Source: Ylistrum balloti (lineage: Eukaryota). Taken from it: a stretch of 64,000 bases of DNA. The position numbers were made by a program, and so were the translations under genes. Below the pieces are notes generated by a model. It was not told the origin of the DNA. It saw nothing but the letters and a program-made list of their open reading frames with translations, and made no database searches. Within the stretch, counting starts at the first letter, position 1. The number at the start of each line of letters is the position of its first letter. Shown here one piece after another: positions 1 to 64,000 of the stretch. The stretch is taken from the NCBI RefSeq assembly GCF_031769215.1, contig NW_026781959.1, positions 62,001 through 126,000 on the forward strand. Direction: 5' to 3'.

Positions 1-13366: not shown

Positions 13367-14807
13367 TTGTGGGGGTGAACAATTCCATCTCGAAGTTTCA
13401 AGCCATATTTAACACCAGATCAACAAATATAATGAAAATCAACGGACACAGGCAGTGGAATATCAACACAAACTGTCTCTCGGATAATAAATGTGAATTG
13501 AAATGGTGAATGAGAAACGTATTTGGCGAAGGAAGATAACCATGACACAAAAGTGTGTTGATCTTCAAGTGACGCTCTCCTCGTAAGGCTATCTGTCAGT
13601 TCAGAAGAGTTACGAAAAAGGATTCTCCATCATGTACTGGGTTACAGTTAGCGTCATGGGCTTCGTGGATGTTGTTTCATCAATAAAATGTGCCGTTCAT
13701 TTTTATTTCTCACCGAAAAAGCTCCCTCCAAGAGCAAACAAAAATAATTGTAATTACCAAGTTATCTCCCTTGACCCAGTATATCTCCACACACCCATTA
13801 CTTAAATAATATACATAACACACACTTTATGGCAGTGCCTATCCTCATTTCCATTTCAACAGTATAACTATTCGGAAGTCAGTATGAAATTGTTCAATAA
13901 ATACACTATCTGTTCAGTTGTTTTTAGAACTAGTACTAAAGTCCGTTTATGAATAATGCGGTCGTTACTTGCTGAGAAAATGCACCTAAAACGCATTATT
14001 CTTCAGCTTAGCATATCCGAACCAGCGAGTAGAGAGGAGCTGGGAGCAAACACACGCACACTGGAATCGTCCTAAAATGTGTCTGTATCATTTATAGTTA
14101 GGAGCTGGGAGCTAACACACAGAGAAATTCTCTCTACATTTGGTGTCAGAAACGGAGATGGGGAGTAAACCTCGGGAAAGTTGGCAGGTATGTGTATTTT
14201 AAAATTCGCAACCGGTGTGTTATGCTTTTGGTGCAGCGCGTGGTCGCCATTTCGACTGGTGGGGTATACCAAAATGGAGTTCAATTTACCGAAATGAAGG
14301 AAATTGAGATCTAAACCGACTGTGATTGAAGGGAATGGACATTACCTTCGGTATTGTCATATTGGTTTATATGTCCAAAATCGCGGAGCAATTTTCTTAA
14401 AAAGTATATTTATTTAATTTTTGAAAAAATTGCGATTCTCGATTCCCAACAAAATTTATTTATCGAGATGGAGGGAAACGGGGCTTAAACTGGTTGAATT
14501 TAAGGAGATTGGACCTGTCATTGCCTTATATAGTAACCTGTTGGGTTTAAATTATAAGTTTATTTTCACACAGAGACGTATATATCACATATATACGTCT
14601 CTGTTTTCACAAGAAGTATTTTAATTTAATTATCAAAGAATTCCGATTCACGGTCCGGCTTCGGGTTGGATATTTACCGAATGGGAGAAAAACTGGACCC
14701 AAATCGATTTTATTTCAAGTAAATGGACCTGTCATAGCCTTCATTGGTGATCTGTTGATTCATTTATAAAAAAAAAAACGTAAGTTTATTCTTACCCAAG
14801 AAGTTCA

Positions 14808-15110
14808 GGTCATAACAAGAAAATATTCAAAAAACGATGTCGTCTTGATATTAGAAAGCACTTTTTCAGTTACCGAGTTGTGGATTTGTGGAATAGTTTA
14901 CCACAAACAGTAATAAATGCGGACTCTGTAATAAAATTTTAAATAATGTTAGATGAACATTGGAAAAATATCCGTTTCAATACATGATTGTACATTAACT
15001 AATATAAGCCATTAACACTGAAATTACTTATTATGCAATATGTAAATATGTGATATGGACATAGAGGCTTTAAGCCTGCGTCCATTATTTATGCTAATAA
15101 ATGCTAATAA
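14808..15110 (+). mobile_element. CR1/L2-type LINE 3' fragment
   Basis: Translates GHNKKIFKKRCRLDIRKHFFSYRVVDLWNSLPQTVINADSVIKF, the conserved CR1 ORF2 C-terminus. Followed by a ggac...gaggc/gcctgcgtcc stem and a tandem (atgctaataa)2 tail. Confidence 0.85.
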
Positions 15111-15111
15111 G

Positions 15112-17260
15112 AACAAGCAAGGCCCCTAACTTCATGAGCCTGCACTGTCAATCTTGCCTGATCCTGATCATCTGAATGCTTGTAAGCATACTTGATCACC
15201 TGGCAAACTCACCTGGAAACCGATTGAGAAGAGATATCCCGATGTCCCTGTTTGATTGGCAAAAAAAGACAGGATCGAGACTCGCTCCTTCAGGGAGCCA
15301 GACTCTCAAAGGCTCATAAGGAGCTTGAGTCAGGGAATCCAGCACAAGAGCCAGATTCCAATGAGAGGCTAACTGCCGAACTCTGGGGCTATCAAGAGCA
15401 AAGTCTCTGATTGGGATTAACCTCTCCTTCCTACGATAAAAGGAAATTGAGACTTTACTGGCAATTTGAAAATCGAGGGACACAGCTGTCATTCTGTCAA
15501 CACCGGTTGATGGTGCCTGGAGAGTGTCTGCCAGCACATTCAGTCTGCCTGGAAGATGTTTGACCAGGATGGCCAGGAAGAATATCTGAAGAGGTCTGAT
15601 GTTAAGTCTCACTAAGGGGGACCATATCTGACAGGGAGTTGAGATATTCCAGAAAATTGAGACCTGGGCATGTGACCAACTGATGAGGGTCAGAGCAAGC
15701 GTCCTGGCCGCAAACTTCTCCAGAGGTGAAAGGGCTATTCCCTGAACTGAAATGAAACGATTCTAAAGGAAAACGAACCAGAGATGGGGAAACCTCCAAC
15801 TTCTCTCTGGAAGGGATGAAGCTGACTTTGAGCAAGAGTTTGAGGACCAGACGGGTGTCCCTCACTAAAGATTCCCTCATGAAGGGAAGCATTAAACATT
15901 AAGCTGCAGCCCAGCAAATCCAGGAGCACAAATAGAAGAATTCTTCTGCAGGACCCGAGACCAAGCATTGGCCAGTGCTGAAAACACAATGGTGCCTTCT
16001 GGAAGGGACTGGTCAGACCAAGCGGTTGCCCACGGGAGCCACCAAAGAGCTTCAAAGGGTGGTTAACTTGGGAAGGGAAGATGCCAAAGGCAGTGGTCTG
16101 ACCTTTGCCCCAAGATTCGGAACACATTGGCCATAAGGGCCCGCATCCCAGAAAGAATGTGCCGAGCCTCAGCTTCAGCAGCCTCAGGACCACCTCCCTT
16201 CAGGAAACCCTTATCTCCAGAAAAGTCATTGTCAGATGACTTTGGATCCATATCTGAGTAACCAGGTGAAAGATGAATGACATCATCCTTCTCTGCCATA
16301 TCCATGCCCTCACAATCCATATCCTCCACCTTGTTGGGACCAGAAATCCAAGTAGGAGGAAAAGGGCCAGCCAGAGGGGCCAACTCCAAAGAATTTTCAA
16401 AAGACCAAACCTCAGGGATTCCAGGGAGGAAAACCCATGGGGTTAACCCAAAATCCTTAAGGAAAAGGGAATGGTCCTGCGGGCTGGGAGTGACCCAGAA
16501 CTGGTCAAACTGGTCCAAGGAGGGTTGCCTGCAGGCACATGTATACCCTGAGCCACGAGGACAAGGAGACCAGAAATCAGTCACATGGTCAGCAAAGCTA
16601 GCCCCTTGGGGGATACTGCCTGGGCACCCCTGTACCGGAAACTCTTGACTGGGCCAGAAAAGACCAGGAACCTGAGAGGATGGGAAAGATGGCCCAACAT
16701 TGACGCCAGGATTAGTGAGCTGTGCATCACCAATCCCAGTGGAAACAGAATTCTGAGAGGAAGTCCATAACCCTGGGACCTGAGCTCAAAAGAACAAGCC
16801 CGGCATCAAGGCAGTCCCCATCTACATCACCACCTGGTGCACCGGGGTCAATGACCAGCGTCCTGAATTCCCTACTATAAGAAAAATGGGAACTTTTGCC
16901 AAATTGACTGTGTGGTGTTCTGTGCTTGCCCCCACTCCAGCACGCGCCTGGATGGGAGGGACCTCTTGTTGAAGAAAGGAACTCGAAGGGGTGAAAAGTC
17001 CTGAGGCAGGCATGATCGGCTCAAAGCTGGAGGCAGAAGGCCTAACAGGCTTCCCACTCCTACAAGAAGAAGGGGACAAATCCTTCTTATGGCAGGACAA
17101 AGATCGCTGAGAAGACTGGGAAACCTTGACTTGAGATTCTTCATGAGAATAAGGTTCACACGGAGCAGTCTACAATACAGCTCAGGAAGTCACATAGGGG
17201 TACGGGACAAATTCCAGGTAAGTGTGCCGTCAACATAAGCTGCTGTAATTTTTTTGTTTG
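15112..17260 (-). mobile_element. Decayed DIRS-type (tyrosine recombinase) retrotransposon, copy A
   Basis: Minus-strand relics: gag-like low-complexity region (16.1-17.2 kb), RT C-part (ESLVRDTRLVLKLLLKVSFIPSREKL), RNase H end (ILVKHLPGRLNVLADTL) and YR (HWNLALVLDSLTQAPYEPL; AHEVRGLA). Carries frameshifts and internal deletions; ends approximate. Confidence 0.8.
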
Positions 17261-17499
17261 TCATGGCCTGTACTATAAACACAGACTCCTTTGTCCCCCT
17301 TTAATGCTAATGTTGATTGACCTGGTATGTTGAACCACATGGATGTTTCGTTCGTATTCGCAGTAAACTTATTGGGATACTCTCGGAGATGTCACATCCA
17401 GAGTACAAAATTTTAAAACCTGTCAACACAACTGTTAATCAAGGAAACAGTATGTTGTCTTTTTTTTTTAATTGTAAACCACCACCACAAATTCCATAT

Positions 17500-17830
17500 G
17501 TAGGTTCCTCTTGGTCCCTAGTTGTGCCAACTTGATTTTGGGTCAGATAAAAAAGCAAAATGGCTGACAGATAGCCATCTTGTATTTTAGCTTTGAAAGT
17601 TTGTTATTGCTATTTCTTGATGCTTGATGGATCTTTCTTAAATTTCATATTTAGGTTTTTCTTGGTCCCTAGTTGTGCCTGTTCAATTTTTGGACTGATC
17701 AGAAAAACACAAAATGGCTTCCAGGCTGCTATCTTTGATTTGACCATTAGAGATCATCATTGCTATTTCTACGAAGGAATGTTAAAATTTCATAAAGAGC
17801 AAAAAAAAGAGAAAAGAAAAGATCCAACTT
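17500..17830. repeat. Two diverged ~160-bp satellite/HINE monomers, same family as the flanks at 9350-10400
   Basis: cttggtccctagttgtgcc...aaaatggct...gccatcttg...ttttagctttgaaagtttg repeated. Confidence 0.6.
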
Positions 17831-18034
17831 TCAAACAGCAAATAAAAATCAAACAATAGGGGGCACCAATATCCCCTTGGGAATTTTTGTTAATAAACCT
17901 CTCAAATCAAGGAAGCTTGTGGACTAATAATAAACCTGTAGCTTGCTAAAATGAAGGTTGGCCAAGTTTGTTCAAATAAATGACCTAGATGCTCTTTTAG
18001 TGTGAGGGTAAAATACACCATATCCATTTACCTT

Positions 18035-18712
18035 TTTTAGGTCACCTGAGACAAAGTCTTGGGTTGACCTATTGTGATTCCTTTTTGTCTGCCATCATAA
18101 ACTTTAACATTTTCGACTTCTGGAAAAGTCCTGAACAGATTTCAATGAATTTTCACAAAAATCTTCCAAGGCTTAAGGCGCATCAAAATTGTAAATTATA
18201 TGGTCCCAACCACCAGCGAGGCCTGAGGGGTGGGCTTAAAATGGTCAAATTGATTGCAACTTCAAAAATCTTCTTCTCAAATCCGAGGTATGGTAGAATC
18301 AAGTATTCTTCATGGATGGAAAGGCCTTCAGATGCTTTACAATACTTTAAATTGTAAATTTCATGACCTCAGGGTGTCACATTTCCCCTTGGGGAAGGGG
18401 TAAAGTTTACTTTAGTTTTTATAGGAAAATCACATTTTTGAAAATTATTTGTTCATTTTCTGTTGGAAATAATTTAAATCTGGATAGAATTATTAGTTTA
18501 AGGTGATAGTTTAATGAGAAGCACATATTTACCTTGACTGACACCCAGGGGCTGATGGGCGGGGTCAAAAATGGGTCAAATAGACTGAAATTTCAAAGGT
18601 GTTTTACTGTTCCTAGATAGAAGATTTTATATAGGAAAATTCAAATCTTTAGTAAATTTCTTTAATTAAAACTTGGTTTTAAGCCTTAGTTTGGGATAGC
18701 TTACATTATGTG
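18035..18712 (+). mobile_element. HINE-like interspersed repeat; related copy at ~53940-54480
   Basis: Begins ttttaggtcacctgag (HINE-type 5' terminus). Internal blocks tagtttaaggtgatagttt and ggggctgatggg...ttgaaatttcaaa are shared with 53950-54480. Confidence 0.55.
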
Positions 18713-19066
18713 TGTAAAAACCCCTCAGTTGACATACGACACAGACTCAGTTTTAAGGTTCACATATATCTATTTATTGGTCAGAGATCAAGGAACCACA
18801 GACCCGGAGATGTAAATTTGATTCACCTGCATTCCTTGATGGTCATAACGGAAAGTGAGGAGTTAGAGAGGAGTACAGGTATACTACACATATGTGCAGG
18901 GTCATGTGAATATGTAAACACTTGTGCAACATCCACTCTGCATACACCTCACATACTTGTTAAGACAAGCACTGGACTGACAACATATAATCACGATTGA
19001 CAAAGTGAATGGAGTAAAAGGGATAATAACTACATTGAGTACACCCTGTTACACATTCCCCCTCTT
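18713..19066 (-). mobile_element. Probable isolated LTR (~341 bp) with adjacent polypurine tract
   Basis: Termini TGTAAA...GTTACA (18713-19053). The minus strand reads aaagagggggaatg|tgtaac, a PPT directly before TG. No partner LTR in the window. Confidence 0.4.
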
Positions 19067-19691
19067 TCCTGAATGGCACCCAACATTCTAAAGATGTACC
19101 CAGTATAATACTACGGAATCAACAAGTTGGAAATTACACATATTTAGGTCAAATGTTAAATTAGTGTAATGCAACACTGCACTAGAAACAATGTAGCTCA
19201 GATGGCTAGAAACTCACGATACCAAATTTTGGAATCCATTGTATTTAGAATATAATGACTTGTCAAATTTTCAAGAGACAAGGAGGTTAAGTAATACGAC
19301 CAAATCAGACAGAGTTGTTATAATTGTAACTGTTTAATAATTTCCGGACCGCGTTCCGGATCCTTTTGTTTGAGTATTAGTCTATGCCGCGCAAAGCATT
19401 GTGGGTTGTTGAATAAATGGTTTCGAAGTAATGGCAGTCTCCGTGTCATGCTGTCATGTTCATGTTGTAAATACACAACATTTCTGGCAACGAGGAATAT
19501 TCGAACCCACGCGATGAATGAATGACTGTATCAACGCTGTGTGAACAACGCCAGGACGTCAGAAAAAAAACTGTCAAGCGGTGAGCTAAAGTGTTTGAAG
19601 CGGTGTCGTTGCTATATTCCCCCCTCACTGTAAAACCATGTGGCCGTGGGAAAATTTACTTCTGTGCACCATTTTACTCTATAGTTCAATC

Positions 19692-20205
19692 ATGGCAGGA
19701 AAAATTGGTCGTATGGACATGTTCGACAGTTCCATTGAAACATGGGATAGCTACAGTGAACGCCTAGAGCAATATTTTATTTGTAACGGCATAAAAAACG
19801 AACAGAAAGTACCGGCATTACTGAGTTTGGTGGGTGGGTCAACATATTCGCTGTTGCGTGGATTGACAGCACCAGAGAAGCCAGCTACAAAAACCTATGA
19901 CGTGTTAGTAGGAACTCTTAAGAACCATTTGAACCCGAAGCCATTAGTCATAGCAGAACGTTTTTGGTTCCATAAACGGGAACAATGAGAAGGTGAAAAT
20001 ATCCGTGAATATTTGGCAGCAATTAGGAAATTAGCTGAATATTGTGAATTCGCTGACAACCTGAACGACGCATTACGAGATCGTTTGGTATGTGGCTTGT
20101 GTTCTGAACAAATACAGAAACGGCTATTATCAGAGGCCACATTGACATTAGATACTGCCTGTGAAATATCGTTGGCAATGGAGACAGCCGCACAGGACTA
20201 CACAA
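19692..20205 (+). pseudogene. Gypsy gag N-terminal half with a premature stop
   Basis: MAGKIGRMDMFDSSIETWDSYSERLEQYF...PKPLVIAERFWFHKREQ*EGENIREYLAAIRKLAEYCEF...LRDRLVCGL. One in-frame TGA at 19986-19988. Confidence 0.85.
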
Positions 20206-21423
20206 GACACAAGAGAAGATCGAGGCCGTGTTAAAGGCTCCTGAACCGACAAATGTGACAGAATTGCGATCCTTTCTGGGTATCGTCAACTATTATGGAC
20301 GTTTCATGAAGAACCTCTCCGCAACACTCCACCCTCTACATAAACTGTTACAGAAGGACTGCAAGTGGGAGTGGAATGAGGAATGTCAAAACGTGTTTGA
20401 GGAGATCAAGCTTGTGGTCACATCGAAGGAAGTCCTCACACACTACGATCCTACACTGCCACTGAGAGTGGCAAGTGACGCCTCTCCGAAAGGCTTGGGA
20501 GCCGTGCTCTCTCATGTAATGGCTGATGGAAGTGAGCGGCCTATCGCCTACGCCTCGCGTTCTCTGAATCAAGCGGAAAAGAACTATGCGCAAATTGACA
20601 AGGAGGCTTTAGGAATAGTATGGGCAGTGAAACGATTTCACACATTCTTATTTGGACGTCATTTCACCATGATAACGGATCATCAGCCGTTACTATCCAT
20701 CTTTAATCCTCGGAAAGGGATATCCACAACATCAGTGGAAACAGAGCGAGTCACGACAAGTAAACTGTCGAGTATTTGAAGTGGGAGACCGTGTAGCTAC
20801 CAGGGATTATCGTGGTCAAAACAAATGGACATATGGAACTATAGCTGAGAAAACAGGTCCAGTGTCATACAGGATCGAGATTGCTACCCGGCGTGTTATG
20901 GCGTAGACATCTTGATCAGATCCGTAGCAGTAACGTCACCAACGCATATGAGGAAATCAACGTACCTCCGTTGAGGGAACCAAACGTCACGGTGGAACCA
21001 CCGAACGCGATTGTGAGTCCATCTCAGATATCACAGGCGCCTCCGAAGGTTATCGATATCCCACCGTCTCCGATGGAACATCAAACACCCACGAAAGCGT
21101 CAATGACACCTGTTGACGTATCAGCTAGTACTACTCCAAGACGAAACCCTCGACGAAACGCAGGAGTTCCTAGAAGGTACCAGGTACCTCCGTTGAGGGA
21201 ACCAAACGTCACGGTGGAACCACCGAACGCGATTGTGAGTCCATCTCGGATATCACAGGCGCCTCCGAAGGTTATCGATATCCCACTGTCTCCGATGGAA
21301 CATCAAACACCCGCGAAAGCGTCAATGACACCTGTTGATGTATCAGCTAGTACTACTCCAAGACGAAACCCTCGACGAAACGCAGGAGTTCCTAGAAGGT
21401 ACCAGGACTATGTTCCAGGATGA
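20206..21423 (+). pseudogene. Gypsy pol remnant: RT connection and RNase H fused to the integrase C-terminal tail
   Basis: ELRSFLGIVNYY, VASDASPKGLGAVL, YAQIDKEALGIVWAVKRFH and TDHQPL motifs, then FEVGDRV...GPVSY...WRRHLDQIR. No protease, RT core or integrase core. Confidence 0.85.
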
Positions 21424-23699
21424 ATTGGTGTGACAGACTTAACTCTACGCTAGTCCTATAGTGGTTACTTGTGATCACACCGTGAAAAAGGGGCACAATA
21501 ATCCCCGTGTGAGTCACTGGAACCAAGTAAGTTCCATTCCAAGTTATTTCTTTCTGTTTTGAAGTTTCATAGTAATATTGTGAATGGTGATCATATGTCT
21601 AGATAAAAAAAAAAATATCAGTGCTTATGACAATATTTAGTTCGTGGTTTGACGATATAGTATAATTTACATTCTCAGATAGAGTAATGTTTGAATCAAG
21701 TGACATGCAGAGATGAACAGTTATAATTGTTTGAATTGACTCCGTTGATAGACAATGCTTATGTGGAACAAACAAGACTAAGGTGGAGGAGTGTTATAAT
21801 TGTAACTGTTTAATAATTTCCGGACCGCGTTCCGGATCCTTTTGTTTGAGTATTAGTCTATACCGCGCAAAGCATTGTGGGTTGTTGAATAAATGGTTTC
21901 GAAGTAATGGCAGTCTCCGTGTCATGCTGTCATGTTCATGTTGTAAATACACAACAAGAGTAATACCTATACTCTTACTACTGGGAACGAATTCCAAGTT
22001 AACTTTAACCAATACTTTATAACAATTTAATGATAAGATACAATATATTACATACAATTAATGATTATTAACATGACTCCCTGCTGAAGTGGTTGGGGAA
22101 CCCCCTAACTACTTGCAGGAGACCAAATCTGTTTCGAAGTCCTCATGAATTTTTGAACATATGGAGTTTCATTCTAATGGCTTTTCCCCTTCACCTGCTC
22201 TACAATGAAACTCAGTTGTGTATCCAAAACTCTCAATAATATCTAAGTGATACCCAAGGGAAAATCCCTTATTACTAGTAACCAAGACTGGATTAAATCG
22301 TAGTGATTGGGATGCTTCAATTGGTTTTCCAAGAAACTTTTTAAGTTTACTCAAGCTCATTAATGAAAATTAATTGGCAATAATATGTAACTAGGTGTAC
22401 AATAATCTCTGTCACCAGCGCGCGCGAAATTAGCACGAGCTGTGAAAGATTGCGGGAGAGTTGTGCATGCATAAGTCACCAACCACCTGTACCTCAAATT
22501 CAGGTCACGTCATTCCGCACCTGGCCAGCACTGAGTCCCCATCGGTGGCAACACACACGTTCTCTCCTGGTAAGTATATGTCAAATCTGTTAAATAGAGC
22601 TTTTGGGTATTGTGCAACTATAGAGTAGAACTTTTTTTCTGAAAAATAACTCAGTTTTGATTAGTAGATGAGGTGTACTCAAGCATGAGATTTGTATAAC
22701 ACATGAATAAAACTCATAAAGCAAAGACAACCACAGACAGATTACTTACTGTACCTCTCATTCTCGTGACTGGGAAGAAAGCGTGCTGTGCAAACACATA
22801 CTGGTAGACACAATTAGTGATGAATGTAATGATGACTTAGAATTATCTTCTAGCTTCACAGGTTTCCCTCTCAGGTCCCTGGTAATTACAACCATCTACT
22901 TTCTCTTCCCAGTACTGCTCCATATCAATCTACCCTCTGTTATAGTCTAGCAACCAATTACAAATAATCAAAATACAAATTACTGCGATTGAAAAGTAGA
23001 AGGGGGAACATTTAGCACACATTGTGAACATCCATTGGCAGACTTTGCAGCAATTTGTTGAAATTTTATAGTAGAAAATTAGAAATTCAATAATTTACCA
23101 CAGAATGCATTTAGCAGTGTCTCTGAAGAATAAGGATGACAATATATGCCACGTTTCAGCACTGGTGTAAAGACTAGCACAGTTTATTAATATGTACTCA
23201 AATATCGATTATGAAAAACACCACACAGCCTGTCCATTTTTTAATCCACAAAACCAATGTCATGTCAAGTATACACAAATTCTTTGGTAAAATTGATGAA
23301 AAGATGAAATAAAAGTCTTTTCCCACCACCTACATTACTTCTCAGAAACAGAAAATCTGCAAAACCATCGCATCTCATCTGTATATTCCTCCATGAGGCA
23401 ACAGCTTCAAACATGTAGTACTTATGTCATTTAGGTCTTCACAGGAGGTAGTATTAACGAAAATATCACCCATAGCCACACTGAGAAACTGTGTACTGCT
23501 ACCTAAGGGGTAAATGAGATAAGGAGATCAGCGTTTAACTGCCTGAGTACTTATAAGTTTTGTATTTCATTTAAAGATATATAGAGGTTGCGAGGTTTAA
23601 GGAATGTGAAAGAGAGACTTTTGAAAGGGGTGAAGAAGTGAAGATTGAAGTAAGAATTGGATACCAAATCTATTAAAATATTTGACACCACAATAATTG

Positions 23700-25000
23700 C
23701 ACTAAAAACAATTGAATGCCCAAATTCTACATATAAACCATCTGATTCTGCTCGATACTGTAAATTGTCTTTCGGTCTTGCGCGACCAAAACAGATATGA
23801 GTGTTTTATGTAATACGTCTTCATTTTTCCTTTTTATGTAATTCATCTTCATTTTTCTTTAAAAATTAATCATAATGTTTGAAATATGATGGTATTAATG
23901 CAAAAGAAATCCATTACAATTATTAAAAAACGGCACTATTTTACCCCGATTCTGCCTGATCCTGTAAATCGTCTTTCTGTCCTGTGTGGCACATTACGTT
24001 ATGTGAAAGGAACACAATATCTTTTTAGGCCATTTTTGATCAATGTGAAACTATAATATTTTAACTTAGATCATTAAACACCACAATAAGTATACTAAAA
24101 ACAATTTATTGCTCAAATTCTACCTTTAAACCGCTCAATTCCACCTGATTCTGTCCGATCCTGAAAGTTGTCATCGGTCCTGTGCGGCACATTATGTTTT
24201 GCAAAAAAAATACGGTATTTTAGCCGTTTTTGATCAAAATAAAACTATCATATTTTAACTGAGATCATTTAACACCACAATAGTTACACTAAAAACAATT
24301 TAATGCCCAAATTCTACATATAAACCATCTGATTCTGCCCGTTCCTGTAAATGGTCTTTCGGTCTTAAACGACCAAAACAGATATGAGTGTTTTATGTAA
24401 TACTTCTTCATTTTTTAGCTCACCTGGCCCAAACGGTCAAGTGAGGTTATGCCATACCGCAGTGTCCGTCTTCCATCTGTCCATCTGTCGTCCGTCTGTC
24501 CTGCATCATCAACTTTTCATTTAAACAACTGAAATGCCGAAAGGTGTAGAGTTATCATATTTGGCTGGAAGGTTCCTTTGATGAAGCCCAACAAAGTTTG
24601 CAAAAAGAAATGACCTTGACCCATATTCAAGGCCACAGTGGTCAAATGTGTTAAAACCTTTAAACAACTTCTTCCAAAATACCGGAAGGCCTAGAATCAT
24701 TATATTTGGCTGGAAGGTTTCTTTGATAAAGCCCAACAAAGTTTGCAAATAGAAATGACCTTGACCCATAGTCAAGGTCACAGGGGTCAAATGTGTTAAA
24801 TGTGGAACATATGCACAGATATAGTACTGTTGGTCATTAAGATCCAGGTGAGCGATACAGGCCCTCTTGGCCCCCTGTCCTTAAAAACTATTCATAATGT
24901 TTATCATATGATGATATTAATGTCAAAGAAATTCATAAAAATTTATGAACCCTGCCCGATTCTGGCTGATCCTGTAAGTAGTCTTTCTAAGTGGGAATAT
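23700..25000. repeat. Diverged tandem/segmental repeat units, interrupted by a HINE
   Basis: aaaaacaattgaatgcccaaattctacatataaaccatctgattctg...cgaccaaaacagatatgagtgttttatgtaatac at ~23705 and ~24292, with related sub-units at 24100 and 24950. Confidence 0.75.
24413..24878 (+). mobile_element. Complete HINE (non-autonomous Helentron, DINE-1/pearl-like architecture)
   Basis: 5' ttagctcacctg and 3' caggtgag subterminal inverted repeats; gtcc/gtct microsatellite tract; two ~140-bp core repeats; 3' hairpin aggccctcttggccccct. Inserted in a T-run with no TSD. Confidence 0.8.
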
Positions 25001-26339
25001 CACCCCACTGAGTCAACAGGAAATTTGATGGTCGATTAAGCTGGTTCAATCAAAGTTGACCAGCTGCATGCAGTAAAAGGTATGAACTTCACTGATTACA
25101 CCCCGTTACATGTGTACATGATAATTAATTTACATTTTAATGTACTTTATACATGCATGGAGTTGTTGTCATGTGGTTTATATCTGCTAAATAATATTAA
25201 ATACTTGGTATGATTTTAAACAATTTAAATTTCGCGGCCTTTGGTTTTGTTGCGGAAGGGGAAATGATGTAATAAACATGCGCATTAAGTCATTGCCAGA
25301 CAAAGACGTCTCTACCAGGAATTCACATCCAGGGCCAGTCAACTTCAGGTGTAAGTATTTTTGTATATACGAAGTCGCTAAGTTCTCTGTAACATGCTGT
25401 TCACATCAAGCTGTCTTACCTGCTGTGCACACCACAAATTCAGTGACTTACCTGGTAATTCTATATTTCAGGTCTAGTCACACAGATCAACACATCAAGC
25501 CGGCTTATTTCCAGGTTCAAATTTAGGCACAGTTCATAGCATCAATAATTATGTCCCCCAAATGAAGTAGGGGGACAAACTGTGTTTGCTCCGTTTCTTG
25601 TTATTATTATTTATATTATTCTTATTTCTTCCATTTTCTTCCGCCGGTGAGGTTTCCGACGCGTTTCTCAAAAACTATTGCATGGAATTTAACAAAACTT
25701 TACACACATATTCATACATGCGAGGCGGAGTGCAGGCCACTTAAATTTTTCCAATCGGTCATCTGAGCGGTCAGCTGTGGTCTAAATTTGGCCAAATTTT
25801 AGATATTGTCCGATTTTCGTGAAAATTGGTATATATGTATTAGGTGGCAATCAGAGCAAAAAGGCGTAGTCCATTTTTCATTCGGCCATCGATTGGTCAT
25901 ATAAGCAGTCAACTGTGGTCAAAATTCATAGCATTAGTACTTTAAGCCGGCTTACCTGCGGTGCTTTTTACAGGTTCAGTGGTGTGGATCTGTTCTTAAG
26001 GTTCATGTCATGGTCACAATTCATATCTTTAGTTTATTTTCCCGTCTTACCTGTTGCGTTTCACTAGTTCAGGGGAAAGAATCTCCAAATTCCAGAGTCA
26101 GATGGTTACAGAAATGTACTGTTGGAACTTCTTTCTGTCTAACCTGTTAAGTTTTCTCTTTCTAACAGAATTACTTCAACAGTCAGTATGGTATGATCAG
26201 GTATGATCTTTGGTTATACACTTAATGATTATAGCTAATTTAATTGAAAGCAGTCTATTATAAGTGAAGGATGTCGGGGAAGTAAGACACATCTTGTGTT
26301 TATTTCTTTAATTAAGAATCTGAATCTGGATGTCATTTT

Positions 26340-29300
26340 AATTTGTAATAAATGTACTGACCTCCTACTTCATCTAGCCATCAAGCAAAATAAGCAAGCA
26401 ACTATGAAAACAGTAGAAAATATGATGTGGATGCAAAAAAGTGATCTCATACAAAAGGATCAAGTAACCTGTGCATAGTACTTTTATTATTGATCAGATT
26501 TATTCTTACACAACATCCTAAAAATACCAGATAGTCCATTTGGTCAGGTGATTGATTTGTTTATCCGTGTCAAATTTCAACATCGAGGTTCCCCACATCT
26601 TCATTGCCTTTTGGGATCCAGGACGCTCCTGTCTATGGCAGTTCAACATCACATTTATTGACAACATCATGTCATGTTCATCTGTCGCATCATCTAATCA
26701 TCTCCAAAAACTTGTAAAGCTACAACACAATGCATATACAAGATCATGTAAAAAGAAAAACAAAAGACAGTGTCGCTTTGGATTTCCTCTTCCACCTTTG
26801 GAAGCAACATGCATTTTGGAACGGCTTCCAGATGAATCAACTGAAGTAAATTGTGAAAGTCTGATGGATAAATAAGCAAGTAGGCCTGGGTTCCTGCAAA
26901 ACATCACCTTGGCAGAGTTTGCAGCATGATTTGATAGAAAAAGGAAAACCATCAAAGAAGATGATGATATCATCAACACAACAGACAATTTCATAGATGT
27001 TTTACCAATTGGATTTGAAATACAACTGAAAGATGGCAAGAAATTGGTAAAAAGAACGCAACCAAATGTCTTGCGATATGTTAAGTACTCCATTCAAAAG
27101 ATCCAGAAAATCATTTTAGAGAATAAATCTTACTGTTCCATCCTCGGACAGAAGAACACGCACTTCTAGGAAGCTGCCATTCATACAAATCTTGTTATGA
27201 AGAATTAAGACAACAAATAGACAAAGTAAGAACTGATTTTGACAAATATGGTGAGACTATATCACAGATACACAATAACCTACAGGAACAGCAAGTTGTT
27301 GGTGCCATGGATACTATTGCACCAAACTCTCGACAGTCTGAAGAGGAAGCTTCAACAATAGAAAATGACGCAACAGAAATGGAACTCCTACAACCTCAGA
27401 CGTCAACTCACATGAACTATGATGTTGCATTTGATATGGGGTTGACAACAGCATCAGATGGTACTGAAACCATCATAGCAAATAGACTTACCAATGTGGA
27501 GTATTATTCACTTATTCAATCATTAAACAAGGAACAGATATCCTTCTTTGTCCAAATTCTCCATACAGTGAAAACACAAACCTTACCTTTCTACATTTTC
27601 TTGTCTGGAGGCGCTGGAGTTGGAAAAAACCCTATCCTCAAAGCAGTGTACCAAGGGTTGCTTCGATACTATGACACACAGCCAGGACAAAAGCCAGATG
27701 ATATCAAAGTTGTCATTGGTGCAACCAATGGAAAGGCTGCATTCAATGTGAAAGGCAATACACTACACTCTTGTTTCACATACCTGCAAATCATGCATTG
27801 GCAACATATGCTTAACTGGACCACAGTACATTGAACACATTGTGATGTAAGTTTTCTGCTTTACAAGTCCTTATAATAGACAAAATTTCAATGATGGGCT
27901 GCAACTTCTTCCACTTCCTCAATAACCGATTGAAGGAAATATTTGGAACAGAAAAACAATTTGGAGGAATAAGCCTTTTGTTAGTTGGTGTTTTATTGAT
28001 GGACAGATGGATCTTTCAGAACATTGAAGCAGGGTCTGGACCTATAGCTCCAAACATTTGGCAAGACCTGGTACAGTTATATGAGCTGAAAACCATAATG
28101 CGTCAAAAGGATGATGCTAAGTTTGCTCAAATCTTAAACAGAATCCGTGAGAAAACCATGATGAGGAAGATATCAACTTCCTTATTCCACAATCTACCTG
28201 TCAGCCAGACCAAATACAGAAAGAGAAGACCATCCATTTATTTGCAACAAACCAAGTTGACAATCATAACATCGGATGCTTGGAAAATATTGATTAACCA
28301 GGTTGTATATCCTATGCTACAAATTATACAATTGGGAATGTTGCAACAACAATCAAATCTAAAGTACTAGTGATTGCTCAAAATTTACCAACCCAAAGAA
28401 CCCAAAATTTGAAACTGTCTCCAAATCAAAGTATCTAGACAATATATGATCACACACAACATAGACACTGAAGATGGACTCACAAATGGGGCAACTTGTT
28501 CTGTTAAACACTCACAAATGGACCACCAACAATAATTTGGGTCAAATTTGAAAACAAAATATGTTGGTAATTCAACAAATTGACTGTCAGTTCCAAGTCG
28601 GAAAATACAAAACAGTACTCGTAATTCGAAAACAGTTTCCACTAAGAGCAGCTTCAGCTATTACCATTCACAAGGCTCAAGGCTGTAGTTTCTCTTAAAG
28701 GCGGAATACCACCTCACATGGTCTATGTGGCTTTGAGCAGAGTTACTAACAACTCTAGAATGTTCATGACAGACTTTGATCAATACAAAATTAAAGTTGA
28801 TCAACCTGTGAAAGCAGAAATGGGAGGCCTGAAAACAAGCACTTTAATTTTACATCCAATATCACCTAATGCTGAAAACCAGTTACTAGTGATTTGCCAT
28901 AACACACACTCTCTACATGCTCACATTGCTGATGTTTCGCAAGATCAATACAATTCAACATCAGATATTCTCATACTCCAGAAAACCTGGGAACTTGAGA
29001 CAGATAACAATGCTGCATACAACATTCCAGGTTTCAACCAGGTTCATAAAATGTGCTCAACTCATTCTCAGTTAAGACCTTATTGTGGAACAAGAATCTA
29101 CCTCAAACCATCGATCAAAGTCATTTCTTCAAAAAGTGTACTTCAGAACAACTTTGAGAGCATAGTTATTAAAATAGTAGACAAACTTCGAAGAGAATTT
29201 CTCATTGCCACTGTCTACAAACACCCAAAAGGTCATCCTAATGAAATTTTACAACATATCAACAGTACACTGAGATCTGAAAACAATGTCAACCATATTA

Positions 29301-29515
29301 TTGTGATTGTAGACTTCAACATTGATCTTAAAAAAACGAGCACTTTCACCCAGAAAATGCTATCAAACTTTCAACTGGACAAATGTTTTGATCAATAGAC
29401 TACAGACTATCATTACCAGCTTGACCACATCTACACCAGAGATTCAGATTCACAGTGTGGAACTTTGGAATCATTATGGAGCCACCACAAAAGGCTTTGG
29501 ATATATATATAATGG
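26340..29515 (+). mobile_element. Decayed autonomous Helitron of Helentron type: Rep + PIF1-family helicase + AP endonuclease
   Basis: Rep motifs KFQHRGSPHLHCL(W) at ~26572 and QHNAYTRSCKK...CRFGFPLPP. Helicase motifs GGAGVGK (27607), IDKISMMG, FGGISLLLVG, MRQKDD, DGLTNGA, TIHKAQG and YVALSRV. EN motifs HNTHSL, SDILILQKTW, VDFNID, LDHIY and SHHK. Many stops and frameshifts; termini not resolved. Confidence 0.9.
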
Positions 29516-31019
29516 CTAACATTACCAATATTGAATTGTGTACAGTAATGTTTCACTGAATTATTTTGTATAGTTATAACATCTTCAAAATAGTTCCATG
29601 GTACTCAAATTCAATATCAAGTCATGACGTCAAAAAAAAGTGATTTAATTTTGCGGTGTCAAAATTTCATGCTTTTCTTTCTGGAACTTATTCGCAGGAT
29701 CTAAAATTCGCATTATTCATTTTATTTCATTGTAATAATTGATAGCAAATACAACTGACCTATGATCACATTTTTCACAGAAGTTTTAAACTCGCGCTTT
29801 GAAAGCAAAGTGCAAATATAGCAAAATATAACCCCTCGCCAAATAAAGACATTTTACAGTACAAAGATAAAGAAAGAAGCTGTTAATTTCTTAGCCCACC
29901 ATCCATTGTGGGCTGATCAGATCACCAGTCATCCGTGGTCCATCATCTGCTGTCAAATTCTTAAACTTTCCTTGTTATCACAATTTCTCAGAAACTACTA
30001 CAAGAATCTTTCCGAAATTCCACATATAAATCACCTTGGGGCCCTAGATGCCCATTGCCTGTTTTTTGAAAATCTCCGAATAAAAAATGGCTGCAACTTC
30101 TTTCTTCAAATGCCCTTCTTCTGCACCAGTTCATAAAATACAATCAAACTTTCTCTCTTATAACAAATATTCTACATACTTAACATTGCAATCATCCCGC
30201 AACCCGGCCAATTGTGGATTTGCCCCATTTTTGATAGGAATAAATTTGGGACTAACAAAAAATTTGATACATTGAGAAATTTGAATTCAGCCTTGATTCA
30301 TAGAAGTTTGACTGTATGTTAAAATCTTTTCAAACAACTTTTCAATGAGCATGAGCTCCAGGTAACTAATACTGGGCCTGTGCCATGCTGGAATGACATG
30401 CTACTTAGTTTGTTCAAATGACCTTGAACGACTTTGAAGTCACACGAGGTCATATGTGTTAAAGTCTTCGAGTGACTTCTCAGTAACCAAGAGGACCAGG
30501 GTACTTATAATGATACAGATAACAGTTTCATCACTACATCTCCAAAAAGCAATATTTTGGGAAATATAGTAGCCTGATCAGGTTATGTAATTTAAACATT
30601 CTCCTTAATATAATTCTAATATCTGACTGCTTTGATTTCCAGGTGAAGACTCGACAGAGACTTTGTGCAGCATATGCCTAATTGGCCAACTGGAATTTTT
30701 TCAAGAACAGCTTTAACATAAAAGGTAAGTATAAATAAGTATAAAGTGACTTCTGCTTACATTATGATTATAATCCTTGATATAAAATCTCGGGGTTATG
30801 ATGTTACTGTAATGAACTTGTCTATCTTGCTGTCCACAATCTTATCCAGACTTCCTCTTCTTAAAACTTTTAGGTCAAAGTCTACAAAAATTCATAAACA
30901 TGATCATTATCTATATGTAGCTATTGTATTCTGTCTTGTCATTTTGTACTTTCTGTCTTGCATTGTGTGTCATGTAAAATTTGAACATAACAATTTTTGG
31001 GATGTTAAAGGAAGAAAAC

Positions 31020-33740
31020 TTACAAATTCTTCATTCTAGTCAGAAGTTAAACATTGGTCTCTTCCTCTCTACCATTTTGTAACAGGTTTTCACATTCATT
31101 GATTCTCCTTATCAAAAGTTTGGCCTGCCCAAACCAGGTTTTGGGTTCTAGCAGTATCTCAGCAGTTATTGGCCTAGCCTGTTCATATCTGAGTTTCCAC
31201 CTAGATTTCCTTATGGTATGCTATCAAGTATCCCATCTGCCTGAGGGTACCATCTCGTTGTCAGAAAAGGCCAGAATTCATGGCAGAGTTACCTCTGCCC
31301 AGATGGCTGCAATGAGAGCTCTAGCTGCTTTGCATGTCTCATAGTTCGTCAATGTCATATTGGCTAAATGTCTTTCGATTTTGAAAATTCGTCCAGTCTA
31401 AGAGCCTTACCGTTCCTGCCTGTTGACTGCCCCCTACTCGGGCCCTACCCTTTTTAGAGGGACCCTTCATTCTTCACAGAAGGACATGAAGGAGCACTCA
31501 GTCACCTTAACACTTTTGTTGAAGAGAACTCAAGCCAAGAAGGCCAGTACCTCGCAGAGGTCAGCACATCCTAAGAAGAAGGCTAAACCTTTGACAACAA
31601 ATGCCTGCCTGCATTCCTTTTAGAATTGAAGGAAATCACAGAGGACATGTGGGCAATGTCTAGTTCTGGGAGGGGGGGGGGGTCTAGGAAAAATGCTTCT
31701 TCAGGATTCACCACTGGCTTACTCCTCTGGGGTATTAAGAAAAAATGCTTGGGCACTCCAGGAGGAAGTAAAGAGTGTGCTTGCAAAGGGCATGGTCGAG
31801 GATGTTCCTGTGGTGGACTGCACTCCAGACTTCAACTCCAGAATGTTTCTGTTTCAGAAGTCCCGTGCTTCGACAGGCTTGTAGATTCTCCTCACTTCAA
31901 TACTCATCATTGCCTCCGTGAGAGATGGAATGTTTGTTATTTCGGATGCCTATTTCCGCATCCCCATCAAGAAGTCTGCATGAGAGTTCTTCTGTCTTAC
32001 TTGCAATGGAAAGATCTTTCAGTTCCAGGCCATGCTTATAAGAACTGGTTTTCACAAAACTGCTGGAGGTGGTTGTGGGATTCCTTTACCGTGGTGGAAT
32101 AGATATTCTCATCTTTTTTGATGTTTCCATAATGCGTCACCTGGTGATGGAATCTCTGGTGAAGGACACCAGTTTGGTCCTGAAAATCTTATTCAAGGTC
32201 AGCTTCATTTCTTCTAGAGATAAGTTGATGGTTTCCCTATCTCAAGACATCATTTTCATGGGGAATTATTTCAACATGGTTCTGGGAATAGCTCTTCACC
32301 TTTTGGAGAATTCAAGAAGGCTCTTGCGTTGCTTTCTCAGTTTTTGCAACTCTCTAGCAAGTTGGTTTCTGTTTTCTCAACTCTCCGGCAGATGTGGTCC
32401 CCCATGGGGTGATTTCACATCAGAACTCTCAAGATGCTTCTGCTGGCCAACTGGCTTCCTCAGAACTAATTAGTCAAGTTGAGTGGTTGTGGACATTTTA
32501 GAAGAATGTGTTCCGGGGGTTTCTTTGTGTAATTGGTTCCCTCTATGACTCAGTTTAAGGATGCTGCTATGACAGGTTGGGGAGCCTACCTCGACCATCA
32601 GTGCCACTCTGGGGAGCACACTGGGGAAGAGCTTTCAGAGTGTATCAATGTGCTTTAGATGAGGTCTGTTCTGTTGGCTCTGCAGTCCTTTTGAAGGATT
32701 CTGCATTCCATGGTGATTTGCATGAATAAGGACAACTCTACAATTGTAGTGTATCTGGAGAGACAGGGGCACCAGGTCTTGCATTCTGTGTGCCCTCACC
32801 ATCCAGATTGTTCTTCTCTACCAGGAGATTTGTTTGACTATTTTGGTCAAGCATTTTTCAGGCAGACTGAATAATCTGGAAGACACACTCTCCTGGTGTT
32901 GACAATGTGACATCTGTGTCCTTCAGTTTTCAAGGGAATTTGTCAGCGTGGGACAGGCCTCTCATAGACTTGTCAAAAGAGAATCAGTTGCCATCTTTCA
33001 TGCTTCTTCTGTGAATGGTGTGTTGGCAGGGAGGTTGATCCATTTAAGGCCTTTAAGCATCTGATTTCAAATTTCCTTCTCTGGCTGTTTAGAAACTGCA
33101 ATCTGGCCCCTGGCACCATAACTGGTTACAATATAGCTATTGCCAGTGGCCTTTCTTTTTATGACGTTTCTGCCCTAATTAGAGGCTTTGCTCTGGATAG
33201 GCCCAGCGTTCGGCAGGGGGTGTTCTCAATCCTGTCTGCCTACTTCATTGGGTCATCGGGATATCTCTTCAAGGTAGCTTTGCCAGGTCATTAGGTAATG
33301 CTGAGGAGCATTCAGATAATCAGGCTCGGGCGAGATTGAAATCATGGGCTAATAAGGTCAGGGCAGCTGCATCTTGGGCACTCCTCGATGGGTCCTCTTT
33401 CAGGATGTTGTGTTCACTGCCTTCTGGTGTGATATCCTTGGCTTCTCAATCTAAGGGTCTGTATTCTCTTGGCCCTTTAAAGATGGCTCAGTCTGTGGCT
33501 GTTCCTCCTCTGTAATCTAGGGAATTTTTGATTCATGTGCATTTAGGCGCCACGTTGGGGCACCTACTCCTTAACAGGGAGATGCTTTCCAATTTTATTT
33601 AGTAATTTTTTGGTTGGTTAATGAAATCTGGGGTTTTTTTTTTCAAGTAAAACCATTTTTCATTGTGCAATACTTACCATAACTTTAAGGAGTCCTACCC
33701 TTTCCGTCTCTGCCAGGCTGTCCCTTTTTTTGGGCTCCAT
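31020..33740 (+). mobile_element. Decayed DIRS-type retrotransposon, copy B (same family as copy A)
   Basis: RT (ALQEEVKSVLAKGMVEDVP...FNSRMFLFQK; SDAYFRIPI), RNase H (DAAMTGWGAYL; INVL*MRSVLLALQSF; KDNSTIVVYL; ILVKHFSGRLNNLEDTL) and YR (LAPGTITGY; ALIRGFALDRPSVRQ; KVRAAASWAL). Confidence 0.85.
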
Positions 33741-34731
33741 TAATGTATTCAAGGAACAGAGATCACTCTGTCTCTGTCATCATGGTGCTGAAGGGAGGGG
33801 GATTTTTAAATCTTTTGTTTTTGGTCTACAGACATGATTGCAGGTTCTGTATTTGCATTCTAAAGTTTTACATCATGAAACTGGTTTTATTTAATAAACC
33901 TCAATTTTGGACTGTAGTGCTACCAGATTGTATAACTTTTGCATGTAGAAATTCTGTCATGAAGAAAATGCTTCATTAGCCTTGAGTCATCTGTTTGTTT
34001 TCAATTAAACTCATCGGTAAATATATTGCTTTGTGTACTTGTTGCTATCCTTGTGAAAACATCTTTCACTGCTTTGTATACTGTCATCTTTATATCTTTG
34101 AATATTTTTGTCTAAAAATTTTACTACTTTGATATAGTTTTGTTCAGAAATCTTCATCGTACCGCACCTTACCATACGACTGTTTACTATCTACATAATT
34201 TTGTCATCAGAATGATCTTATTCTCAAAAATTACAAAATATTAATTTGCAATCAGACCTTGAATTGCATGGCTGTGCTCAATCTCAAACATCCTTTCCAA
34301 AGCAGCTGCTACCAGTCTTTTAAACTTGTGGTGTCCTAGGGGATAGGGTCCCATCCTGCATCAGTGACCCCTAGGCTGATTAGTAGTGGCAGGACATATG
34401 AAAATCATACACTTTACATGTCAATATTTGGTATTGGACACTGGCTAAATTCGATGTGGTTTTTAACGTTTCTGATTAATGGACCTGTTCATTATTTTGC
34501 CAAGTCATGTATGGAACATCCTGAGCTCTGTTGGATACTCAAGATGATTGCCTGCTATTTTAAATTTTGACATTTAAATGTTGTTATCACTATTTCTGAA
34601 GAGCTATAGAAGAGACCTCACCTAGAAACTTTGATAAGTTGAAACATGAAAATACCTTGTGCTTCATGTCTCTTTGATGTGTTTTGTTGTTTTTTTGAAG
34701 ATATTTACTAGAGGTGACCTTTATTTTACAG

Positions 34732-35895
34732 AATCCTACAGAATCATCTGGTGAAACAATGGATGTAAATAGAGGAAATAATGGATTTGAATGCGACAAC
34801 TCTAGTCAGAAGGATCTAGATGCTAGCAATATGAAAAGCAGGGGAATCAACCCTTGTAAGACTACACCTTATCACACTTATAATAGTGATGATGAAGGCC
34901 TGCCTCCATTTTCAGAATATTGTAATCTGAGCAGTGTTGAAAATAACCGGGCTTTAATTCAGTCCAGTATTGACAGAAGGAATGGTAGCACAATTGTTGT
35001 TGATAAACCTGGCATTGCTGAACCTAACCAGGCTTGTGGATCTAACCAGGCTGATGGTCAGTCCAATGATGAACCTGGCATTGCTGCACCTAACCAGGCT
35101 TGTGGATCTGACCAGGCTGATGGTCAGTCCAATGATGAACCTGGCATTGCTGCACCTAACCAGGCTCATCAATCTGACCAGGATGGCAATTTTGTTCCTG
35201 ATGGGGGTGAAAACTTTTGAAGCACAATGATGGATCAACCATATACTGTTTTGGTGGTGATCAGCCAACTTTTGAAGTACAAGATGATTACCAACCCAGT
35301 GATATACATGACAATTTTCATTGTCAGCCTTTGGTGTTTCATTCAAGTGGAGAACCTGAACCCTGTGATGACCACCCAAGTATTAAGTCTGGCAATAGTG
35401 TTTGTCATCCAGGTTATGATCCTGGCAATGGTGTTTGTCCGCCAGGTATCAAACCTGATACGTCAGTGGACCATACCACTGCTGTACATTACCAGGCTGT
35501 TCATCAACCTAAAGTTATATTTGATCAGTCGAGTGCTGTATCCAATCAGCCCAGTACTGAACCTGACCAGGTTTTTCCCCATTGCATTGTTAAACCTATT
35601 CAGCAAGGTGTTCAACCTGATCAGGCTGTTCCCCAGCCCAATGTTGAACCCGATCAACTGGTTGTTGGTCAGCCATACATTGATCCTGACAATGGTGTTG
35701 GTCAGCAATACATTGATCCTCCTGATGTTGCTGTTTGGGTGGCCATTGTTTGGCTTTACCTGGATATTCTGTTTTGCAGTTATAAACTGGTTTGATTTTA
35801 GCCAAATGTTAATCTGGGGAAAGCTGTTGATTGTCCAACCAGTGATCCTGATCATGTTGTTAGTCGGCTGGATGTGGATCCAGATATTGCTCTTG
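34732..35895 (+). pseudogene. Large exon-like segment encoding a D/P/Q/V/G-rich repetitive protein, disrupted
   Basis: ttattttacag acceptor; ATG at 34759. Three in-frame 66-bp units (22 aa, the third partial), then ~11-aa QPxxDPD units. Frameshift at ~35217, stops at 35793 and 35799, and a possible GTAAGT donor at 35896. Confidence 0.45.
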
Positions 35896-37071
35896 TAAGT
35901 ACAATGCTGATATTGCTGTGTGGTGATTACAGAGAGCATATCATAAAACCATTGCTAAAGCAAAGCTAAGTAAAATAAGTGAGCAATACAGGTCCAATGG
36001 GCCTCTTGTTTAGAATTTAAGTTAGCGCATCTAATCATTTCAGATTATTTATGATTGGATGAAGTATTTAGAACTTTTTTTGTACAAAATAGTTATTTCT
36101 CTGTATATTTTTTGAAACTAAAATTATTGTGATGTTTAGAATGTTTAATTTATGTAAGACCTTTGATTTTATGTCCCCTAACATCTTAAAAGTGTCAAAA
36201 CAATACTTGTATCAGCAGAAAAAACAAAATAGCCTGTTATGTTGAAATTTTTAAAGGATTTGTTAGGATTGCATGTACTTCAACTTGTGCATTGTGATTG
36301 TTTCATCTATGGTAGTCTGGATCAAAACATGAATTCCAGATGTAGTATATATATAGGTATATGATCAATGAAGTAATAGCAACAGTGTGGACAAAAAACC
36401 ATCCCAAGTTAGTGTATGTAATATGGTGATTACAATATCAAAAATATTCTACATAAATCTAGGTATGTTTTGCGCTCTAGACACTGAGCATATTTGTGAT
36501 CGCAATATATATATATATATATTTACTCACCTTTAATCAGAGAACCATATGACAGCTTTTCAAGTCTGACCACCAACATAATTTAGTTGGGTGAATCAAT
36601 ATTATGACATTTTCCAAGTAGTAGTGTTTTATCCTTTTTTCAGTTTATTCTCTGTGATGTATCATTGTTTTCTAGTTACTTGTAGTGTTTTCCCTAAGAG
36701 CCGGCAGCCAGCCGATTCAACCGCCTAAAACACCAAATTTTGAAAAGTTGAAGGAAAAAAACACATTTACTGAAACTAAATTTCCCAGATTAATTGTCGT
36801 CGTCCATCGAATGTCAGCATAATTTACACAATTGTGTGATTATAACATGTGAATGTCAAAGTTACATGTTACATGCCGGTTAGATTGATCAATCTGCCTC
36901 CTGCTTTAAATCTTAAGGAAAACACTGTAGTTGTACAGTACATTGTCACCAGCTTTTGAATAAATATATTAAAAAATGATTCTCTCTTGTTTTTTTTACA
37001 AGCTCAATGTCACAGCGCCTCCAAAGTTATAGTAATTAAAAGCTTCAATTGCTCCTAGAATCAGATTTCTC

Positions 37072-38760
37072 TATATCAAGTGTCTGATGTCTCTTCAACA
37101 AATGTCTGATGTCACTACATCAAGTATCAGATGTCTTTACATCAAGTTTGTGATGTCTCTATATCAAGTGTCTGATGTCTCTTCAACAAATGTCTGATGT
37201 CACTACATCAAGTATCAGATGTCTTTACATCAAGTTTGTGATGTCCCTATATCAAGTGTCTGATGTCTCTTCAACAAACGTCTGATGTCACTACATCAAG
37301 TATCAGATGTCTTTACATCAAGTTTGTGATGTCCCTACATCAAGTGTCTGATGTCTCTTCAACAAATGTCTGATGTCACTACATCAAGTATCAGATGTCT
37401 TTACATCAAGTTTGTGATGTCCCTACATCAAGTGTCTGATGTCTCTTCAACAAATGTCTGATGTCACTACATCAAGTATCAGATGTCTTTACATCAAGTT
37501 TGTGATGTCCCTATATCAAGTGTCTGATGTCTCTTCAACAAACGTCTGATGTCACTACATCAAGTATCAGATGTCTTTACATCAAGTTTGTGATGTCTCT
37601 ACATCAAGTGTCTGATGTCTCTTCAACAAATGTCTGATGTCACTACATCAAGTATCAGATGTCTTTACATCAAGTTTGTGATGTCCCTACATCAAGTGTC
37701 TGATGTCTCTTCAACAAATGTCTGATGTCACTACATCAAGTATCAGATGTCTTTACATCAAGTTTGTGATGTCCCTATATCAAGTGTCTGATGTCTCTTC
37801 AACAAACGTCTGATGTCACTACATCAAGTATCAGATGTCTTTACATCAAGTTTGTGATGTCCCTACATCAAGTGTCTGATGTCTCTTCAACAAATGTCTG
37901 ATGTCACTACATCAAGTATCAGATGTCTTTACATCAAGTTTGTGATGTCCCTACATCAAGTGTCTGATGTCTCTTCAACAAATGTCTGATGTCACTACAT
38001 CAAGTATCAGATGTCTTTACATCAAGTTTGTGATGTCCCTATATCAAGTGTCTGATGTCTCTTCAACAAACGTCTGATGTCACTACATCAAGTATCAGAT
38101 GTCATTACATCAAGTTTGTGATGTCTACATCAAGTGTCTGATGTCTCTTCAACAAATATCTGATGTCACTACATCAAGTATCAGATGTCTTTACATCAAG
38201 TTTGTGATGTCCCTACATCAAGTGTCTGATGTCTCTTCAACAAATGTCTGATGTCACTACATCAAGTATCAGATGTCTTTACATCAAGTTTGTGATGTCC
38301 TTACATCAAGTTTGTGATGTCTCTTCAACAAATGTCTGATGTCACTACATCAAATATCAGATGTCTTTACATCAAGTTTGTGATGTCCCTACATCAAGTG
38401 TCTGATGTCTCTTCAACAAATGTCTGATGTCACTACATCAAGTATCAGATGTCTTTACATTAAGTTTGTGATGTCCCTACATCAAGTGTCTGATGTCTCT
38501 TCAACAAATGTCTGATGTCACTACATCAAGTATCAGATGTCTTTACATCAAGTTTGTGATGTCCCTACATCAAGTGTGTGATGTCTCTTCAACAAATGTC
38601 TGATGTCACTACATCAAGTATCAGATGTCTTTACATCAAGTTTGTGATGTCTCTGTATCAAGTGTCTGATGTCTCTTCAACAAATGTCTGATGTCACTAC
38701 ATCAAGTATCAGATGTCTTTACATCAAGTTTGTGATGTCCCTACATCAAGTGTCTGATGT
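37072..38760. repeat. 88-bp higher-order tandem repeat (4 x 22 bp), ~19 copies
   Basis: Sub-units tatatcaagtgtctgatgtctc / ttcaacaaatgtctgatgtcac / tacatcaagtatcagatgtctt / tacatcaagtttgtgatgtccc. Period 88 (37072, 37160). Confidence 0.95.
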
Positions 38761-40041
38761 CTCTACATAGAATTTCTGTTGTCTACACCAGGTACCTAAT
38801 GTCACCATCAAATGTCTTATGCCCCTCTTTCAAGTGTCTTATGTATCTCCATCAACTATTCAGGTCTATATATAATTAACTTCAAAATACTCTTCCGCTT
38901 ACATTGTCCGTTGGGCAGAACGTCAGTAACATTTTGACCACTCATTGGTCAAGCCTTACCTAGTGTCTTTCATTAGAATATCATTATAGATTTTGACTAA
39001 AAATAGAAACGAAATGTCCTTAAATAAAAAGACTTTGTGTAAATCTGTAATTCCAAACCTGTATCCTAAATTATTGATTCTTAAACAAAAGGATATGGCA
39101 TTTCCATTGATAAAAAATGCTCAATTTCTTTTTATAGAGTTGACAGTAAGACAAAAATATGCCAATCCAGGAGGAAGATAGAATGGTGCCCGTTAGGATT
39201 CCATGAATATTTATCTTCCACCAGGACTGGCTTTACATCAACTGTTTACCCCATCTGGTAACAGTTTATTATTTACAGTTACATTTCTGTTCTCAGATAT
39301 TTAGAAAAAATAAAAACAAAACAAAACAAAATGTTGCCCCATTAAAATTTCCTGCTTATCAGCAAGTCCAAATCTATTGAACACCTGTTGTCCTCATAGA
39401 AACCAATTGTTTGAAATAGTTTACACATATATAACTTGAATATTGATATAAACATACAATTTTTTAGATAGTACATTATTTTACAATAATGTTTTTTTCA
39501 TTTATTTGAAATAAAATTGTGAATTAATTTTGCATGAGCAAGTGATGTGGCTTCATTGAACACTTTGTTGTTTCTATGTTTCATGTCTTGGAGTGGATTG
39601 GTTGGCAAATTTCAGAATAAAATAACCATGGAATTTATGGAAGTTGATCCTATTAGTGTCAACATTCTGTTTGAAATGGAATCTACATTAAGTAATTTGG
39701 ACTATCATATTGACGTCTGTCTACTGTAGCAGATGAAGAAACTTAATGATCTAATATGTTATGGCAATAAGAATTTTGTGGCAAAATTGAATGTTTGACA
39801 ATAAATTTGTTCTGTTAAAATTTGGTAGCTCTACAATTTCTTGTTTCTGGTGAAGGTCTTAATTCCAACAACTTTAGAGATATCAGCACACTGTCTTACT
39901 GTATAATGATACTACCATATTGAAGTAAAGAGACTAATGGCCAGTTTTATTAATTACCTTACCAACCGAATCACTGTAAATACACATCTATAAGGTACAT
40001 ATGGTCTCTTATTCTACAATTTAGCGTGGTCATGATATAAA

Positions 40042-40212
40042 GGTGAATACAACAAAGATTGTAAATATTACATTTATTTACCAGGTGATTACAACAAAGA
40101 TTTGTAAATATTACATTTATTTACCAGGTGAATACAACAAAGATTTGTAAATATTACATTTATTTACCAGGTGAATACAACAAAGATTGTAAATATTACA
40201 TTTATTTACCAG
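40042..40212. repeat. 42-43 bp tandem repeat, 4 copies
   Basis: ggtgaatacaacaaagattgtaaatattacatttatttacca repeated. Confidence 0.9.
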
Positions 40213-40656
40213 AATTACTTTTGGGTGGATGTCTCACCTTGAATGCTGAATGTGTATTTATACACTTGACCAGGCAGGAGTTCAAAGCCTGATATACTCC
40301 TATCAGGTTTAGATAGAACTAAATGGGAAACAGGTCGCAGAATGGAAATTTAAACCGTTAACACACAATTACAATAAATAAGCTGAAAGAATCTGATAAG
40401 GAGCTGTTCCTTAGATTGAAGACCTTAATAGAGTTAAAAAAAACTATCTATGTAAACACATTTTATCTTCCACTTCCCCTCAAGTTTAATGGTCTGTATA
40501 GACAAACTGTAAAGATTTGTAAACTTTAGTAAAAACTAAGAGGTATTCATCATACAAACCAGTGTACCAGGAAGTACAAAATAATTCCGACCTTTATTTT
40601 CTTACCACTGTGAAATAATAGGGAGATACTACATCAGGCCGATGACTGAATTAGAT

Positions 40657-40953
40657 TGTATGAGGTGTAATGATATGTTTCGTGACAATATCTAGAACAT
40701 TTTTAAGTACTACTAAGTGTGTCGCTCTGTAAAAACTCCGTCAAGTGTCCCTGATGTATGAGGTGTAATGATATGTTTCCTGAGACAATATCTAGAACAT
40801 TTTTAAGTACTACTAAGTGTGTCGCTCTGTAAAAACTCCGTCAAGTGTCCCTGATGTATGAGGTGTAATGATATGTTTCGTGACAATATCTAGAACATTT
40901 TTAAGTACTACTAAGTGTGTCGCTCTGTAAAAACTCGGTCAAGTGTCCCTGAT
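40657..40953. repeat. 98-100 bp tandem repeat, 3 copies
   Basis: tgtatgaggtgtaatgatatgtttc...gtcaagtgtccctga at 40657, 40755 and 40855. Confidence 0.95.
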
Positions 40954-41693
40954 GCCGTCTGGCTATAACAGTATTCAACGCTAGTGATAACCATACATAT
41001 CTAGCAATAAGCTAATACCTGGAAACAAGCACACTCATAATATCATTGTTCTTAGCAATTGTAAATGTAATTTATTTCATTTTCCTACAATAAGCCCACC
41101 TGCTGACTTTCGGTAAGAATTGGTATGTTTGGCCCCCTGACCGATTTAATACAGTAAGGAAACCTTTGCTAAACTGAACATTTCTGACCATGTGACATGT
41201 GACATGGACAAACATTGTAGGATATCTACATCTAGGCAGCTATGGAACCACAATAGTGTCCTCAGAAACAGATGGAATGATTTCTTATGAAAATTTGTAT
41301 GGATACTGCCATCTTTGAAAGGACAGCAGATGTAAACAATTGGAAGGAAGAAACAGTGAAAGGAGTCTATGAAATAACCTTATGTGATGAAATCTCAAAC
41401 CTCATCTCCTCCATCAGCATTTTGTAAATCAATACAGGATTACCAGACAAATCTTTATAGACACTAGTCTTCTGGACTTGTCAACTAGACCTCTTTTATT
41501 GACAAAATCAGATCAGTTGTAAATTAGTTTTAAAAACACTTTCAGAGACACTAACTGAATCAACCTGCATCTTGCAACACCAGAACATGTCCTTACTGGA
41601 ATGGTAGGTGAAGATCTAGATAAAATACGATACATTTTGCCAGGTTTATAAAGAGACTGGCCTGAGAGATTAACCAGCCAGAAGGCAATTAAT

Positions 41694-43045
41694 GTAGAGC
41701 CTTTGTAGGATTGTCTGTAGAACCTGTGTGGGATTGTCTATGGAACCTGTGTGAGATTGTCTATAGAGCCTGTGTGTGGGATTGTCTATAGAGCCTGTGT
41801 GGGGGATTGTCTATAGAGCCTGTGTGGGGGATTGTCTATAGAGCCTGTGTCGGGGATTGTCTATAGAGCCAGTGTGGGGATTGTCTATAGAACCTGTTTG
41901 GATTGTCTACAGAGCCTGTGAGGGATTGTCTATAGAATCTGTGTGGGGGATTGTCTATAGAGCCTGTGAGGGATTGTCTATAGAGCCTGTGTGGGGGATT
42001 GTCTATAGAGCCTGTGTGTGGGATTGTCTATAGAGCCTGTGTGGGGGATTGTCTATAGAATTTGTGTGGAGGATTGTCTATAGAGCCTGTGTGGGGGATT
42101 GTCTATAGAGCCTGTGTCGGGGATTGTCTATAGAGCCAGTGTGGGGATTGTCTATAGAGCCTGTGTGTGGGATTGTCTATAGAGCCAGTGTGGGGATTGT
42201 CTATAGAGCCTGTGTGGGGGATTGTCTATAGAAACTGTCTGGATTGTCTATAGAGCCTGTGTGGGGGATTGTCTATAGAGCCTGTGTGGAGGGATTGTCT
42301 ATAGAGTCTGTGTGGGGGATTGTCTATAGAAACTGTTTGGATTGTCTATAGAACCTGTGTGGGGGATTGTTTATAGAGCCTGTGTGGGGGATTGTCTATA
42401 GAACCTGTGTGGGGGATTGTCTATAGAAACTGTTTGGATTGTCTATAGAACCTGTGTGGGGGATTGTCTATAGAACCTGTGTGGGGGATTGTCTATAGAA
42501 CCTGTGTGGGGGATTGTCTATAGAGCCAGTGTGGGGACTGTCTATAGAGCCTGTGTGTGGGATTGTCTATAGAGCCTGTGTGGGGGATTGTCTATAGAGC
42601 CTGTGAGGGGGATTGTCTATAGAGCCTGTGTGGGACTGTCTATAGAGCCTGTGTGGGGGATTGTCTATAGAGCCTGTGTGGGGGATTGTCTATAGAGCCT
42701 GTGTGGGGGATTGTCTATAGAACCTGTGTGGGGAATTGTCTATAGAGCCTGTGTGGGGGATTGTCTATAGAGCCTGTGTGGGGGATTGTCTATAGAGATT
42801 GTCTATAGAGCCTGTGGGGATTGTCTATAGAGCCTGTGTGGGGGATTGTCTATAGAGCCTGTGTGGGGGATTGTCTATAGAAACTGTTTGGATTGTCTAT
42901 AGAGCCTGTTTGGATTGTCTGTAGAGCCTGTGTGGGGGATTGTCTATAGAGCCTGTGTGTGGGATTGTCTATAGAGCCTGTGTGGGGGATTGTCTATAGA
43001 GCCTGTGGGGGTTTGTCTATAGAGCCTGTGTGGGGGATTGTCTAT
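41694..43045. repeat. Minisatellite, ~22-27 bp unit, roughly 55 copies
   Basis: Core ggattgtctatagagcctgt with a variable (gt)n/(g)n segment. Confidence 0.95.
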
Positions 43046-43421
43046 GTAAGGGTATCTTATGGAAAAGAAAGCAAGCCTAGGGTTCAACACATAGTAGCGA
43101 TTATATATTGGCTTGCAGATTTTTGGGGTTCCCAAAGTTTTTCTGGTAAATAAGCCTGACCCAGATTGAAGAAAATAAATAACAAACATATCTAGATTTT
43201 AAGATTCATCAAATGCAGGGAGTAAAATTTGTCTTGTGGCTTACTATTATTAATAAATGGTAGAAATTGACCATTATAAAACACTTTCATTTTATAATTC
43301 TGCATTTATATCAATATTCCAGACACATTTTGGCTTGGACCATCTGGTGATGGTAGTTATGTGCTGTACTATTAGTTGTGAACTGTGCAGAGAAAATGGT
43401 CTTATGATTTATACAACAATA

Positions 43422-45601
43422 CACTCTTTACCCTATAGTTTGATATTGTTATTATGGTATATAGGTGTCCACTCTTTACCCTATAGTTTGATGTTGTTGT
43501 GGTATATAGGTGTCCACTCTTTACCCTATAGTTTGATATTGTTGTTGTGGTATATAGGTGTCCACTCTATACCCTATAGTTTGATATTGTTATTATGGTA
43601 TATAGGTGTCCACTCTTTACCCTATAGTTTGATGTTGTTGTGGTATATAGGTGTCCACTCTTTACCCTATAGTTTGATATTGTTGTTGTGGTATATAGGT
43701 GTCCACTCTATACCCTATAGTTTGATATTGTTATTATGGTATATAGGTGTCCACTCTTTACCCTATAGTTTGATATTGTTGTTGTGGTATATAGGTGTCC
43801 ACGCTTTACCCTATAGTTTGATATTGTTATTATGGTATATAGGTGTCCACTCTTTACCCTATAGTTTGATATTGTTGTTGTGGTATATAGGTGTCCACGC
43901 TTTACCCTATAGTTTGATATTGTTGTTGTGGTATATAGGTGTCCACGCTTTACCCTATAGTTTGATATTGTTGTTGTGGTATATAGGTGTCCACGCTTTA
44001 CCCTATAGTTTGATATTGTTGTTGTGGTATATAGGTGTCCACGCTTTACCCTATAGTTTGATATTGTTGTTGTGGTATATAGGTGTCCACGCTTTACCCT
44101 ATAGTTTGATATTGTTGTTGTGGTATATAGGTGTCCACGCTTTACCCTATGGTTTGATATTGTTGTTGTGGTATATAGGTGTCCACGCTTTACCCTATGG
44201 TTTGATATTGTTGTTGTGGTATATAGGTGTCCACGCTTTACCCTATGGTTTGATATTGTTGTTGTGGTATATAGGTGTCCACGCTTTACCCTATGGTTTG
44301 ATATTGTTGTTGTGGTATATAGGTGTCCACGTTTTACCCTATGGTTTGATATTGTTGTTGTGGTATATAGGTGTCCACGCTTTACCCTATGGTTTGATAT
44401 TGTTGTTGTGGTATATAGGTGTCCACGCTTTACCCTATAGTTTGATATTGTTGTTGTGGTATATAGGTGTCCACGCTTTACCCTATAGTTTTATATTGTT
44501 GTTGTGGTATATAGGTGTCCACTCTTTACCCAATAGTTTGATATTGTTGTTGTGGTATATAGGTGTCCACGCTTTGCCCTATAGTTTGATATTGTTGTTG
44601 TGGTATATAGGTGTCCACGCTTTGCCCTATAGTTTGATATTGTTGTTGTGGTATATAGGTGTCCACGCTTTGCCCTATAGTTTGATATTGTTGTTGTGGT
44701 ATATAGGTGTCCACGCTTTACCCTATAGTTTGATATTGTTGTTGTGGTATATAGGTGTCCACGCTTTACCCTATAGTTTGATATTGTTGTTGTGGTATAT
44801 AGGTGTCCACACTTTACCCTATAGTTTGATATTGTTGTTGTGGTATATAGGTGTCCACGCTTTACCCTATAGTTTGATATTGTTGTTGTGGTATATAGGT
44901 GTCCACGCTTTACCCTATAGTTTGATATTGTTGTTGTGGTATATAGGTGTCCACTCTTTACCCTATAGTTTGATATTGTTGTTGTGGTATATAGGTGTCC
45001 ACGCTTTACCCTATAGTTTGATATTGTTGTTGTGGTATATAGGTGTCCACGCTTTACCCTATAGTTTGATATTGTTGTTGTGGTATATAGGTGTCCACGC
45101 TTTACCCTATAGTTTGATATTGTTGTTGTGGTATATAGGTGTCCACGCTTTACCCTATAGTTTGATATTGTTGTTGTGGTATATAGGTGTCCACGCTTTA
45201 CCCTATAGTTTGATATTGTTGTTGTGGTATATAGGTGTCCACGCTTTACCCTATAGTTTGATATTGTTGTTGTGGTATATAGGTGTCCACGCTTTACCCT
45301 ATAGTTTGATATTGTTGTTGTGGTATATAGGTGTCCACGCTTTACCCTATAGTTTGATATTGTTGTTGTGGTATATAGGTGTCCACGCTTTACCCTATAG
45401 TTTGATATTGTTGTTGTGGTATATAGGTGTCCACGCTTTACCCTATAGTTTGATATTGTTGTTGTGGTATATTGGTGTCCACGCTTTACCCTATAGTTTG
45501 ATATTGTTGTTGTGGTATATAGGTGTCCACGCTTTACCCTATAGTTTGATATTGTTGTTGTGGTATATAGGTGTCCACTCTTTACCCTATAGTTTGATAT
45601 T
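43422..45601. repeat. 48-bp minisatellite, ~45 copies
   Basis: Unit cacgctttaccctatagtttgatattgttgttgtggtatataggtgtc; some 45-bp units near the 5' end. Confidence 0.95.
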
Positions 45602-48295
45602 GCTGATGACCTTTTATAACTACAAATCTTTAGTTTTGATCTCCAGAATTTTCTCTACCCTTGCTCCTTTAGCTCCCCCAGTTCTCAGTCTCTTGATCTC
45701 CACTCTTTCTTCTCTCTTGGTCAGTCTCCTTCGATATCTGTGTCTTTCTCTTACAATGGTTTACTTATTGGTTATGGATTTCTCATCAACATGACTAAAT
45801 CTGTGGTTACGTGGAATCTCGCCAATGGATGTCATGGTTCTGACGATATCACAGTCCTCACAGGTACCGTTAACTATGCCAAACTTTGCGGAAGTCACCC
45901 CCATCTTCCTATCTTCAATACTACAATATCTACATAATTGTTCTATAAACAAAACCATATACGAAAGATCGATAACTTGATAAAGAATGATGTCATTATC
46001 TGGTTTATTCAATGGTAAAAATAACTTTTACCAATGCAATTTCACAAAATCATAATATTGAGGTGTAATTATATCAGGAGATTACAATTAAATCATAAAT
46101 TTTCATGGGGCTCAAATTTTTGTGGTATCCAGAATTATATGTTAAATCTTGATCTGCTGGTACTAGTAATTTATATATACATTATTGTCTAAAAGATTAT
46201 CACCTATTGGAAATAGCAAAATAAACTCAGAATACAAAAAATAGAACACAATGTTTCTTCATTTGGTGAATTGCCCAGCCTTGCTAATCCCTGTGGAGTA
46301 CTCCCCAGCTGACCATTATCCTACAGGAGGAGAGAGCTGACACAGTATGGCATTTCCTACATATTCAACCTAAATCATTTGAACACTTGATTATTTATAT
46401 TACCCATCAAACAGATTTATATTACTACAAAATTATAAGAAACAAAAAATACGCCCTTATACGGTTCTGTCATCAATGTTTAACATAAAATAAAATCTGA
46501 CTTAATTGACCACCGACTAAATCAACATCCTGTTACATCCGACAATATTTCACGGTTCGAAACTTAATCACTGTTTTCTTATGTTAAGTAACATCGACAT
46601 ACCGGAAGCATACTTATGAAGTCATACCTATTGTCATTGATTTTTTTTTCATTTATCATTTTAACCAACATTTATCACTTGAAAAATATCCTAAGTGAAT
46701 GTCCATATTTGTTTGATATACATGGCTATTTCACGTGACCTGTATCCTTTTGGAACTAGTGTGTCTAAGCTTGTGCAGTAGCAGTGGGGTACCCGAAGGG
46801 TAAACAAAATCTTTGTCCTTTACAAAATATACCCAACTGCGCATGTACGTTGCTTTTTTTACTACATCCTGTGAAAGACTACTCCATGTATGGATATACT
46901 GTATTTACATTTGAGAGATTTTGATCAGCAAAGAGGTAAGATACAAACCACCACCCATTTACACTATACATCGACAAGTTTGTGTTGGAACATACAACCG
47001 ATATCTTAATGCAAAAGATATACTTAAGTTTTGCTTCACAGTGTGCACTGCTCTGTAAATCTTAAGATCTATATTCTGTAGGAAGTCGTTGAGCTCAGAT
47101 ATTGTGTCTATCCTAAACATGGTAGATGAAAAGACCCTGTGATATAACAGATATTGTGTCTATCCTAAACATTGTAGATGAAAAGACCCTTTGATATAAC
47201 AAAAAAGGGCCCTTTATAGACAGGATATATTCCGTCTGTTACTAGTAATAATACCAGACCTTCCTAGCTGTCCTTAATGGAATACGTAATACTGGAGCGT
47301 ACCAGTAAAGGTAAAATTAGAGGCTATATTTTATCAGCATTTGTTCACAAAGTGACTCTGGTGAGGTAACATTGTTTGTTATGTCAAAGTCAACAGTCTT
47401 ACACTGAAGTACCTGAATGTATGCATTGTTATATACATACACTATATATGTTATATTAAGCCTCTATCACAAAGAGTAGGGCCAAAAGCCACTCCATTCA
47501 ATAACCTTGAGCATGACATATGGGAGGGTTCCAAAAACACTTTGAGACACCCCAAGGTCTGCTGCAGCCCAACCCATGTCACACAATTAAAGCCAGTTTG
47601 CACAATTCTGGTGCCTCTGGTTTTTCATACTGTCATTTAACAGTTGTCTGGCCCATCTTTGTGCTGTGTAATAACAAAAACAATAGACAATATGTTCTTA
47701 TAAAGTTCCTTCCCGAACCCCCTTCAATTAGTTTTCAGGGGATATAAAAAGAAAATGAAAAAACGGAAATTCACACAAATTTGGTCAATAGGGTATTTCA
47801 TTTCTGTGAATATTCTCAGAAAAGCAGAATCTGGCTCATGATATGCATTTGACAAAAAAGCTTGCAATTTCACAAATATGATTTTTGTTTTACACCAACC
47901 ATAGAAACAACACTGAGCTGATGTCCCAGCTACTTCTGATGGTCAAGTATTCTATTTTGATCTTTACAGAAAGATATATCTATATATAGAGAAATTGTTT
48001 GACTATATAAATATATCAACACTGGGGATGGAGGCACAACGTCCCACAATCAATGATATTGGTAAATTCTTACAGGAGCTGCCATGGATACAAAAAGTAT
48101 AAATATATATCGAGCATTTAAGTAAATTTGTCTCAGGATACTGGTACATCTGGGGATTGTCAGCAAAGAAAACAAAAGGAAAAACAACACAGACTTTGAA
48201 TTTTTTTGTCAAAATATTAAAAAAAAAATAAAATGTGTTTATGAGACACTATGCCCCCATACTCTAAAGTGGGACATTAAAACAAACTGTACTTT

Positions 48296-51200
48296 GTAAG
48301 GCATTAGCTTCCAACAATTAGAAACTAAACGGAAAAGATCAAAAGCTAACTGGTATGAAAATGGGGAAAAAAGCAACAAAATATTTTTGTAATTTAGAAA
48401 AAAGAAATTATGCTGACAAAACTATAAGTGAATTAATTAATGATAACGGGGATATTTTGAAGGAACAGAATGATGTTATGCAAGAGGAGGTCAGTTTTTT
48501 CCAACAAAGTATTCTTTGTCACAATTAGATTTGGAGGATCTAGAAGAATCGTTCTCTTTTGAGCATCAGGTTAAATTAGATAATTCAGACAGATTAAATT
48601 GTGAAGGAATTCTGAAATTATAGGAAATGGTCGAAGCTTTTGAAAATTATGAAAAATGGGAAAAGTCCTGGTTCCGATGGATTTAGCGTTGATTTTTATA
48701 AAAAAATTTGGGCAGATTTAGGTGTGTTTTTACTGAAATCTATAAATTATGCATACAGGGTGGGACAACTTTCAGAATTTCAGACTCGGGGCATCATAAC
48801 AGGTATTCCAAAAGGAGAAAAAGATTGTAGATATTTGAAAAACTGGAGACCTGTTTCTTTATTAAGTATTGACTATAAAATTGCTTCAGCTGCTATAGCT
48901 AATAGACTGAAAGTTGTTTTACCAAAAATCATAAGTGATTCTCAAACAGGCTTTTTCAAAGGTAGGTTTATTGGTGACAACACAAGACTGTTTTATACAA
49001 AAACACTTAAGCATGACTGCAGTTAACAATTTATTGATGATTGTAAACGTGTTGTTATATGTACATGGAAAACATAATTTTTTTTGGAGCAAACAGGGGC
49101 AACTCGCTCATGAGCACCTAATAAAACTAAGATATCAAGCTTGACTCTGTGACGTCAGAGAAGCACAGTGAAGAAGGCAATCGGCCAGACTCCATATAAG
49201 AGAAGTACTTGACTCTGAAGAGACTCGGCTCAACGAGAAGTGACTTGACTCTGTGACTTACTATGTATACAGAGTAGCTGCCTTCAAAAAGTAAGTGAAC
49301 GAGCTTGACTCTGTGACATCAGAGAAGCACAGTGAAGAAGGCAATTGGCCAGACTCCATATAAGAGAAGTACTTGACTCTGAAGAGACTCGGCTCAAAGA
49401 GAAGTGACTTGACTCTGTGACTTACTACGTATACGGAGTAGCTGCCTTCAAACACAGGACAAACTTGACTCCTAGGGTAACCAATGAGGAGACCCTGGAC
49501 TCTGTAATGATTCAGAGAAGTGACTTGACTCACATAAGGTCCTTGGAGAAGCTAGACTAAAGTTCTAAAGATAACTAATCATATGAAGTGATTGGGGGGA
49601 AAAATTCCCCAAGAATTAATGAGCCAAAAATGAGCGAGTAATTCAGTGATATGAGCGAGTATTGCATTTATGAGAAGAAAATGATGAATCAGTTTGTTAG
49701 ACTTTGAAAAATCATTTGATTCTATCAATTAAAATTTTATACAAACATTCAAAAAGTTGCATAATAAACAATGGCCATCTCTCTAATTTCTTCAGTTTAG
49801 GGCGTGGTTGTCGTCAAGGTGACCCACTCTCACCATATATTTTTATAATAGTGGTAGAACTTTTACCAATAGCGATTAAAGCTAACAAGGATGTTAAAGG
49901 TATTATTATTAATAACAGGGATCTATGTTTGAGTTAGTATGCTGATGGTGCTTATTTACTAATGGATGGTTCTGAAAATCCCTCAGATCAGTCGTTAATT
50001 TGTTAAAACAATTTGCTATCATTTCAGGGTTAAAAATAAATTTACAGAAATCAAGTTTATATGGGATTGGAAATAAAACATTTTCAGAGGAACGTATATG
50101 TCCGGAGCTGAATCTATTTAAATATTTAGACATCTTTTAGTTTTAAGAATCAATAGTTCATCATTTACACAATATTTCTCTATCATAGTACACAAATTCA
50201 TTATTTAACACCGCACAAGTATATATCTATAAATACGTGATGAGGCCGCCCGATCAGCTGATCGAAAGAGCGGGAAAACGATGAAAATGACATGCCATTT
50301 TCTCCACGTTGATAATGCTAGTGCGTGTTGTTGAATGTGAATGTGCATCCATGGAAGGATTAGTTAGATAGAACCCTGATGACATGTTTGACTGAAAGGC
50401 TGCAGCGGAATAATTGATACTGAGGTTAGGCTGTGTATTTTCTTAGGGCATCGGTACACCATCAGCCCCTCGTCATCGGACATAGCGCCAGCCTCAGTCA
50501 TGGTGTCGGTGTGTTGCAGACGACAAAATTCCTATCTCACGCGCTTAATTCTAACAAGATTTTATTTTTTTGTTAATTCCATATATTTTAAAGATATTTT
50601 TGTAAGGATTGGCATCATTTTTCTTCTTATTTCTGAACGACATCTACTATAATCTCGTTTTGTAGCGTTCCCCACCTGGACAAGTAGTTCTTACATTTTA
50701 TTTGATATCTATGCGCAAGCCTAATCACCGTACGTAAATATCGAAAATTATTAACATTGGGTTGGGCTTACTTCATGGTGAGAGAATGCAACGCAAGTGT
50801 AAATATATCTCATTGGTTGGTAGAATCACAGTTGTAAAAAACATTAGTTTCTAAGTTTGTGCATTTATTCACATCATGGCCAAATCCACCAAAACAATTT
50901 CTAGACAAATTAAATAAACATATTTTCCACTTCATCTGGAATTTTAAGACAGAGAAGATTAAAAGGGATATATTTGTAGGTAAAAAAGAAGAAGGTGATC
51001 TTAGTGTAACACATATATACTCATTTAATAAATACTTATAAATGAAATGGATAAAGAAAATTTATAATGAGTGTAGTGCTTCTTGGAAATCAATACAAAA
51101 CATTCTTCCAGTTAACCCTGATATTTTGTTTGATCTTGATAGTGCAAAGTTAATAGAATTAGCAAGACGTGTAAAAAACTGCTTTTGGAAAGATGTAATT

Positions 51201-52613
51201 AAGGCTCTAGCAGAATTACAGTCAGAACCAAATCTCTTGATGAGTATCTTGGGAAAGTATCTTAAATTTGTCAACATTTGAATCTTTTAGACATTTCACA
51301 CAATGGAAACAACATGGATTAGTGTAAAAATTTTATTGAAATCCAAGGAACACCTGGTTTACACTATTTAAAGTATTATGCACTAGTCAGAAAAGTAGAT
51401 AGAAAATGGAAACAAGAATATAGGGAAGAACTTCTCAATAGAATAAATGTTAGACCATTAAAAAGAAGACATACTTTCAATGATGTTGTCAAAATCCAAT
51501 TCCAAATTTTCATATTCCATGTTTACTGCCAAATACGTTCAAACACCAATTAAAAGCCAAGACAAATGGCAATCAGTATTAAACTTGCAAACCTCTCCCA
51601 TGGATTGGAGTAGTTTATACAAAAATGTATTCAATTAAACACAGGAGACAAAATTAAAAACATTTCGGTATAAGATATGTCACAGGATCCTACCTACCAT
51701 TGATTCATTGTACAAAATGCAGATTGTTCCCAATAACAAATGTACTTTCTGTCAAAGACCACCTGAAACAGTGGAACACATCTTTTCTAAATGTTTTATT
51801 CAGTACAAATTTTTGAGGAGCTTTACCACTGGTATTCACACTATGAACCAATTGACCAATATTATTTGAGAGAAGTTGACGTCTTGTTTGGCAATCAACG
51901 GTTCAGTAAGCTTTTAAACCACTTTCTCCTCCTCACAAAACATCACATATACTACAGTCAAGTTAATCATATAATACCAAACTTTTTGGCATGTAAAGCT
52001 ATTTTCAAAAAAGTAATGACTGTTGAAAAACTTATTGCCTCAAAGAACAACACTTTGTTGGATTTTGAGCAAAAATGGGGAATTTTTTCGGGTCTTCTTT
52101 GAGATAATTTATTTTCGTTTTCATCTACCGATATCAAAGTTCTTCAGTTTTTTGTTTTTGAGGGGTCATCATTAAGGCAATAAAATGGACTTATGTCCCT
52201 TAAAAGTCCTCTTTAATCAAAAGAAATAGAAACCCCAACCTTTCCCCTAAAGACCTCCATCAGTCCAAAGGTCCTTGTTTGTTATTGCAAGATATTCAGT
52301 ATGTGTTATGTGTGAAAGGTGTGTGAAAATTTTGATCAACTTGTATAAAACAAAACTATACAATGACCTGTTTGAAAGTGGTGTGAAGAAGTTGTGAAAA
52401 AAGACTGGAGATATTTGGAAAAAAGACTATGGGGGAATAGACTATGTAAATATTTATATTTTGTACATATGAATGGTGTATGGTGTGTGGTGTACGAGAA
52501 CCCTTCTGTGGAGAGGGCATTATTTGTACGGGACTGATCCCAGGGCCCCAACCCTGGCAGTCTCAATTATCGCTGGAATAATAAAATATTTGTGTAAAAA
52601 AAAAAAAAAAAAA
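48296..52613 (+). mobile_element. 5'-truncated, decayed L1/Tx1-clade LINE with two nested insertions
   Basis: RSKANWYENGEK..KYFCNLEK; KSPGSDGF; NWRPVSLLSIDYKI; DFEKSFDS; [14 protein letters not shown]; S*YADG; FKYLDI; C-terminal CTFCQRPPETVEHIFSKC; aataaa plus poly(A) at ~52580-52613. Interrupted at ~49005-49655 and ~50138-50828. Confidence 0.88.
49141..49452. repeat. 164-bp-period duplication inside the first insertion in the LINE
   Basis: ttgactctgtgac...gtagctgccttcaaa at 49141 and 49305, with internal gacttgactctg sub-repeats. Confidence 0.85.
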
Positions 52614-54844
52614 TTGACAACCAACAAACAGACAGACGAACAGACAGCACAAAAACAATAAGACCCTGATCTTTTGTCCTGGGGCATAAAAATTAGGGAT
52701 GGAATGAAAAATGTAGGGATGATTTGGAAACTGGAAAGAAAGATAATTTTTTGTTTGGCTATAGCAAAACATGAGAAGTATATGTTCAACAGGGCTCAGT
52801 AAAAGGTTCACACTTTAAAGGTATAGAAAACTAAAGAAGGAATGTCGCAATGACCATCTCTGTGTTATTCTGTTGTGCTGCCCATATGTTTATCTCAACC
52901 GCAGTCTGTCAATCCATTTCTATGTTTACTTAAGTCTGTCCTTTTCTATTCTGAATGGAGTATGTCTGTTTCTAGTAGTAGTCTTGTCTGTCCATTACTG
53001 TCAATTTTGTCTAAAGTCTGTATTCATTTTTCATTATCTTGACTAAATACAGTCAATTTGTTTCATCTTTAATTATTTCTGTATTCTTTTCTTCCAATGA
53101 TGACAACAGTCAATTTTAAATGATGGATATGTGAGTGATATATAGTCTCAGTGATCTCCAAGTACAGATCACAGTTTGTAAATTTTTTACTTTCATGGTT
53201 TTAGAAACTTATTTCTGATAAACAATGACACTTCATAACAGGAAACACAAGAGTTATATCCCTTATTTGAACTCTTACTCTATAATGCTGGTGTATTTCG
53301 CCATATTGCGAACTGTGTCTCATGCTCGCCTGGGTATATCTGATTACAAGTGCAGAGTGTGCCACTGAGTAAACATTTAAGTACGTGTGTACAGCCGATG
53401 TCACTTAAGTTCAGTTAGTTCATGTCAGTACTGTCATTGTAGAAGGAACAGGGTTCTGTAACAAGTTAAATGATATTGTATAACAGTATTTAAACCAGCT
53501 ATTACATACTGGATACGGGAAGAACGTAAAGAATGAAGCCAATTTTTTTTAAAATTTTTTCAGTGTTAATAGATATATACTAAGGGGGAAAAGAAACACA
53601 ACTTCAACTTCACACATTAAGAAGATGATATATTGATGAGTAATATGTGAAATGCACAAGTTAACTTTGAATATTAGACCTGCTGTCTTCAAATTTTCTG
53701 AGGTTTTTGATAAATCAGGACTTCATTAGAATCCATGAATTAGGAAACCCTTATTACACAATGTTGAAATGATGGCAGGTGTCAGACCAATCCCTGATAG
53801 TGTGTGTGCCTTCCCATTTACAGCTAAAGCTTCTCTAATTCTGCATGGCATAGAGTTCATAAGGACATTGGCTGTCTAGAGGAACCCTTAGAGGAATGTT
53901 ATTTTCATGTATTTCATTCCTAATTAACTCTTGTAACATTTGTTAGAATCGTTAGTTTAAGGTGATAGTTTGATGGTATACATATATTGACCCTTTGCTG
54001 ACCCCCAAGGGGCTGATGGGCATGGCCAAGATGGATGTAATTGCTTGAAATTTCAAAAATATTTTTTTCGATACCTAGATAAGGAAGGATAAAATACTTT
54101 TCATGGATGGAAGGGTCTTAAGGTGTTTTACCAAAATTGTATATTTCATAACCCCTGGGTCTCATATTTCCCCCCTGGGATGGGGGTAGAGTTTACAGTA
54201 GTCTACGTCGGAAAATTACATTTTTGAGCATAATTTGTTTATTTTCTGTAAGAAGTAGCTCTATTTTGATGGTGTGATATTTTGATGGTACACACATACT
54301 GTCTGCCCCCCATGGGCTGATGTGTGGAGCCAAAAGGGGTCATATTCTCTCAAATTTCAAAGATTGTCTCAATACCCAAGTATGAGAGAATTTATTAAAT
54401 ACAGTTCCTTGATGGAAGAGTTATATAGGAAAATACATTTTTGAGTGAAATTTCTTTTAATTCAAATGTAGTTAAAAGCCTCCAGTTCAAATAATTTTCA
54501 CATGTTTCACACTCCTCAATCTCTATTCGACTACTGTACACACACTTCAGCCATACAGTGTCTATATACATATATATTGTTATTTGGAAATGGAAAAGGG
54601 GTGATTATGATAAGACTCCACAAAATGGGTTTGTAACCCAGAGAAAATCCCAAAACAATGTAATACATTGGTACTCCATCTAATGACGTCAGCTATAGGT
54701 AAGTGGGTCGGTGGAAAATTCAGATCATTTGTGTAAATATTGTTTGGCTAGGAAACAAAGTGACAATGCACAGGATAAATATAAATCTTTGACATATTCC
54801 ATTGTCTACAGCTTAATACTTTTTTTTCAGACTGACCCTTCATC

Positions 54845-56155
54845 ATGACCGTTCCTGAAAGTAAATTAAAAATAGGTGGTGAAAAGTCAGCAGTTGAAGA
54901 AAAGCCAATTCAGATTGGAGGATCAAACCCAGAGGACACAGTGAGGAGGAAAGAGCATCCAATGCAAGGAACTGAATCCACTGTTTATCCGTCTGGTATT
55001 GGAGGATCAAACCCTGAGGACACAGTGAGGAGGAAAGAGCATCCAACGCAAGGAACTGCATCCACTGTTTTTCCGTCTGGTATTGGAGGATCAAACCCAG
55101 AGGACACAGTGAGGAGGAAAGAGCATCCAACGCAAGGAACTGCATCCACTGTTAATCAGTATCAACTGAAAATCAGTGTTACAATTCAATTGTGTGATGA
55201 TGTTGATGAATGTCACAAAACTACCACAATGGAGGACCACTGTCTTGGTTTTCAAAGTGACAGTTGCCAAAATATGGAGAGAGATGGTTGCTACAATGAC
55301 CAAACTCCTGTACAAAATATGATGTCTCTTCTCTGCCAAAGTGGACCATGCTTGGTGGCTAAATGGATCTCTAAACAAGTATGTCACCTCTACTCAAATG
55401 GACCATACTTGGTGGCTAAAGGTATGAGCACAGAAGTATCTATCCTTTACCAAAATGGACCACAGTTGGTGGTTCAAGGGTTCAGCATACCAATTTCTCT
55501 CCTCTGCCCAAATGGTTCATACTTTGTGGCCAAGCTGACCTGCATGCAGTTTATCTGTTACCAAACTACATCTAACCCATTGGCTAAGAGGATATGCATG
55601 CAATATGCTTGCCCCAGGGCAAGACAGCATAGTCTCGATTTCAAGTCTGACCAAAAGTGGTATGGTCTTTCTGGAATTTTGTCACTACAGCCGAGCAGTA
55701 AAATACATGTAATGGTGTGTGCTGTAAGAGCCGATTTTCCTCCACCACAACAAAACATGGCAGGAGTTCAGGAAGATCCAATACAGCAGCCAGCACAGAA
55801 TGACACAGGCTTGTTGGCTATCGCAGACCATGACTTCAATCCTCCGAACTTTGTTCAGCCACAACAAAACATGGCAGGAGTTCAGGAAGGTCCAATACAG
55901 CAGCCAGCACAGAATGACACAGGCTTGTTGGCTATCTCAGACCATGACTTCAATCCCCCGAACTTTGTTCAGCCACAACAAAACATGGCAGGAGTTCAGG
56001 AAGGTCCAATACAGCAGCCAGCACAGAATGACACAGGCTTGTTGGCTATCGCAGACCATGACTTCAATCCCCCGAACTTTGATCAGCCACAACAAAACAT
56101 GGCAGGAGATCAGGAAGATCCAATACAGCAGCCAGCACAGAATGAGATAGGGTAG
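54845..56155 (+). CDS. Uncharacterised 436-aa protein made of three families of in-frame repeats
   Basis: Uninterrupted ORF preceded by a tttttttcag acceptor at 54830 and a 14-nt leader. Repeat periods of 84, ~60 and 114 bp are all multiples of 3. No recognisable domain. Confidence 0.55.
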   Translation: MTVPESKLKIGGEKSAVEEKPIQIGGSNPEDTVRRKEHPMQGTESTVYPSGIGGSNPEDTVRRKEHPTQGTASTVFPSGIGGSNPEDTVRRKEHPTQGTASTVNQYQLKISVTIQLCDDVDECHKTTTMEDHCLGFQSDSCQNMERDGCYNDQTPVQNMMSLLCQSGPCLVAKWISKQVCHLYSNGPYLVAKGMSTEVSILYQNGPQLVVQGFSIPISLLCPNGSYFVAKLTCMQFICYQTTSNPLAKRICMQYACPRARQHSLDFKSDQKWYGLSGILSLQPSSKIHVMVCAVRADFPPPQQNMAGVQEDPIQQPAQNDTGLLAIADHDFNPPNFVQPQQNMAGVQEGPIQQPAQNDTGLLAISDHDFNPPNFVQPQQNMAGVQEGPIQQPAQNDTGLLAIADHDFNPPNFDQPQQNMAGDQEDPIQQPAQNEIG

Positions 56156-56399
56156 CCTTGACGACAACTGCGATGGATGTCAACAGAGGCAGAAATATTA
56201 CCTCCCTGATTAATTGAGGAGTAAATATTAGTATGCAAAATTTTTCCTAATATCCCGCCCAAAATTGAAATAATCAAGAACTTTTATCAATAAAATCCCA
56301 TGAAACAGAATCAAAAGCTTTCTCGAAATCGACCATTAGGAGCATTCCTGGAATACCTAAATCTTCAGCATAAGACATTATGTCATAAAGAGTATGAAT

Positions 56400-57620
56400 A
56401 TTTTTTGCAGATTCAGCGCCCCGATAAGAAACCTGTCTGATCTTCATTTATAAGCTTTCCTCGAACTGATTTTATCCTATGAGAAATTATTCAAGAAGCT
56501 ATTTTGAAGGAAATGTTTAACAAAGAGATAGGTCTCCAGTTTTTTTAAGAAATGATGTGGTTTATCTCCCTTTGGAATACAGGTTATTATTCCATGTCTC
56601 TGAGTGATAGTAAGCTGACCAACAGAAAAACTGTAATTTATTGAACGGACAACAAAACCTCCTATAAATTTCCAAAAGGTCTTAAAAAATTCAGGGGTGA
56701 AACCGTCTGATCCAGGACTCTTATTATTGTTCATATTTTTCAAAACTTTACCTGCCTCTTCTATAGTGATCATACCTTCCAGATTCTTAGACTCTGTGTT
56801 ACTTAATTTTGGTACTCCACAACCCTGAAGATGATGATTTAAATCGACAGCATCAACTTCTCTAAATCTGTATAAATTTTCATAGAATTATCTAACATCA
56901 TTTAAAATATCCCCCTGGTTTGTAATCACATTACAATATCTAAATATTCAGGATCACACAACAAAGAATTATTAAGTTTCCATAGACCCCTCCCTCTTTT
57001 AAATTCATTTAACTGTAAAACTGTAACTGTAGCTGAATGGTCAGATCTATAACTAGATTCAGTAATTGATTTGTTAACACTAGATAACAGACAGTCTGAA
57101 ACAAGGAAAAAGTCCAGTCTGGCCTGTTTTACAGGATTATTTCTTCTCCATGTATATCTTTTGGTATCTGGGTGTAGTTCTCTAGAAATATCAATAAGAT
57201 TATATGTATCTTTAATTTCTAAAACCCTATCCCTAGCAGCTGCATTGGTTATATTTCTATATGTATTATCGTAGTCTAAATCTGGACTCAATACCAAATC
57301 CAAAACTGTCTATGGCATCTGAGACTTGATTATAAAAATCAGGATTATCGTGATTTGGTCCATAAATAGTAACTGAAGTTATTCTAGTACCCTCAATATC
57401 AATATCGATACCCAAAAAATTTCCATTTGAATCACACTTTTCTTTGTAAACTTTGCTTTCGAAATTATTTTAAAAAATTGCAACCCCACGTGAATTAGAT
57501 GAAAAAGAAGTGAAAAAACTATCATAACCCCACTCAGTTTGTAGAAATTTAATAGAGCTTACAGTAGAGTAACCTTTTTACTGTTTAAAGTTTTCTTCAA
57601 AGAGGTTGCATTCTTTTTAA
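56400..57620 (-). mobile_element. L1/Tx1-clade LINE fragment: endonuclease, linker and start of RT
   Basis: SSNSRGVAI; YGPNHDNP; YTWRRNNPVKQARLDFFLVS; YRSDHS; GRGLWKLNNSLL; KSPGSDGFTPEFFKTFW; GIITCIPKGDK. Internal deletion and 3' truncation. Confidence 0.88.
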
Positions 57621-57629
57621 TATAACTGT

Positions 57630-57812
57630 TAATCAATTTTGAGTTTGCTTTTCATTGCAAGGTAATAAAGTATATCTGCTTTTTCATATGTTGTTGTTGT
57701 GTACTTGATCATAAGAAAACAATCAATTTTGAGTTTGCTTTTCATTGCAAGGTAATAAAGTATATCAGCTTTTTCATATGTTGTTGTTGTTGTGTACTTG
57801 ATCATAAGAAAA
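57630..57812. repeat. ~90-bp direct duplication
   Basis: aatcaattttgagtttgcttttcattgcaagg...gatcataagaaaac occurs twice. Confidence 0.85.
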
Positions 57813-58651
57813 CATTTCTTTAGTCAATGAACTGTAAATGTGTGGAACAGCTTGCCCCAGCACATTATAAATGCTACTACAGTCAGACAGTTTGAAATTT
57901 TAATTGATGAAAATTTTAAAATTAATCAAAATGTTATCATTTAATGAATTCACGGAATAGCACCAGAAGTAATTTTAACACAATTTTTTTCATGAATTGT
58001 TAAATATTGATATGGACAAAGAGGCTAACAAGCCTGCATCCATCATGTATCGTAATAAATCGTAATCGTGATCTCATTTCAGTGATTTTTGTGCAGAAAT
58101 TATTGTGCTTAAATATGATAGCAATTTCTGTATCTTGTTGACGCAGCAATTCTTTTGGATTGGTAAATTTATCACTGTACTGATTTTCCAAAAAATTGGA
58201 CTGCACCAAAATAAGTACAATTACCGTATGGTCATAGTGATCAATAGTAACAATATTAAAACCCGTCATTCTCTGCCCCTTCCACAATATTTACAAATTT
58301 GTATCTGCGTTTTAGAGCACATGGTAGTTAGTTCATCAGGTTTTTGGCACATCCAGTGCAGGGCATGGACAATCTTATGCTATCATGTAGCTTGATGTAC
58401 TTCATCAAGTTTGATTTAACTTTGACATATGCTCGGAAAGGCATTTTTTGTTTGTTTTATATCTATAATCATCGGTCCAAAAGTAGAACTGTTTATAAGA
58501 GGCAGGAGACGAAACTTATTGAATGCTTTCATCTAAATTAGGTTGATATCCATTACACGGTTTGAGCAATGGTTAAACTTGGTTTCTCAAACCAAGTAAA
58601 GGATTTGGTTGGATATCTGGGGTGATTTCCACTTTTGGCTCAGTTTCTCTT

Positions 58652-58830
58652 CCCAGATAGGGAAATTAACTCAATATATCTACCCAGAAAGGGGAATTAA
58701 CTCAATATATCTACCCAGAAAGGGAAATTAACTCAATATATCTTCCCGGAAAGGGGAATTAACTCAATATATCTTCCCAGAAAGGGGAATTAACTCAATA
58801 TATCTACCTAAAGACAAGAACTAACTCAAT
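58652..58830. repeat. 31-bp tandem repeat, ~5.5 copies
   Basis: ccagaaaggggaattaactcaatatatctac repeated. Confidence 0.9.
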
Positions 58831-59791
58831 GTCTCGATCTAGACAGGGAAAGGAAGTACATCTCTCCACCCAGAAATGGAAATTTTGACTTTATCTCTAG
58901 TCAGAAGGGACAGACATTGGCAACTACTCTTGAATATTCCAGTTCAAATTTGAGTAATCCCTACAGAAGTCTTATGAAGACAAAATTGAAGATGACAGGC
59001 TACAAAAATGGATGCTTTACATTCTTGGAACAAGGTCACATAAACCATTACGTGAGACAATGTAATCAGACTTAAAAAATAGTAATATGAGTAAGTGTCC
59101 AAGCAGGGAAAAAACGCTATGAAAAAAACATCTGAAACTTTCACAAAAATAAAAAGATAAATATCACACTGTAAGGAATTTATTTGTTTCTGAACAACAT
59201 TGTCATGACATTACATTAAAAAAAAATCCGGTTGATATGAACATTTTCTGTAGAATATGTACATACTTATAGTATATTGCACCATTTATTATCAAAGGAA
59301 AATGTGTTCTTCCAATAAATATACATTAGAACGCTTGCATGTAATGTAAAAATCTGTTAAACAATGAATAATCTAAGATTTATCTAAATATATCAATGAG
59401 CATATATTAATGCATAGAACATTGCAGGCATGATGGCAACTTACAAATCTAGTAATAGATAAAATAAATCAACAGATTATTTCTTAAAATACATCAAAAA
59501 TCTTAATGTCATTAAGACTATTGTAAAAAAGTTATTGTTGTATAACAGAGAAATTCAACTGTCCTATATTGACCTTCAGCAAATATTAATTTATTGACTT
59601 ATAAAATAAAGGACTTCAATATTCATGATAAAGTCACATTACAGTACTGTTGATACAAGCAGCATATATGATCTAATGATACATTTTATTTTTATGCATT
59701 TTAAATTCTTAATACACACAAAAAAGGCACTTCTCAAAAATACTTAAATTTACAAATTACTGATATACAACCTTCATAAACTTCATAAACA

Positions 59792-60322
59792 ATGGTGAAG
59801 ACGAAGACTACGCCAAGGAAAACCTCGGAATCCGGGTGGAAGCCTAGGATTCCACATATTTTATGCGGAAAAAGCTATGCCAGCATCAAGAGCCTGAGGA
59901 GGCACGTAAACGTTAATCACTCATCCACAAAGACCTGGTATAAATGTAAGATCTGCAAAAGGTCTTATGGAAGAAACTCAGACTACTTAAGACATCAAAA
60001 ATCGGAACATCCCATGATACAAGGTTACAGAAATAATACAAGACAATACTAGGGAGGAGGCGAAAGCACCATCCAACAAGAGACCATCTGAGAGCAAGTG
60101 ATAGATTTTAAAGTTCCGGGTTGGCACAAAATCGGCGGAGGACCACCCATGTACTGGACCACAATTGAGCAGTTGAAGGTCGCCCTAAGCGACGACTCTT
60201 CAGAAGCATCAGGATCCATGGCCAATACCTCAGAAAGTGAATATATGGGAGAGAAGAGAGATTATAAACAATATAATTATGTTTCGGCATCTACATCCAC
60301 ACTGTGTTTAGATGAACACTGA
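59792..60322 (+). pseudogene. Small C2H2 zinc-finger ORF with two in-frame stops, inside a hammerhead-bearing unit
   Basis: Finger 2 YKCKICKRSYGRNSDYLRHQKSEH is intact; finger 1 HILCGKSYASIKSLRRHVNVNH lacks its first Cys. The same frame continues past TAG (60050) and TGA (60092) into the 60098-60322 ORF. Confidence 0.65.
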
Positions 60323-60560
60323 TAGGATTATAGTGAAGAATTGACTCATTAACCTACTAACCGTGATGGAGATAGTGTTATTTATAACTGATAACATGTA
60401 GAATCTTTAAGTATAGAGTACAGGACGTACAGTGATTCTTGTTACATAGAGCTAGCATCATATACTACAGTGAACAGACTTTGAATTGTTACGTCACAAT
60501 AACACATGTACTATTTATAAATTTGAGGGAGCCGCATTTCATGTACTTTCCTCATGTTTG

Positions 60561-60592
60561 CCTGAAGAAGCCCGGGAGGGCGAAACCGGTAG
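60561..60592 (+). ncRNA. Minimal type I hammerhead-ribozyme motif (Penelope-like-element type)
   Basis: CUGAAGA-A, stem II GCCC[GGGA]GGGC, GAAA, palindromic stem III ACCGGU, cleavage triplet GUA (after 60591), AATAAA at 60600. Stem I is poorly paired. Confidence 0.65.
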
Positions 60593-60977
60593 ATGGTATA
60601 ATAAACCCTATAAACCATCACTCCACAGACTGTTGTGATTGATTCTTATTGTCTGACCTTCATAAACTTTATACGTAATGGATAAATTGTAAAATTTTGA
60701 TACTGTATAGTGAGACAAAATTTTCCGTCAAATATAAATTATGTATAGCAAATTTCACTGGATATTTACAAATATCAATATTGAAGTATGAGCATGTGAT
60801 GTTTGTATTGGCACAAAATCAGTCATGATTACACAATACTGTGTCAGCTAAACAGGAGTACTAGCACCTTAAACACCATGCATCATAAAGTTCAGAGATT
60901 TACAGGGCAAATGCAACATCCCATCTCGATTTTCATTTTTCCTCTGTTGCCTCTAAATTCCAAAATTCAGGAGCTTA

Positions 60978-61021
60978 GCATGACTAACAAGTCATGGAAA
61001 GAGGACACAGCTGTATGATGG
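60978..61021 (+). ncRNA. Heavily decayed hammerhead relic, same family as 63134-63222
   Basis: gcatga CTAACAA GTCA..GGAC ACAGCTGT A tgatg, compared with gcatca CTGACGA GTCC..GAAACAGCTGT A tgatg. Confidence 0.5.
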
Positions 61022-61209
61022 AGTTCAATTCATTATTTGGCTCTACCATATCCAATTATACATGTGTATCAACAGGTATAATTCACGTCAATGTCTTTTG
61101 TACCATCTTTTATGACCGATAGCAATTTGTACTCTTTGAAACAAATTTCCTTTATCATAAGAACTAAAAACCCCTACATCGATAAAATTCTACTATATAA
61201 TGTACTTCC

Positions 61210-61555
61210 CTATAGCTAATAACCCCATTTCTTATCCCTTTCCTGTACCCTATGACTGACGACACCATTTCTTATCCCTCTCCTGTACCCTATGACCGAC
61301 GACCCAATTCTTTCCCCTTTCTATACCCTGTGGCTAATAACCCCAGTTTTTATTTCCTTTCGGTACCCTATGACTGATGACCCCATTTCTTATCCCTTTC
61401 CTGTACCCTATGACTAATGACCCTTGTTCTTATCCCCTTCCTATACTCCATGACTAATGACCCCAGTTCTTTCCCCTTCCTATACCTTGTGACTAATAAC
61501 CCCAGTTTTTATCCATTCCCTGTACCCTAAGACTGATGACCCCAGTTCTATGACC
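61210..61555. repeat. 39-40 bp diverged tandem repeat, ~9 copies, downstream of the F-box gene stop
   Basis: tgactgatgaccccatttcttatccctttcctgtacccta-type units. Confidence 0.9.
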
Positions 61556-61654
61556 CATGGCACATTTATCTACCCTTTAAAATAACATTTCTTTATCAAC
61601 ACCAGTGCTTATCCTCTATGTCTATTTCTACTATTGACTATCACCGTTTTTGCT

Positions 61655-62854
61655 CTAATCCCCTTCTTCTACCCCAACTACCCACGGTTCAGGGTCAGCT
61701 TTCCACTTCAGTATGTAGTCTTTATGTTCTTTAAGTAGAGGAGAGGAGACCAAAATCTCTTCTACAACCTCTTTCTTCAGTACACAATACACATACATGG
61801 ATTTTAACAATTTACAATCCCGTGCTAGGTTGAGGAGTGCTGCTCCAAGTTCATCGGAATTTCTAGTCTGTAGAACAATCTTTTCCAGGGTAGGACTGTA
61901 GTAAGCTGTGGCAATGTTCACCTCCTCAAAGATCCTTGTGAAAGTTTCAAGTCGGAGCTCTCTAACTGGAATTTCTGGCTGCATAAGTTCTTTGATTCTG
62001 TTGAATGGACATGTGTGATCAAATCCCAGACTGACTCTGAGATTAGGCACAGCAGTTACTAGGTCCTGCCATACCTCAGATGTTAGTGTTTTGTTGTACT
62101 TCTCCTCCCTCCGACACACTATACCCAGATGTTCCACAGGGGTTCGGTCACTTTCTGCGAAGCACGCAAGGATGTCATCTGATAAACTACAATGGTAGGC
62201 CATTAGGTCTGTCAGTTTCCTACACTTATCAACAAGATGTAACACTGCAGAAGGACTTACCTTACAAATTAACATCCTGTTGAGGATATTTAATGATTGC
62301 AAGTTTGGATGGTTGTCGGCTAAAATTGTAAAAACTGAATCATCATAGGCGGCAGTAAGTCCACTGAGGTCAACATGTACTATCTGTGATAGTGGAGGGC
62401 TAATTGTGGGTGGAGTTGGACCAAACAGCATCTTCAATGCAGCCACAAACTCAGCTCCTGCATAAAATAATGGGTTTTCACCAGTAAAAGTGACACAGAT
62501 GGCTGTAAGTTGGCGACCTGCAGTTGTGGCAAGTGACTCAATCACACGACAGGCATAGTGTCTATTCTCTTCCTCACTTTGATCTAATGTGAGCTTCACA
62601 CTCCTAACATGGTGACCATGTTTGGCTAAGAACTGGTTGTAGTCAAAAATGTTGTCCGTATTGTGGTTAACGGTGGACAGAAAGCGAAAGTGGAAGTAAC
62701 GCCACATGCAAGGCTGTTGAAAGCATGCCTGCCATGACTGACAAACCAAGGATGCCTTGTAACGATCAGCAAGGTCAAGATGAAGAAGTATCCGTACAAC
62801 AATGTGGTCAGGAAGTGTTGACCAACTTTGTACCATATAACCATTTGTAGCCAT
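61655..62854 (-). CDS. F-box protein with LRR-like C-terminal region (FBXL3/FBXL21/FBXL8/FBXO39-like), 399 aa, single coding exon
   Basis: Intact ORF. F-box WSTLPDHIVVRILLHLDLADRYKASLVCQSWQACFQQPCMWR, followed by LRR-like LxxLxL segments. Probable start MATNG at 62854, with a minus-strand splice acceptor (ttttcttattccag) at 62886 upstream. Confidence 0.88.
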   Translation of the reverse strand: MATNGYMVQSWSTLPDHIVVRILLHLDLADRYKASLVCQSWQACFQQPCMWRYFHFRFLSTVNHNTDNIFDYNQFLAKHGHHVRSVKLTLDQSEEENRHYACRVIESLATTAGRQLTAICVTFTGENPLFYAGAEFVAALKMLFGPTPPTISPPLSQIVHVDLSGLTAAYDDSVFTILADNHPNLQSLNILNRMLICKVSPSAVLHLVDKCRKLTDLMAYHCSLSDDILACFAESDRTPVEHLGIVCRREEKYNKTLTSEVWQDLVTAVPNLRVSLGFDHTCPFNRIKELMQPEIPVRELRLETFTRIFEEVNIATAYYSPTLEKIVLQTRNSDELGAALLNLARDCKLLKSMYVYCVLKKEVVEEILVSSPLLKEHKDYILKWKADPEPWVVGVEEGD

Positions 62855-63133
62855 GAGCAAATAAGGTCCAGTCAGCTCTAAACAGCTGGAATAAGAAAAT
62901 ACAATCATTACTTAAAAGAAGTTAACTGTCCTAATAATCAAGATGGTTTCCATTACCAAGTAAATTACTGAAAATACTAGATTTGTCATATGTTGATGTG
63001 TTATTATGACATTTCAGAGGGATGGCACTACAATAAAACTGTTTACTTTCCCCTGTCATGCCTAATGGAAACTGTTTAATATAATCTTTTACTCTCCTCA
63101 GTCATCTCATTGACTTTAAAATTTAGACCCATA

Positions 63134-63222
63134 GCATCACTGACGAGTCCTGGGATGGGGAAACAGCTGTATGATGTAGCATCACTGGCGAGTCCTGGGA
63201 TGAGGAAATAGCTGTATGATGC
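63134..63222 (+). ncRNA. Tandem pair (45-bp period) of minimal type I hammerhead motifs
   Basis: Stem I gcatca/tgatgy, core CUGACGA...GAAA, palindromic stem III ACAGCUGU, GUA site. Stem II has lost its closing G-C pair; copy 2 has CUGGCGA. Confidence 0.7.
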
Positions 63223-64000
63223 AGTATAATTTACTGTTTGTCTGTATGGTATCTAACTCTTAATTTAAAATAAAAGGTGCTATTCAGTTGTGTCTTTTGT
63301 ACAATCTTCTTACATATAATTAACCTGCAATAGACTTTGTCATGTTGAAGACTGTATCAACATATATATGCAAGGGAGTGCTCGACAACAGAAGGAACTT
63401 TTCTAAATTGTTGAGAAAGTTACATGCCCCCGTGATGGACCTTAGAACCATTGTGTCTATATAAGAGCCATATATGTAAGTCATTAAGAGCAAATTATGT
63501 CCATTCTCCCCTATGGTGTAATTGTATAATCATTATCAAGATACTTAAGTGTAGGGAGTTTGGAGTTGGCAATAACATCAAGTCCCTGTTATTGCTGAAA
63601 TTGCCTGTGCAACAGTCTTGACTTCAGGGCAAAAATGATTAACTGTACTTATATGTAATACATTAAAAACGTAACTATGTATTTACTTGTAAAATACAAA
63701 ATATACCATAATGCATACCAAGAATCTGTAGCATCACGGATATTTAACCTGAGATGGTGTGTCCGAACGCACTTCCTTGTGTACTTTGACAGCTCCCGGA
63801 AATAATATCCACATTCGGTTCGACTATTACACCCTCCCCAACACTTCCGGTTATTTTTGGCATCATGGCACTCTACAGACACTGTGAGTATTGATGGTAA
63901 AATTATGTAACTTCTATTTTTACCGTGCTTCTGATCTTGGCTACGATGTATTTGAAGGACCGTAGTAAGGTCATACATGTTAAATTAATTATCAGAACTC

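Follow-up and report, generated by a model that had tools for sequence, protein, structure and literature searches.

The locus and its boundaries

The 64-kb stretch of Ylistrum balloti DNA analysed here (the window) contains a decayed, 5'-truncated copy of a Penelope-like element (PLE), which belongs to a family that we designated as family A (Table 1). This copy consists of the second open reading frame (ORF) of the element, which encodes a zinc-finger (ZF) protein, the 3' UTR, a hammerhead ribozyme motif and the 3' tail only. The reverse transcriptase (RT) has been lost through truncation, and the second hammerhead of the element is absent as well. Over its full length, the window copy is 79-91% identical to copies on contigs C896, C69, C672 and C575.

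Table 1. Features of the truncated PLE copy and its flanks (positions in the window).
Feature	Position	Strand	Basis or remark
Left copy of the target-site duplication (TSD), 14 bp, ACCTTCATAAACTT	59770-59783	.	Exact repeat of 60656-69; empty site in X4 and X9 contigs
4-nt filler CATA, 5' junction	59784-59787	+	Between TSD and first base common to other copies; alignments
Decayed 5'-truncated PLE copy, family A, 869 bp	59788-60656	+	Homology to other copies
ZF ORF remnant (second PLE cistron)	59792-60322	+	Open for 86 aa; homology to intact versions, Pfam C2H2
3' UTR of the PLE copy	60323-60552	+	Alignment
Minimal type-I hammerhead of the PLE kind	60555-60598	+	Stem I 60555-61 with 60592-98; covariation
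Hammerhead core CUGAAGA	60562-60568	+	Sequence
Unpaired A	60569	+	Before stem II
Stem II GCCC/GGGC, loop GGGA	60570-60581	+	Sequence
GAAA	60582-60585	+	Sequence
Palindromic stem III ACCGGU	60585-60590	+	Sequence
Cleavage site after A60591	60591	+	Predicted from the motif
3' tail of the element	60592-60656	+	From the cleavage site to the end of the element; tail plus hammerhead correspond to the ~95-nt piece present at >30 other genome sites
AATAAA	60601-60606	+	~10 nt past the cleavage site; similar distance in most, not all, families listed
Right TSD copy, 14 bp	60656-60669	.	First A common with the last base of the element

A preliminary description of this DNA had reported a 13-bp direct repeat (59771-83 and 60657-69) on both sides of the ORF and the hammerhead. 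The repeat is present, but its two copies (ACCTTCATAAACTT) are 14 bp long and each start one base earlier. No other match to it was found in the 64-kb window at ≤1 mismatch; its chance expectation is 0.06, and two matches occurred in 0 of 100 shuffles. Contigs from public read sets (X4 and X9) join position 59769 directly to 60656, skipping 886 bp, and the repeat is therefore a target-site duplication. In these empty-site contigs the 14 letters fit either side of the join, and the flanks are ~1% divergent from the window. Furthermore, both insertion junctions are bridged by contigs of run X1. The insertion is polymorphic, or at least missing from close relatives.

A plain TSD had been the fallback explanation for the repeat in the preliminary description, and it is the one that held. 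Besides the empty site, each of the three other copies checked (L014, L015, L034) is flanked by its own duplication (11-13 bp, all different). The 13-mer, for which constancy across copies had been considered, is locus-specific and lies outside the region common to other copies. Filler of 9-12 nt is present at the 5' junction in two of these three copies, and of 4 nt in the window copy. At the latter junction, part of the target sequence recurs as CATAAAC, suggesting joining via microhomology.

Dispersed or tandem copies of the unit had been proposed as a further check. The 899-bp unit was searched against the window's own assembly (648 Mb, 1372 contigs), and dispersed copies are indeed there: the 41 matches comprise 7 long copies and more than 30 pieces of ~95 nt, which contain the hammerhead and the tail only. 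Homology in every long copy starts at 59788 and ends at 60653-60656; the direct repeat is outside this shared part, and the sequence 3' of the element end varies between copies. Tandem copies were not found in the window, as neither a tandem repeat over the unit nor any other hammerhead was detected in its 64 kb. The suggestion that the unit be read as a circle or as a head-to-tail array finds no basis at this locus, where a single hammerhead has no tandem partner. Among the public read sets, no RNA run contained this sequence.

The window copy is heavily decayed, with four internal deletions and only 90% identity to the closest relative, which contrasts with the low divergence of the empty-site flanks. 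This mismatch would be explained if the polymorphism is old, or if the copy was made in trans from a template in a degenerate state. In run X10, one contig matches the window from 59789 onward and is preceded there by 22 unrelated letters; it could be a unitig artefact, or a second copy with an identical 5' end and, as such, the sole indication of a discrete sub-element. In three short family-A copies, the first bases of the hammerhead are the start point.

The hammerhead ribozyme

As stated in the preliminary description, a hammerhead motif is located near the right end of the unit and is followed by AATAAA, a putative poly(A) signal. Its attribution to the Penelope type is borne out by the traits published for minimal PLE hammerheads (see below) and by covariation. 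For the latter, 23 distinct hammerheads were extracted, and the 15 with intact upstream sequence were aligned together with three from other sources (n = 18). In these 18 copies, 88.9% of the cells are paired in the hammerhead scheme, compared to 29-44% if the partners are slid by 1-3 columns. Six hammerhead pairs changed on both sides, and the observed pairing and covariation were reached in only 0-2 of 500 shuffles. The fourth pair of stem I is compensatory (CG, UA, GC, UG), as are changes in stem II (CG to AU or UA). In stem III, the palindrome CCGG is replaced with CUAG in three lineages; this exchange keeps the palindrome and thus supports pairing between two molecules. Altogether, the covariation supports all three stems of the predicted hammerhead fold. 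As stem III would consist of one A-U pair and a palindromic loop, cleavage should be possible only as a dimer.

Neither the window nor an intact sister copy gave a hammerhead in Rfam at the gathering score or at E ≤ 10, because the library models miss minimal stem III variants. This negative result extends to Hammerhead_1, the model that had been recommended for a check. Minimum free energy (MFE) folding of single hammerheads and of dimers resulted in the textbook dimer in family B alone and is not diagnostic.

In the assembled window copy, G-A and U-U mismatches adjoin the core in stem I. They are due to a shortened sequence in front of the core: the distance from ACTTT (end at 60549) to the core (start at 60562) is 15 nt shorter in the window than in sister copies. 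Over 60247-60657, a 426-nt contig from run X1 departs from the window only by these 15 nt, which it retains, and its stem I strand is intact. The stem I defect of the window may reflect allelic variation or a difference in the assembly.

The truncation series and the parent element

Whereas the window copy has its 5' end just before the ATG of the ZF ORF, at least six other long copies (C896, C69, C575, C340, C90, C672) continue upstream of its ATG. Their extensions all have different ends (~60, 175, 265, 345, 390 and 520 nt), and these scattered 5' ends evidently form the kind of truncation series that target-primed reverse transcription would produce. The upstream stretch of the family-A copies translates as the C-terminus of a GIY-YIG endonuclease, whose stop is located 2 nt before the ATG of the ZF ORF. 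The claim that the ORF and the hammerhead belong to one mobile unit is sustained by the copies that reach that far, in which the two are linked. In two copies (L010 and L011), an internal deletion has removed the ORF. No RT or ZF ORF was detected upstream of the short tails by local tblastn.

Family A has no full-length copy in the assembly; none of its copies reaches the RT, and the longest extends ~520 nt upstream of the ZF ORF. The complete architecture was therefore derived from sister families that are ~70% identical. One of them, family B (~70% identical), is present in four copies that are ~99% alike. Its long frame contains RVT_1 (E = 2.9e-8) and GIY-YIG (E = 9.2e-6) domains according to Pfam. 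The C85 copy of family B possesses one open RT-endonuclease (RT-EN) frame of 934 codons, followed by a ZF ORF of 192 aa. Two identical hammerheads, 3924 nt apart, flank these ORFs on each side, and the complete unit is ~3.9 kb. The preliminary description had suggested a search for PLEs with a shared hammerhead; the full units of the related family B have a pair of hammerheads. A -1 frameshift between the upstream ORF and the RT, as well as a second frame change, proved, by comparison with C85 and C58, to be private defects of the C310 copy of this family.

In addition to the upstream hammerhead, family B has the 113-bp 5' start of the unit. These first ~113 bp recur at 40 places among the matches listed, and in the loci examined they are located directly after the 3' end. 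Furthermore, inverted 5'-truncated partners are present on C69, C337 and C861 and at a Pecten maximus locus. The window copy has neither the 113-bp tail nor an inverted partner. A Cys pair between GIY and YIG, followed by His residues (CCHH), was read by eye, and so was, by comparison with PMC8557442, a linker motif CX3CxxC upstream of the GIY motif (CGKNCRIC or CGRNCKIC). Read in this way, the linker points to the Neptune/Nematis type.

The ZF ORF is a second cistron

The ZF ORF of the window starts 8 nt after the left repeat. Its first stop is at 60050-52 and its natural stop at 60320-22; the frame is also disrupted by internal deletions, another stop and, after residue 75, a frameshift. The preliminary description had seen here an ORF with two C2H2 fingers and two stops. 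The ORF, the stops and the C2H2 character were found again, but finger 1 has lost its first Cys, which is replaced with His (PHILCGK vs PCILCGK elsewhere), so that finger 2 alone is intact. Judged from its sequence, the ORF of the window is dead.

Intact versions of this ORF, 180-192 aa in length, are found in L002, L007, L049, P0001 and L069, and in the Y. balloti genome they represent families A, A', B and E. The ZF protein of family E is the 'EVI1-A-like' protein of Y. balloti in the NCBI database, and host-like names (EVI1-A-like, PRDM16-like) have been given to sister ORFs. Between families, pN of the ZF ORFs is 0.09-0.37, with pS of 0.62-0.97 (i.e., near or past saturation); for family A versus A', dN/dS is 0.075. 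The ZF ORF is evidently a conserved second cistron under purifying selection.

In nine lineages, among them Pecten maximus and two unrelated public contigs, the RT-EN stop and the ZF ATG are -1 to +4 nt apart (UGAUG, UAAUG, UAAnnAUG, UAAnnnnAUG). This fixed stop/start geometry argues for termination-reinitiation on one mRNA, and it is most likely in this way that the ZF ORF would be translated behind the RT-EN. The same order of RT-EN, ZF ORF and hammerhead is found in the Logan contig L067, which has an uninterrupted RT-EN frame of 670 aa, and in the ENA metagenome contig L068; both are only ~70% identical to anything in the Y. balloti genome. In Pecten maximus, the order recurs in a 5'-truncated copy (L069, chromosome LR736854.1) whose ORF is intact and which has a hammerhead as well as an inverted partner; this copy is located within an annotated host gene.

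In an exhaustive profile search of 1.84 billion representatives, five true clusters were retrieved at the top of the list, amid multi-finger proteins. A word search with the whole ORF matched one protein, from the Y. balloti genome itself, and a profile search with the non-finger half added Pecten maximus. The C-terminal half of the ZF protein gave no usable match in the ESM Atlas. In the AlphaFold model (mean pLDDT 64) the two fingers are confident, and the remainder is a low-confidence chain with conserved short motifs. The N-terminus resembles the histone H3 tail, with ARTKQTPRK in two families.

In the PLE papers searched, neither a downstream ORF nor reinitiation is described, and the ZF ORF is provisionally regarded as undescribed. 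Tentatively, and giving it somewhat less than an even chance, we propose that this scallop PLE lineage possesses a true accessory gene, of a kind new to endonuclease-bearing (EN+) PLEs. It would encode a ~190-aa protein, translated by reinitiation, with an H3-tail-like N-terminus, two C2H2 fingers and conserved C-terminal motifs, which may anchor the RNP of the element on DNA or chromatin, or act towards host readers as a mimic of histone H3.

Origin of the unit

In our opinion, the unit is very probably a dead insertion of an autonomous EN+ PLE in Y. balloti. The observations that carry this conclusion are the TSD with its empty site, the series of truncated copies, the layout of the full units, the selection on the ORF and the covariation of the ribozyme. 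With no RT, a broken ORF, a broken finger 1 and a lone hammerhead, the window locus is to all appearances wholly non-functional.

For such an insertion, a PLE transcript would have been reverse-transcribed at a nicked target, starting at its 3' end. Copying would have stopped, or the cDNA would have been joined, 4 nt before the ATG of the second ORF, so that the insert was limited to the second ORF and what lies 3' of it, namely the 3' UTR with the hammerhead and the tail; the 14-bp TSD would have been left by staggered nicks. The complete element starts with an upstream pseudo-LTR carrying a hammerhead, followed by the ~113-bp 5' region that is often recopied after the 3' end (the 'tail'). 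The long ORF then encodes, in this order, an N-terminal region, the RT, the CX3CxxC linker and the GIY-YIG endonuclease with CCHH. After it, the ~190-aa two-finger C2H2 ORF follows, and then the 3' UTR with the second hammerhead. The hammerhead would cut in tandem or multimeric transcripts of full units, presumably in the dimeric form.

The preliminary description had proposed an RT-less, ribozyme-processed coding element instead, and had conceded that this would be refuted if the unit were only a piece of a complete RT-encoding PLE with a known upstream ORF. Such a piece it is, except that its ZF ORF is the downstream second cistron rather than a known upstream ORF. The RT-less interpretation holds that the ZF ORF and the hammerhead form a discrete element with its own 5' end at the ORF start, which is processed by the ribozyme and mobilised in trans. 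The 5' end of the window copy, 4 nt before the ATG, would agree with this, and the X10 contig may hold a copy with the identical start base; the decay beyond the ~1% flank divergence means that the template may already have been non-autonomous, and animal retrozymes have been published as derivatives of PLE pseudo-LTRs. Nevertheless, we regard such an element as very unlikely. The window copy is the only one of the seven copies bearing the ORF start that does not reach the endonuclease ORF, the other ends being scattered; it has no tandem repeat or second hammerhead in the window, its flanking repeat is a locus-specific TSD and not a terminal redundancy, and the ORF is broken here and intact only behind an RT-EN ORF. 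Alternatively, a host zinc-finger gene or exon might lie beside a PLE fragment, or might have been picked up once by a PLE, with the linkage confined to this locus. Despite the names EVI1-A-like and PRDM16-like, this is hardly conceivable: in at least nine diverged lineages from three sources the ORF is placed after the endonuclease stop and before the hammerhead, the distance of its start from the upstream stop is always in the range of -1 to +4 nt, and it shares one TSD-bounded insertion with the hammerhead.

As a dead insertion of an EN+ PLE, the locus itself is a polymorphic transposon fragment and does not represent a new class of ribozyme-processed coding elements. Its significance lies in a PLE lineage of pectinid scallops with a conserved second cistron, which is found in two public contigs (L067 and L068) as well. 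To our knowledge, the mechanism of PLE integration is still poorly understood. An accessory ZF protein with an H3-like tail, whose start is tied to the RT-EN stop, would offer a concrete handle on the way in which some PLEs locate or handle chromatin. For annotation, it should be noted that PLE ZF ORFs are filed as host genes (EVI1-A-like, PRDM16-like) in scallop genomes.

Comparison with known systems

Dead-on-arrival, 5'-truncated LINE-like copies resemble the window PLE in that they share one 3' end while their 5' ends vary, are flanked by TSDs, and show filler or microhomology where the 5' end joins the target. The window PLE differs from them in that it has no poly(A) tail and in its enzyme, a GIY-YIG/telomerase-like RT. 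Overlaps of the UAAUG type are known from bicistronic retrotransposons and viruses, e.g., silkworm SART1. The stop/start overlap in SART1-type elements implies termination-reinitiation, and it probably does so in the scallop PLE as well. However, the RT is the downstream cistron in LINEs, whereas in the scallop PLE the RT-EN is located upstream and the small accessory protein downstream.

Metazoan non-LTR retrozymes are tandem repeats of 150-450 bp with a canonical hammerhead per monomer; they are expressed as circles, and no protein-coding gene has been reported for them (PMC7229834; Li et al. 2026 preprint). In common with the window unit, they have a hammerhead and an AT-rich sequence, and their mobilisation is linked to PLEs. 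The window unit, in contrast, is present as one TSD-flanked insertion of 869 bp that contains a broken gene and a lone minimal hammerhead: short head-to-tail hammerhead repeats are absent, the gene is the remnant of a selected protein gene, and the hammerhead is minimal rather than canonical.

The minimal hammerheads of PLEs are characterised by an unpaired base, a short stem I and a minimal stem III, and they occur as single motifs in truncated PLE copies and also as inverted pairs (Cervera and De la Pena 2014, PMC4209133). The scallop hammerheads differ in a stem II of 4-6 bp instead of the 7-8 bp in Schistosoma (PMC4209133), and in nothing else that is material.

The closest elements are the EN+ PLEs with a linker zinc-finger motif (Craig et al. 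2021, PMC8557442); for PLEs, the papers searched describe a single ORF and, optionally, an upstream ORF1. Their 'tail' has been described by Craig et al. 2021 and attributed to internal initiation of reverse transcription by Frangieh et al. 2024. The sister-family full units have the characteristic features of EN+ PLEs, i.e., the RT, the GIY-YIG/CCHH, the pseudo-LTR with a hammerhead pair, and the tail with inverted partners. In fact, the scallop lineage agrees with the Neptune/Nematis elements (PMC8557442) in the RT with a C-terminal GIY-YIG/CCHH, the CX3CxxC linker and pseudo-LTRs that result from partial tandems. It also shares with EN+ PLEs the 3' hammerhead, the tail, the inverted truncated partners, TSDs of variable length and the abundance of 5'-truncated copies (PMC8557442). 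The tail is ~113 bp in the scallop lineage, compared to 30-40 bp in the EN+ PLEs described (PMC8557442). A further difference from these elements is the conserved downstream ORF for a two-finger C2H2 protein in the scallop lineage.

Short and internally deleted copies

Three independent short family-A copies of the Penelope-like element (PLE) begin with GTCCTGAAGA, i.e., with the first bases of the hammerhead, and the hammerhead start is a recurrent 5' boundary. Two of the three (L014 and L015) are bounded by a target-site duplication (TSD) of 13 bp, with 9-12 nt of filler separating its upstream copy from the element; at the third, L013, a TSD was looked for and none was found.

At two other loci, L010 (1386-1735) and L011, a reverse transcriptase (RT) fragment (corresponding approximately to residues 304-391 of the ORF on the Logan contig L067) abuts the final ~220 nt of the 3' UTR together with the hammerhead. 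These are internally deleted derivatives without the endonuclease and without the zinc-finger (ZF) ORF.

The window copy in sequencing runs and its downstream flank

A contig from the public run X1 matches the window copy exactly except for 15 additional nt at 60549-60561, which comprise a G-run and an intact stem I strand; the contig stems from another allele or from a very close paralogue, or else the assemblies differ at this point. An 866-nt contig from run X10 (organism C) matches window positions 59789-60546, lacks the window-specific deletions and carries 22 unrelated letters before the match at 59789. It may represent a further copy ending at the ORF1/ORF2 junction.

Just downstream of the PLE copy, contig depth over ~50 bp (61007-61057) exceeds 2500 in two runs, and this stretch is therefore a high-copy repeat.

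Copies elsewhere and their annotation

In the same genome, contigs C340 and C90 both carry one and the same pair of PLE copies, spaced ~6 kb apart, pointing to haplotigs or to duplication of the segment. On contig C281, more than 10 PLE pieces lie within 60 kb (535-595 kb), forming a nest of insertions.

PLE ORFs have been entered as host genes in scallop genome annotations (L069; protein records P0001, P0005, P0151 and P0153), labelled EVI1-A-like, PRDM16-like or uncharacterized LOC. An annotated CEP152-like gene spans the PLE copy of Pecten maximus (L069).

Coordinates of PLE copies and associated features
Feature	Location	Remark
Tandem array	window 61208-61549	40-nt period; follows the ~50-bp high-depth stretch
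Short family-A copy	L013:1501-1596	
Short family-A copy	L014:1501-1592	
Short family-A copy	L015:1501-1596	
PLE copy pair	C340:313695 and 319907	
PLE copy pair	C90:770497 and 776233	
Locus L069 (holds a PLE copy)	LR736854.1:9413806-9424381	Pecten maximus
H3 tail-like ZF N-terminus	window 59792-59830	
H3 tail-like ZF N-terminus	L049:1872-1901	
H3 tail-like ZF N-terminus	L054	family C
H3 tail-like ZF N-terminus	L067:2015-2044	
H3 tail-like ZF N-terminus	L069:5001-5030	

N-terminus of the zinc-finger protein

The N-terminus of the ZF protein resembles the histone H3 tail. In families B and C, ARTKQTPRK follows the initial Met, its counterpart in H3 being ARTKQTARK; most of the remaining lineages keep x-x-T-K-x-T-P-R-K, which is missing from the family E protein.
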